DNA of 51,330 nucleotides from an uncultured Chromatiales bacterium (GTDB lineage Bacteria; Pseudomonadota; Gammaproteobacteria; SZUA-140), in the NCBI GenBank assembly GCA_964546765.1, contig CAZJKV010000003.1, forward strand, positions 1 to 51,330. The letters run 5' to 3'. Positions 1 through 51,330 of the stretch are shown piece after piece (position 1 is the first letter of the stretch; every line of letters starts with the position of its first letter). Both the position numbers and the translations under genes were made by a program. Under the pieces are notes generated by a model that was not told the DNA's origin, did not search any database, and saw only the letters and a list, made by a program, of their open reading frames with translations.

Positions 1-2
1 TC

Positions 3-215
3 GCACCGCTCGACAAGGTCGCGAACGTCGAAAAGAAGATGCCGAAGGGCTTCATTTCTAAGGACGGATTCGGCATCACCGCGGCGTGCCGGACCTATCT
101 CCTGCCCCTGATCAAGGGTGAGGACTACCCACCGTACAAAAACGGCCTGCCGCAGTACGTCCGCCTGAAGAACGCCGCCGTCCCGAAAAAGACCGGCCCC
201 TTCGACCTGAAATAA
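3..215 (+). CDS. pfp: 3' end (partial) of 6-phosphofructokinase, probably PPi-dependent
   Basis: Manual translation gives APLDKVANVEKKMPKGFISKDGFGITAACRTYLLPLIKGEDYPPYKNGLPQYVRLKN...DLK*, which resembles the C-terminus of proteobacterial PPi-PFKs. Not in the ORF track because it is truncated by the window edge. Confidence 0.75.
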   Translation, partial: APLDKVANVEKKMPKGFISKDGFGITAACRTYLLPLIKGEDYPPYKNGLPQYVRLKNAAVPKKTGPFDLK

Positions 216-231
216 GCCACGCAGATGGCAA

Positions 232-308
232 GCATCCCCCAACCCCCCTTCTGAAGAAGGGGGGCTATTCGCATCCCCCCTGCCACCCTTCGCAAGCGAA
301 GGGGGGTT
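232..308. repeat. Two tandem related GC-rich palindromes (REP-like or bidirectional terminator) between convergent genes
   Basis: Both units start GCATCCCCC (232, 271), then form hairpins CCCCCCTTC-TGAA-GAAGGGGGG and CCCTTCGC-AA-GCGAAGGG. Confidence 0.6.
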
Positions 309-325
309 GATTGATTGAGAGTGGG

Positions 326-2362
326 TTATCCCCCGAGCAGGGGCGCGATCACCAGGCTGACGATCGCCATCACGTTGATCAGGATGTTCATCGACGGGCC
401 TGACGTGTCCTTCAGCGGATCACCGACGGTGTCGCCGACGACGTTCGCGTGATGGACCTCGGAACCCTTGCCGCCGAAGTGGCCTTCCTCGACATACTTC
501 TTTGCGTTGTCCCAGGCGCCACCGGCGTTGGCCATCGTCAGCGCCAGCAATACGGCCGCGACCAGCGCCCCGCCGAGCATCCCGCCGAGCGCGTCCGCGC
601 CCATGCCGAAGCCGACCACGATCGGCGTCAGCACCGCGATCGCCGCCGGCAGCAGCATGCGTTTGATGGCCGCCGTCGTCGCGATATCGACGCAACGCAC
701 GGTATCCGGTTCGGCCTTGCCCTCGAGCAGGCCCGGGATCTCACGGAACTGCCGGCGAATCTCCTGGATCATCTCGAAGGCTGCATCGCCGACCGCCGTC
801 ATCGTGATCGAGGCAACCAGAAACGGTATGACCCCGCCGATGAACATGCCGATCAGCACGTTCGGATTGCTTATCTCGAGTTCAAAGTTCGGGATGCGGT
901 GGCTGACCTCGGCGATGTAGGCGTTGATCAGCGTCAGCGCCGCGAGCGCGGCGGCGCCAATTGCGAAGCCCTTGCCGATCGCCGCGGTAGTATTGCCGAG
1001 CTTGTCGAGGCTGTCGGTGATCGCCCGGGTCTCCTTGCCGAGACCGGCCATTTCGGCGATACCGCCGGCATTGTCGGCAACCGGTCCATAGGCGTCGATC
1101 GCCATCGTCATGCCGACCGTCGCCAGCATCGCGACCGCGGCGATACCGACGCCGTACAGTCCGGCCTGCCAGTTGGCGATGAAGATCATTGCGCAGATCG
1201 TCAACACCGGGATCACCACCGACATCATGCCGGTCGCGAGGCCGGAGATGATCACCGTCGCCGGCCCGGTCTCGCCCGATCGCGCGATCTCGCGGACGGG
1301 CTTGCCAGCGGTGTAATGCTCGGTGGACAGGCCGATAATCATGCCGCCGACGCCGCCGACGATGGTCGCCACCCAGACCGTCGCGGGGACGTCGATGGCC
1401 TGCATCAGGAAATACGAGAAGATGATGAAGCCCATCGCCGCAGTCATCGTGCCAATACGCAGCGCGACCTGCGGCGACATATTCGACACCGCGCGCACGA
1501 CGCAGATCGCAACGATCGAGCAGACCAGGCCGAGCGAGGACAGTAACAGCGGCAAGGCCATCAGGCTGGAGCCCGGGATCATCGCGTTGCCGATCGGCAC
1601 CATCGCGTGGTCGCCGCCGCCGGCCTGCAGCACCATCACCGTCGCCAGCGCGACCGTCGCGATCATCGCGCCGCAGTAGGATTCGAACAGATCCGATCCC
1701 ATACCGGCGACGTCGCCGACATTGTCGCCGACGTTGTCGGCAATCACGCCCGGATTGCGCGGGTCATCCTCGGGAATGCCGGCCTCGACCTTGCCGACCA
1801 GGTCGGCGCCGACGTCGGCGGATTTGGTGAAGATGCCGCCACCGACACGATAGAACAGGGCCACGACGCCGGCGCCCATCGCAAAGCCGTGAATCTTGTG
1901 CGCGGTCTCGGGGTCGGTGCCGAAGATCAGGTAAAGGGTACCGAGGCCGACCAGGCCCAGCGAGGCCAGCAGCAGCCCCATCACCGAACCGCCGTAAAAG
2001 GCCACGGTCAACGCCTTGCCCGCCCCGTGCTGATGGGCCGCGGTCGTCGTGCGCACGTTGGCGCGGGTCGTCGCCATCATGCCGAGGAAGCCGGCAAGCG
2101 CGGAGCAGACCGCGCCGACGAGGAACGAGATCGCGGTCTCGATACCGAGCGATGCGAACAGGCCGATGAAGATGACGACGACCGAAATCGAGATCAGGAT
2201 CAGCTCCCGGCGCATGAACGCCCATGCCCCTTCCCGGATCAGGGCGGCGATCTGGCCGGCGCGTCCCTCCATGACCGGAAACGACATGACGATACGGAAC
2301 AGGATGAAGGCTGTCGCCAGTCCAACCAGGCCGAGCAGCGGCGGGATAAGGCTGACAATCAT
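326..2362 (-). CDS. hppA: Membrane-bound ion-translocating pyrophosphatase, K+-dependent, likely Na+-pumping
   Basis: Motifs [30 protein letters not shown] and [20 protein letters not shown] (Ala, K+-dependent type) and DLFESY (Glu typical of Na+-PPases). Many TM segments. Confidence 0.95.
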
Positions 2363-2666
2363 TCCGCCTCCCTTGCCGCGCGGGCGCTACTGACGACAAT
2401 TTCCGCTGGATCCGCTTGCGGTGATACCAGTTCTGCATTGACCATGAAATCCTCACGCAGGTTATAGTGATCGAGAACTGCGAGGACCACGGCCCGGAGA
2501 GGCGCAAGCAGCGTGCCGACGGGACTGTCAGTCCTCTTCTTCCATACACACCAGGGGCGGCCTGGTCAGGTACTGCCTACAGCCGCCTGGGCCATAGGAC
2601 GCCGATGGGTACGTCAGCATATGTAAATTACCGAAAGCGCGCAATCGCCGACCGAGGCATCGGGCA

Positions 2667-3548
2667 ATGAGCGCGGCGCATGCCAGCGGCCGTCTGCTGT
2701 GGTGGTGCGTCGCGCTGACCCTTTCGCTCGCCGTCGTCGAGGCGATCGGCGGCTGGTGGGCCGGTTCGCTGGCCCTGCTGAGCGATGCCGCGCACATGCT
2801 GTCCGACGCCACCGCGCTGGGACTCGCCGCGCTCGCCGCGCATGTCGCCCTGCGGCCACCGTCAGCGCGCCATTCCTTCGGACTGGTGCGCGCCGAGGTG
2901 CTGGCCGCGCTGACCAACAGCGTGTTCATGCTGGCCGTGATCGCCGGCATTGTCTGGCACGCGATCGATCGCTTGCTCGAGCCGCAGCCGGTCGCCGGCG
3001 GCGTCGTCATCGCGATCGCGCTGGTCGGCCTTGCGGTCAATCTCGTCGTGTTCTGGCTGCTGCACCGCGGCGTGCAGACGCTGAACATCCGCGGCGCGCT
3101 ACTGCATGTGATCGGCGACCTGCTCGGCTCGATCGCCGCGCTGGCCTCCGGCCTCGTGATCTGGCTGACCGGCTGGACGCCGATCGACCCGCTGCTGTCG
3201 TTCCTGATCTGCGCGCTGATCCTGGTCTCGAGCCTGCGGCTGCTGCGAGATGTCGTCCACGTGATCATGGAGGGCGTGCCCAGACACGTCGACCTGCCCG
3301 AGGTCGGCCGTGCGATGGCGGCCCGCCGCGGTGTCCGCGAGGTCCACGACCTTCATATCTGGATGGTGTCGAGCGAGCTGACCGTGCTCTCCGCCCATGT
3401 CGTCCTCGACGACCTCACGCGCTGGGAAGCGATCCTCGACGACCTGCGAGGACTGCTGCTGGAGCAGTACGGGATAGAACACGTGACACTGCAACCCGAA
3501 CCGGCGTCCCGCACCGCCCGCATGATCCGCATGGACAAGCCCGTTTGA
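2667..3548 (+). CDS. Cation diffusion facilitator (CzcD/ZitB-like Zn/Co/Cd exporter)
   Basis: SLALLSDAAHMLSD, LHVIGDLLGS, VHDLHIW and IEHVTLQPE motifs. Confidence 0.92.
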   Translation: MSAAHASGRLLWWCVALTLSLAVVEAIGGWWAGSLALLSDAAHMLSDATALGLAALAAHVALRPPSARHSFGLVRAEVLAALTNSVFMLAVIAGIVWHAIDRLLEPQPVAGGVVIAIALVGLAVNLVVFWLLHRGVQTLNIRGALLHVIGDLLGSIAALASGLVIWLTGWTPIDPLLSFLICALILVSSLRLLRDVVHVIMEGVPRHVDLPEVGRAMAARRGVREVHDLHIWMVSSELTVLSAHVVLDDLTRWEAILDDLRGLLLEQYGIEHVTLQPEPASRTARMIRMDKPV

Positions 3549-3659
3549 TCCGGGCATTTCCCGGATTTTTCTGCTAGGATATTCACCATTCTCCGGCGTC
3601 CGCACGGACCGCCGGCCATAACCATAACCCAGTACCCAACCTTGTTCCGGGAGCCACCC

Positions 3660-4871
3660 ATGTCCAGACTGGTCAGACCCCATGGCAGCGATGCGCTGAA
3701 GCCGTTACTGCTCTCAGGCGCGGCGCTCGCCGACGAACGCAAGCGCGCGGCCTCGCTGCCGCAGCTGAACATCAGCTCGCGCGAGGCCGGCGACCTTGTG
3801 ATGCTCGGCATCGGCGGCTTCACGCCGCTCGACGGCTTCATGGGTCAGGCCGACTGGCAGGGGGTCTGCGACGACTTCCGGCTCGCGAACGGCCTGTTCT
3901 GGCCGATCCCGATAACGCTGTCCGCCGACCGCGCCTTCGCCGACGACATCGCGAACGGGAGCGAGATCGCGCTCATTCATAACGGCGAGTTGATGGCGAC
4001 GATGAAGGTCGCCGAGAAGTATGCGATCGACAAGGAACACGAATGCCATACCGTGTTCCGCACCACCGACACCGCGCACCCCGGCGTGCAGATGGTGATG
4101 GCGCAGGGCGAGGTCAATCTCGCCGGGCCGGTCAAGGTGCTGTCCGAGGGCGACTTCGCCGAGCGTTTCCCCGGCATCTACATGACCCCGGCGCAGACCC
4201 GCGCGCTGTTCGAGGCCAAGGGCTGGGGCACCGTCGCCGCATTCCAGACCCGCAATCCGATGCACCGCTCGCACGAGTATCTGGCGAAGATCGCGATCGA
4301 GATCTGCGACGGCTTGCTGATCCACTCGCTGCTCGGCGCGCTGAAGCCGGGCGACATCCCGGCCGAGGTGCGCAGCCGCGCGATCGATGCGCTGGTGAAG
4401 GGCTATTTCGTCGACAACACAGTGGTCCAGGCCGGCTACCCGCTCGACATGCGTTATGCTGGTCCGCGCGAGGCGCTGCTGCATGCGCTCTTCCGTCAGA
4501 ACTACGGCTGCTCACACCTGATCGTCGGCCGCGACCATGCCGGCGTCGGCGAATACTACGGGCCGTTCGACGCGCATCACATCTTCGACGAGATCCCCGA
4601 GGGCGCGCTCGAGACGAAGCCGCTCAAGATCGACTGGACCTTCTGGTGTTACAAGTGCAACGGCATGGCGTCGATGCGCACCTGCCCGCACGAGGGCGGC
4701 GACCGCCTGATGCTGTCCGGCACCAAGCTGCGCAAGGGCTTGTCGGAAGGCGAACACATCCCCGAAGAATTCAGCCGCCCCGAGGTGCTCAAGGTGCTGC
4801 GCGACTACTACGCGAACATCAAGGACGAAGACCGCGTCGAGGTCAAGCTGAGCGGGCACTCGGCAAAGTAA
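3660..4871 (+). CDS. sat: Sulfate adenylyltransferase (ATP sulfurylase, homo-oligomeric Sat type)
   Basis: [33 protein letters not shown] and GRDHAGVG motifs. ATG at 3660 follows a GGAG RBS. Confidence 0.96.
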
Positions 4872-4875
4872 GTAA

Positions 4876-6267
4876 CTACTGCAGCAGGATGAACAGCGCC
4901 GCCTCGCCGCGGCGGATGTTCAGCAGGACGCTGCCGTGCTCCGGGCTGACGGACTGCTGCAGTTCCTCCAGTGAGCGAATCCCGCGGCGGTTGACCGATA
5001 CCACGACGTCGCCCGGTCGCAATCCGCCGCGCGCGGCGCGGCTGTCCGCCTCGACCTCGGTGATCATCACGCCTTCGACGCGCCCGTAGAGCGGCGAACT
5101 CTCGTCGATCTCGCCGAAGCGCGCACCGGCGATGCGTGCATTCAGCGCCTCGCCATCGACCCGGGCCCGCGGGGGTTCAGCGATGCGCGCGGTCAGGACT
5201 TCGCGCTTGCCGTCACGCAGGACTTCGATCTCCAGCGTATCGCCGATGGACAGCAGGCCGATTGCGGTGCGGAGTTCCGTCTCGCTGCGAATCGCGCGAC
5301 TGTTGATGCGGGTGACGATATCGCCGCTCACGACGCCGGCCTGCGCCGCCGGTGTGCCCTCCCCGACCTGCACGACGACGACACCCGGGCGGAATTCGCG
5401 CAAGCCGAAGGCCTGCGCCAGTTCGGGCGTCAGATTCTGTACCGAGATGCCAAGCTGCCCGCGCCTGACCTCACCGTGCTCGATCAACTGGGTCATGACC
5501 TGATGGGCCATGTTACTCGGGATCGCGAAGCCGATGCCGACGTTGCCGCCGCCCGGCGCAAGGATCGCGGTATTGATGCCGGTCAACTCGCCGCGCAGGT
5601 TGACCAGCGCACCACCGGAGTTGCCGGGATTGATCGACGCATCGGTCTGGATGAAGTCCTGCAGGCCCTCGAGGCCAAGCCCGCTGCGGCCGAGCGCACT
5701 GACGATGCCCGAGGTCACGGTATGGCCGAGGCCGAAGGGATTGCCGATCGCGACCACGAAGTCACCAACACGCAGGCGGTCGGAGTCGGCGAGCGGGATC
5801 CCGGTCAGGCCCTCGGCCGGGATGCGGATCACCGCGAGATCGACCTGCGGGTCAGCCCCGATCACCTCTGCGGTCAGGCGCCGGCCGTCCATCAGCGTGA
5901 CCTGGATCTCGGTCGCGCGGTCGATGACATGGTTGTTGGTCAGCACATAGCCCTGCCGGGCATCGATGATGACACCCGAGCCCAGGCTCTGTGCCCGGCG
6001 CTCGCGTGGCTGCTGCGGCAGGTCGAAGAACCTGCGGAAGAACGGGTCGCGCATCAGCGGACTGGTCTGGACCTGGACTCGGCTCACGGTCGAGATATTT
6101 ACGACGGCCGGCATGATGCGCTCGAGCATCGGTGCAAGCGTCGGCAGATCCTCACCTTGGGAATCGATTGCGGGCAACGTGGCAGAGGCGCTCGCGGACC
6201 ACAACGCGCCGGACAGCGCGGCCACCAGCAGGGACACAACTATCGCGCGAGACCTGAACTTCAACAT
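4876..6267 (-). CDS. degQ: DegQ/DegP (HtrA) periplasmic serine protease with two PDZ domains
   Basis: LTNNHV and IQTDASINPGNSGG motifs plus a signal peptide. Start moved to ATG 6267 because of an AGGAGG RBS. Confidence 0.93.
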   Translation of the reverse strand: MLKFRSRAIVVSLLVAALSGALWSASASATLPAIDSQGEDLPTLAPMLERIMPAVVNISTVSRVQVQTSPLMRDPFFRRFFDLPQQPRERRAQSLGSGVIIDARQGYVLTNNHVIDRATEIQVTLMDGRRLTAEVIGADPQVDLAVIRIPAEGLTGIPLADSDRLRVGDFVVAIGNPFGLGHTVTSGIVSALGRSGLGLEGLQDFIQTDASINPGNSGGALVNLRGELTGINTAILAPGGGNVGIGFAIPSNMAHQVMTQLIEHGEVRRGQLGISVQNLTPELAQAFGLREFRPGVVVVQVGEGTPAAQAGVVSGDIVTRINSRAIRSETELRTAIGLLSIGDTLEIEVLRDGKREVLTARIAEPPRARVDGEALNARIAGARFGEIDESSPLYGRVEGVMITEVEADSRAARGGLRPGDVVVSVNRRGIRSLEELQQSVSPEHGSVLLNIRRGEAALFILLQ

Positions 6268-6342
6268 GACTTCCTCCTGATCAGCCTGTTGGGATGTGCA
6301 TGCCCACCGCTCCGATTTCAAGCCCGGGCCGGTTTCGCGGAC

Positions 6343-6395
6343 TTGTCCACAGCTTGTCCATAGGGTGTGCACCGGTAGTGCAGGGCTTCCCCACA
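6343..6395 (+). promoter_or_regulatory. Cluster of DnaA-box-like 9-mers
   Basis: TTGTCCACA (6343), TTGTCCATA (6354) and TTCCCCACA (6387), compared with consensus TTATCCACA. They lie upstream of an RNR gene. Confidence 0.45.
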
Positions 6396-6400
6396 GGCAA

Positions 6401-6416
6401 ACACAACATCTAGTGT
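6401..6416. promoter_or_regulatory. NrdR box 1
   Basis: ACACAACATCTAGTGT matches the NrdR palindrome acaCwAtATaTwGtgt and lies upstream of nrdJ. Confidence 0.8.
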
Positions 6417-6549
6417 CCATCGGTTTTGCCGACGCCTTGCCCACTGTCCCGCGAATCGCGCGCGGGTGTCTTTGGGGAAGTTTCATAACTATTTGTAATA
6501 TAATATAAATTATTCTCGACCCTGAGCTTGAAAAAATATTTTCCGGGCC

Positions 6550-6578
6550 TTGACTGGACCCGGCAATGGTCCTAAAGT
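6550..6578 (+). promoter_or_regulatory. Sigma70-type promoter of nrdJab
   Basis: TTGACT (6550-6555), 17 nt spacer, TAAAGT (6573-6578), immediately upstream of NrdR box 2. Confidence 0.65.
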
Positions 6579-6589
6579 TGCCGGCTTGA

Positions 6590-6605
6590 ACACAACATCT
6601 TGTGT
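6590..6605. promoter_or_regulatory. NrdR box 2
   Basis: ACACAACATCTTGTGT is 15/16 identical to box 1 and sits just downstream of the predicted transcription start. Confidence 0.85.
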
Positions 6606-6662
6606 CAGGCGTCCGGCCCGCCCGGAATTATAACGAGAACTAGTGAAGGAGTACCGCCGACC

Positions 6663-9600
6663 ATGGAGCAGCAAGCCCATCTTCGTGTCGTTTCCACCCC
6701 CGCTACCGAAATCCCGCTGCAGACCGCTTCCCAGGACATCTGGGACAAGAAATACCGCCTGAAGACCAAGGACGGGCGGATCCTCGACCAGACCATCGAC
6801 GATACCTTCAAGCGGATCGCGCGCGCGCTGTCCGAGGTCGAGGAGTCCGCGGAGAAACGCGAGCGGTGGTACGAGCAGTTCCTGTGGGCGCTGCGCCACG
6901 GCGCGATCCCGGCCGGCCGCATCGTCTCGAACGCCGGCGCGCTCGAGCACAAGCCGGCGACGTCGACGATCAACTGCACGGTGTCCGGCACGATCGAGGA
7001 CTCGATGGACGGGATCCTGAGGCGGGTGCACGAGGCGGGGCTGACGCTGAAGGCTGGTTGTGTCGCGCCGGACACGAAGGTGATCACGGAGCGGGGCGTC
7101 GTCACGGCCCGGTGTGCCGTGGAAGAGCGTCACGCCTCGATGCTCTGCTACGACCGCGACAGCGGACGTTTCGAGATGCGCGCGATCGAGCGCCACATGA
7201 CCACCCATGTGCCGCAGGCGGAAAACATCGAGATCGTGTCGAACGGCGTGGCGCTGAAGACCTCGATCAAGCACCCTGTGTTGGTCTTCCGGAATGATGA
7301 ACTCATCTATGTTCGCGCCGACGAGATCAATGCGAACGATGCCCTGGTCCACCATGCCTTCCTCTGGCAGGCCGACGAGTCACAGGCGGCCGAGGCGTGG
7401 TTCACGGGCGCGCATCTCGGCGACGGCAGCGCCTATGAAAAACGTTTCGAATACCACCCGGCCAGAAAGGCCTGGGCCACGAAGGCGCGCGCGGCAGGTC
7501 GCCGCCTCGTGTTCAAGATCCGCGCCGCGGAGCGGGAAGTGGTCGAGCGTTATGCCACCTTCTTCAATGCCTTCTGCGGCTCGCGGGCGAAGGTCGTCGC
7601 GGCAGCGACGCCGAACGGCACGCCGATATGGGATTACACCGTCTCCAGTTTCGAGGCGAGCCGGGCGGCCAGCCTGATCGATAACCAGACCGGGAAGAAG
7701 AGCGCCGACCTGCACGTCCCGGCCTGGATCTCGGCGCATCCCGACAGGCATTTCCTTCCCTTCCTCGCGGGCCTCATCGATACCGACGGCACTGTCGGCA
7801 AGGAGACCGGCAGTGTATGGATCGCGATGCAGAACCCGTCGTTCGCCGAACAGCTGAAGACCCTGCTCGGCATGTTCGGCGTATATGGCGCGATTACTAT
7901 ACGGAAGCCGCGCGAACATCACTACCACGGCAAGCTCATCCGCGACGCCGGCGGCGCGATGCTGAAGATCAGCGATTCAGCGTTTCTGGCCCGCGTCGCC
8001 GCGTACATGGCGGACAGCGGCAAGCGCGGCCGCATCACCAACCATGCGACGACGTCCGGACAGTACGACCGCTACCGGATGCCCGCGCGACTTTCGGAGG
8101 CATTGAGCGCCGAAGCGGACCGGCTCGGTCATCGCGAGCGGCAGACGCTCGGCTTCTATCACGGCTATCACCGCAAGGAGACGATCAGCCGGGTCTGGAT
8201 CGATCGCTGGAGCGAGCGTTTCCCGCATCTGCGCCCGCTGCTCGACTTCGCCCGCACACTGCGTCCAGTCGAGGCGATTCACCGCAACCTGGACATCGGC
8301 GAGACCTTCTACGACTTCACCGTCGAAAAGCACCACAACTACCTTGCCGGCGAGAACGGCTTCATGGTCATCCATAACTGCGGCATCGGCTATGACTTTT
8401 CGACGCTGCGCCCGCGTGGCGGCTATGTCTCCGGCGCCGGCGCCTATACCTCCGGGCCGATGTCGTTCATGGATATCTACGACAAGATGTGCTTCACGGT
8501 GTCGTCGGCCGGCGGGCGGCGCGGCGCGCAGATGGGCACCTTCGACATCGGCCATCCCGACGTCATCGATTTCATTCGCGCGAAGCGCGAAAACGGCCGG
8601 CTGCGCCAGTTCAACCTGTCGCTGCTGATCACCGACGAGTTCATGCACGCGGTGAAGAACGACCAGCAGTGGCGGCTCGCGTTCCCGCTGCCGGCGCGCG
8701 TGGCCGAGAGCGGCGAGATCGACCTCAACGATCCCGACAAGGTCGTGTGGCGCGAGTGGCCGATCACCAAGGGCTATCTCGTCAACGAGGCCGGCCTCGT
8801 CGCCTGCAAGGTCGAGCGCATGATCAAGGCGCGCCGCCTGTGGGACCTGATCATGACCTCGACCTACGACTTCGCCGAACCGGGCTTCATCCTGATCGAC
8901 AAGTACAACGAGATGAACAACAACTGGTTCTGCGAGAACATCCGCGCGACCAATCCTTGCGTAACCGCGGACACCTGGGTGCAGACGGCACACGGCCCGC
9001 GCCAGGTCGGCGAACTGGTCGGTACATCGTTTCTTGCCCGTGTCGACGGCGAGGACCATGCGACCGGCCCCGAAGGCTTCTTCAAGACCGCCGACAAGGC
9101 GGTCGTGCGCATCACCACACGCGAGGGCTATCAGCTGCGCCTGACCGATGATCATCGCGTGCGCCGTGTGACGCGTTTCACGCGGTATATCACCGATACC
9201 GAGTGGTGTGCCGCGGGAGATCTCCGTCCCGGCGACCGCGTGTTGCTGAACGATCATCGCTCGAATCCCGCGTGGCCAGGCGCGTATGGCAAGAACGAGG
9301 GCTACCTGATCGGACTCCTTGTCGGCGATGGCACGCTGAAGCGCGACGCCGCCGTATTGTCGGTCTGGATGCCGGCCGCAGCCGTAAACGGAACACCGGT
9401 CTCGACCGGCGTGGACGGCGTCATGGCGCGCGCCCTCGCCGCCTGTGAGAGCTTGCGTACGCGCGCCGACTTCACCGGCTGGCGCGAAGTCACCGGCCGT
9501 AACGAATACCGCCTGAGCGCCGCGGCGATCAAGCATCTGGCAGACGAACTCGAACTTGCGCCCGGCCGCAAGACCGTGACACCGGCAATCGAGCGTACAT

Positions 9601-11264
9601 CCAGCGAGTTCGCACGCGGCTTCCTGCGCGGTCTGTTCGACAGCGACGGCTCGGTACAGGGGGCTCAGGACAAGGGCGTCAGCGTGCGCCTCGCGCAATC
9701 GGATGCCGAACTGCTGGAGGCGGTGCAGCGCATGCTGCTCCGGCTCGGCATCGCCTCGACGATCCACCGCGATCGTCGTCCGGCCGGCATGCGGCGCCTG
9801 CCCGACGACCAGGGCGGCATGGCCGAGTACCCGACTCGCGCGCAGCATGAGTTGCTGGTTTCGGGCGAGAATCTTGCGCGCTTCGCAGAACTCGTCGGTT
9901 TCTCTGATACATCCAAGGCCGCGCGTCTCGCCGACACGCTTGGACGCTATCACCGCCGTCTCAACCGTGAAAGGTTCACGGCGCGTATCGAGTCCGTAAC
10001 CGCAGACGGCTTCGAATCAGTGTTCGATGTGCAAGTACCGGGCATCAACACCTTCGATGCCAATGGACTGCACGCTCACAACTGCGGCGAGCAGGGCCTC
10101 CCGCCGTACGGCAGCTGTCTCCTGGGATCGATCAATCTCGCGAAGTTCGTGCGCGACCCGTTCACCGACAAGGCGCGCTTCGACTGGGACGAGTACCGCA
10201 AGGCCGTTGCGATCTTCACCCGCATGCTCGACAACGTCGTCGAGATCAACGGCCTGCCGCTGCCGCAGCAGCGCGACGAGATCGTGCGCAAGCGCCGCCA
10301 CGGCATGGGCTATCTCGGCCTCGGCTCGACGCTCGCGATGCTGCGCATGAAGTACGGCGACCCCGATTCGCTGGAGTTCACCGAGCGCGTCACCCGCGAG
10401 ATGGCGCTGGTCGGCTGGGAGACCGCGCTCGATCTCGCGCAGGAGAAGGGCCCGGCCCCAATCATGCTCGAAGAGTTCACCGTCACCGCCGAGATGCTGC
10501 GCAAGCGTCCGGAGATGGCGCGTGACGGCTACAGGATCGGCGACACGATCCAGGGCAAGGTACTGCACGCACGCTACAGCCGCTACATGCAGCGCATCGC
10601 CGGCGTCGCGCCCGAACTCGTGAACCTGCTCGCCGAGGTCGGCGCGCGCTTCACGCATCACAGCTCGATCGCGCCGACCGGCACGATCTCGCTGTCGCTC
10701 GCGAACAATGCCAGCAACGGCATCGAACCGAGTTTCGCGCATCACTACTATCGCAACGTGATCCGCGAGGGCCGCAAGAGCAAGGAGAAGATCGATGTCT
10801 ACTCCTACGAACTGCTCGCCTACCGCGAACGGATCAACCCCGGCGCGATACCGGGCTCCGACCAGCCCGAGGAGCAGCTGCCCGACTGGTTCGTCTCCGC
10901 CGACGACATCACGCCGAAGGCGCACGTCGACGTGCAGGCCGCAGCGCAGAAGTGGATCGATTCGTCGATCTCGAAGACCGCGAACGTACCGGGCGACTAC
11001 GACTACGAGGACTTCAAGGGCATCTATCTGTACGCCTACGAGCAGGACCTCAAGGGCTGCACGACCTTCCGCTTCAATCCGGAGGCATTCCAGGGCGTAC
11101 TGGTCAAGGAGAAGGACCTCGCGAACACGACCTACCGCTTCCAGCTCGAGGACGGCTCCGTCGTCGAGGCCCGCGGCAACGAGGAGATCGAATATGACGG
11201 CGAGACGCATTCCGCCGCGAATCTCTACGACGCCCTCAAGGAAGGCTATTACGGCAAGTACTGA
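6663..11264 (+). CDS. nrdJa: Class II (B12-dependent) ribonucleotide reductase large subunit containing two inteins (1533 aa precursor, 718 aa after removing both inteins)
   Basis: PAGRIVSNAG, TINC, ATNP|CGEQ, APTGTISL and DSSISKTAN motifs. ATG 6663 follows AGGAG, and nrdJb follows. Confidence 0.95.
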   Translation: MEQQAHLRVVSTPATEIPLQTASQDIWDKKYRLKTKDGRILDQTIDDTFKRIARALSEVEESAEKRERWYEQFLWALRHGAIPAGRIVSNAGALEHKPATSTINCTVSGTIEDSMDGILRRVHEAGLTLKAGCVAPDTKVITERGVVTARCAVEERHASMLCYDRDSGRFEMRAIERHMTTHVPQAENIEIVSNGVALKTSIKHPVLVFRNDELIYVRADEINANDALVHHAFLWQADESQAAEAWFTGAHLGDGSAYEKRFEYHPARKAWATKARAAGRRLVFKIRAAEREVVERYATFFNAFCGSRAKVVAAATPNGTPIWDYTVSSFEASRAASLIDNQTGKKSADLHVPAWISAHPDRHFLPFLAGLIDTDGTVGKETGSVWIAMQNPSFAEQLKTLLGMFGVYGAITIRKPREHHYHGKLIRDAGGAMLKISDSAFLARVAAYMADSGKRGRITNHATTSGQYDRYRMPARLSEALSAEADRLGHRERQTLGFYHGYHRKETISRVWIDRWSERFPHLRPLLDFARTLRPVEAIHRNLDIGETFYDFTVEKHHNYLAGENGFMVIHNCGIGYDFSTLRPRGGYVSGAGAYTSGPMSFMDIYDKMCFTVSSAGGRRGAQMGTFDIGHPDVIDFIRAKRENGRLRQFNLSLLITDEFMHAVKNDQQWRLAFPLPARVAESGEIDLNDPDKVVWREWPITKGYLVNEAGLVACKVERMIKARRLWDLIMTSTYDFAEPGFILIDKYNEMNNNWFCENIRATNPCVTADTWVQTAHGPRQVGELVGTSFLARVDGEDHATGPEGFFKTADKAVVRITTREGYQLRLTDDHRVRRVTRFTRYITDTEWCAAGDLRPGDRVLLNDHRSNPAWPGAYGKNEGYLIGLLVGDGTLKRDAAVLSVWMPAAAVNGTPVSTGVDGVMARALAACESLRTRADFTGWREVTGRNEYRLSAAAIKHLADELELAPGRKTVTPAIERTSSEFARGFLRGLFDSDGSVQGAQDKGVSVRLAQSDAELLEAVQRMLLRLGIASTIHRDRRPAGMRRLPDDQGGMAEYPTRAQHELLVSGENLARFAELVGFSDTSKAARLADTLGRYHRRLNRERFTARIESVTADGFESVFDVQVPGINTFDANGLHAHNCGEQGLPPYGSCLLGSINLAKFVRDPFTDKARFDWDEYRKAVAIFTRMLDNVVEINGLPLPQQRDEIVRKRRHGMGYLGLGSTLAMLRMKYGDPDSLEFTERVTREMALVGWETALDLAQEKGPAPIMLEEFTVTAEMLRKRPEMARDGYRIGDTIQGKVLHARYSRYMQRIAGVAPELVNLLAEVGARFTHHSSIAPTGTISLSLANNASNGIEPSFAHHYYRNVIREGRKSKEKIDVYSYELLAYRERINPGAIPGSDQPEEQLPDWFVSADDITPKAHVDVQAAAQKWIDSSISKTANVPGDYDYEDFKGIYLYAYEQDLKGCTTFRFNPEAFQGVLVKEKDLANTTYRFQLEDGSVVEARGNEEIEYDGETHSAANLYDALKEGYYGKY
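7059..8378 (+). mobile_element. Intein 1 (440 aa) with LAGLIDADG homing endonuclease
   Basis: Starts CVAPDTKV and ends ...YDFTVEKHHNYLAG...IHN|C. Internal FTGAHLGDG and FLAGLIDTDG. Removal restores LKAG-CGIGYDFS. Confidence 0.92.
8958..10082 (+). mobile_element. Intein 2 (375 aa) with LAGLIDADG homing endonuclease at the NP|CGE active-site position
   Basis: Starts CVTADTWV, has block B LTDDH and ends VFDVQVPG...AHN|C. Internal LIGLLVGDG and FLRGLFDSDG. Removal restores ATNPCGEQ. Confidence 0.95.
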
Positions 11265-11281
11265 TCATTCGGAGAGAGAAC

Positions 11282-11968
11282 ATGCCCATCAGGATCGACA
11301 GCAAGATCGTCAGCTACGAGGTTGCGAAGGAGGAGGATGACGAAAAAGGCGGCATGGAAGCCGCCGCTACGCCATCGAACATCGTTCACATGCACGAGCG
11401 GCTCGAGCGGCCGGACATGCTGCTCGGCTCGACCTACAAGGTCAAGACGCCGCTGACCGAGCACGCGCTCTATGTCACCATCAACGACATCGTGCTGAAT
11501 CCCGGCACCGAGCACGAGCTCAGGCGGCCCTTCGAGGTCTTCATCAACTCAAAGAACATGGATCACTTCCAGTGGATCGTCGCGCTGACGCGCATCGTCT
11601 CGGCGGTGTTCCGCAAGGGCGGCGACGTGACCTTCCTGGTCGAGGAGCTGCGCTCGGTGTTCGATCCGCGCGGCGGCTACTTCAAGAAGGGCGGCAAGTT
11701 CATGCCGTCGCTGGTCGCCGAGATCGGCGACGTCATCGAAAACCATCTGCGATTCATAGGGATGCTCAAGGGCGAGCGCCTCGACGAGCACCAGAAGGCC
11801 TATGTCGAGACCAAGCGGCGCGAATTCGAACAGTCCGCCGCCGTCAGCGCCGAAACCTCCGGCTTTCCGGATGGCGCACAGCTCTGTATCAAGTGCCAGA
11901 CCCGGGCCATGATCCAGCTGGACGGCTGCCTGACCTGCCTGAATTGCGGCGAGTCGAAATGCGGCTGA
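11282..11968 (+). CDS. nrdJb: Class II RNR small subunit (TSCPD domain plus C-terminal Cys-rich Zn ribbon)
   Basis: GSTYKVKTP..HALYVTIND, RPFEVFINSK and a C-terminal CxxC...CLTCLNCGESKCG. Directly follows nrdJa. Confidence 0.92.
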   Translation: MPIRIDSKIVSYEVAKEEDDEKGGMEAAATPSNIVHMHERLERPDMLLGSTYKVKTPLTEHALYVTINDIVLNPGTEHELRRPFEVFINSKNMDHFQWIVALTRIVSAVFRKGGDVTFLVEELRSVFDPRGGYFKKGGKFMPSLVAEIGDVIENHLRFIGMLKGERLDEHQKAYVETKRREFEQSAAVSAETSGFPDGAQLCIKCQTRAMIQLDGCLTCLNCGESKCG

Positions 11969-12071
11969 GCACCACCCGGAGGCACGAAAAAGAGATCGGT
12001 GAAGGCCGTTTCGTGATATAATTCACACTGTAGTACATGCTGTCCCGGTGCACTCGAGAGAGGAGCCATAT

Positions 12072-12305
12072 ATGTCAGTCAAGCAGAAGCCTGTGGTCGG
12101 CAACTGGTACATGAACCTGAGCGGCCAACTGATCAAGGTGTGGGCGCTCGGTTATTCCGCCGGTCGGGTCAGGAAGGTCGTCATCGAATACCTGAATGGC
12201 AAGCGCAGGATCATCGGGATCGGTGACTGGTGGTCGATGGACCTCGAGGTGCACCTGTACCGTGCGACGCGCCGGCAACGTAACGGCGAAGAGCTGCACC
12301 GCTGA
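12072..12305 (+). CDS. Small hypothetical protein (77 aa)
   Basis: AGGAG RBS at 12061, PVVGNWY...IEYLNG...WWSMDLE pattern, and a long hairpin downstream. Confidence 0.6.
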   Translation: MSVKQKPVVGNWYMNLSGQLIKVWALGYSAGRVRKVVIEYLNGKRRIIGIGDWWSMDLEVHLYRATRRQRNGEELHR

Positions 12306-12309
12306 ACTG

Positions 12310-12360
12310 AAAGGGGTCAGTACCCTTTTCCCGTGACGGGAAAAGGGTACTGACCCCTTT
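12310..12360. repeat. Perfect 25-bp inverted repeat (terminator or REP-like palindrome)
   Basis: AAAGGGGTCAGTACCCTTTTCCCGT-G-ACGGGAAAAGGGTACTGACCCCTTT followed by TT. Confidence 0.85.
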
Positions 12361-12536
12361 TTGATGCCTTTCCTGTCCATATACGGACACCGTCAACTTG
12401 CTTTTTCTTCAATAACCACCGGTACTTGTCAGTTATTTCCGGGCCGGATTCGCTTGACCCTGCCAGCCTGCTTGGCCATAATCCGCAGGGTTGTAAGTCC
12501 CGGTCAATTCAGGGGCATATCCCGGGTAAGGAGAAG

Positions 12537-12866
12537 ATGATGAAAGTACAATTTGTAGGACTGGCGGCCGGCGCTGCCTTGATGCTCGGCGCAGGACAGG
12601 CCACTGCAGACCTCGACCTGGCCAGGTCCTCCGGCTGCATGGCCTGCCATGCGATCGATACCAAGGTCGTCGGACCCTCGTGGAAGGATGTCAACGCGCG
12701 TTATGCCGGCGAGGCGGGGGCGAGTGAAATCCTGTTCGAGAAGATCAAGATGGGCGGTCGCGGCAACTGGACCGACGTCACCGGCGGCGTGCCGATGCCG
12801 CCCTATTCCCCCCGCGTGTCGGATGAGGACATCACGAAGCTCGTCGATTTCGTGCTGAACATGTGA
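12537..12866 (+). CDS. Periplasmic monoheme class I cytochrome c (c551/c552-like)
   Basis: Signal peptide, CMACH, VGPSW and a distal Met in VPMPP. AAGGAG RBS. Confidence 0.92.
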   Translation: MMKVQFVGLAAGAALMLGAGQATADLDLARSSGCMACHAIDTKVVGPSWKDVNARYAGEAGASEILFEKIKMGGRGNWTDVTGGVPMPPYSPRVSDEDITKLVDFVLNM

Positions 12867-12878
12867 TTATCGGGATCA

Positions 12879-12923
12879 GCGGGAATGAGAAAGCCGGCCT
12901 CGCGCCGGCTTTTTCATTCCCGC
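12879..12923. terminator. Bidirectional hairpin between cytochrome c and regA
   Basis: GCGGGAATGAGAAAGCCGGC-CTCGC-GCCGGCTTTTTCATTCCCGC, overlapping the regA stop codon. Confidence 0.75.
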
Positions 12924-13441
12924 GCCGGGCGTTTCTGCAGCTTGCGCTGCAGCGTGCGGCGATGCATACCGAGGCGGCGCGCGGTCATCGAGATATTGCC
13001 GTCGCACTCCAGCAGGACCTTCTGGATATGCTCCCATTCGAGCCGGCTGACCGACATCGGGCGCAAGGCATGCGGTGTCGACACGTCGCCATCATCCCGT
13101 TCGAAGGCGCGAACGATGTCGTCGATCCCGGCCGGCTTGGTCAGATAATGCACCGCGCCGAGCTTGACCGCCTCTACCGCGGTCGCGATGCTCGCATAGC
13201 CGGTCAGCACGACGATCCGGATGTCACGCGACAGCGCGCTCAGATGTTCGACCAGCATCAGTCCGGAGGCATCCGGCAGACAGAGGTCGATCAGCGCAAA
13301 GCGGGGCCGGTGACGGGTCGCGGCCGCAAGTCCGGTGTCGATATCATGGGCGACTTCAACGTCGAAGCCGCGCCTGCGCAGGGCCTGCGCCAGGACTGAA
13401 CAGAACACCTCGTCGTCATCGACCAGCAGCAGCCTTTCCAT
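12914..13441 (-). CDS. regA: RegA/PrrA/RoxR-family response regulator
   Basis: LLLVDDD, LTGYASIATAVEAVKLGA and RLEWEHIQKVL...GNISMTARRLGMHRRTLQRKLQK. Start could be slightly upstream. Confidence 0.93.
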   Translation of the reverse strand: MERLLLVDDDEVFCSVLAQALRRRGFDVEVAHDIDTGLAAATRHRPRFALIDLCLPDASGLMLVEHLSALSRDIRIVVLTGYASIATAVEAVKLGAVHYLTKPAGIDDIVRAFERDDGDVSTPHALRPMSVSRLEWEHIQKVLLECDGNISMTARRLGMHRRTLQRKLQKRPARE

Positions 13442-14759
13442 CGGATCCGCCAGTTGATTTGAGCGACGCCGCGACGGCGCCACGGGCCGCGCGTTCCACC
13501 TTCAGACCAGCGAGCGGCAGTTCGACGCGGGTGCAGGCACCGCCACCCTCGCGATTGAACAGGTGCACCCGCCCTTGCATGCGTTCGATGACCGAATAGG
13601 CGAGATAGAGGCCGAGGCCGAGGCCTTCGTCGGGCCGCTTGGTCGAGAACACGGTCCTGCCTGCCGCGGACAGCGTCGTCGGGGCCAGACCCGCGCCGCG
13701 ATCACAGACCTCGAAGCACAGACGCGCGTCGTCCCACTCGGCATCGACCTCGATGCCTTCGCGTGAAGCGTCGGCGGCGTTGTTCAGGATGCTGGTCAGG
13801 GCGTGGCTGAGTGTCTGTTCGGCGACGACTTCTGGCGCCGGCGCAGGACCTTCGATCCTGACGGTCGCCGTGATGCCGGGACGAAGCTCCTGCCACTGGC
13901 GCAGCAGATCGTCGAGCCAGTCATCGAGGTGACGGCTCCGGCCGGCCGCGGCCTGACTCTGCCCGGCGGACATCGACAGCATCGCCAGGGTTTCCTTGCA
14001 ACGCCGGACCTGCTGCGTCAGTATCCTGGCCCGCGCGGCGAGTTCCGGATCGGTCGTCTTGTATTCCGCCTCGATCTCCCCGGCCAACAGACCGATGGTC
14101 CCGAGCGGTGTGCCGAGTTCATGCGCCGCGCCGGCCGCGAGCGTCCCGAGCGCGACGATCCGTTCGTCGCGCAGGGCATGTTCGCGACTCCGGGACAGCA
14201 GCCGGTCGCGCTCGCGCAGTGCCTGGCCCATGCGTGCGACGAAGGTCGCGATCAGGCCCGCGCTCAGCACGAAACCAGACCACATCCCGAGGATATGAAA
14301 GTCGAATTCCTGTGCATGGGTATGGGTCGCGAACGGCAGCGGGACAAAGATGAACAGCAGCAGCGTGTAGCACACCACGGTCAGCAGCGCGATGATCCAG
14401 GTATAGCGGCCCGGCAGCAGTGCGGCCGAGATCGTCAGCGGCAACAGGAACAACAGGGTCAGCGGATTCGTCGAACCGCCGGTCAGGTAGAGCAGGGCGG
14501 TCAACAGCAGGATGTCTATGACCAGCTGACTGAAGAACACCGGGTCCGGGATCTCGTCCCAGTCCCGCAGCCACCACCAGGTCGCGAGGCTGATCAGGAT
14601 CCACACCGAGATCACGGCCGTGATCGGGATCGCCCGCAACTCGAGCTCGAGTATCGACTGGACGAAATACAGCGCCCCGAGCCAGCCGGCGATCGCAATG
14701 CCCCGCAACAACAGCAGGCGGCGCAGGTTCAGGACGGCTGTAGTCGAAGATGGCGGCAT
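13416..14759 (-). CDS. regB: RegB/PrrB/RoxS-family sensor histidine kinase
   Basis: Six TM segments, GGSTNPL quinone-binding motif, AAHELGTPL H-box, redox Cys in VRRCK and GLGLGL. Confidence 0.93.
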   Translation of the reverse strand: MPPSSTTAVLNLRRLLLLRGIAIAGWLGALYFVQSILELELRAIPITAVISVWILISLATWWWLRDWDEIPDPVFFSQLVIDILLLTALLYLTGGSTNPLTLLFLLPLTISAALLPGRYTWIIALLTVVCYTLLLFIFVPLPFATHTHAQEFDFHILGMWSGFVLSAGLIATFVARMGQALRERDRLLSRSREHALRDERIVALGTLAAGAAHELGTPLGTIGLLAGEIEAEYKTTDPELAARARILTQQVRRCKETLAMLSMSAGQSQAAAGRSRHLDDWLDDLLRQWQELRPGITATVRIEGPAPAPEVVAEQTLSHALTSILNNAADASREGIEVDAEWDDARLCFEVCDRGAGLAPTTLSAAGRTVFSTKRPDEGLGLGLYLAYSVIERMQGRVHLFNREGGGACTRVELPLAGLKVERAARGAVAASLKSTGGSDGKAAAGR

Positions 14760-14818
14760 GTCAGGGGTTCGGTCCGGTGACTCATCCTAACCCGGGACGG
14801 TGCGGGTGCGGCCTGGAC

Positions 14819-14833
14819 GCGACATATCGCCGC
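14819..14833 (-). promoter_or_regulatory. RegA/RegR binding box
   Basis: The minus strand reads GCGGC-GATAT-GTCGC, an exact match to the RegR box GCGGC-N5-GTCGC, about 60 nt upstream of regB. Confidence 0.65.
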
Positions 14834-14880
14834 AGCCCCCGTGGCCGGGAAACACACTGTTTCCGGAATTGGACTAATTC

Positions 14881-14924
14881 AATAATGATAACTATTTGCA
14901 TTTAAGAACGGGGCAGGGTAGACT
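14881..14924 (+). promoter_or_regulatory. Fur box overlapping a sigma70 promoter
   Basis: AATAATGATAACTATTTGCATT resembles the Fur box. -35 TTGCAT (14896-14901), 17 nt spacer, -10 TAGACT (14919-14924). Confidence 0.75.
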
Positions 14925-14930
14925 CAGTAC

Positions 14931-15017
14931 CGAGTCTTAGCACTCACCCCCCCAACACGCGTTCCCCCTCCTCAATAACGCGTGATTCCGGGAGCGCCCT
15001 GCGCTCCCGTTTTTTTT
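14931..15017 (+). ncRNA. Candidate Fur-regulated small RNA (about 87 nt)
   Basis: Lies between the promoter and a + strand intrinsic terminator with no + strand ORF. Internal stem CACGCGTT/AACGCGTG presents the loop CCCCCTCCTCAAT. Confidence 0.65.
14989..15017 (+). terminator. Rho-independent terminator
   Basis: CGGGAGCGC-CCT-GCGCTCCCG followed by T8. Confidence 0.85.
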
Positions 15018-15180
15018 ACAGGACCAGCATCTCGAAGTCCCGCTTTGCGGCGCCGCAATCCGGACAGTGCCAGTTGTCCGGGACATCTTCCCAGCGGGTG
15101 CCCGGGGAGATGCCGTGGTCCGGCAGGCCGGCCGCCTCGTCATAGATGAAGCCGCATATCACGCACATGTATTTGTTCAT
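15016..15180 (-). CDS. Rubredoxin
   Basis: 54 aa, [15 protein letters not shown]...[17 protein letters not shown]. Confidence 0.93.
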
Positions 15181-15314
15181 GGGATCGACAGGATCACGGG
15201 AGCGGAACAAAGCAGCGACGCAGAACATGCGTCCCGCCTCACTACCCTGCAATGTACCATATCGCCGATGCTAGAATGAAGGCTGTCCCGGTCACTGCAA
15301 GCAACGATCACGGC

Positions 15315-16127
15315 ATGAATCCATCCGCCAGCATCCCTGTCGTCCTCGCACTCTCGGGTCTCGACCCGACCGGCGGCGCCGGCATCCAGGCCGACATCGA
15401 GGCGCTCGCGAGCATGGGCTGTCATGCCGCGCCGGTGATCACTGCGCTGACCGTGCAAACCACCCGTGACGCCACGGGGTACGAGGCGGTGGATGCCGGC
15501 CTGCTGCGCCGCCAGCTCGATGCGCTCTTCGGCGACATGGCGGTGGCCGCCTGCAAGATCGGCATGCCCGGCAGTGCCGCGATCGTGCGTGTCGTGCACG
15601 AGGTACTCGGGCGCCATGGCAGGATCCCGGTGATCCTCGACCCGGTCCTGGTCGCCGGCGGCGGCGGCGCGCTCGCCGATGCCGATACCCGCGACGCGAT
15701 GGTCGAACTGCTGCTGCCGCTCGCGACGATCGTGACCCCGAATCACCGCGAGGCACAAGCGCTCGCGCCACAGGCAGACGGTGTCGACGCGCGCGCGCGC
15801 GAACTGACCGCGCGCGGCGCCGAGTATGTGCTCGTTACCGGCGCAGACGATCCCGTCGAGCGGGTCGTCAATCGCCTCTATGACAGCGCCGGTCTGGTCG
15901 AGGCCTTTCAGTGGGAAAGACTGCCCGGCAGCTTCCATGGCTCGGGATGCACACTGGCCGCGGCCATCGCCGGGCTGATCGCGCATGGCGCCGAGCCGCG
16001 CGCGGCTGTGCGTGAGGCGCAAGAGTATACCTGGGAGACGCTGCGGCAGGGCTACCGCATCGGCGCCGGACAGGCGGTGCCGAATCGCCTGTTCTGGGCC
16101 GTCTACGACAAGGGGCTCGTCGTATGA
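15315..16127 (+). CDS. thiD: Hydroxymethylpyrimidine/phosphomethylpyrimidine kinase
   Basis: GLDPTGGAGIQADI, TPNHRE and FHGSGCTLA motifs. Start uncertain. Confidence 0.9.
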   Translation: MNPSASIPVVLALSGLDPTGGAGIQADIEALASMGCHAAPVITALTVQTTRDATGYEAVDAGLLRRQLDALFGDMAVAACKIGMPGSAAIVRVVHEVLGRHGRIPVILDPVLVAGGGGALADADTRDAMVELLLPLATIVTPNHREAQALAPQADGVDARARELTARGAEYVLVTGADDPVERVVNRLYDSAGLVEAFQWERLPGSFHGSGCTLAAAIAGLIAHGAEPRAAVREAQEYTWETLRQGYRIGAGQAVPNRLFWAVYDKGLVV

Positions 16128-16792
16128 CGCAGGCGCAGGTTGCCGGCCTGTACGTCATCGCTGACACGGCATTGCTGGCGCCGGGCACGCTAGCGAACGC
16201 CGTCGCCGGGGCACTGCGTGGCGGCGCTGCGATCGTCCAGTACCGTGACAAGCGCCGTGACGAAGATGGCGCGAGGCAGCGCGCGGAACTGATCGCGTTG
16301 CGCGCGCTGTGCCGCCGCTCCGGCGCACCGCTGATCATCAACGACGATCCGGAACTCGCGCTCGAGATCGGCGCAGACGGCGTGCACCTGGGTAGGGACG
16401 ACGGCCGGATCACCGCCGCCCGCGCGCGCCTCGGTGACGGAATGCTGATCGGCGCATCCTGTTATAATGACCTTTCGCTGGCGTTCGCGGCGCGCGAGGC
16501 GGGCGCGGATTACGTCGCCTTCGGCAGTTTTTTTGCGTCCCGGACCAAGCCGGAAGCGGTCGCCGCGCCGGTCGAGCTGCTGCGGCGCGCGCGTCAGGCC
16601 CTCGATCTGCCGCTGGTCGCAATCGGGGGTATCACGCCGGAAAACGGCGCCCAGTTGATCGCAGCGGGCGCCGATGCGCTTGCCGTTATCAGCGGCGTTT
16701 TCGGTCAGCCCGACCCGGAGGCAGCGGCGCGCCGCTACGCCCGGCTGTGGACGCAACAAACTTCAAGCGGTCAGACAGGGGAAGCGCGATGA
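16124..16792 (+). CDS. thiE: Thiamine-phosphate synthase
   Basis: VQYRDK, LIINDD, DGVHLG, GASCY and VAIGGI motifs. ATGA overlap with thiD. Confidence 0.93.
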
Positions 16793-18069
16793 CGCAGTCA
16801 CATGAACTGTATGCAAAGGCCCGCCGGGTGATTCCGGGGGGCGTCAATTCGCCGGTGCGCGCCTTCAACGGCGTCGGCGGCGAACCCGTATTCTTCCGCC
16901 GCGGCGCCGGTCCCTGTCTCTATGACGTCGACGACAAGGAATACGTCGATTATGTCGGCTCCTGGGGCGCCGCGATCCTCGGCCACGCCCACCCGGCCGT
17001 CATCGCGGCGGTGAAGCAGGCCATCGAGAACGGACTCGGCTTCGGCGCGCCGACCGAGATCGAGACCAGGATGGCCGACCTGCTGTGCAGGCTTGTGCCG
17101 TCGCTGGACATGGTGCGCATGGTCAACTCCGGCACCGAGGCGACGATGAGCGCGATCCGCCTCGCGCGCGCATATACCGGTCGCGACAAGATCCTGAAGT
17201 TCGAAGGCTGCTACCACGGCCACTCGGACTCGCTGCTGGTCAAGGCCGGGTCCGGCGCGCTGACCCTAGGCGTGCCGACCTCGCCCGGCGTGCCGGTTGC
17301 GCTCGCCGAACACACGATCACAGTGCCGTTCAACGATCTCGACAAGGTCGAGGAGGTCTTCGCCCATGTCGGCGGACAGATCGCCTGCATCATCGTCGAA
17401 CCGGTCGCAGGCAATATGAACTGCATCCTGCCGAAATCCGGCTTCCTCGCCGGCCTGCGCCGCCTCTGCGACGAATATGAGTCGGTGCTGATCTTCGACG
17501 AGGTGATGACCGGATTTCGCGTCGCTCTCGGCGGCGCGCAGCAGCGCTTCGGTGTCAAGCCCGACCTGACGACTCTCGGCAAGATTATCGGCGGCGGCCT
17601 GCCGGTCGGTGCCTTCGGCGGCCGGCGCGACATCATGGAAAAGATCGCGCCGCTCGGTCCCGTCTACCAGGCCGGCACCTTGTCCGGCAACCCGGTCGCG
17701 ATGGCGGCGGGACTCGCGACCCTGCAGGAGCTGACACGCGACGACTTCTACGAAAACCTCGGCGCAACGACCAAGCGCATCGCCGAGGGGCTCGCGACCC
17801 GCGCGAAGGCCTTCAACATCCCGCTGCGCGTCAACTATGTCGGCGGCATGTTCGGCCTCTTCTTCAGCGCAGAGGAAAGGATAGAGAACTTCAGCCAGGT
17901 CACCAACAGCAACCTCGACCGCTTCCGGTTGTTCTTCCACGGCCTGCTGGAGCAGGGCATCTATCTCGCACCGTCTCCGTTTGAGGCCTGCTTCGTATCG
18001 TCGGTTCACGGCCAGCCCGAAATCAAGCGCACGATGATCGCTGCCGAGCAGGTTTTCTCACAGCTCTGA
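16789..18069 (+). CDS. hemL: Glutamate-1-semialdehyde 2,1-aminomutase
   Basis: [37 protein letters not shown] and [10 protein letters not shown] motifs. ATGA overlap with thiE. Confidence 0.97.
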
Positions 18070-18109
18070 AGTCTGCACCACGCCAACGGGGCCGGACCTG
18101 AGCTTTCAC

Positions 18110-21082
18110 ATGTCAAACATCAGGTGTGGCCCCCTGTTGATCTCGCTGCTGTTGATCGGGCTTGCCGTCACGAGCACATCGTTCGGGAGCGGGGAGTCGG
18201 TCACGCTGCAACTGCCGGACGGCAATGATGCCGGCAGCCTGTACCTGCGGCCCGGGGGCCCTCATCCGGTATTGACGGCCGCCCTCGATATCGAGGCCTT
18301 CGACGCGAGCGGCGCAGGCGACCGGCTTTATGTCGCGGCCGGTGATGACGGACTGATCATCTTCAAGGCGTCGCCAGAGGGAACGCCGCGACGCGAAGCG
18401 CAACTGACACTCGATGGCCCGGTGACCGGGCTTTGGATCGCCGGCGCGATCGCGTGGCTCACCGGCCCGAAGGGACTGACCTCGGTCGACATCAGTGAGC
18501 CAGGTGCGCCGGCGGTGATCGCACACTATCCGACTCCGTCGCCGCCGGTCGATTTCGCCATCGGCGACGACGCGGCCTGGCTGCTGCTCGCGCGCGAGAT
18601 ACTGACCTTCGACCTGTCCATGCCGGGCCAGCCGATCCTGATCGGTCGCAGCGGACTCGGCTTTCACGCACGCGCGATCGCGGTGCACGATAATCTGGTC
18701 TTTCTCGCGGCCGGCGAGGCCGGTCTCGTCACCTTCGACCGCCGCCAGCCGCCACCACTGACCTCCGGCTTCCGGCCCGGCGGCGCGGCCAACGATATCG
18801 CGCTCGCAGACGGGCGCATCTATGTCGCGACCGATGATGGGGTTACGATCGTCGAAGGCGCCGGCACCGACGGGCTGCGCTGGCTCGGCAGCTTCCGCAC
18901 CGAACGGCCGGTGCGGCGCATCGCGGTCGCGGACGGCCGCGCGACCGTGCAGACCGCGGACCGCCGCCTCTGGCTGCTCGACGTCGAGAACCCGGAGGCC
19001 ATCAGGATCACCGCGCTCCTGATGCGCGATTGCTGCAACGCCTGGCAGCATCACGACCGGCATGCCTTCGTCCTCGCTGCCGATGCCCTGACCGTGTTCG
19101 ACATCGGCGTGCCGGCGCCGCAACCCGGCAATGCCGGGCTCGCCTTCGGCCAGGGCGTCAATCTAGGCGGCCAGCGCCGCGTGCACATCGATCGTGATAT
19201 CGCCTATGTCGCGGACTGGTTCGCCGGTCTGCACCTGTATGCGATAGACGATCCCGCCCGCCCGCGCCTCCTCGCGAGCCTCAACACCGGCGGTTCGGCG
19301 AAGGGCGTCGTCGTGCGCGACGACATCGCCTTCGTCGCCGACGACGACCATGGCCTGCAGGTCATCGACGTCACCGACCCGCAACGGCCGCGGCATGTCG
19401 CGAACCTGCTGCTGCCCGGTCTTGCCTATACCCCGGTGCTCGATGGCGATCGCCTGTGGCTGGCCTCGCATTTCGGCGGACTGCATGTCATCGACATCGC
19501 CGACCCTGGCGCACCTGCGCTGATCGCGCGATACCAGATCCCGGGCAGGACCTGGTCGCTGCGCCTTCGTGACGGCATCGCCCTCGTCGCCGCCGACGAG
19601 GCCGGCCTGCTGTTGCTCGATGTCGCCGACCCGGTGGTGCCGCGCCTGACAGGCAGCTACGCCCCGGGCGGACGCGCCGAGGAGGTTGTGATAGACGGTG
19701 ACCGCGCCTATGTCGCGTTCTTCGACGACGGCGTGCACATTGTAGACATCGGCGATCCGGCGCAACCGCGCATGCTCGGCCGCGTCACGACCCCCGGCAA
19801 TGCGCGTGGGCTCGATCTGCGCGGCACGCGGCTCTATGTCGCCGACTGGCGCGCGGGCATGCAGATCATCGACGTCTCCGACCCGCGCCGGCCGCGCATC
19901 ACCGGCGGGTACGATACCGACGGCGCGGCCTGGGGGGTGCAGGTGACCGGCGACATCGCGTTCGTCGCCGACTGGTGGGGCGGCATCACGCTGCTCGATG
20001 TCGGTGACGCAGAGCGGCCCGCACCGGTCGGACACTACCCGCCGCGCACGCCGATCGAATCGGTCGCGACGGCCGGCGGCTTCGCCTTTCTGGCTCAGGG
20101 CGCCGGCGGCCTGCAGGTTTACGATATCGGAAATCCGCTCAACCCGACCTGGGTCACCGGGCTCGAACTCACCGAGGCGCGCGCCATCGTCATCGACGTC
20201 GCCGGCGCGCGCGCGCATGTACTGCAGGATGGCGGCCGGGTCGCGGTCATCGACCTGCAGGATCCATATCAACCGCGGGTGTTGAAGGCGCTGTCGACCG
20301 GACACGATGCGCATGGCTTGCGCGCGGGCGGCGCGAAGATACTGCTGATCGATGACGACGGCGTCACGCTAATCGATACGCGCGATGCGTCGATGAATCG
20401 AATCGAGACCGGGCCCGGTACCCGTGATGCGTGGCGCAACGACGCGCACCTGTTCGTCGCGACGCGCGCCGGGCTGAGGGTCTTCGATGCCGCCGGCGCG
20501 GCCATCCCCGGAGCGTCTGTGTTGCACCCGGAGCCGCTGACCCTGGTCCGCGGTGACGACAGGATCGTGCTGCTCGCCGTGCGCGGGGAAGGACTGCGCA
20601 TTCTGTCGACGGCGCCCGGGTTTCGTGAACTCGCGCATGTCTCGCTGGCGCACGAGGTCACAGACATCGTATTCGATGGCACAACGGCGCATATCGCGAC
20701 CGATGCCCCCGGGATACTGAGCCTCGATCTCGGGCGTCCCGCTGACTGGCGCTTGTTGTCCGCGCACGACCTGACCCGCACGGCCAGCGGGCTGGCCGTA
20801 CACGACGGCACGCTGTACCTCTCCGGCACACCGGAACTGCTGGCGCTGACGCCGCCGCGCCCGGTGCGTATCGATGCCGATATGCCGGGACGCCTCGTGC
20901 TGCAATTGCCGGACGACCTGCCGCCGGGATCATGGGACCTGGCCGCCGCGCGCGCGCCCTTGCCCGGTCACGTGCTGCGTCATGACGCGGTCATGATCGA
21001 ACCGCTGCGCTTCGGCCGGCCGCAGATCAGCGCCGGGGAATTCGAGGCACTGAGGCAGCAGCATCTGCGGGAAACGCAGTGA
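18110..21082 (+). CDS. Large exported LVIVD-repeat (beta-propeller) protein, function unknown
   Basis: Signal peptide and many about 42-aa repeats of the form AYVAD..GL.viDisdP..P. Confidence 0.8.
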   Translation: MSNIRCGPLLISLLLIGLAVTSTSFGSGESVTLQLPDGNDAGSLYLRPGGPHPVLTAALDIEAFDASGAGDRLYVAAGDDGLIIFKASPEGTPRREAQLTLDGPVTGLWIAGAIAWLTGPKGLTSVDISEPGAPAVIAHYPTPSPPVDFAIGDDAAWLLLAREILTFDLSMPGQPILIGRSGLGFHARAIAVHDNLVFLAAGEAGLVTFDRRQPPPLTSGFRPGGAANDIALADGRIYVATDDGVTIVEGAGTDGLRWLGSFRTERPVRRIAVADGRATVQTADRRLWLLDVENPEAIRITALLMRDCCNAWQHHDRHAFVLAADALTVFDIGVPAPQPGNAGLAFGQGVNLGGQRRVHIDRDIAYVADWFAGLHLYAIDDPARPRLLASLNTGGSAKGVVVRDDIAFVADDDHGLQVIDVTDPQRPRHVANLLLPGLAYTPVLDGDRLWLASHFGGLHVIDIADPGAPALIARYQIPGRTWSLRLRDGIALVAADEAGLLLLDVADPVVPRLTGSYAPGGRAEEVVIDGDRAYVAFFDDGVHIVDIGDPAQPRMLGRVTTPGNARGLDLRGTRLYVADWRAGMQIIDVSDPRRPRITGGYDTDGAAWGVQVTGDIAFVADWWGGITLLDVGDAERPAPVGHYPPRTPIESVATAGGFAFLAQGAGGLQVYDIGNPLNPTWVTGLELTEARAIVIDVAGARAHVLQDGGRVAVIDLQDPYQPRVLKALSTGHDAHGLRAGGAKILLIDDDGVTLIDTRDASMNRIETGPGTRDAWRNDAHLFVATRAGLRVFDAAGAAIPGASVLHPEPLTLVRGDDRIVLLAVRGEGLRILSTAPGFRELAHVSLAHEVTDIVFDGTTAHIATDAPGILSLDLGRPADWRLLSAHDLTRTASGLAVHDGTLYLSGTPELLALTPPRPVRIDADMPGRLVLQLPDDLPPGSWDLAAARAPLPGHVLRHDAVMIEPLRFGRPQISAGEFEALRQQHLRETQ

Positions 21083-21624
21083 CCGTGACGAAGGTCGCCG
21101 GATCCGGAATGTCCGACCTCTATTGCGAGAGCCTGCCGCCCGCGGCGACCCCGGCCGCGCAGGTGATGATCCTCGGTTCGATGCCGGGCGCGGAATCGCT
21201 GCGTCGCGCCGAGTACTACGCCCACCCGCGCAACCTGTTCTGGGACTTCATCGAGGAACTGTTCGCGATCCCGCGCGCGTTGCCCTATCCCCGACGCCTG
21301 CGCATGCTCAACCGGCGGGGTGTCGCGTTGTGGGATGTCGCCGCGCAATGTCATCGCCGCGGCAGCCTCGACGCGGCGATCGATCGCGCGACCGTGGCTC
21401 CGAACGACTTCGGCCGGCTGTTTGCAAAACAGCCCGAACTGCATGCCCTCTGCTTCAACGGCCGCGCGGCCTCAGCACTCTATATCCGCCTGGTCCTGCC
21501 GCGGCTCGATCAGCGCTGGCGTGATCTCGAGCGTATCGACCTCCCGTCCACGAGTCCCGCCAATGCCTCCATCCCTCGCGCCAAAAAGCGGGCACTCTGG
21601 AGCGAGATACTGCGCCGTCTCTGA
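21079..21624 (+). CDS. Uracil-DNA glycosylase superfamily, hypoxanthine (deoxyinosine) DNA glycosylase type
   Basis: ILGSMPG, YYAHPRNLFW, LWDV, FNG and LPSTSPANA motifs. Confidence 0.88.
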   Translation: MTVTKVAGSGMSDLYCESLPPAATPAAQVMILGSMPGAESLRRAEYYAHPRNLFWDFIEELFAIPRALPYPRRLRMLNRRGVALWDVAAQCHRRGSLDAAIDRATVAPNDFGRLFAKQPELHALCFNGRAASALYIRLVLPRLDQRWRDLERIDLPSTSPANASIPRAKKRALWSEILRRL

Positions 21625-21629
21625 GCCCG

Positions 21630-22301
21630 TTACCGATCGCGCTGCAACAGCACGACTGAAGGCGCGTGATACTCCACACGCAGGCGATGGCGCGTGGCGA
21701 TCCATTCGAAGGTCTCCGGCGCATAGAAGCAGACATGGGTCGGGTCATCCTTGTAGTACCAGCGCCCGAATTCGATATCCGGCATCACTATGCCCGTCAT
21801 GATCCCGAGCCAGGCGCCGGGCTTCAGCAGTCCGGCCAGTCTTTCCCATTCCTGCCCGGGACGCGAGAAGTGTTCGACGGTCTCGCTGCAGGTGACGAAG
21901 TCGTAGCGGACCCGCAGCGTCACGGGATCATCGGCGTAGAACGGATCATAGATCCGCATCGGGAATCCCGCCTCCTCGAACATCAGCGACAGGGTCGGTC
22001 CGGGCCCGCTGCCGTAATCGAGGCCCGCGGCGCCTGCGGTCAGGCGTTCGATCATCGGCCGGAAGAGCGCGGACAGGAAATGGCGATAGGCGGGGTCGGC
22101 GGGGTCGTTATTGTGCTGGTCATAGCGCCGTTTTTCCTCGTCGGCAGCGAGATGATGCGCGCCGGGCACATGCACCAGCGCGCAGGCGCCGCAGCGCAAA
22201 TATTCGCGCCGCCGGTCGCAGAACCATTGCACGAGATCCGTCGCGGTGCATAACGGACACACGGCGCCGGTCGAGGCGGACTCCCGATCCTGTATACTCA
22301 T
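21630..22301 (-). CDS. Class I SAM-dependent methyltransferase with N-terminal Zn ribbon
   Basis: CPLC..CGAC, LDYGSGPG, YDPFY and WYYKDDPTHVCFY motifs. Confidence 0.85.
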   Translation of the reverse strand: MSIQDRESASTGAVCPLCTATDLVQWFCDRRREYLRCGACALVHVPGAHHLAADEEKRRYDQHNNDPADPAYRHFLSALFRPMIERLTAGAAGLDYGSGPGPTLSLMFEEAGFPMRIYDPFYADDPVTLRVRYDFVTCSETVEHFSRPGQEWERLAGLLKPGAWLGIMTGIVMPDIEFGRWYYKDDPTHVCFYAPETFEWIATRHRLRVEYHAPSVVLLQRDR

Positions 22302-22345
22302 ACCCGGGACAATCGTATATCACCTGTCAGTATAGGGGTTTAGCC

Positions 22346-22828
22346 ATGCCGTCTTTCGATGCCGTATCTGAAGTGGACATGCACGAGGTGCACAATGCCG
22401 TCGACCAGGCCAACCGCGAGGTCGGTACCCGTTTCGACTTCAAGGGCACGGATTCGAAATACGAACAGGACGACGCGATCATCACGCTCCACAGCCAGAC
22501 CGAATTTCAGCTGCAACAGATGCTTGACATTGTACAGGACAAGCTGATGCGGCGCGGCATCGACATCGCCTGCCTGAAGATCGATGAACCCGAGATCGCC
22601 GGCAAGCAGGCGCGCCAGCGCATCACCTTGCAGCAGGGACTGGACGCCCCGCTGGCGAAGAAGATCGTTCAGCTGATCAAGCAGGGCAATCTCAAGGTGC
22701 AGGCCTCGATCATGGGCGACCGCGTGCGCGTCAGCGGAAAGAAAAAGGACGACCTGCAAAAGGTCATGACGGCACTGCGCAATCAGGACTTCGAGTTGCC
22801 GCTGCAGTTCATCAACTTCCGGGACTAG
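22346..22828 (+). CDS. yajQ: YajQ-family nucleotide/c-di-GMP-binding protein
   Basis: MPSFDAVSEVD...RFDFKG...RVSGKKKDDLQ...LQFINFRD. Confidence 0.96.
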   Translation: MPSFDAVSEVDMHEVHNAVDQANREVGTRFDFKGTDSKYEQDDAIITLHSQTEFQLQQMLDIVQDKLMRRGIDIACLKIDEPEIAGKQARQRITLQQGLDAPLAKKIVQLIKQGNLKVQASIMGDRVRVSGKKKDDLQKVMTALRNQDFELPLQFINFRD

Positions 22829-22862
22829 CCGCGCGGATCCCGGCGCCGGCGCCTCAATTGGG

Positions 22863-23651
22863 TCAGACCATCAGCATTCGCACGGCGACCGCAACCAGCA
22901 GCAGCGCGAACAGGCGCTTCAACAGACTGACCGGCAGGGTGTGGGTCAGGTGGGCGCCGAACGGCGCGGTCAGCACACTCGACGCTGCGATCGCCCCGGC
23001 CGCGGGCCAGTGGATGTAGCCGGTATTGCCCGGCGGCAGGTCGGCGGCGCCGAGGCCGGCGACCAGGTAGGCCAGCGTCCCGGCGACCGCGATCGGCAGG
23101 CCACACGCGGCCGAGGTCGCGATCGCATTACGCAGCGGCGTATTGCACCACAGCAGGAACGGCGTCGTCAGTGTGCCGCCGCCGATCCCGACCAGCATGG
23201 ACAGGCTCCCGATCACCGTCCCGGCGGCGGTCATGCCGACCGCGCCCGGCAGACTCCGGCTCGGCGGCGGCTGCAGGCCGAGGATCATCTGCAGCGCAAT
23301 CACCAGCACGAAGGTCACGAAGACATAGCGCAAGGCGCCGCTGCCGGCCAGCTCGGCGAAGGCGACGCCGAGCGCGGCGCCGATGACGATACCGGGCGTC
23401 AGGCGCAAGCATACCGGCCACAGGATCGCACGATGACGCTGATGCCCCCAGATCGACGCGATCGCGGTGACACTGATCGTCGCGAGCGAGGTGCCGAGCG
23501 CCATCTGCATCATCACGTCCGCGGTGTAGCCCTGCGCCGTGAATATGAACACCAGCACCGGCACGATGACCAGCCCGCCGCCGATGCCGAACAGCCCGGC
23601 GAGCAGGCCGGTCACGGTGCCCAGCATCAGATAGAGCAGCAGTGGCGTCAT
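22863..23651 (-). CDS. TSUP (TauE/SafE) family permease
   Basis: Duplicated GLFGIGGG / LVGIGGG motifs, ALGTSLA and about 8 TM segments. Confidence 0.9.
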   Translation of the reverse strand: MTPLLLYLMLGTVTGLLAGLFGIGGGLVIVPVLVFIFTAQGYTADVMMQMALGTSLATISVTAIASIWGHQRHRAILWPVCLRLTPGIVIGAALGVAFAELAGSGALRYVFVTFVLVIALQMILGLQPPPSRSLPGAVGMTAAGTVIGSLSMLVGIGGGTLTTPFLLWCNTPLRNAIATSAACGLPIAVAGTLAYLVAGLGAADLPPGNTGYIHWPAAGAIAASSVLTAPFGAHLTHTLPVSLLKRLFALLLVAVAVRMLMV

Positions 23652-23697
23652 TTAGCGTGACAGGGGCGGTGAGATACGGATCTGTCCCCGCTCCGGT

Positions 23698-25068
23698 CTA
23701 TGGATGGCCGATCCAGATGGTCTTGATGTTGACGAATTCGCGCAGGCCGTGGACCGACAATTCGCGTCCGTAGCCGGAGTCCTTGATGCCGCCGAAGGGC
23801 AGGCGCGGGTCGCTCTTGACGATACCGTTGACGAAGGTGCCGCCGCATTCGAGGCGCCGCGCGATCGATTCGCCGCGCGCGAGGTCGGCGGTCCAGACGC
23901 TGCCGCCGAGTCCGAAGCGCGATGCGTTCGCTACAGCGACGGCCTCTTCCTCGTCACGCACCCGGATCACGCCTGCAACCGGGCCGAAAAGCTCCTCGTC
24001 AAAGGCCGGCATGCCCGGCGCAACGCGGTCGAGGATCGTGGCCGGGTAATAAAAGCCGGCGCCCGACAGCGGCGCGCCGCCGGTGACCAGTTTGGCGCCG
24101 AGCGCAATGCTCTGCTGCACCTGGTGATGCAGATCATCGCGCAGGTCGGCCCGTGCGAGCGGCGCGAGCATCGTTTCACTGTCGAGCGGATCCCCGGTCG
24201 CGAGCTGTTCGGCGGCGCGCCCGAACGCGGCGACGAATGCATCAGCGATCGCATCGACGACGATGAAGCGCTTGGCCGCGATACAACTCTGTCCGGCGTT
24301 CATGAAGCGTGATGCGACCGCGTTCTTGACGGTGTGCTCGAGGTCGGCGTCGGGAAGCACGATAAAAGCGTCCGAACCGCCGAGTTCAAGCACGGTCTTC
24401 TTGAGCGCGGCTCCGGCGATTGCCGCCACCTTGCGTCCGGCCGGCTCGCTGCCGGTCAGCGTTACGGCGCGTACCCGGGGATCCTCTATCACGCGCGCGA
24501 CCCGGGATGCCGGGATCAGGAGCGTCTTGAACACGCCGTCAGGCAGCCCGGCCTCGCGAAACACCTCCTCGATCGCAAGCGCGCATTGGGGCACGTTCGA
24601 TGCGTGCTTGAGCAGCGCGACATTGCCCGCGACGAGCGCCGGCGCGGCGAACCTGAACACCTGCCAGAACGGAAAATTCCACGGCATCACCGCGAGCACC
24701 GCGCCGAGCGGCTGCCAGGCGATGAGACTGCGGGCGGCATCGGATGTAACCGGCGTGTCGGCGAGGAACTCAGCGGCGTGCTCGGCGTAATAGTCGCAGC
24801 CGGCGGCGCATTTTTCGATCTCGGCCCGCGCCTCGCCGATCAGCTTGCCCATCTCGAGGGTAATCAGGCGAGCGAGTTGCTCCTGGTGGATGCGCAGCAC
24901 GCCTGCGACGTCGTGGAGGAGTGCGCTGCGCCGCTTCAGCGCAGTCCCGGCCCATGCGGGATACGCGCGCGCAGCCTCAGCCAGCGCGGTCTCGATATGC
25001 GCCTCGTCCAGGGACTCGAAGAACTCGAGCCTGCGCCCGTCCGCCGGATTGATTGATTCGAATTTCAT
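23698..25068 (-). CDS. NAD(P)-dependent succinate-semialdehyde dehydrogenase (Sad/GabD1-like)
   Basis: VMPWNFPFWQV, LKHASNVP, LELGGSD, GQSCIAAK and EELFGP motifs. Start set at MKFESINP. Confidence 0.9.
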   Translation of the reverse strand: MKFESINPADGRRLEFFESLDEAHIETALAEAARAYPAWAGTALKRRSALLHDVAGVLRIHQEQLARLITLEMGKLIGEARAEIEKCAAGCDYYAEHAAEFLADTPVTSDAARSLIAWQPLGAVLAVMPWNFPFWQVFRFAAPALVAGNVALLKHASNVPQCALAIEEVFREAGLPDGVFKTLLIPASRVARVIEDPRVRAVTLTGSEPAGRKVAAIAGAALKKTVLELGGSDAFIVLPDADLEHTVKNAVASRFMNAGQSCIAAKRFIVVDAIADAFVAAFGRAAEQLATGDPLDSETMLAPLARADLRDDLHHQVQQSIALGAKLVTGGAPLSGAGFYYPATILDRVAPGMPAFDEELFGPVAGVIRVRDEEEAVAVANASRFGLGGSVWTADLARGESIARRLECGGTFVNGIVKSDPRLPFGGIKDSGYGRELSVHGLREFVNIKTIWIGHP

Positions 25069-25178
25069 TGCCGTATCCAGCTTAGCACAGGCGCGACCAG
25101 GTGATGAATTGCGGCGCTGACAAGCCGGACTGGCTGGACTAGAATCACAGATCATTGAGTACCCGGAGGATGGAGTGC

Positions 25179-26150
25179 ATGCCTGTGACAATCGAACGGG
25201 TCGTCAAACCGAAGATCTGCGTGCTGGGCGGGACCGGCTTCGTCGGCCAGCAGCTTGCGGCCCTGCTCGCCAACCATGGTTACCGGGTGCTGATACCGAC
25301 GCGGCGCAGTGAACGGCACCGCGCGCTGCGTGTCCTGCCCGGCGTCGAGCTGGTGCAGGCCGACATCCACGACACCGCGGAGCTGCGCCGCCTGGTGCAC
25401 GGCTGCGAGGCGGCGGTCAACCTGGCCGCGATCCTGAACGAACGCAAAAAGGGTGACTTCGAGGCGATGCACGTCAAGCTGCCGCGCAATCTCGCCCATG
25501 TCTGCACCGAGGCCGGGGTCACTCGCTTGCTCCACATGAGCGCACTGAATGCCGGGGCCGGCGCCAGTCGTTACCTGAAGACCAAGGGCGAGGGCGAGGA
25601 TCTCGTGCATGGCATCGACGGCCTCTCCGTGACGAGCTTTCGGCCCTCGGTGATCTTCGGACCCGACGACCATTTTTTCAACCGCTTCGCGAAACTGCTG
25701 AAGATCTCGCCGCTGATGTTCCCGCTTGCGTGCCCGGACGCGCGCTTTGCCCCGGTGTTCGTCGGCGATGTGGTCCACGCGATGCTGACGGCGCTCGAGC
25801 GCCCGGTCACGATCGGCCGGCGCTACGACTTGTGCGGCCCGCGCGCCTATACGCTGCGCCAGCTGGTCGAGTACACCGCCGACACGCTCGGCATCACGCG
25901 CCAGGTCATCGCGCTCGGCGACGGGCTGTCGAGCCTGCAGGCCCGATTCATGGGCGTGCTCCCGGGCAAGCCGTTCACCCGGGACAACTACCTCTCGATG
26001 CAGACGGACGCCGTCTGCCGCGGTGATTTTCCGGAGGTGTTCGGGATTGTCCCGGCTTCGGTCGAGTCGATCGTGCCGGTGTATCTTGGCCATACCGACC
26101 AGCGCAGCCGCTTCGACGCCTACCGGCGCGATGCGCGGCATTCCTATTAG
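25179..26150 (+). CDS. NDUFA9-like atypical SDR (NAD-dependent epimerase family)
   Basis: GGTGFVG, HMSAL, SRYLKTKGEGE and FRPSVIFG motifs. Confidence 0.88.
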   Translation: MPVTIERVVKPKICVLGGTGFVGQQLAALLANHGYRVLIPTRRSERHRALRVLPGVELVQADIHDTAELRRLVHGCEAAVNLAAILNERKKGDFEAMHVKLPRNLAHVCTEAGVTRLLHMSALNAGAGASRYLKTKGEGEDLVHGIDGLSVTSFRPSVIFGPDDHFFNRFAKLLKISPLMFPLACPDARFAPVFVGDVVHAMLTALERPVTIGRRYDLCGPRAYTLRQLVEYTADTLGITRQVIALGDGLSSLQARFMGVLPGKPFTRDNYLSMQTDAVCRGDFPEVFGIVPASVESIVPVYLGHTDQRSRFDAYRRDARHSY

Positions 26151-27386
26151 ATGAAGATCTATATCGTCGGCGGTGCGGTACGTGACCGGCTGCTCGGGCT
26201 GCCGGTCAAGGACCGGGACTGGGTCGTCGTCGGCGCGACGCCCGAGCAGATGCTCGCGCACGGCTTTCGCCAGGTCGGCAAGGATTTCCCGGTATTCCTG
26301 CATCCGCAAACCCACGAGGAATATGCGCCCGCGCGCACCGAGCGCAAGACCGCCCCCGGATACAAGGGCTTTGCGGTCCACGCCGCCCCCGACGTCACGC
26401 TCGAGGACGACCTGATCCGGCGCGACCTGACGATCAACGCGATGGCAGAGACCGAGGACGGCACGCTGGTCGATCCCTATGGCGGCGCCCTGGACCTCGA
26501 ACGGCGGGTGTTGCGCCATGTCTCGCCGGCCTTCGCCGAAGACCCGCTGCGCATCCTGCGGGTTGCGCGTTTCGCGGCGCGCTTCGAACCGCTCGGTTTC
26601 CTCGTTGCCGAGGAGACACTGCTGATGATGCGCACGATCGTCGAGGCCGGCGAGATCGAGGCGCTGGTGCCCGAGCGCGTCTGGCAGGAGACCGAGCGCG
26701 CGCTCGCCGAGTCCCGGCCGTCGGCCTATTTCGAGGTGCTGCATGCCTGCGGCGCGCTCGCGGTGATCGCGCCCGAGATCGATCGGCTGTGGGGCGTGCC
26801 GCAATCACCCGAGCATCACCCGGAGGTCGATACCGGGGTGCACACGATGATGGTGCTCGAATCCGCGGCGCAACTCACATCCGACACCTCGATCCGATTC
26901 GCGGCACTGACCCATGACTTAGGCAAGGGTACGACGCCCAGGGAGGAGTGGCCGCGCCATGTCGGTCACGAGGCACGCAGTGTCGAGCTCATTGAAGCGC
27001 TGTGCGCGCGCCTGCGGGTGCCGAATGATCATCGCGATCTCGCGCTGATCACCGCGCGCTATCACGGCGACTGCCTGCGCGTGCTGGAGATGCGTCCGGG
27101 CACGGTGCTCGGCCTGCTCGAGTCGCTCGACGCGTTTCGCCGTCCCGCGCGCTTCGAGCAGTTCCTGCTGGCCTGCGAGGCCGATTTCCGCGGCCGGCCC
27201 GGCTATGAAGACCGCGACTACCCGCAGGCCGCGTGGCTGCGCAGGGCGCGCGAGGCTGCCGCGGACATCAGCGGCGCGACCCTGTCACAGACCGGTCTCA
27301 CCGGCAAGGCGCTCGGTGCCGCACTGTCGCAACGGCGCAGTGAAGCGATCGCGGCGCTTGAGCACGCGGACGGTATCGGCGAATGA
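26151..27386 (+). CDS. cca: Multifunctional CCA-adding enzyme with HD domain
   Basis: [30 protein letters not shown] and HDLGKG motifs. Confidence 0.96.
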
Positions 27387-28369
27387 CCGTCCGGCGCGGT
27401 TTCGCCAGCCTGCTGGCGGGGCTCGCGCTGCTGACCGGCTGTGCGACGATCCCGGCGCCGGAGACGCGGCATGGCGTCGCATTCGTCGTCCCCGACGACG
27501 GTTCGCTCGCGGCGCGTCATGCGCCCGTCGTCGTCCCGGAATATCCGGCGGCTGCGTACAACCGTGTCGGAGGGCCCGCGGCGGAGATCGACGGACGCGG
27601 CCGCCCGCGGGTCTTTGTCGACCCGGACCGGCCCGCGGTCTATTTCCAGCAGCGCGCGTTCGAGACCGCCACGCAGCGCTATACAAACCTGGTCTACCGG
27701 GTGCATTTCGAGCGCGTCCCCTACAGCCTGTTCCCGTTTCACCTGACCGCCGGCCGCAATTCCGGATTGTTGTTCGTCGTGACCCTCGATGCTGCCGGGC
27801 GCCCGTTGCTGCTGACCACCGTGCACACCTGCGGCTGCTATCTCGCCTTCGTGCCGACATCCTGGCTGCCGCGCGAGGCCTGGCCCCCGGGCCGTGACGG
27901 GACGGAGCAGAAGGTGTTCGGCATCCGCCTGCCCGGACTGCTCGAGTATCCGGAATGGCCCGAGCAGGATCTGCGACCGCTGATCTTCACGCGGCACGGG
28001 ACGCACCGGGTCGAGCACGCCGGCGTCGCGCGTTACAGCACGCTCGGCGGCGAATACGAACTGATCACGACCGAACTGCTTCCGGTCGAGGCACTGAAGT
28101 CACTGCCGCTCGGCGATGGCGAGACCGTTTCGTTCTATAACGACAGCGGGTTGCGCAAGGGTTATGTCAAGGGCGCATCCAAGCCGTTCGAACTGCTGTT
28201 CATGAGCTGGTGGAGCCTCGACCTGCATGTCGGCGTCGACAAGGAATACGGCGATCGCGACGAGACCGGCACGGTGTTCTATACCAGCCTCAAGCCGTGG
28301 GCCCGCGGCGCGTCCGACATGTGGCGCTTCGCGGAGTTCCTGGAGTACTGGGGCTGGCGGTTGCCGTAG
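27383..28369 (+). CDS. Hypothetical lipoprotein
   Basis: Lipobox LLTG|C, ATGA overlap with cca, typical codon usage and an HTCGCY motif. Confidence 0.75.
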
Positions 28370-28370
28370 C

Positions 28371-28985
28371 TTATTCCTGGCCCCACCTCGGCAACAGGTC
28401 ATGGGCGACGTCGAGATGGTCCAGGATGCGGGCGACAACGAAGTCGACGAGGTCGCCGATCGCGTGTGGCTGGTGATAGAAACCGGGGCTCGGCGGCATG
28501 ATCACGACACCGAGGCGGGCGAGCTTGAGCATGTGCTCGAGATGGATCGCCGACAGCGGCATCTCGCGCGGGACCAGGATCAGCTTGCGCTGTTCTTTCA
28601 GCACGACGTCGGCCGCACGTTCGAGCAGGTTGTCGCTGGTGCCGCAGGCGATCGCGGCGAGTGTCCCGCTGGTGCACGGGCACACGACCATCGCGCGCGG
28701 CGCACTCGAGCCGCTCGCGACCGGCGCGGTCCACTGATCCTTGCCGAAGACCTCCAGCTGTCCGTCGGTCGCGCCATAGAGGTCGGTGAAGAATTGCGCC
28801 ATCTCGCGCGGGGCGCCCGGCGCCTTGAGGTCGGTCTCCATCGCCATGACGACCTGGGCCGGTTGCGACACCATCAGCTGCACCTGTTCGCCGGCGTGAA
28901 TCAGGCATTCCATCAGACGCAGGCCGTAGGGGATGCCGGAAGCCCCGGTCATCGCGAGCGCGATCGCGTCGTTGCGGTCACTCAT
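28371..28985 (-). CDS. ubiX: Flavin prenyltransferase
   Basis: MTGASG, ASGSS, NLLERAADVVLKE and PGFYH motifs. Confidence 0.95.
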   Translation of the reverse strand: MSDRNDAIALAMTGASGIPYGLRLMECLIHAGEQVQLMVSQPAQVVMAMETDLKAPGAPREMAQFFTDLYGATDGQLEVFGKDQWTAPVASGSSAPRAMVVCPCTSGTLAAIACGTSDNLLERAADVVLKEQRKLILVPREMPLSAIHLEHMLKLARLGVVIMPPSPGFYHQPHAIGDLVDFVVARILDHLDVAHDLLPRWGQE

Positions 28986-30357
28986 GTCCCAGCGCCTCGA
29001 TCAGACGTTCGTGGATATTCTCGAACCCGCCGTTGCTCATCACCAGCACCCGATCCCCCGGCCGGGCGCCGGCGGCGACATGCTCGACGATCTCCTGCAC
29101 GGTCGTGAACACGCGACAGTGCGGCCCGACAGCGGTCGCAACGGCCTCGAGCGGCCAGCCGAGGTCGTGCGGCCGGAACAGCAGGACCTCGTCAGCGCCG
29201 GCGAGCGCGGGCGCCAGCTGCTCCCGGTGCACGCCCATCTTCATCGTATTGGAACGCATCTCGAGCACCGCGACAAGCCGGTCCCCGCCGCCAACGACCC
29301 TGCGCAGGCCGTCGATCGTCGTCGCGATCGCGGTCGGGTGGTGAGCGAAATCGTCGTAGACCGTGACATCCCGGACCGTCCCGCGCCGTTCCAGCCGGCG
29401 GCGTACACCGCCAAATTCAGACAGCGCATCGATCGCGGCGGACGGCGGCACCCCCGCATGGCGCGCGGCGAGCAGCGCCGCGAGCGCATTGTCGACATTG
29501 TGCCGCCCCGGCACGTCCCAGCGCACCTCGCCGACGCGCTCGCCGTCTTGCAGGATCGTGAACCCCGGGCCGCCGCCTTCAGGCACCCGCGTCGTCCATC
29601 CCCGGTCGCCGGGTCCCGCGAATGCATGGCGACCGAAGCGTTCTGTCGGAGTCCAGCAGCCCATTGCAAGGACTGCGTCGACGTTCGCGTCGTCCCGTGG
29701 CGCGATGATCAGGCCGTTCGCCGGCACCGTGCGCACGAGATGGTGGAACTGGCGCTGGATCGCATCGAGATTGGGGAAGATATCGGCGTGGTCGTATTCC
29801 AGATTGTTGATGATCAGCGTGCGCGGCCGGTAATGGACGAATTTGGATCGCTTGTCGAAGAACGCGGAATCGTATTCGTCGGCTTCGACGACAAAAAACG
29901 GCGTCGCGCCGAGCCGTGCCGGCGCCGGGAAGTCGTGCGGCGCGCCGCCGATCAGAAAACCAGGCGACAGGCCGGCATACTCGAGGATCCATGCGAGCAT
30001 CGACGAGGTCGTCGTCTTGCCATGGGTGCCGGATACTGCGAGCACCCAGCGCCCCTGGAGGACGTGGCGCGCGAGGAACTCCGGACCCGAGGTGTACGGT
30101 ATGCCCTGCGCTAGCGCGCGCTCGACCACCGGGTTGCCACGTGACATCGCGTTGCCGATCACCAGCAGGTCCGGCACCGGATCGAGCTGCGCCGGGTCAT
30201 AACCTTCGATAAGCGGGATGCCGCTGCCGGCGAGCAGCGTGCTCATCGGCGGCCAGGCATTGAGGTCGGCGCCGGTGACCTCGTGTCCGAGTTCGCGCGC
30301 AATCAGCGCGAGTCCGCCCATGAAGGTACCGCAGACGCCGAGGATATGAACACGCAT
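28978..30357 (-). CDS. mpl: Murein peptide ligase
   Basis: HILGVCGTFMGGLA, GTHGKTTTSS, EADEYDSAFFDKRSKF and DDFAHHPTA motifs. Confidence 0.96.
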   Translation of the reverse strand: MRVHILGVCGTFMGGLALIARELGHEVTGADLNAWPPMSTLLAGSGIPLIEGYDPAQLDPVPDLLVIGNAMSRGNPVVERALAQGIPYTSGPEFLARHVLQGRWVLAVSGTHGKTTTSSMLAWILEYAGLSPGFLIGGAPHDFPAPARLGATPFFVVEADEYDSAFFDKRSKFVHYRPRTLIINNLEYDHADIFPNLDAIQRQFHHLVRTVPANGLIIAPRDDANVDAVLAMGCWTPTERFGRHAFAGPGDRGWTTRVPEGGGPGFTILQDGERVGEVRWDVPGRHNVDNALAALLAARHAGVPPSAAIDALSEFGGVRRRLERRGTVRDVTVYDDFAHHPTAIATTIDGLRRVVGGGDRLVAVLEMRSNTMKMGVHREQLAPALAGADEVLLFRPHDLGWPLEAVATAVGPHCRVFTTVQEIVEHVAAGARPGDRVLVMSNGGFENIHERLIEALGHE

Positions 30358-30358
30358 C

Positions 30359-30895
30359 TCAGGTCGTCGCGCCGGACGCCGAGAAAAACACGCTGCGCGT
30401 CACGCTGAACGTGATGAACATGTACAACAGCGCGAGCATGACGCCGATCGGCAGAACCGTGTCGATCGCGTGGCGCAGGATATGGCCGAGCACAAGCAAG
30501 CTCCAGAACAGCCAGGCCCACAGCAGCAGCGAGACGATGATGCCCATCGTCGTCATCTCGTCACCGACGATCACCGACTGCTGCCACAGCACCAGGGGCA
30601 CGGCCAGGGCCTCAAGGATGGCGCTGGCGCCGAGCATCGCGGTGAATGTCTGGAGAAACCGGTTCATCATCAATCTGACCCACAACAACAGCCAGATCAG
30701 GAAACCGAACAGCACGGTATCGAGCGCCACCAGACCGGCTGCGCCGGCAGGACTCATATGCTGTAGCGCCATCAGTAAACCGGCGGCGACATAACAGACG
30801 ACCGCGAACAAAGCCAGCACCTGCGACGCGGGCAGGTCCTGCGGTCGCAGCCGCAGCAGGCATAGCGCAAAAAAGCTTTTTATGACGGTCAACAT
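30359..30895 (-). CDS. Hypothetical membrane protein
   Basis: About 5 TM segments and a PQDLPAS motif. One nt from the mpl start. Confidence 0.75.
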   Translation of the reverse strand: MLTVIKSFFALCLLRLRPQDLPASQVLALFAVVCYVAAGLLMALQHMSPAGAAGLVALDTVLFGFLIWLLLWVRLMMNRFLQTFTAMLGASAILEALAVPLVLWQQSVIVGDEMTTMGIIVSLLLWAWLFWSLLVLGHILRHAIDTVLPIGVMLALLYMFITFSVTRSVFFSASGATT

Positions 30896-30907
30896 GGTAT
30901 TGAAAGA

Positions 30908-31777
30908 TCAGGCACTGAAGTATTTTGCCTGGGGGTGATGGACGACGATCGCGCTGGTGGTTTCCTCGGGCCAGAGCTGGTCCTCGTCACCGAGCACGAC
31001 GCTGATGCGCGCAGCGTCCAGCAGTTCGAGGATCTTGTCCTGGTCGGCGAGGTTCGGGCACGCGGGGTATCCGAAGGAATAACGGGAACCGCGATAGCCC
31101 TGCTTCAGCATTTCCGGGATCGAACGCGCGTCCTCGCGGCTGAATCCAAGTTCCGCGCGGATGCGCTTGTGGATGAGCTCGGCCAGCCCTTCGGTCGTCT
31201 CGACGTTGAATCCATGCCAGTAGAGGTATTCCTGGTACTGATCCGCATTGAACAGCTCGCGCGCGAAGTCGGAGGCATGCTGGCCGACCGTGACGAGCTG
31301 GAACGCGACTACATCGATCTCTCCGGAACCGGTCGAACGGAAGAAATCGGAGATGCAGATCCGGCGCGCCTTCATCTGGCGCGGAAACGTGAAACGGCAG
31401 CGCTCCTCGCGGCCCCCGGTGTCGTGGTAGACGACCAGGTCATCGCCGTCGGACTGGCACGGAAAATAACCGTAAACCGCCTGGGGCCGGCTGATCCGCT
31501 CCTGCACGCTGCGCTCGACCAGGCGATTCAGGATCGGATCGACATCAGCCCGCGCCCAGGCCTGGTAATCGGCCTCTGAACGGCCCTGTGCCTTGAAACC
31601 CCACTGGAAGCGATACAGCGTCCGGCGATTGATATAGGGCACGATGGCGCGCAACGGCACCTCGGCAATGCACTTGCTGCCCCAGAACGGCGGCGTCGGC
31701 ACCGGGTTGTCGTGCCTGATCGCGCCGCTCTCCGTTTCGGACCCGCCATCCTGTTCGTTGTCCCGTGATTCGCTCAT
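30908..31777 (-). CDS. Stand-alone B12-dependent methionine synthase activation (AdoMet-binding) domain
   Basis: PTPPFWG, VYGYFPCQS, FTFPRQ, CISDFF, HKRIRAELG and RYSFGYPACPNL motifs. No other MetH domains in this ORF. Confidence 0.88.
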   Translation of the reverse strand: MSESRDNEQDGGSETESGAIRHDNPVPTPPFWGSKCIAEVPLRAIVPYINRRTLYRFQWGFKAQGRSEADYQAWARADVDPILNRLVERSVQERISRPQAVYGYFPCQSDGDDLVVYHDTGGREERCRFTFPRQMKARRICISDFFRSTGSGEIDVVAFQLVTVGQHASDFARELFNADQYQEYLYWHGFNVETTEGLAELIHKRIRAELGFSREDARSIPEMLKQGYRGSRYSFGYPACPNLADQDKILELLDAARISVVLGDEDQLWPEETTSAIVVHHPQAKYFSA

Positions 31778-31842
31778 CGTCACATGATAACGTGTCCTGA
31801 GTCGGAAATTGAATCGAAATCTGGAGCGATGCACAGCCCGTC

Positions 31843-32727
31843 ATGCCCGCGTGGGAAGCGATAGCGAGCGAGATTGGCGCTGCCACCGGCAGGCCGTTCC
31901 TGGTCCGGAGTCAGCGCGCGGTCGGCGGCGGCTGCATCAATGACGCGGTCGTACTCGAAGGCGACGACCGGCGTTTTTTCGTCAAGCTGAACGATCCGGG
32001 ACGCGCGGAGATGTTCGCCGCCGAATTCGTCGGCCTCGAGGAAATCCTCCGCAGTCGCACCGTGCGCGTGCCCGCTCCGGTCTGCCATGGCGTCGCGGAC
32101 GGGCGCAGCTATCTCGCGCAGGAATACCTGGACCTGTCGGGGCGCGGCGGGACCGCGCCGGACGAGGCCCTCGGCCGCGCGCTCGCCGCGATGCATCGCG
32201 TGACACAGTCCGGATACGGCTGGCATATCGACAACACGATCGGCTCGACGCCGCAACAGAACCGGCGCGACGAGGACTGGACCCGCTTCTGGCGCGAACG
32301 GCGCCTCGGATTCCAGCTCGAGCTCGCGGCCGCGAATGGCCATGGCCGGCGCCTGCAGCAGTCGGGGGAACGACTGCTCGAGGCCCTGCCCGCCCTGCTG
32401 CCGCAGCGGCCGTCCGCTTCGCTGCTCCACGGCGACCTGTGGTCAGGCAATCATGCCTGCCTGAGAGACGGCACGCCGGTGATCTTCGATCCGGCAGTCT
32501 ATTACGGCGATCGCGAGACCGATATCGCGATGACCGAACTGTTCGGAGGCTATTCCGCGCACTTCTACCAGGCCTACGAGGAGGCCTGGCCGCTCGATTC
32601 GGGCTACCCGATGCGCAAGACCCTGTACAACCTGTACCACGTGCTGAATCACCTGAACCTGTTCGGTGGGGGTTATTTGTCGCAGGCGGAACGCATGATC
32701 GCGTCGCTGCTGGGGGAAGTACGCTGA
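31843..32727 (+). CDS. Fructosamine/ketosamine-3-kinase family protein
   Basis: GGGCIN, FVKLN, DNTIGSTPQ, LLHGDLWSGN and LYHVLNHLNLFG motifs. Confidence 0.93.
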   Translation: MPAWEAIASEIGAATGRPFLVRSQRAVGGGCINDAVVLEGDDRRFFVKLNDPGRAEMFAAEFVGLEEILRSRTVRVPAPVCHGVADGRSYLAQEYLDLSGRGGTAPDEALGRALAAMHRVTQSGYGWHIDNTIGSTPQQNRRDEDWTRFWRERRLGFQLELAAANGHGRRLQQSGERLLEALPALLPQRPSASLLHGDLWSGNHACLRDGTPVIFDPAVYYGDRETDIAMTELFGGYSAHFYQAYEEAWPLDSGYPMRKTLYNLYHVLNHLNLFGGGYLSQAERMIASLLGEVR

Positions 32728-32741
32728 CGAAAAAGGGGGCG

Positions 32742-32776
32742 AAAAAAAGGAGTCGGACCCTGCGGGTCCGACCCCT
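32742..32776 (-). terminator. Intrinsic terminator of the nirK operon
   Basis: A7 run leading into AGGAGTCGGACCC-TGC-GGGTCCGACCCCT, which gives a U-tract on the minus strand. Confidence 0.75.
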
Positions 32777-32784
32777 CGCTGCAA

Positions 32785-33744
32785 TTACCGCGGAAGTATG
32801 TTGTCGCCCTTGCCCATCTTCGGATCGGCATCCGGCGTATTCATCAGTACCGTGATCGCGCCGCGCATCGCGGCCATCATCGAGTGGTCGACGATCGCAT
32901 TGTTGGTCGGACGATCCTTGGGCGACACGAGATCAAACGTCACCGCCTCGGAAACCGCGACGTTATAGGTTGCCATGCCGTGGACGACATTCTTCGGATT
33001 GCCGTTCAGATAGACGCGATCCCAGATGCCGGCGATCGGATGCATGGCGGCTGCCCTGTTGATGTTCGCGTTGACGTAGAAGATCCGCACCCGCTCGCCC
33101 GGCTTGGACACCAGCGCCAGCGAGGCGTCCGGGTCGTGCACCGGGTCGTAGTGGAAGACCTTGCCGTTGATCAGCGAGTTCGTCCAGCCCTCGCCCATCA
33201 TGATTGCATGATCATTGTCTGCGTCGGGATAGAGTTCCGACTGGATCAGGACGTATTCGCGATCCGGTTTAGGATAGTCCTTCGAAAATCCTTCCTTCGG
33301 ATCGACGATGATGATGCCGAACATGCCGCGTGCGATGTGCTGGTGCATCGGGCTCGCACCGCAGTGATACATGAACACCCCGGGGTAGTTGGCCTTGAAG
33401 CTGAAGGTCTTGGACTCACCCGGCTTGATCGGTCCGAACTCGTCCAGTACATCGACTATAGCGGCGTGGAAGTCCATCGAATGGGAGTTCTTGTTGGTCG
33501 CGGGATTGACCAGCGTGAATTCAACGGTGTCGCCTTCCTTGACCCGGACGACGGGGCCGGGCATGTTCGGCCCGAACGTCCAGGCGGGATACATCGTGCC
33601 CTTGTTGTCGATGGCGATATCGTGTTCCATGGCCTCCATCCTGACCTTGACGACCTCGGCCATCGCCGCCTGGCCGGCAAGCGCCAGCACCGCGCCCATG
33701 GCCAGGCCGAAGCCCAGTCGCCGACCGATACGTTTGATATTCAT
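32785..33744 (-). CDS. nirK: Copper-containing nitrite reductase
   Basis: HSMDFH, YHC...H....M (type 1 and type 2 Cu ligands), catalytic His in MHPIAGIWD, and VDHS. Signal peptide and AGGAGG RBS before ATG 33744. Confidence 0.92.
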   Translation of the reverse strand: MNIKRIGRRLGFGLAMGAVLALAGQAAMAEVVKVRMEAMEHDIAIDNKGTMYPAWTFGPNMPGPVVRVKEGDTVEFTLVNPATNKNSHSMDFHAAIVDVLDEFGPIKPGESKTFSFKANYPGVFMYHCGASPMHQHIARGMFGIIIVDPKEGFSKDYPKPDREYVLIQSELYPDADNDHAIMMGEGWTNSLINGKVFHYDPVHDPDASLALVSKPGERVRIFYVNANINRAAAMHPIAGIWDRVYLNGNPKNVVHGMATYNVAVSEAVTFDLVSPKDRPTNNAIVDHSMMAAMRGAITVLMNTPDADPKMGKGDNILPR

Positions 33745-33809
33745 GATGTCCTCCTGATCTCTGGTTGATTTTGAACTGCGTTTATATATGGTTCGGCAAG
33801 CCGAGCGGC

Positions 33810-34178
33810 TCATGGGCCCGAACCATGGGTACATTCACAAAGCTCTCTCATGTATTCCACCAGTCGGTGGATCTCTTCGTCGTCGAGGATGCCCTCCCAT
33901 GGCGGCATCAGCACCGACTTGCTGAGGGCCAGACCACCCTCCTTGACGGCCTTGAACAGGTCATCGTCGCTACGGCCCGACATCCAGGCGGTATCCGTGT
34001 GATCTCGCGGCTGTACCGACATGTCCCTGAGATTGATGCCCATACCATCGCCGCGGATACCGTGACACTGCGCGCAATAGGCCTTGTATAATGCTGCGCC
34101 CGATTCCTGCGCCGACGCGATGCCGTGCGTGCCGGCAGCCGCGACCATCAGCGTCAATCCGGCCATGATGCGTATCAT
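33810..34178 (-). CDS. Monoheme cytochrome c (NcgC-like)
   Basis: Signal peptide, CAQCH and LMPPW. Position directly before nirK. Confidence 0.88.
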   Translation of the reverse strand: MIRIMAGLTLMVAAAGTHGIASAQESGAALYKAYCAQCHGIRGDGMGINLRDMSVQPRDHTDTAWMSGRSDDDLFKAVKEGGLALSKSVLMPPWEGILDDEEIHRLVEYMRELCECTHGSGP

Positions 34179-34867
34179 TGCGCCACCTCCTCGTTCAACG
34201 CCCGCAGGTAATGCACCAGGCGTTGCAGATCGTTGTCGCTGAGTTTCCTCGCCGGCATGAAGCTGACCGGATCCCAGGCCTGGGGATCCCGGATGTAGCT
34301 GATCAGGTAATCATCCTGCAGCCGCGCGGCTGCAGTATGGACCTCGGGTCCGGACACGCCGCCGTAACCGGGCTCGATCTCGTGACAGCCGAGACAGCCA
34401 CGAAAACGGTCGAAGAGCATCTCGCCCATGCTGAGCGCGATCGTTCCCGGCACGTACTCACCTTCCCTGATCAGGTGCGTGTTGGCCTTCAGTGTCATCA
34501 GAAAGTCGGCAACGCCCGCGGCCGCACCGGCATCGAGCGTCGGATGATCGGGGAGGGAATCCGCCTTGAGCGTATCGCGCGTGCCGTCGTGCTCGACATG
34601 ATTCGCGAAGAACATCCCGGCTGGGCGGATACGGCCGGGCTTCTGCAGCCAGGCCTTGAGCCAGTCCCGCTTGTACTTGTTGCCGGCATAGAACAGGTCC
34701 GGTCCCTTGCGCGACCACAGGGTTTCCAGGCCCGTCGATGCGGGGCCCTGGATATCATGGCACTGTACGCACTGCTGCCGCACGATCTGCTCGCCGCCGA
34801 CCGCCGCCGAATGGCCTGTTACCAGCAGCGCCAGCACCAGCAGAATCTTCATTCCTTGAGCGTTCAA
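34175..34867 (-). CDS. Diheme cytochrome c (NcgB-like)
   Basis: CVQCH and CLGCH motifs. 4-nt overlaps with both neighbours. Confidence 0.88.
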   Translation of the reverse strand: MNAQGMKILLVLALLVTGHSAAVGGEQIVRQQCVQCHDIQGPASTGLETLWSRKGPDLFYAGNKYKRDWLKAWLQKPGRIRPAGMFFANHVEHDGTRDTLKADSLPDHPTLDAGAAAGVADFLMTLKANTHLIREGEYVPGTIALSMGEMLFDRFRGCLGCHEIEPGYGGVSGPEVHTAAARLQDDYLISYIRDPQAWDPVSFMPARKLSDNDLQRLVHYLRALNEEVAQ

Positions 34868-35958
34868 TGCCGGTGCCCTCCTCCGGCCGGCGCCCTGCGC
34901 GAACGCACATTGAGCGGCTCGCCGGAGAATCCCGCGTGTTCGTGCATCCCGTAACCCGCCTTCATGGACTCGGTGTAGAAGAAGTTCGGGTCGTATTCCT
35001 TGTTCTTCCAGTGATACCAGTCGTCCGCCTCGATCTCGGCATACTCGAACACGGTCATCGGACCGCCATGGGCCTGGCCGTCATTGGTCACATGCGGGTC
35101 GACATGGTCGTGCAGCATCCACAGGCCCGGATTGTTCATCTCGACGATCACATCATAACGCTCGCCGGGACCGATCAGCAGCGTATCGACGTAGTACGGG
35201 CTCGAAAGCGCCGTACCGTCCTTGTGCGTCACCAGCATGTCATGACCATGCAGGTGCATCGAATGCACTTCCGCACCGGCGCCGTAGTAGCGAATGCGCA
35301 CGACATCACCCTTGCTGACTCTGACCGGCTGGGTCAGCGGAAACGAGCGGGCATTCATCGAAAAATAGTTCGGCTTGTCGCGCGGACCGCCGCCCTGGCC
35401 GAACTTCGTCGCGTAATCCGAGTCCCAGGAACTCAGCATGATGATCACGTCCTTCGTGACCTTGCTTTCGATCTTCGCCGGTTTTTTCGGGTCGACGATC
35501 AATGGCCCCCACATGCCGCGGAGCCCGACATGCTCGTGGACATTGACGTGGCAGTGATACCAGAGGCTGCCGGTCTTGTCCGCCGTCCATTTATAGGTAT
35601 AGGTTTCACCGGGCTCTATGTCCTTCTGCGTCACGCCGGGGACGCCGTCGTTGCGCCAGTTGTCACGCTGATGGAGGCCGTGCCAATGAATCGTGTGAGG
35701 CAGTCCGGTATTGTTGGTGACGTTGACGGTCACGCGATCGCCTTCCCGTACCCGGATCAGCGGCGCTGGCACCTGTCCGTTGAAGGCGAACACCTGGTAA
35801 CTGAGGTCAGGGGCCACCTGGATGGTGACTTCGTCTATCGTCATGTTGAACTCCCGCTCCTCGGCGATTGCCGCGCCAATCAGCAGACCGCTCACCAGCA
35901 TTACGACGATCGCCGCGCGGATCCGTAGTTTTACGCTATCGAAAATTGTCATGGTCAT
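34864..35958 (-). CDS. Two-domain multicopper oxidase (NcgA / blue copper oxidase-like)
   Basis: HTIHWHG, WYHCH....H....M, HSMHLHGH and LHDHVDPH. The type 1 site is only in domain 1. Confidence 0.9.
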   Translation of the reverse strand: MTMTIFDSVKLRIRAAIVVMLVSGLLIGAAIAEEREFNMTIDEVTIQVAPDLSYQVFAFNGQVPAPLIRVREGDRVTVNVTNNTGLPHTIHWHGLHQRDNWRNDGVPGVTQKDIEPGETYTYKWTADKTGSLWYHCHVNVHEHVGLRGMWGPLIVDPKKPAKIESKVTKDVIIMLSSWDSDYATKFGQGGGPRDKPNYFSMNARSFPLTQPVRVSKGDVVRIRYYGAGAEVHSMHLHGHDMLVTHKDGTALSSPYYVDTLLIGPGERYDVIVEMNNPGLWMLHDHVDPHVTNDGQAHGGPMTVFEYAEIEADDWYHWKNKEYDPNFFYTESMKAGYGMHEHAGFSGEPLNVRSRRAPAGGGHRH

Positions 35959-36083
35959 GCTCCCTCGAAGGTTTCAGACCGTAATCCGCACGACCTGCGG
36001 GAGCCGCACAACCCGCTGATTTTTATTCAGAAAAGTCATGGTCAACGGGTCCCTCGCGGCGCCTGTTATCCTCGTTCTTATTA

Positions 36084-36102
36084 AATGTATACTAGATACA
36101 TG
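36084..36102. promoter_or_regulatory. NsrR-type operator
   Basis: Perfect palindromic core ATGTAT-ACTAG-ATACAT (36085-36101) matches ATGYAT-N5-ATRCAT, upstream of the nirK operon. Confidence 0.75.
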
Positions 36103-36223
36103 TTAGATGGTACGCACACACGCACGATTGTCAACCCCTGCATTAAGGCGCGGTTCCTGTTGCAGTTTATTGAAGCGGGGCAAGCGTGTAGTATCGCGGA
36201 TTGTCCCCCTGGATCACGCGACG

Positions 36224-36565
36224 ATGAAGCAGAAGAAACTCTACAAGGTCATCTTCCACAACGAAGGCAAGTTGTTCGAGATCTACGCCAGGGAGGTCTC
36301 GCAGAGCAACCTGTACGGCTTCATCGAAGTTGGCGGGATCCTGTTCGGAGAAAAGTCCGCGGTCGTCGTCGATCCTGCGGAGGAGAAACTGAAGACGGAG
36401 TTCAGCAACATCAAGCGCACCTGGATACCGCTGCATGCGGTGGTGCGCGTCGACGAGGTTGAAAAACAGGGATCGGCAAAGATCACGGCGATCGACAACA
36501 AGGGCGGATCGGTCAGCGCGTTTCCCGGACTCTCGTGGACACCGGGGCAACCGCCGAAGGCCTGA
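36224..36565 (+). CDS. DUF1820-family protein
   Basis: LYKVIFHNEGKLFEIYA..V.QSNLYGFIEV, VVVDPAEEKLKTEF and IPLHAVVRVDEVEK. Confidence 0.85.
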   Translation: MKQKKLYKVIFHNEGKLFEIYAREVSQSNLYGFIEVGGILFGEKSAVVVDPAEEKLKTEFSNIKRTWIPLHAVVRVDEVEKQGSAKITAIDNKGGSVSAFPGLSWTPGQPPKA

Positions 36566-36578
36566 ATCACATCAACCT

Positions 36579-37508
36579 TCACGCATCCCGCGCGCAGCGA
36601 AAACCGAGGTCATCGTAGCGCGCATCCGGCGGCAGGTGGAAACGGTATGCAGCGCGATAGAAGTGGCTGATCACGTAATGCCCGAGCCCGCCCCAGCCGC
36701 CGCCACGCACGACCTTGAATTTCTCGCCGAAATTCTTCGATTCATGATCACTGCCCGGATACGGTCCGTACCAGTCATCGACCCATTCCATGACGTTGCC
36801 GGCCATGTCGTAGAGGCCGTACGGAGACTTGCCGGTCTCGATCGAGCCGACCGGCATCACGCCCAGCGCCTCGTCCTTGCCGGCGTTGACCCTGTCGACC
36901 GACCACTCGTCGCCCCAGGGATACTCGCGCCCGTCGGGCCCGCGCGCCGCCTTCTCCCACTCCTGTTCGGTCGGCAAGCGCTTGCCGGCCCATTCGCAAT
37001 AGCGCCGCGCGTCCTCCCACGCAACGCCGGTCACCGGCAGTCTATCGAGGGTGCGACGACGCTCCTCGATCAGATCCAGCAGCTCGTCGCGCTTCAGCGC
37101 ACGCACGTCCTGTCCGACCTCGAAGACCTCGGTCGCGAGCCCGCGCAGCCTGTCCATGTCCGGGCTCGCGATCATCAGCATCTCGCGCGTCAGCAGGTAG
37201 CCGCTCTGCTGCCAGGTATCCGGGACCCAGTAGTTCTGCTCGACGATGAAGTCACGGTACTCGAGATTGGTGACCTCGAAGCGGTCGATCAGATAGGCAT
37301 CGAGGTGGATGCGCTGCTGCGGATGCTCGTCGAGATAGAGTGGCTTGTTGAAGCCGAATTCGCGATGCTGAGGGTCTGCGTCGACGCGGTCGCTGCCGAA
37401 CAGGAATGGACCGGCAGGGATAAGGACCATGTCGTCGCCGGCCGTCGCTGCAGCGGACCCCCACGCGAGCGCGATCGGCAGCAGGACGCGCAGGCCTCGC
37501 ATCAGCAT
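36579..37508 (-). CDS. Exported formylglycine-generating-enzyme (SUMF1/FGE-sulfatase) fold protein
   Basis: MVLIPAG.F.FG, EVTN, RLPTEQEWEKAARG, LYDMAGNVMEW and GFRCA motifs plus a signal peptide. Confidence 0.9.
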   Translation of the reverse strand: MLMRGLRVLLPIALAWGSAAATAGDDMVLIPAGPFLFGSDRVDADPQHREFGFNKPLYLDEHPQQRIHLDAYLIDRFEVTNLEYRDFIVEQNYWVPDTWQQSGYLLTREMLMIASPDMDRLRGLATEVFEVGQDVRALKRDELLDLIEERRRTLDRLPVTGVAWEDARRYCEWAGKRLPTEQEWEKAARGPDGREYPWGDEWSVDRVNAGKDEALGVMPVGSIETGKSPYGLYDMAGNVMEWVDDWYGPYPGSDHESKNFGEKFKVVRGGGWGGLGHYVISHFYRAAYRFHLPPDARYDDLGFRCARDA

Positions 37509-37520
37509 GGCACTCTCCCT

Positions 37521-38558
37521 TCAGACATCAGCGGCACAACGGAACCCGAAGGTCGTGTTCCGCACCCTGGCATTGAAGAAACTGCGATTATACAGCGGGG
37601 CCGAGATTCCACACTGGTAAAACGAGCAGTCCCACCACGACCCGCCCTTGAGGACGCGATAGATCTCGCCGAAATTCTCCGAACGGCCCTCATTGCCGGG
37701 ATGCGGCAGATACCAGGAATCAGTCCACTCCCAGACATTGCCGGACATGTCGTGCAGCCCGTAGGGGCTGGCCCCCTCGGCAAAGGCGCCGACCGGCGTC
37801 GTATCGCCTTCGATGCCGATGCGCGCCCAGCGCACCGGCGTGTTCGCCTTGTGCAGGCGGAATTCATTGCCCCATGGAAAGACGCGGCCGTCCTCGCCGC
37901 GTCCGGCCTTCTCCCATTCCTGCTCGGTCGGCAGGCGTTTGCCGGCCCAGTCGCAGTAGTCGCGGGCATCGAACCATGACACGAAGGTCACCGGGTGATC
38001 GATCTTGCCGCGCGGGATCGCGCGGGTGATGAAATGCTGCGGCGCACGCCGACCGGTCGCCTCGATGAAGGCCAGGTACTGGAGGTTCGTGACCTCGTAC
38101 TTGTCGATGCGGTAGGCAGGCAGATCGACGACATGCCGGGGTCCCTCGTCGGAGAAGCGCTCGTCGCTGCCCATGATGAACTCGCCGGCCGGGATGAGCA
38201 CCATCGGTCCGGGCGCCGCGCCGATGCGCGATTCGTCATAGTACAGTTCGACCGACATGCCGAAGGTCTCGGACATGTCGGCGATATCGGACTCGTGCAC
38301 CTCGGCCAGCCTGGCGCGTAAGGTACCACCGCCTTCGCCCTCGTGGCAGGCCGTGCAACCCTGGTCGACGTCGATACCGCTGAAGGTACCGTCGGTATGG
38401 CAGGTCGTGCAGCGTTCGCCTGCATCGCCGTGACGGGGATGCTGCCTGTCGCTGATCGCGTCACCATGCGACGGGGCAGGGACCTGGAACAGCAGGGCGA
38501 GCGCCAGCGCCGCGGAGACGCTGAGCAGCGAAAGCGCGCGCAAGACGCCGCAGGCCAT
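37521..38558 (-). CDS. Exported FGE-fold protein fused to an N-terminal diheme c domain
   Basis: CTTCH and CTACH follow a signal peptide, then EVTN, RLPTEQEWEKA, DMSGNVWEW, GGSWWDCSFYQC and GFRCA. Confidence 0.9.
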   Translation of the reverse strand: MACGVLRALSLLSVSAALALALLFQVPAPSHGDAISDRQHPRHGDAGERCTTCHTDGTFSGIDVDQGCTACHEGEGGGTLRARLAEVHESDIADMSETFGMSVELYYDESRIGAAPGPMVLIPAGEFIMGSDERFSDEGPRHVVDLPAYRIDKYEVTNLQYLAFIEATGRRAPQHFITRAIPRGKIDHPVTFVSWFDARDYCDWAGKRLPTEQEWEKAGRGEDGRVFPWGNEFRLHKANTPVRWARIGIEGDTTPVGAFAEGASPYGLHDMSGNVWEWTDSWYLPHPGNEGRSENFGEIYRVLKGGSWWDCSFYQCGISAPLYNRSFFNARVRNTTFGFRCAADV

Positions 38559-38560
38559 GG

Positions 38561-39130
38561 TCAGTCCTTCCTGCCGGCGCGGCGCAGCAGCAAGGCGATC
38601 TCGTTGTGGTCCTTGGACGATGCGGCCATGATCGGGGTCCAGCCCTGGTCGTTACGCGCGTTGACGTCCGCGCCGGCCGCGATCAGGGCCTCGACGACCT
38701 CGATATGGCCGCGCATCGCGGCCCAGTGCAGGGCCGAGGCCTGCCGGAAGTCGGTGCGGTTCGGATCTGCGCCACGCGCCAGCAACAGCCGGACGGCCTC
38801 GGTGTTGCCGTTGACCGAGGCACGCATCAGCGCGGTCCAGTTGCGTTCATCGACGGCGTCGATATCGGCCCCGTGATCGAGCAGCAGGGCGACCAGCTCG
38901 GTTTGGTTACCCCTGGCGGCGTGCATCAGTGCAGTCCAGCCGTAACTGTTGCGTTCGTCGACATCGACGCCGCCGGCAAGCGCCGTCCGGGCCTCGTCGA
39001 CATGACCGCGCATGACCGACTTCATGAATTCGGTGTTGTTGTCGCATGCCGCGAGCGCGAGCGCCAGCAGTGTCACGGCGAGCGCCGTCAGTATTTGTCG
39101 ATGCCAGGCCATGATGTTGAATGCTATCAT
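38561..39130 (-). CDS. Ankyrin-repeat lipoprotein
   Basis: Lipobox LAA|C and four or more ankyrin repeats (WTALMHAA, LLL..GAD.N). Confidence 0.9.
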   Translation of the reverse strand: MIAFNIMAWHRQILTALAVTLLALALAACDNNTEFMKSVMRGHVDEARTALAGGVDVDERNSYGWTALMHAARGNQTELVALLLDHGADIDAVDERNWTALMRASVNGNTEAVRLLLARGADPNRTDFRQASALHWAAMRGHIEVVEALIAAGADVNARNDQGWTPIMAASSKDHNEIALLLRRAGRKD

Positions 39131-39203
39131 GAAAATCTCCGGCGTGGGGGGAGGGCGATGCCCGCCGGTAGCGCCGCCGCGCCCGCGCCGCTATCATTAC
39201 GGG

Positions 39204-39527
39204 ATGAGCACGCCCATGAAGTTCTTCGTCTGCCCGAAGTGCGAGCAGCGCAGCATCACGGTCAAGGACAAGTACCTGTCCGGCCACTGGATCAACATCT
39301 ACTGCCCGGCCTGCGGCGCCCGCCTGTTCGCCGAGCCGATCCTGCTGGCCCTGGTGTACATGGGCTTCTTCTGGGCCGTGTCCTGGTTCGTGACCTGGGC
39401 GATGCTCGAGGACGACTGGGGCCTCGTCCTCTACCTGATCCCGTTCTGGCTGATCATCGACTTTCTCAGCCTCGCCTACGTGCCGCTCCGGGTGATGCGT
39501 CCCAAGGTCGCGGCGCCGAGGGAATAG
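39204..39527 (+). CDS. Small membrane protein with Zn-ribbon (CPKC...CPAC)
   Basis: Two CxxC motifs followed by two hydrophobic helices. High-GC3 codon usage. Confidence 0.7.
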   Translation: MSTPMKFFVCPKCEQRSITVKDKYLSGHWINIYCPACGARLFAEPILLALVYMGFFWAVSWFVTWAMLEDDWGLVLYLIPFWLIIDFLSLAYVPLRVMRPKVAAPRE

Positions 39528-39573
39528 TCCCGATGCGCCACCAGGCCGGGTGCGCGCGGGGCCGGCGCTGTCG

Positions 39574-39957
39574 ATGATCCGTATCCACGACAGAAAGGGC
39601 TTCATCGAACTGCTCAGCATCGACGCCGTCACGCTGGTCGGCGCGGACCTCGCACATGCCGAGTTGCCCGAGGCGAACCTCGTGCAGGTCGACCTGCGCG
39701 GTGCGGATCTCACCGATGCAGTCCTGACCCATGCCGACCTGCGGCTGGCTAACCTCGCCGGCGCCCGCCTGACCCGCGCCGACCTGACCGGCGCGGACCT
39801 GTCGGGGGCGGACCTCAGCGGCGCGGACCTGTCTGAAGCCCGGCTGGCGGAGACTAGGATGGACGGCGCGACGCTGACCGATGCGCGCCTGCCGGACGGT
39901 TACCCTGGGCCTTCTGCACTCGCGGGGATCAAGGTCAAGATAGAGACAAAGGGATAG
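39574..39957 (+). CDS. Pentapeptide-repeat protein
   Basis: Tandem A(D/N)LxG repeats. Confidence 0.8.
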   Translation: MIRIHDRKGFIELLSIDAVTLVGADLAHAELPEANLVQVDLRGADLTDAVLTHADLRLANLAGARLTRADLTGADLSGADLSGADLSEARLAETRMDGATLTDARLPDGYPGPSALAGIKVKIETKG

Positions 39958-40012
39958 ATAATTTTGAATATCATATGCTTCGCAGCCGTTCAGGCGGCGG
40001 GACACTGACGCG

Positions 40013-42202
40013 GTGGACGTCACCCGCATCCTCGACCCGCTGAACGACGCCCAGCGCGCGGCCGTTGCGATGCCGCCCGGACCGGCGCTGGTACTGGCCG
40101 GCGCCGGCAGCGGCAAGACCCGCGTGCTGGTACACCGCGTCGCGTGGCTGATTCGCGCCGAGGACGTGTCACCGTTCGGCATCCTCGCGGTGACCTTCAC
40201 TAACAAGGCCGCGGCCGAGATGCGCGGGCGCATCGAGACGATGCTCGGCATGCCGATCGGTGGGATGTGGGTCGGCACCTTTCACGGCCTCGCGCATCGA
40301 CTGTTGCGTGCGCACTGGCGTGACGTCAATCTGCCGCAGACCTTCCAGATCCTCGATTCGGAAGACCAGTACCGGCTGATCCGCCGCGTGCTGAAGGCGA
40401 TGAACCTCGACGAGGCGCAATGGCCGCCGAAGCAGGCGCAGTGGTTCATCAACGCGCGCAAGGACGAGGGTCTGCGACCGCGGCACATCGACGATCGCGG
40501 CGATCCTTACCTCGCGCAGATGCTGCGTATCTACCAGGCCTATGAAGAGGCTTGCCAGCGCGCCGGCGTCGTCGACTTCGCCGAGCTGCTGCTGCGCGCG
40601 CACGAGCTGTGGCGCGACCGCCCCGAGATCCTCGCGCATTACCGCCACCGTTTTCGCCATGTACTGGTCGACGAGTTCCAGGACACCAACGCGATCCAGT
40701 ACGCGTGGCTGCGCCTGTTGAGCGGCCAGGACATCCCGCTGTTCGTCGTCGGCGACGACGACCAGTCGATCTATGGCTGGCGCGGCGCGCGCATCGAGCA
40801 TATTCAGCGCTTCAGCCAGGACTACCCCGGCGCGCAGGTCGTGCGCCTCGAACAGAACTACCGCTCGACCGGCACGATCCTGAACGCCGCGAACGCGCTG
40901 ATCGACCACAACGCCGGCCGGCTCGGCAAGAAGCTGTGGACCGAAGGCGCGAAGGGCGACCTGATCCAGCGCTATGCCGCCTACAACGACCTCGAGGAGG
41001 CGCGCTTCATCGCCGAGCGCATCCAGCGCTGGGTCGACGACGGCCACCGGCGTTCCGAGGCCGCGGTTCTCTATCGCTCGAACGCGCAGTCGCGCGTCAT
41101 CGAGGAGGCGCTGATCCAGGCTGGCATACCTTATAGAGTGTACGGCGGCTTCCGCTTCTTCGAGCGCGCCGAGATCAAGGACGCGCTCGCCTATCTGCGC
41201 CTGGTCTCGAACCGATCCGATGACCCGTCGTTCGAGCGCGTCGTCAACACCCCGACCCGCGGCATCGGCGAACGCACGATAGACCTCGTGCGCCAGGCCG
41301 CGCGCGGCCGCGGGATCCCGATGTGGGAGGCCGCGCGCGAGATGTGCGCATCAAGCGGCCTCGCCGCGCGCTCGTCTTCCGCGTTGCGTGTATTTCTCGA
41401 CCTGATCGACGCGCTGGACGCCGAGATACGCGAGCTGCCTCTTTATGAGCAGGTCGATTGCGCGATACAGAAAAGCGGCCTGATCGCGCATTACCAGAAG
41501 GAAAAGGGCGAGCGCGGCGAGGCGCGCATCGAGAACCTCGAGGAACTCGTAAGCGCGGCCAGGCAGTTCGAGTACTCGCCGGACGGGATCGATCCCGATG
41601 AGGTACCGATGGAGCCGCTGGCGGCGTTCCTGTCGCACGCCGCGCTCGAGGCCGGCGACGCCCAGGCCGAGGAGAACACCGACTGCGTGCAACTAATGAC
41701 CCTGCACTCGGCAAAGGGACTCGAGTTCCCGCTGGTGTTCCTGGCCGGCATGGAGGAGGGCCTGTTCCCGCACGGCCGCTCGGTCGAGGAACCGGGACGG
41801 CTCGAGGAAGAGCGGCGCTTGTGCTACGTCGGCATCACCCGAGCGAAGAAACACCTGTATATCACCCACGCCGAGATGCGGCGACTGCACGGCTCCGAGA
41901 TGTTCCAGTCGCCGTCGCGCTTCATCGGCGAGATCCCCGAAGAACTCGTTGAAGAGGTAAGGGCGCGCACCAGCGTGTCACGGCCGGTGTATGCACCCCG
42001 CGTACAGCCGGCGCGAGCGCGGCCGATGGATGCAATGCCCGAAGGGCTGAAACTCGGCCAACGCGTCACCCACGCGAAGTTCGGTGAAGGGGTGATACTG
42101 AACTATGAGGGGCAGGGGAGTCATGCAAGGGTGCAGGTAAACTTCAAGGGGGCGGGGAGCAAGTGGCTGGTGGTGGCTTATGCGAATCTGGAGGCGATAT
42201 AG
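40013..42202 (+). CDS. uvrD: DNA helicase II
   Basis: AGAGSGKT, TFTNKAA, DEFQDTN, GDDDQSIYGWRG, TLHSAKGLEF, EEERRLCYVG and a C-terminal Tudor-like domain. Confidence 0.97.
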   Translation: MDVTRILDPLNDAQRAAVAMPPGPALVLAGAGSGKTRVLVHRVAWLIRAEDVSPFGILAVTFTNKAAAEMRGRIETMLGMPIGGMWVGTFHGLAHRLLRAHWRDVNLPQTFQILDSEDQYRLIRRVLKAMNLDEAQWPPKQAQWFINARKDEGLRPRHIDDRGDPYLAQMLRIYQAYEEACQRAGVVDFAELLLRAHELWRDRPEILAHYRHRFRHVLVDEFQDTNAIQYAWLRLLSGQDIPLFVVGDDDQSIYGWRGARIEHIQRFSQDYPGAQVVRLEQNYRSTGTILNAANALIDHNAGRLGKKLWTEGAKGDLIQRYAAYNDLEEARFIAERIQRWVDDGHRRSEAAVLYRSNAQSRVIEEALIQAGIPYRVYGGFRFFERAEIKDALAYLRLVSNRSDDPSFERVVNTPTRGIGERTIDLVRQAARGRGIPMWEAAREMCASSGLAARSSSALRVFLDLIDALDAEIRELPLYEQVDCAIQKSGLIAHYQKEKGERGEARIENLEELVSAARQFEYSPDGIDPDEVPMEPLAAFLSHAALEAGDAQAEENTDCVQLMTLHSAKGLEFPLVFLAGMEEGLFPHGRSVEEPGRLEEERRLCYVGITRAKKHLYITHAEMRRLHGSEMFQSPSRFIGEIPEELVEEVRARTSVSRPVYAPRVQPARARPMDAMPEGLKLGQRVTHAKFGEGVILNYEGQGSHARVQVNFKGAGSKWLVVAYANLEAI

Positions 42203-42278
42203 CCCTGGCTTCCGGTCGAAAAAAAGCCCCGGTCGTTACAGCATGACCAGGGCGGGGGCTGAAACTTCCTGTCGACTT

Positions 42279-42764
42279 CTACAAATTCAGTCTTTTTTCC
42301 CTGGCGGCAAACTTGTCCATGTCGGCATCACTGGGGGACAGCATCGGATTCTGTTCGACTTGCCACAGTTTATGCTTGGGCAGCGGCTCAGGATCTTCAT
42401 GGCAACCCTCCAGGCTATGCTGGTCATTGGGGTTACAATTCTCAGGCGCCGTGCCCATCGCGGCCTTGATCTGGTACGGTAGAGTTCCGCACTCGTTTCT
42501 GCCGTTGTCACTGCAGGATCTGATACCTAATAGTAAATATATGGGATCCATGCCCAGTATGCCCGTCAATGTCGGATAGACTGATGCCAGCATCAGCACA
42601 AGCACCGAGGGCTCAACAGCGGCAAATGAAGAGAATCCTTCGCCCATCATGACATACGCCGCTCCGCCTAGCAGCATTCCAAAACCGATCACTACCCGCA
42701 GAATCCTGTCTACCAATCCCAGGTTCTGATTCGCACGAGAAATGTCAAAAGTCCTGGTAACCAT
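42279..42764 (-). CDS. DUF2892 (YgaP-like) membrane protein with C-terminal extension
   Basis: NLGLVDRILRVVIG...LTGILGMDPIYLLLGIRSC. GAGG RBS. Confidence 0.8.
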   Translation of the reverse strand: MVTRTFDISRANQNLGLVDRILRVVIGFGMLLGGAAYVMMGEGFSSFAAVEPSVLVLMLASVYPTLTGILGMDPIYLLLGIRSCSDNGRNECGTLPYQIKAAMGTAPENCNPNDQHSLEGCHEDPEPLPKHKLWQVEQNPMLSPSDADMDKFAAREKRLNL

Positions 42765-42915
42765 ATTGAGTACCTCTTTGTGTACTACAAACTACGCATC
42801 TGGCGCAGACCTTGAATCAACATGGTCATTACATAATCAAAGTGCCGGGGGTTCAGTGCGGCGGACAACAGTAGAGTTAATCGATCGCATTCATCGGGCG
42901 AGCGGCCGTTGACCA

Positions 42916-42931
42916 TGTGCGTCTGCGTACA
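42916..42931. promoter_or_regulatory. CRP/FNR-like palindrome TGTGC-N6-GTACA (site A)
   Basis: TGTGCGTCTGCGTACA, 21 nt upstream of TAATCT (42953-42958). Confidence 0.55.
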
Positions 42932-43001
42932 GATCGTGCCCGGTTTTGTGATTAATCTTTGTATTTACTCAATTTGCACAGTCATCGCGAGGTCCAATGT
43001 C

Positions 43002-43079
43002 ATGATTAAGTATTTGATTGGATGGGTGGTGGGCATTCCCGTGGTTGTACTGGTAATCATTTTTCTCATTTTTCGATAA
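43002..43079 (+). CDS. Unannotated 25-aa single-TM peptide
   Basis: MIKYLIGWVVGIPVVVLVIIFLIFR*, with a GAGGT RBS and an upstream promoter. Below the ORF-track length cutoff. Confidence 0.65.
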   Translation: MIKYLIGWVVGIPVVVLVIIFLIFR

Positions 43080-43124
43080 CCGACGGGTGTCGTTTTATTT
43101 CGGCGGATAGACAGCCACAAGCTC

Positions 43125-43153
43125 AAAAAAAGCAGGGGCCGTAGGCCCCTGCT
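43125..43153 (-). terminator. Intrinsic terminator of the PRC-barrel gene
   Basis: A-run leading into AGCAGGGGCC-GTA-GGCCCCTGCT. Confidence 0.8.
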
Positions 43154-43177
43154 GCATGAACTACTTCCCGTACATTG

Positions 43178-43726
43178 TCAGTCGTTCTTGTACTCAACGG
43201 CGTCCTTCAATTCGCTGTCGCTCACATTCGCACGAATGTCGAAACCGTCGCCACTCTGGTTCAAGGTGCGTTCCAACCTCTGCCAGGGAAGTGCAACGTC
43301 CTTCTGACCCATACCCAGGAAACCACCGATTCCGACGACCACGGCCACGATCTGGCCATTTTCATCGATGATGAGGTCGCTGATCGAGCCGATATCCTTA
43401 TCGCCCGCACTATTCCTTACCTTGGTACCCACCAGATCGCTCGAGTGAAGCCAGTTGCTCGCCTTGCTCGACTTGAAGGCCTCGCCGACCGTGCCATGGC
43501 CTTTGCCCGGCATGCTCGACCGCTGGGTATCGGTGCTCGCACCCGGATCTCTGCCCGGCAAGTTCGACCGCTCGGTATCAGCGCCCGCTCCCGGCTGTCT
43601 GTCTGGCATGCTCGACCGCTGGGTGTCAGAGGCTGCGCCTGGTTCTGCCGCGGACAACGTCGCGACCCCGAATGTGAAAGCGGGAACCATCACCGCACAT
43701 GCGGCAAGTGTAGTAAATTTTTTCAT
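43178..43726 (-). CDS. Exported PRC-barrel domain protein
   Basis: Signal peptide and SDLVGTKV.N..G..IGSISDLIID..G....VVGIGGFLGMGQKDVALPW. AAGGAG RBS. Confidence 0.9.
   Translation of the reverse strand: MKKFTTLAACAVMVPAFTFGVATLSAAEPGAASDTQRSSMPDRQPGAGADTERSNLPGRDPGASTDTQRSSMPGKGHGTVGEAFKSSKASNWLHSSDLVGTKVRNSAGDKDIGSISDLIIDENGQIVAVVVGIGGFLGMGQKDVALPWQRLERTLNQSGDGFDIRANVSDSELKDAVEYKND
43499..43642 (-). repeat. Three tandem 48-bp (16-aa) coding repeats
   Basis: PGAASDTQRSSMPDRQ / PGAGADTERSNLPGRD / PGASTDTQRSSMPGKG. Confidence 0.85.
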
Positions 43727-43882
43727 ACGAATTCTCCTTTGGAACCCGACTGGCGGAATTGCCAGGCGGTCATCCTTCGTTGCGATCAGCCTGCCTGCTC
43801 GTACAATTCAGAACGACACGCTGACTACTTTGATGGAAACGTTGGATACCAGTACAAGTTACGCATGTGATCAGACAGGGTC

Positions 43883-43898
43883 TGTGCGGCGACGCACA
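43883..43898. promoter_or_regulatory. CRP/FNR-like palindrome TGTGC-N6-GCACA (site B)
   Basis: TGTGCGGCGACGCACA, 21 nt from minus-strand TAACTT (43861-43856) upstream of the PRC-barrel gene. Confidence 0.6.
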
Positions 43899-44355
43899 CG
43901 GTTTCGGCGCAAAACCCGCTCATGAACGAGAGATGTTACATAGTCACCCAGTTTCAAAAAAAAGTTTACGCATATTGCGTATACTACAAGTCTCGCAATA
44001 TCAAGATGAGCAGCTAGCTGTAACATCATGAGATTGCGTGGGAACTATGGCTATCAGAAAAGGTTGGAATTTATATGAAGATTTACACGTGTCGACGAGG
44101 ACGACGTGCGTCGTTTTCATGATCCTGAAGAATATCTGGATCACATCCTTGGCATCGATGCCGACACAGGATGCGCACGCGGATCTGGTCGATGGCCAGA
44201 TCGCTGGTGTTCACAGTGGTAGCGATACTTTGTCAAAAGTCTGTCGTTGTGTATGATGACGCATGGATGATGGCACTCATCCCAATAGCTTATCGTAATA
44301 TATTCATTTTGTAGAAGTTATTCCGGGCCGGTCCTCAAATTTCTCGGGGGGCAAG

Positions 44356-45408
44356 TTGGACCACTACCGCAAGGGCTTCGTAATTGTCGTCGTGGCCCTG
44401 CTGGCCATCGCCCTCTACTGGATGCTTTCACCCTTCCTGGGCGCGATCGTCTGGGGTATCGGCCTTGCCGTCCTGCTGGCGCCGGTACATGGCTGGCTGA
44501 CGCGCAAGCTGAAAGGACGCGCCAACCTGTCAGCGGGACTCATCACCGCACTGGTGCCCGTATTGCTCGCGGGTCCGCTGGTCAGCCTGGGGATGGCGTT
44601 CGCGAATCAGGTCGCGGAGCTGGTCACACTTCTGCAACAACAAGAGCTCCGCTTCGACGCCACGCTCTTCGCGCAACTGGAGCAGTACCGCTACATCGGC
44701 GCGCTTGCCGAATGGCTGCGCCAGAATGTCGCCGCAACGGCCGAACAACTTCAAACCTGGCTGGTGAGCGGGAGCCAGCTGCTGCTGCAGTCACTCGCTG
44801 CCACCGGCGGTAATTTCCTGCTCAGCGCCTTGAGGACGATCATTGATTTCTTCGTCATGTTGTTCCTGCTGTTCTTTCTTCTGCGCGACGGCCGCGAGTT
44901 ACTCTCCCGCGCGGTGCATCTGATGCCGATGGAAACCCCGCATTGTAATCAGTTGATAGAACTGATAGGCAGCTCGACCCGCGCCGTGGTCTACGGCACC
45001 GTCCTGACCGCTCTCATCCAGGGTGTGCTGCTGGGCATCGGCTTTGCCATCGCCGGCCTGCCCTCTGCCGTCGTGTTCGGGGTACTTGCGGGATTTCTTG
45101 CGCTGCTGCCCGTGACCGGTGTAGCCCTGGTGTGGGTTCCGGCAGTCTTATACCTGGCCTTCGATGCGCAATGGGGCTGGATGATTTTCATGTTGATCTG
45201 GGGCTCAGCCGTTTCGATCTCCGACAACCTGCTGCGACCGTTACTGGTATCAAATCAGTCGCAGGTATCGATAGTCGCCGTATTCATCGGCGTCATCGGC
45301 GGCGTTGCGGCCTTCGGCATCATCGGCATGATCATCGGGCCGGTACTGCTGACCTTCATCGCCGCGCTGCTGCGTTTCTTCGAAGCTACGATGTCGCGCC
45401 AGACCTGA
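44356..45408 (+). CDS. AI-2E family transporter
   Basis: PFLGAIVWG..LAVLLAP, FFLLRDG, DNLLRP and GMIIGP motifs. Confidence 0.9.
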   Translation: MDHYRKGFVIVVVALLAIALYWMLSPFLGAIVWGIGLAVLLAPVHGWLTRKLKGRANLSAGLITALVPVLLAGPLVSLGMAFANQVAELVTLLQQQELRFDATLFAQLEQYRYIGALAEWLRQNVAATAEQLQTWLVSGSQLLLQSLAATGGNFLLSALRTIIDFFVMLFLLFFLLRDGRELLSRAVHLMPMETPHCNQLIELIGSSTRAVVYGTVLTALIQGVLLGIGFAIAGLPSAVVFGVLAGFLALLPVTGVALVWVPAVLYLAFDAQWGWMIFMLIWGSAVSISDNLLRPLLVSNQSQVSIVAVFIGVIGGVAAFGIIGMIIGPVLLTFIAALLRFFEATMSRQT

Positions 45409-45436
45409 TACCGATTTCAGCCGGAGCGACGCTCTC

Positions 45437-46891
45437 ATGATGGTATCAATCGCTGCTTCCCCGATCGGACACTACGCGCCTGTCCGGCCAGGGACCTCAA
45501 TTTCTACGACAGCAGCCTGTATCGTATTGGTCATATGCTGTCTTACTGTAATTGCCGGGTGCGCAGCCCTTCCCGACAACGCGCATGAGCTGGGGCTTTC
45601 TCATAGTCAGGCGATTTCATTTGATGATGCGGGCGGGCCGGTCTCGGCGAGCGAGAGTTCAGGCGTCATGGAAGGGCTCAAGGACGACTCCGGCGATATC
45701 GGCATCCTGCAAAGACACCTGGCCATCGAACAGGCGATCAACGCCGACAGTCCACTGGTGCTGGGTAACAAGCTGGTCCTGTTGCAGGACGGACCCGCAA
45801 CCTACCAAGCCATGTTTGCGGCCATCCGTGAATCAGTGGATCACATCAATCTGGAAACCTACATCTTCGAAGACGACGACATCGGCAGGCAGTTCGCGGA
45901 TCTGCTGCTGGAAAGACAGGCGGCCGGCGTACAGGTAAACCTGATCTACGACAGCGTCGGCTGCCTGAATACCCCCAGGGAATTTTTCGAGCGCCTGAGC
46001 GCTGGCGGCATCCTCTTGCTCGAGTTCAATCCTGTCAACCCGTTGGTCGGAAATACCAAGGCATGGCGGATCAATAACCGCGATCACAGGAAGTTGCTGG
46101 TCGTCGACGGTCATATCGCTTTCATCGGCGGCATCAACATCAGCGAATCCTATTCAAGCGGCCCATTCTCCGGGTCGGCCGGCAAAAACGGTGTGAGCAC
46201 CTTAGGCTGGCGGGACACCCATCTCCAGATAGAAGGACCGGTGGTGGCGGAGTTCCAGAAGTTGTTCCTGGACACCTGGGAAAAACAAGGCGGGCTGACA
46301 CTGGCCGAGAAAGAATACTTCCCGGAACTCAAGGTACAGGGTGAGGAGATCGTGCGCGCCATCGGTAGCGCCTCTGACGAGCCCCACAGTCTGATCTATC
46401 TCACGTTGCTATCGGCAATCAATCATGCGGAACGGCGTGTCTATATCACGAATGCCTATTTCGTGCCCGATCCACAACTGCTCAAATCCCTGATCGATGC
46501 AGCGCAGCGTGGTGTCGATGTGAAGCTGATCTTGCCGAGTCATACCGATTCCTGGGCGGTATTCCATGCCGGACGTTCGCATTATTCCAGGCTGCTGCGA
46601 AACGGCGTCGAGATCTATGAACGTCGTGGCGCGGTGATGCACTCCAAGACCGCGGTTATCGATGGCGTCTGGTCGACTATCGGATCGACAAACCTCGACT
46701 GGCGCAGTTTCCTGCACAATGACGAACTCAATGCCGTGATCCTGGGTCGCGATTTTTCCAGGCAGATGGATGTCATGTTCACCGAAGATCTTGCAGAATC
46801 CAATGCCATCGTTCTCGGACAATGGAAGCGCCGCTCCCTGCTGTACCGGTTCAAGGAATGGACGGCTCGACTCGTGGAATACTGGCTTTAG
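45437..46891 (+). CDS. cls: Cardiolipin synthase (PLD family)
   Basis: Two HKD motifs (HRKLLVVD, HSKTAVID), GGINI, WRDTH and GSTNLD. Possible lipobox IAG|C. Confidence 0.9.
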   Translation: MMVSIAASPIGHYAPVRPGTSISTTAACIVLVICCLTVIAGCAALPDNAHELGLSHSQAISFDDAGGPVSASESSGVMEGLKDDSGDIGILQRHLAIEQAINADSPLVLGNKLVLLQDGPATYQAMFAAIRESVDHINLETYIFEDDDIGRQFADLLLERQAAGVQVNLIYDSVGCLNTPREFFERLSAGGILLLEFNPVNPLVGNTKAWRINNRDHRKLLVVDGHIAFIGGINISESYSSGPFSGSAGKNGVSTLGWRDTHLQIEGPVVAEFQKLFLDTWEKQGGLTLAEKEYFPELKVQGEEIVRAIGSASDEPHSLIYLTLLSAINHAERRVYITNAYFVPDPQLLKSLIDAAQRGVDVKLILPSHTDSWAVFHAGRSHYSRLLRNGVEIYERRGAVMHSKTAVIDGVWSTIGSTNLDWRSFLHNDELNAVILGRDFSRQMDVMFTEDLAESNAIVLGQWKRRSLLYRFKEWTARLVEYWL

Positions 46892-46903
46892 CCGCTCAAG
46901 TTC

Positions 46904-46919
46904 TGTGCGGTGTCGCACA
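46904..46919. promoter_or_regulatory. CRP/FNR-like palindrome TGTGC-N6-GCACA (site C)
   Basis: TGTGCGGTGTCGCACA, extendable to TCTGTGCG..CGCACAGA, upstream of the DUF883 operon. Confidence 0.6.
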
Positions 46920-46993
46920 GACGCATGTCGGCATTAGGTACATTTTGCAGTAAGCCTGTCAATCGATAGCCACTACAAACACGGAGAAATATC

Positions 46994-47278
46994 ATGTCCA
47001 GGGATGCTGGCAATCACGCCACAACCGATCGCGTCACCGAGCACGCCCACGAAACCATAGACCGTATCGCCGAGACTGCGGGAAAAGGCGAGGAGAAGAT
47101 TCGCCAAGGTGCCGCGGCCGCCGAGGCCCGGATTCGGGAAACCAGCCAGCATGCTCGTGAACGATCCGAAGATCTGATCGACGCCGTCACTGAATTCGTG
47201 CGCGACAATCCGAAGACCTCCATCGGCCTTGCCTTCGTAGCCGGAACACTGCTGTCCATTCTGATCCGCCGGCGCTGA
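46994..47278 (+). CDS. DUF883 (ElaB/YqjD/YgaM) family tail-anchored protein
   Basis: Helical N-terminus and C-terminal [34 protein letters not shown]. Confidence 0.85.
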   Translation: MSRDAGNHATTDRVTEHAHETIDRIAETAGKGEEKIRQGAAAAEARIRETSQHARERSEDLIDAVTEFVRDNPKTSIGLAFVAGTLLSILIRRR

Positions 47279-47293
47279 TCGGTAGCATCGACG

Positions 47294-47740
47294 TTGCCCG
47301 AATCGTCAGACCAGACGCAGGAACCACGTACCCGCGAGATCGTGGCGGGCGACTGCATGATCGTCTCCATGCAGGAGGTGATCCATTCACTGGGCGCAAT
47401 TGCAGGCGATGTCGTGCGCCTGATTGCAGTGGACGCCCGCCTGTGTGGCCGTACAGTGCTGGCGATGATCGGACTGACCGTCATCGCCGCACTACTGCTC
47501 GTCGGGGGCTGGCTTTTCATCGGCGTCGCAGCAGTACTGCTGCTCAACCAACTGGAGATGTTCAGCCCGGTGGGCGCGACCATGACCGTAGGCGCGGCAC
47601 ATATTGCCTTCGCCGCCCTGGCGGTGTGGCGGGTACGATTTATCGCCAGTGACCTCACATTCCGCCAGAGCCGGGCCACGCTGCGCAGCCTCATCCCCGG
47701 CAATATGACGACAGGCCCATGTTCGGACGCAAAAGACTGA
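47294..47740 (+). CDS. YqjE-like ('phage holin family') two-TM membrane protein
   Basis: Two TM helices and position after DUF883. Start uncertain. Confidence 0.6.
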   Translation: MPESSDQTQEPRTREIVAGDCMIVSMQEVIHSLGAIAGDVVRLIAVDARLCGRTVLAMIGLTVIAALLLVGGWLFIGVAAVLLLNQLEMFSPVGATMTVGAAHIAFAALAVWRVRFIASDLTFRQSRATLRSLIPGNMTTGPCSDAKD

Positions 47741-47991
47741 TTCGTTCTGCCGTGCAATTGCGCGGCCGTATCGAGGGTCATCAATATCGAGCCTGCGCGG
47801 CAACGACACACATGCGCGATCAGATGCTGGATCTTGTCAAGTCGCCCGCTGCTGTGCCCATCGCGTTTCTCTGCGGCGTGCTGGCAGACCGTCTGCGCAA
47901 TCCCGGCATGCACCTTATCAGCCGGATCGCCTCGGCCGGGATGACGCTGGTGAGCGTGATCCGTCTGGAACGCGCGCTCAGACATCTCTGA
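47719..47991 (+). CDS. Hypothetical protein (YqjK-like position)
   Basis: Overlaps the previous ORF and is third in a yqjD-yqjE-yqjK-like arrangement. Confidence 0.5.
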   Translation: MFGRKRLIRSAVQLRGRIEGHQYRACAATTHMRDQMLDLVKSPAAVPIAFLCGVLADRLRNPGMHLISRIASAGMTLVSVIRLERALRHL

Positions 47992-48022
47992 GTCGCGGTA
48001 TCCGGGTGGAAAACCGAGCTCG

Positions 48023-48442
48023 TCACTCCTGATTGACCCCCTGCAGATACATTACCATCGCCTCCAGTTCCTCCCCCGGTAAATCCTGGTATCGCTGCTT
48101 GGCCTGCACCACCGTTCCCGGCAGACGGCCCGCGATCGCATCGTCGGCAACAATCCATGCCCGGATCCCCTCTGCGTCCCGGCGCGCGCCGATGCCGTCG
48201 AGTGGATTGCGCGGGTTGCCGTTGCCGGCAATCGCGTGACAGCGCAGGCAGCCTTCGCGTTCGATCACCTCCCTTCCGAGTGCGATCCGCTCCGCATCGG
48301 CCGGCACGGTGGTACGCGCCGATGGCGACAGGGGATCCAGCTCCAGCATGTGCGCGTTCTGCAACCATGCGAACACCAGCGCAAGCAACAAAACCAGTAT
48401 CGCCGTCATCAATGCGAGCAGCCGTGCCATCCGTTCCCGCAT
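48023..48442 (-). CDS. Membrane-anchored monoheme cytochrome c
   Basis: N-terminal TM, CLRCH and PLDGIGAR. Confidence 0.85.
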   Translation of the reverse strand: MRERMARLLALMTAILVLLLALVFAWLQNAHMLELDPLSPSARTTVPADAERIALGREVIEREGCLRCHAIAGNGNPRNPLDGIGARRDAEGIRAWIVADDAIAGRLPGTVVQAKQRYQDLPGEELEAMVMYLQGVNQE

Positions 48443-48452
48443 GCGTATCCCC

Positions 48453-49772
48453 TCACACCATGTCGAACAGTTCGTTATGGATCCGTGATGACGGGACGTC
48501 GAGCGCGTCTAACATCGCGGCTACGGCCTCTACCATCGGTTTCGGCCCGCACAGGAAGTAATGCGCTTCCCGATAGCCTTCCGGCAACGTCATCGCGATC
48601 AGGTCTCGCGTGATCCGGCCGCGCGCGCCGATCCATCCCGGCGGCGGTCTATCGATCACGTACGTGACATTCAGGTTGAGCCTTCTCTCCAGCGCATCGA
48701 TCTCCTCGCGAAAGGTCACGTCGTCCCAGGTCGAGTCTGCATTGAACAGCCACAGCGGCCGCGCATCGCCGCGGTCGGCGAGCGTGCGCAGCATGCTGAT
48801 GATCGGCGTGATGCCGATGCCGCCTGCAATGAACACGAAGCCCGGCGCGTCGCGATGGCGGTCCGTGGTAAACACGCCGTACGGGCCGTCGACCCAGGCC
48901 TTTGTTCCGGGTGGGATCGCCGGTACCGTGCGCGTGAAGTCACCGAGCGCCTTGATCGTGAACTCGATGCGCCCGTCGTCACGCGCCGCGCTCGACGAAA
49001 TCGTGAACGGATGCTCGTCAAAGCGGAACGGTGAACCCCCGATCGTCAGCCATGCAAACTGACCCGGGCGGAAGCGCAGGCCGCCATGTCTCTGTGGTTC
49101 GACGACGAGCGTCGTCGCGCGCCCGCGTTCGGCTCGTACCCCGGCGATGCGCCACGGCCGGCGCATGATCGACCATGGACGAAGCAGACGTACATAAACG
49201 ATCAGCCATACCCAGAACAGCGTATATCCGAGCCACAGCCAGTGTATCTGCGGAGTCTGGCTGTAATAGCCGGCGCCCTCGATGTGGATGATCGCGAGCA
49301 GGAACGCGGCGGTCGCGAGCACGGCGTGCGCGATGCGCCAGAGTCGGTACTCGATGCGCAATGGCCTGCGCCACAGCGACGAGACGATGACGATTGCAAA
49401 CAGCAACAGCGCGATGCGGCCGGCGGTCATGTACAACGGCGCGTCAAGCGGATTCAGCGAACCGAGCGCATCCGGCCAGCCGATGCGCAGGATCATGAAA
49501 TGTCCGACGATCAGCGCGAGGCCGACCAGCGCGACGAGGCGATGAAAATAATAGATGATGTCGGCGCCGAACGGCGCGCACGCGCGCCGGAAGCGCGCGG
49601 TCAGCGCGAATTGCAGGCCCATGATCGCGACGCCGGAAAAGCCGAGCGCCATCGCGAAGTCCCACCCCAGGCCGATACCGTCCGGGATATCGCCGGCCAT
49701 CATCAGCATCAGCAACGGTGCCGAGATCAGCAGCAAGTAAAGGGCAGCCCAGAGCACGGCGGGATTGACCAC
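48453..49772 (-). CDS. Ferric reductase-like transmembrane oxidoreductase with FAD/NAD-binding domains
   Basis: Heme-ligating His residues in TM helices (FHR..GH, AH..IH), RPGQF, EHPFTISS, DGPYG, AGGIGITP and FLCGP. Confidence 0.9.
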   Translation of the reverse strand: MVNPAVLWAALYLLLISAPLLMLMMAGDIPDGIGLGWDFAMALGFSGVAIMGLQFALTARFRRACAPFGADIIYYFHRLVALVGLALIVGHFMILRIGWPDALGSLNPLDAPLYMTAGRIALLLFAIVIVSSLWRRPLRIEYRLWRIAHAVLATAAFLLAIIHIEGAGYYSQTPQIHWLWLGYTLFWVWLIVYVRLLRPWSIMRRPWRIAGVRAERGRATTLVVEPQRHGGLRFRPGQFAWLTIGGSPFRFDEHPFTISSSAARDDGRIEFTIKALGDFTRTVPAIPPGTKAWVDGPYGVFTTDRHRDAPGFVFIAGGIGITPIISMLRTLADRGDARPLWLFNADSTWDDVTFREEIDALERRLNLNVTYVIDRPPPGWIGARGRITRDLIAMTLPEGYREAHYFLCGPKPMVEAVAAMLDALDVPSSRIHNELFDMV

Positions 49773-49979
49773 GAATTTCCTCTTCGCAATACATCACATC
49801 ACCACGTATCGATGCCACCCGATATTACCCTAATTTACATGAGTTTTCTTGTGTGAGCCCGTCAATGGACGCGGTCATGAAAACGTGATTTGATGGAGTC
49901 GTGTCAAATCCATGAAAACGCTGTACGATCTTGTACTGCGGCGTGACAACGGACTGTATTCAGTAACAGGAGAACCGCC

Positions 49980-50399
49980 ATGCCAGATCTGAATGCCCTC
50001 ACCTCCAAGGCCGAACCTCATCTGCTGAGCGCAATGCGCATCATCACCGCGTTCCTGTTCATGCAGCACGGGACGATGAAGCTGTTCAGCTTCCCTGGCG
50101 AGCCGCCGTTCGGCAATCCCGAGTTCCTGACGCTGTTCTGGTGGGCCGGCGTGCTCGAGGTCTTCGGCGGCCTGCTCGTGCTGATCGGCCTGTTCACGCG
50201 GCCGGTCGCATTCCTGCTGTCGGGACAGATGGCGGTCGCCTATTTCATGGTGCATGCGCCGCAGGGCTTCTGGCCGATCATGAACGGCGGATCGCTCTCG
50301 GTCTTTTATTGCTTCGTGTTCCTGTACCTCGCCGCGGCCGGCGGCGGGCGCTGGAGCATCGACGCGATGCTGTCGCAGCGCAAGGGCGCGGCCTACTGA
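49980..50399 (+). CDS. DoxX family membrane protein
   Basis: LF..HG..KL, LE..GG..VLIGLFTR, MAVAYFMVH and G.GRWSID motifs. AGGAG RBS. Confidence 0.92.
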   Translation: MPDLNALTSKAEPHLLSAMRIITAFLFMQHGTMKLFSFPGEPPFGNPEFLTLFWWAGVLEVFGGLLVLIGLFTRPVAFLLSGQMAVAYFMVHAPQGFWPIMNGGSLSVFYCFVFLYLAAAGGGRWSIDAMLSQRKGAAY

Positions 50400-50416
50400 A
50401 ACCGCGCGGGGGTGGA

Positions 50417-51330
50417 TTGCGTCCCGCTTCGCGTGCGCGCGTAGCGCCTTCCTTGTCCTTGCGGCGCCGGTTCGCGCTGCTGCTCGCGGGTGTCTTGCCG
50501 CTCGCGGTGGCTGTTTCGCCGTTGGTGGCGCTGGCGGATTGCCCGACGCGCGGGTTGACGCCGATCGCAGCGCTGAAGGGCCCCGCCGGCGATGCGGTGC
50601 AGGGCAAGCGTGTCCTGGTACGCGGCGTCGTGAGCGGTGACTTTCGCGGCGACGATCGCCTGCGCGGTTTCTGGTTGCAATCACGCACCGGCGACGGCGC
50701 CTTGCCCGCCGGCATTTTCATATTCGTACCCGACCACGTGCCCGATGCGGCACCGGTCGCTCCCGGCATCGAGCTCGTCATCCGTGCGCGCGCCGGCGAG
50801 TTTCGTGGCCTGCGCCAGCTGAGCCGGGTCGAACATATCGAGGTCTGTGACCACCCTGGTTTGCCGCCGCCGGTGGCTCTGCCGTTCCCGCCCGCCGCGC
50901 CGTCACAACTCGAACGCTACGAAGGCCTGTATGTGCGGATCACCGAGCCACTGGCCGTCAGCGGCAATCACGAACTCGCGCGTTTCGGCAGCCTGATGCT
51001 CGCCGCCGGCGGCCGTCTGTTTCGTCCAACCAACGCCGCCGGGATGCGCGCCGCCGACAACGACCGTCGCCGTCTGGTGCTCGACGATGGCAGCTATCGG
51101 GCAAACCCGAGGCCGGTGCCCTATCTGGATCGCGACGGCACCCGCAGGGTCGGCAGCGAGGTCACCGCAGCGGCCGGTATCCTGACCCGGTCCTTCGGCG
51201 ACTGGCGGTTGCATCCGTTCGATCCTTCGGACGTGCGCTTCCGCGACGCGAACCCGCGCCCGGCGCCGCCGGAGCGCGGCCCCGGCATGCGTATCACGGG
51301 GTTCAATGTCGAAAATTACTTCCTGGCGCC
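50417..51330 (+). CDS. 5' part (partial) of ExeM/NucH-family extracellular endonuclease
   Basis: Manual translation shows a signal peptide, VRGVVSGDF..LRGFWLQ (OB fold), LERYEGLYV, LVLDDGS and RITGFNVENYF. Runs off the window end; TTG start uncertain. Confidence 0.85.
   Translation, partial: MRPASRARVAPSLSLRRRFALLLAGVLPLAVAVSPLVALADCPTRGLTPIAALKGPAGDAVQGKRVLVRGVVSGDFRGDDRLRGFWLQSRTGDGALPAGIFIFVPDHVPDAAPVAPGIELVIRARAGEFRGLRQLSRVEHIEVCDHPGLPPPVALPFPPAAPSQLERYEGLYVRITEPLAVSGNHELARFGSLMLAAGGRLFRPTNAAGMRAADNDRRRLVLDDGSYRANPRPVPYLDRDGTRRVGSEVTAAAGILTRSFGDWRLHPFDPSDVRFRDANPRPAPPERGPGMRITGFNVENYFLA

Follow-up and report, generated by a model that had tools for sequence, protein, structure and literature searches.

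A Candidate Fur-repressed Small RNA with an Anti-Shine-Dalgarno Loop, Convergent with Rubredoxin, in Two Genera of Uncultured Gammaproteobacteria

We analyzed a stretch of 51,330 nucleotides from an uncultured Chromatiales bacterium (the window) and located in it a short plus-strand module that is probably a genuine sRNA gene. The module carries a putative Fur-type operator over its promoter, a hairpin that presents a C-rich loop, and an intrinsic terminator. We read it as encoding an sRNA that is repressed by Fur and acts in trans by pairing with Shine-Dalgarno sequences, and we put the probability of this full statement at about 0.5. Transcription, binding of Fur, the mode of pairing and the mRNAs that are hit are all deduced from the DNA sequence. 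Within the genomes searched, the candidate sRNA is restricted to two genera of uncultured gammaproteobacteria, here called g1 (which includes the source genome) and g2.

RESULTS

The module contains no ORF and lies between two minus-strand genes, which code for a RegB/ActS-like kinase and a rubredoxin. The gene for the RegB/ActS-like histidine kinase (13416-14759, minus strand) is the divergent upstream neighbor, an arrangement found in genus g1 only, and is followed by the gene for a RegA/ActR-like regulator (12914-13483, minus strand). The rubredoxin gene (15019-15180, minus strand, stop codon at 15016-15018) is convergent, and its stop codon abuts the U-tract of the module. Rubredoxin was assigned with the NCBIfam rubredoxin model, which it matches at 83.4 bits (cut-off 90); the kinase and the regulator score 262.6 and 196.9 bits, respectively, both below their equivalog cut-offs.

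Read along the plus strand, the module opens with a Fur-box-like operator, AATAATGATAACTATTTGC (14881-14899), which matches the classical Fur 19-mer consensus at 14 of 19 positions. Its 7-1-7 core, TGATAAC-T-ATTTGCA (14886-14900), matches the corresponding core consensus at 11 of 14 positions, leaving three mismatches. The operator overlaps a -35-like hexamer, TTGCAT (14896-14901), which is followed after a 17-nt spacer by a -10-like TAGACT (14919-14924). Promoter geometry alone places the predicted transcription start at 14929-14933, that is 5-9 nt past the -10 element. In the minimum-free-energy fold, the RNA has a small 5' hairpin of 4 bp (GAGU/ACUC, 14932-14945), and a single-stranded C7 tract (14947-14953) then forms a second C-rich region; both belong to a long form of the 5' part described below. 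Next comes stem-loop 1 (14956-14984), with an 8-bp stem made of CACGCGUU and AACGCGUG (14956-14963 with 14977-14984) and the loop CCCCCUCCUCAAU (14964-14976), the core of which, CCCUCCUC, is complementary to GAGGAGGG. The module closes with an intrinsic terminator hairpin (14989-15009; nine pairs, eight of them G-C, and a loop of 3), called on the plus strand by a terminator scan, and a U8 tract (15010-15017). The sRNA is predicted to be ~85-89 nt long in the source genome, and ~60 nt where relatives carry a short form. An earlier sequence-only reading of this DNA had described the same anatomy, from the box, -35, spacer and -10 to the C7 tract, 8-bp stem, 9-bp terminator and U8, and we find each element base-exact where that reading had placed it. 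Its description of an ORF-less unit set between two minus-strand genes is likewise borne out by the gene layout and by the relatives, which share no ORF at this place.

We examined the fold of the predicted RNA and its conservation among relatives. The segment 14926-15018 folds at -31.1 kcal/mol, compared with -14.4 ± 2.6 kcal/mol for 200 shuffled sequences, none of which is as stable (z = -6.5). RNAalifold independently yields the same two hairpins, and its covariation term amounts to only -0.26. Across the 12 genomes that carry the unit, six of seven pairs never vary in stem 1 and six of nine in the terminator (12 of 16 overall); 95.3% of the relevant cells in the core alignment are base-paired, and double changes occur at only three pairs. 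The covariation score is 0.085 compared with 0.062 in shuffled alignments, 9 of 500 of which reach it. Covariation is thus weak, and the analysis of relatives proposed by the sequence-only reading recovered the expected hairpins in the consensus but little compensatory change. The structure rests on energy and conservation and not on covariation.

All 12 genomes carry the loop motif CCCUCCU, and 11 of them the full CCCUCCUC, the one divergent locus (in genome G006) reading CCCUCCUU. This C-rich motif is unpaired in both the minimum-free-energy and the consensus folds and is complementary to GGAGG-type ribosome-binding sites. The terminator hairpin is likewise kept in all 12 genomes. With three metagenome contigs added to the comparison, box, -10 element, stem, terminator and the CCCUCCUC core of the loop are kept, and the promoter spacer and the 5' part diverge. 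A BLAST comparison with one diverged relative shows the same pattern, with one aligned block at query positions 2-42, which hold the operator and the -35 element, another at 83-148, which hold the hairpin and the terminator, and a replaced 5' segment between them. Three versions of the transcribed 5' part exist: the long form with mini-hairpin and C-tract in four g1 genomes including the source, a short form whose start lies immediately upstream of the stem, also in four g1 genomes, and a different hairpin in g2. The three have no start codon or ORF in common. The unit, which is single-copy in the source genome, is more than a product of chance, as judged by its fold, its copy number and its conserved functional blocks amid a divergent spacer.

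We mapped the distribution of the unit with BLAST and with a covariance model made of the hairpin and the terminator. BLAST finds it in 8 of 61 related genomes, the source genome counted. The model gives one strong match (55.6-86.9 bits) per genome in all eight g1 genomes, again counting the source, and in all four g2 genomes. There is no true match in 24 genomes from the nine other genera of the family, this family being the whole order as sampled, and no member in 150 further genomes from across the class, where two weak matches were all that the model returned. The weak matches in family and class (E-values from 1e-4 to 1e-2) are plain terminators without the promoter block, and one belongs to a different, sigma-54-type unit. 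A metagenome scan returned five stretches, three of which are members (76.3, 67.2 and 61.9 bits) and two ordinary terminators; one of the contigs (L351) shows the same box, a TATAAT -10 element and a convergent, adjacent rubredoxin gene. Loose pattern scans of species genomes contained, among the matches listed, one true locus in 120 stretches and six model-positive loci in 119, most of the others being chance matches. These six add no species, because their bit scores are the same as those of genomes already found. The exact g2-type pattern occurs in two public records. The public records with the unit are MAGs only, under the names "Chromatiales bacterium" or "Gammaproteobacteria bacterium".

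We compared the promoters of all 12 genomes. The -35 hexamer is TTGCAT in nine, TTACAT in two and TTGCGT in one, and relatives have TACACT, TATACT, TATGAT or TATCAT as the -10 element at the same spacing. What is kept throughout is ..AATGA[T/G]AA[T/C]NATTT[G/A]C[A/G]T together with a TAnnnT -10 element at a fixed distance. The 17-nt promoter spacer is free to vary, and the operator is conserved beyond the core promoter hexamers. A sigma-70 promoter scan called no promoter at the sRNA locus, because TTGCAT agrees with TTGACA at only 3 of 6 positions. In most g1 genomes, a second conserved palindrome, GGAAACA-N3-TGTTTCC, is found 17 nt upstream.

The dyad center of the operator coincides with the center of the Fur 7-1-7 arrangement. 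By hand count, the 12 boxes deviate from the core consensus at two to three of 14 positions, with two mismatches in the relatives' boxes that contain TGATAAT and three in the source genome. The left half of the operator matches a Fur half-site perfectly in eight of 12 promoters, and in the four from g2, which read TGAGAAT, it has one mismatch, the G of the Pseudomonas-type variant. A Fur site over the -35 element is in the classical repressing position. The score as such is not unique to this promoter: 14 of 19 is the top 19-mer score in the genome, common to dozens of sites, many of them in coding sequence, and none reaches 15 of 19. With up to three mismatches to the 15-mer, the genome holds 44 sites compared with 7.4 expected from composition. 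A putative Fur-type operator over the -35 element is supported in silico, by a match that other sites in the genome equal, and we consider control of the sRNA gene by Fur to be somewhat probable.

We looked for a Fur regulon to which this promoter could belong. The genome encodes a Fur protein that passes the cut-off of the enterobacterial-type Fur equivalog (173.2 against 146 bits) and Hfq, the RNA chaperone, with 103.8 bits, above its cut-off. Three genes of the Fur family are present in all, the true Fur, an Irr/PerR-like and a Zur-like protein, of which the latter two score below their cut-offs. The consensus scans of the genome outlined no Fur regulon and gave no other convincing Fur box before iron genes. 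Among 77 intergenic consensus-like sites, 14 proteins were annotated beside 12 of the higher-scoring ones, and they include no iron gene; the neighbors are glnA, FBPase, murJ, S20, DAHP synthase and similar genes. The upstream regions of five TonB receptors contributed no site of at least 13 of 19 to the lists from these scans. Candidates for FeoB turned out to be generic GTPases, so FeoB was not clearly found. A TonB receptor gene of siderophore/FecA-like type, with matches far below the cut-offs, has the promoter AAATGA[G/T]AAT...TCGTATT[T/C]G[C/T]ATTGACA conserved in three genomes. This promoter and that of the sRNA both contain the left half-site AATGA[GT]AAT and the ATTTGCATT block, the receptor promoter block being 6 nt longer. 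The shared sequence is the one positive hint toward control by Fur in these scans, and of the operator it holds a half-site.

The same data bear on a rather unlikely alternative, in which the trans-acting sRNA is real but the A+T-rich block is the operator of another regulator (Irr/PerR-like, Zur-like or an unrelated protein) or resembles an UP element, so that the RNA would respond to oxidative or redox stress, zinc or growth phase and not to iron. That two of the three Fur-family genes come closest to the Irr/PerR and Zur models is compatible with such an assignment, as are a consensus match of only 14 of 19 with a right half that is dictated by the -35 element, and the failure of the same consensus to outline a Fur regulon. 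The redox-related neighbors (rubredoxin, RegB/RegA and cytochrome c) and the upstream palindrome of most g1 genomes point in the same direction. However, the left half, TGATAAT or TGAGAAT, fits the Fur half-site perfectly or with one mismatch and occupies the canonical repressing position, and the recurrence of this half-site before the siderophore-type receptor in three genomes again argues for Fur. The conserved G residues speak against a plain UP element.

We also considered whether the conserved blocks require an RNA at all. They could be a DNA-level operator or promoter piece of the divergent or upstream gene joined to a terminator region that is shared with rubredoxin, with no stable RNA being made. 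The promoter is indeed weak by consensus, and the stem sequences are invariant and do not covary, as would be expected of DNA sites. The gene upstream, however, differs between the genera, being regB in 8 of 8 g1 genomes and a cytochrome c gene in 4 of 4 g2 genomes, and yet the promoter-like block and its 17-nt spacing to the -10 element are kept. The U8 tract is also on the wrong strand to serve rubredoxin, and in all 12 genomes promoter, hairpin and terminator are correctly ordered and oriented, which is hard to explain otherwise. We thus regard this explanation as very unlikely and continue with an sRNA gene as the preferred reading.

We next consider the convergent neighbor. The rubredoxin gene is convergent with and adjacent to the unit in 12 of 12 genomes from both genera, and the gap between the two ranges from about -1 to 98 nt. 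The U-tract of the hairpin between them lies on the plus strand only, so the sequence-only reading was right to say that it cannot serve rubredoxin. A scan of positions 14300-15016 for a minus-strand terminator-like site downstream of rubredoxin found none. Two features had escaped the sequence-only reading, namely that rubredoxin is without a terminator-like site of its own (in a scan of 14300-15600) and that the convergent pairing is invariant. The rubredoxin genes have no visible Shine-Dalgarno sequence, and pairing of the loop with the rubredoxin 5' region is no better than that of shuffled loops in any of the 12 genomes. Any link between the two genes would thus sit at the 3' end. If rubredoxin reads through, its transcript would carry a 3' extension perfectly complementary to the sRNA, which in g1 continues into regB-regA.

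The sRNA might therefore act mainly in cis, the RNA or its convergent transcription pairing or colliding with the read-through extension of rubredoxin, and de-repression of the promoter would then lower the expression of rubredoxin, an iron protein, and, in g1, that of the redox two-component system as well. We take a cis-antisense or transcription-collision role seriously, either as a rival or as an additional function, because rubredoxin is invariantly convergent and without a minus-strand terminator-like site of its own. Rubredoxin is retained although the upstream neighbor changes, and it is adjacent on contig L351 too; the region 14300-15016 offers a terminator-like site to the plus strand only, with the U-tract of the shared hairpin; and rubredoxin, regB and regA are all encoded on the minus strand. 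On the other hand, the annotated genes and coding regions do not overlap across the gap described above, read-through of rubredoxin is an assumption, and synteny can last among close relatives without function. An antisense role alone would also need neither an invariant single-stranded CCCUCCUC loop nor an invariant stem sequence. As the main function, action in cis thus appears unlikely to us, and trans action on ribosome-binding sites is still the reading that we prefer.

We searched for the mRNAs on which the loop could act. The genome contains GAGGAGGG 66 times, compared with 153 occurrences expected from composition. In 19 cases it precedes a candidate start codon, and about 6-8 of these are plausible translation-initiation sites; they belong to htpG, recQ, a Band-7 protein, a CBS protein, a small cytochrome c and one unknown gene. 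We then ranked 1846 crudely called genes with crude start codons by their duplex energy with the loop, using shuffled seeds and a generic anti-Shine-Dalgarno seed as controls; ferritin-like genes, rubredoxin and the small cytochrome c are absent from this gene list. Rank 1 is held by the FixO-like mono-heme subunit of a heme-copper oxidase cluster (-22.0 kcal/mol), and the adjoining COX1-like subunit is at rank 226. The FixO-like leader is G-rich in the five genomes compared, and 8, 80, 34, 59 and 47 of 200 shuffled loops equal or beat the genome's own loop on it, so that the pairing is no better than that of shuffled C-rich loops in four of the five. The heme-copper oxidase operon is thus the top-ranked candidate target, though not significantly so.

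The sequence-only reading had proposed an iron-sparing function and asked for iron-protein targets, and neither emerged from the ranking. The top 20, 40 and 80 contain 1, 2 and 5 proteins with CXXCH motifs, respectively, compared with shuffled-seed means of 0.9, 1.9 and 3.3 (maxima 2, 3 and 6) and with 2, 3 and 4 for the generic anti-Shine-Dalgarno seed, and there is thus no enrichment. No protein with the narrowly defined Fe-S motif is found among the top-ranked predicted targets. The classical targets sodB, two aconitases and sdhB lie in mid-field, at ranks 1337, 1120, 1511 and 874 of 1846, respectively. An early impression that four of 20 hand-picked candidates are c-type cytochromes was lost in the systematic ranking. 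The negative outcome counts as weak negative evidence, because gene calls and start codons are crude. Moreover, a C-rich seed is unselective in a genome of 64% G+C, and such predictions can neither name nor exclude targets. Iron sparing in the sense of RyhB is, on this evidence, doubtful.

A further explanation is that the stem and C-rich loop form a binding site for a protein, or that the loop acts as a sponge and titrates G-rich RNA. The stem sequence is more invariant than base pairing alone requires and the target predictions give no specific signal, both of which would be in line with such a role. Nothing in the analysis speaks positively for it, however, and we know of no bacterial RNA-binding protein that prefers C-rich loops. 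We consider this explanation extremely unlikely and keep to an RNA that pairs with ribosome-binding sites.

We compared the candidate sRNA with known RNA families. A search of positions 14000-16000 with the 4227 models of Rfam 15, which include the curated known iron sRNAs, gave no match over 14881-15017 at E ≤ 10; the three weak matches that it did return are unrelated and all lie outside these positions. The loci of five relatives gave four matches at E ≤ 1, all far below their gathering thresholds and three of them off the unit. The fourth, SpR19, overlies the unit but lies on the opposite strand and scores 32.5 bits against a gathering threshold of 79. The Rfam search that the sequence-only reading had suggested thus leaves the sRNA outside the curated families, and literature searches turned up no account of such an RNA from this lineage. 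Of the possibly new iron-sparing sRNA family which that reading had envisaged, the ORF-less module, which proves conserved, the putative operator, the anti-Shine-Dalgarno loop and the absence of an Rfam match hold up in silico; the genome encodes fur and hfq; and the iron-sparing targets are not supported by the predictions.

DISCUSSION

Our analysis suggests the following mode of action. When iron is present, Fur-Fe2+ would sit on the 7-1-7-type operator over the -35 element and block RNA polymerase, and when iron is scarce, the promoter would fire. The RNA would then fold, with one hairpin showing the invariant CCCUCCU(C) and the intrinsic terminator behind it, and its U-tail together with Hfq would stabilize it. 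The C-rich loop, in the source genome along with the C7 tract, may pair with G-rich ribosome-binding sites resembling GAGGAGGG. Such pairing would block translation initiation and probably trigger decay of the mRNA.

In several respects, the candidate resembles the Hfq-dependent, Fur-repressed proteobacterial sRNAs of the RyhB, PrrF and NrrF type. It is a compact gene that stands by itself, its promoter overlain by a putative Fur-type box and its intrinsic terminator ending in a U-tail, in a genome that encodes both fur and hfq. Unlike them, it has no Rfam match and its seed is a C-rich anti-Shine-Dalgarno loop, and sodB, aconitase and sdhB lack complementarity to it. A link between a Fur-controlled sRNA and respiratory cytochromes has precedents, since NrrF is reported to reach cytochrome bc1 (PMC5586341) and RyhB of Shewanella to reach cytochromes (PMC5826389).

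The design resembles that of IsrR from Staphylococcus and FsrA from Bacillus, Fur-repressed sRNAs whose C-rich single-stranded motifs pair with Shine-Dalgarno sequences (PMC9410917). They share with the candidate, whose own box is putative, one or more conserved Fur boxes in the promoter, C-rich motifs in a loop and beside a stem, conserved stems with little covariation, as reported for IsrR (PMC9410917), and a rho-independent terminator. IsrR differs in its length of 174 nt and in having two Fur boxes as well as three C-rich regions (PMC9410917). With a different phylum and no sequence relation, the likeness would be a functional analogy without homology. Staphylococci are AT-rich and contain few G-rich stretches other than Shine-Dalgarno sequences, which makes C-rich seeds selective there, whereas the seed is unselective in the 64% G+C genome studied here. 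The candidate sRNA would work like IsrR and FsrA, with a Fur box and a C-rich seed, and would open no new category of regulation.

Two other systems are instructive. RsaE/RoxS-type sRNAs of Firmicutes are under regulators other than Fur. They are unrelated to the candidate in sequence (no Rfam match) and are similar to it in their C-rich motif and the logic of Shine-Dalgarno pairing (PMC4409812). BrrF of Burkholderia is, like the candidate, a low-iron sRNA from a high-G+C proteobacterium, but it lacks a Fur box of its own, is expressed together with hemP, has a 3' end without a stem-loop, and pairs mostly outside Shine-Dalgarno sequences (PMC7377471).

A wider reading would make the unit a new family of Fur-repressed riboregulators, set with rubredoxin in a convergent module, whose loop imitates the 16S anti-Shine-Dalgarno sequence and which has a double action under iron shortage. 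We consider this unlikely. The two actions, to which we give the same low credence, would be in cis, against the 3' end of a rubredoxin transcript that reads through and, in g1, also against the regBA transcript, and in trans, on G-rich sites such as that of the heme-copper oxidase operon. Should it be true, the unit would be a small switch for sparing iron, with an evolutionary origin separate from those of RyhB, PrrF and IsrR.

The main interest of the candidate, which we rate as moderate, lies in the uncultured lineage and in the invariant pairing with rubredoxin. If expressed and controlled by Fur, it would be an iron-responsive sRNA of separate evolutionary origin, in a lineage that only metagenomes have revealed, and a Gram-negative, high-G+C counterpart of a C-rich-seed design for which Firmicutes have so far supplied the examples (IsrR, FsrA). 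Because rubredoxin is so strictly paired with it, the unit is a simple case in which to test whether a trans-type sRNA may act on its convergent neighbor too. The covariance model is compact and would allow such genes to be annotated in MAGs.

Gene order around the sRNA gene

We compared the gene order around the Fur-box small RNA (sRNA) gene between the window and the other genomes that carry it, which belong to the window's own genus (g1, eight genomes including the window's) and to a second genus (g2, four genomes). Upstream of the sRNA module, the window (12534-12866) and the g2 loci encode a small cytochrome c with a GC[M/T]ACHAID motif, and the small cytochromes c of the four g2 genomes share 62-64% identity with the window's copy. 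In g2, the cytochrome c gene directly precedes the sRNA; in the window, the two are separated by the regA-regB pair, which codes for a RegA/ActR-like regulator and a RegB/ActS-like kinase. The arrangement in the window looks as if regA-regB had been inserted at this point. In the remaining g1 genomes, regB alone was seen upstream of the module.

The stretch separating the start of regB from the promoter of the sRNA contains a perfect palindrome, GGAAACA-CAC-TGTTTCC (14848-14864), 17 nt ahead of the Fur-like box. Comparison of the sRNA loci revealed that it is retained, in part as GGAAACAAnCTTTTTCC, in seven of the eight g1 genomes and in the metagenome contig L351, and that it is missing in genome G005 and in genus g2. 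The palindrome may represent the operator of another regulator, acting on regBA or on the sRNA.

In two g2 loci, the stretch that follows the cytochrome c gene and precedes the sRNA promoter weakly matched the 'Pseudomonas rnk leader' model of Rfam (L137:1228-1321, 28.3 bits; L141:1734-1821, 27.3 bits; gathering score, 55). Both matches probably reflect chance or an unrelated structure.

On the other side of the module, no recognisable Shine-Dalgarno sequence was found at the convergent rubredoxin gene in any of the 12 genomes (15181-15260 in the window, and the corresponding loci). In the window, the rubredoxin leader contains a hairpin on the minus strand (15233-15217), and in most g1 genomes a [C/T]TACA[T/G]TGCA motif is found ~40-55 nt upstream of the rubredoxin start.

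Related observations at other loci

A weak match of the sRNA covariance model identified a distinct sRNA-like unit in G145, a genome from another family of the same class (L197:1440-1570). Here, a sigma-54-type promoter (TGGCAC-N5-TTGCA) is followed by a hairpin (GGCCGG...CCGGCC) carrying a C-rich loop (UUCCUUCCCCCCCUGUGUG), and by a terminator with a T-run.

In the window's own genome, contig C17 harbors a minus-strand haem-copper oxidase cluster (C17:16389-20102) encoding one COX1-family and one FixO-like mono-haem subunit together with two unannotated membrane proteins. Every gene of this cluster has an unusually G-rich ribosome-binding region, for example GGGGAGGGGAG, GGGGGGAGGAG and AGGGGGAAC. 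An in-frame TAA interrupts the sole clear ferritin/bacterioferritin-family match in this genome (C16:19541-19954). This locus could represent a pair of neighbouring genes, a broken gene or a misassembly.
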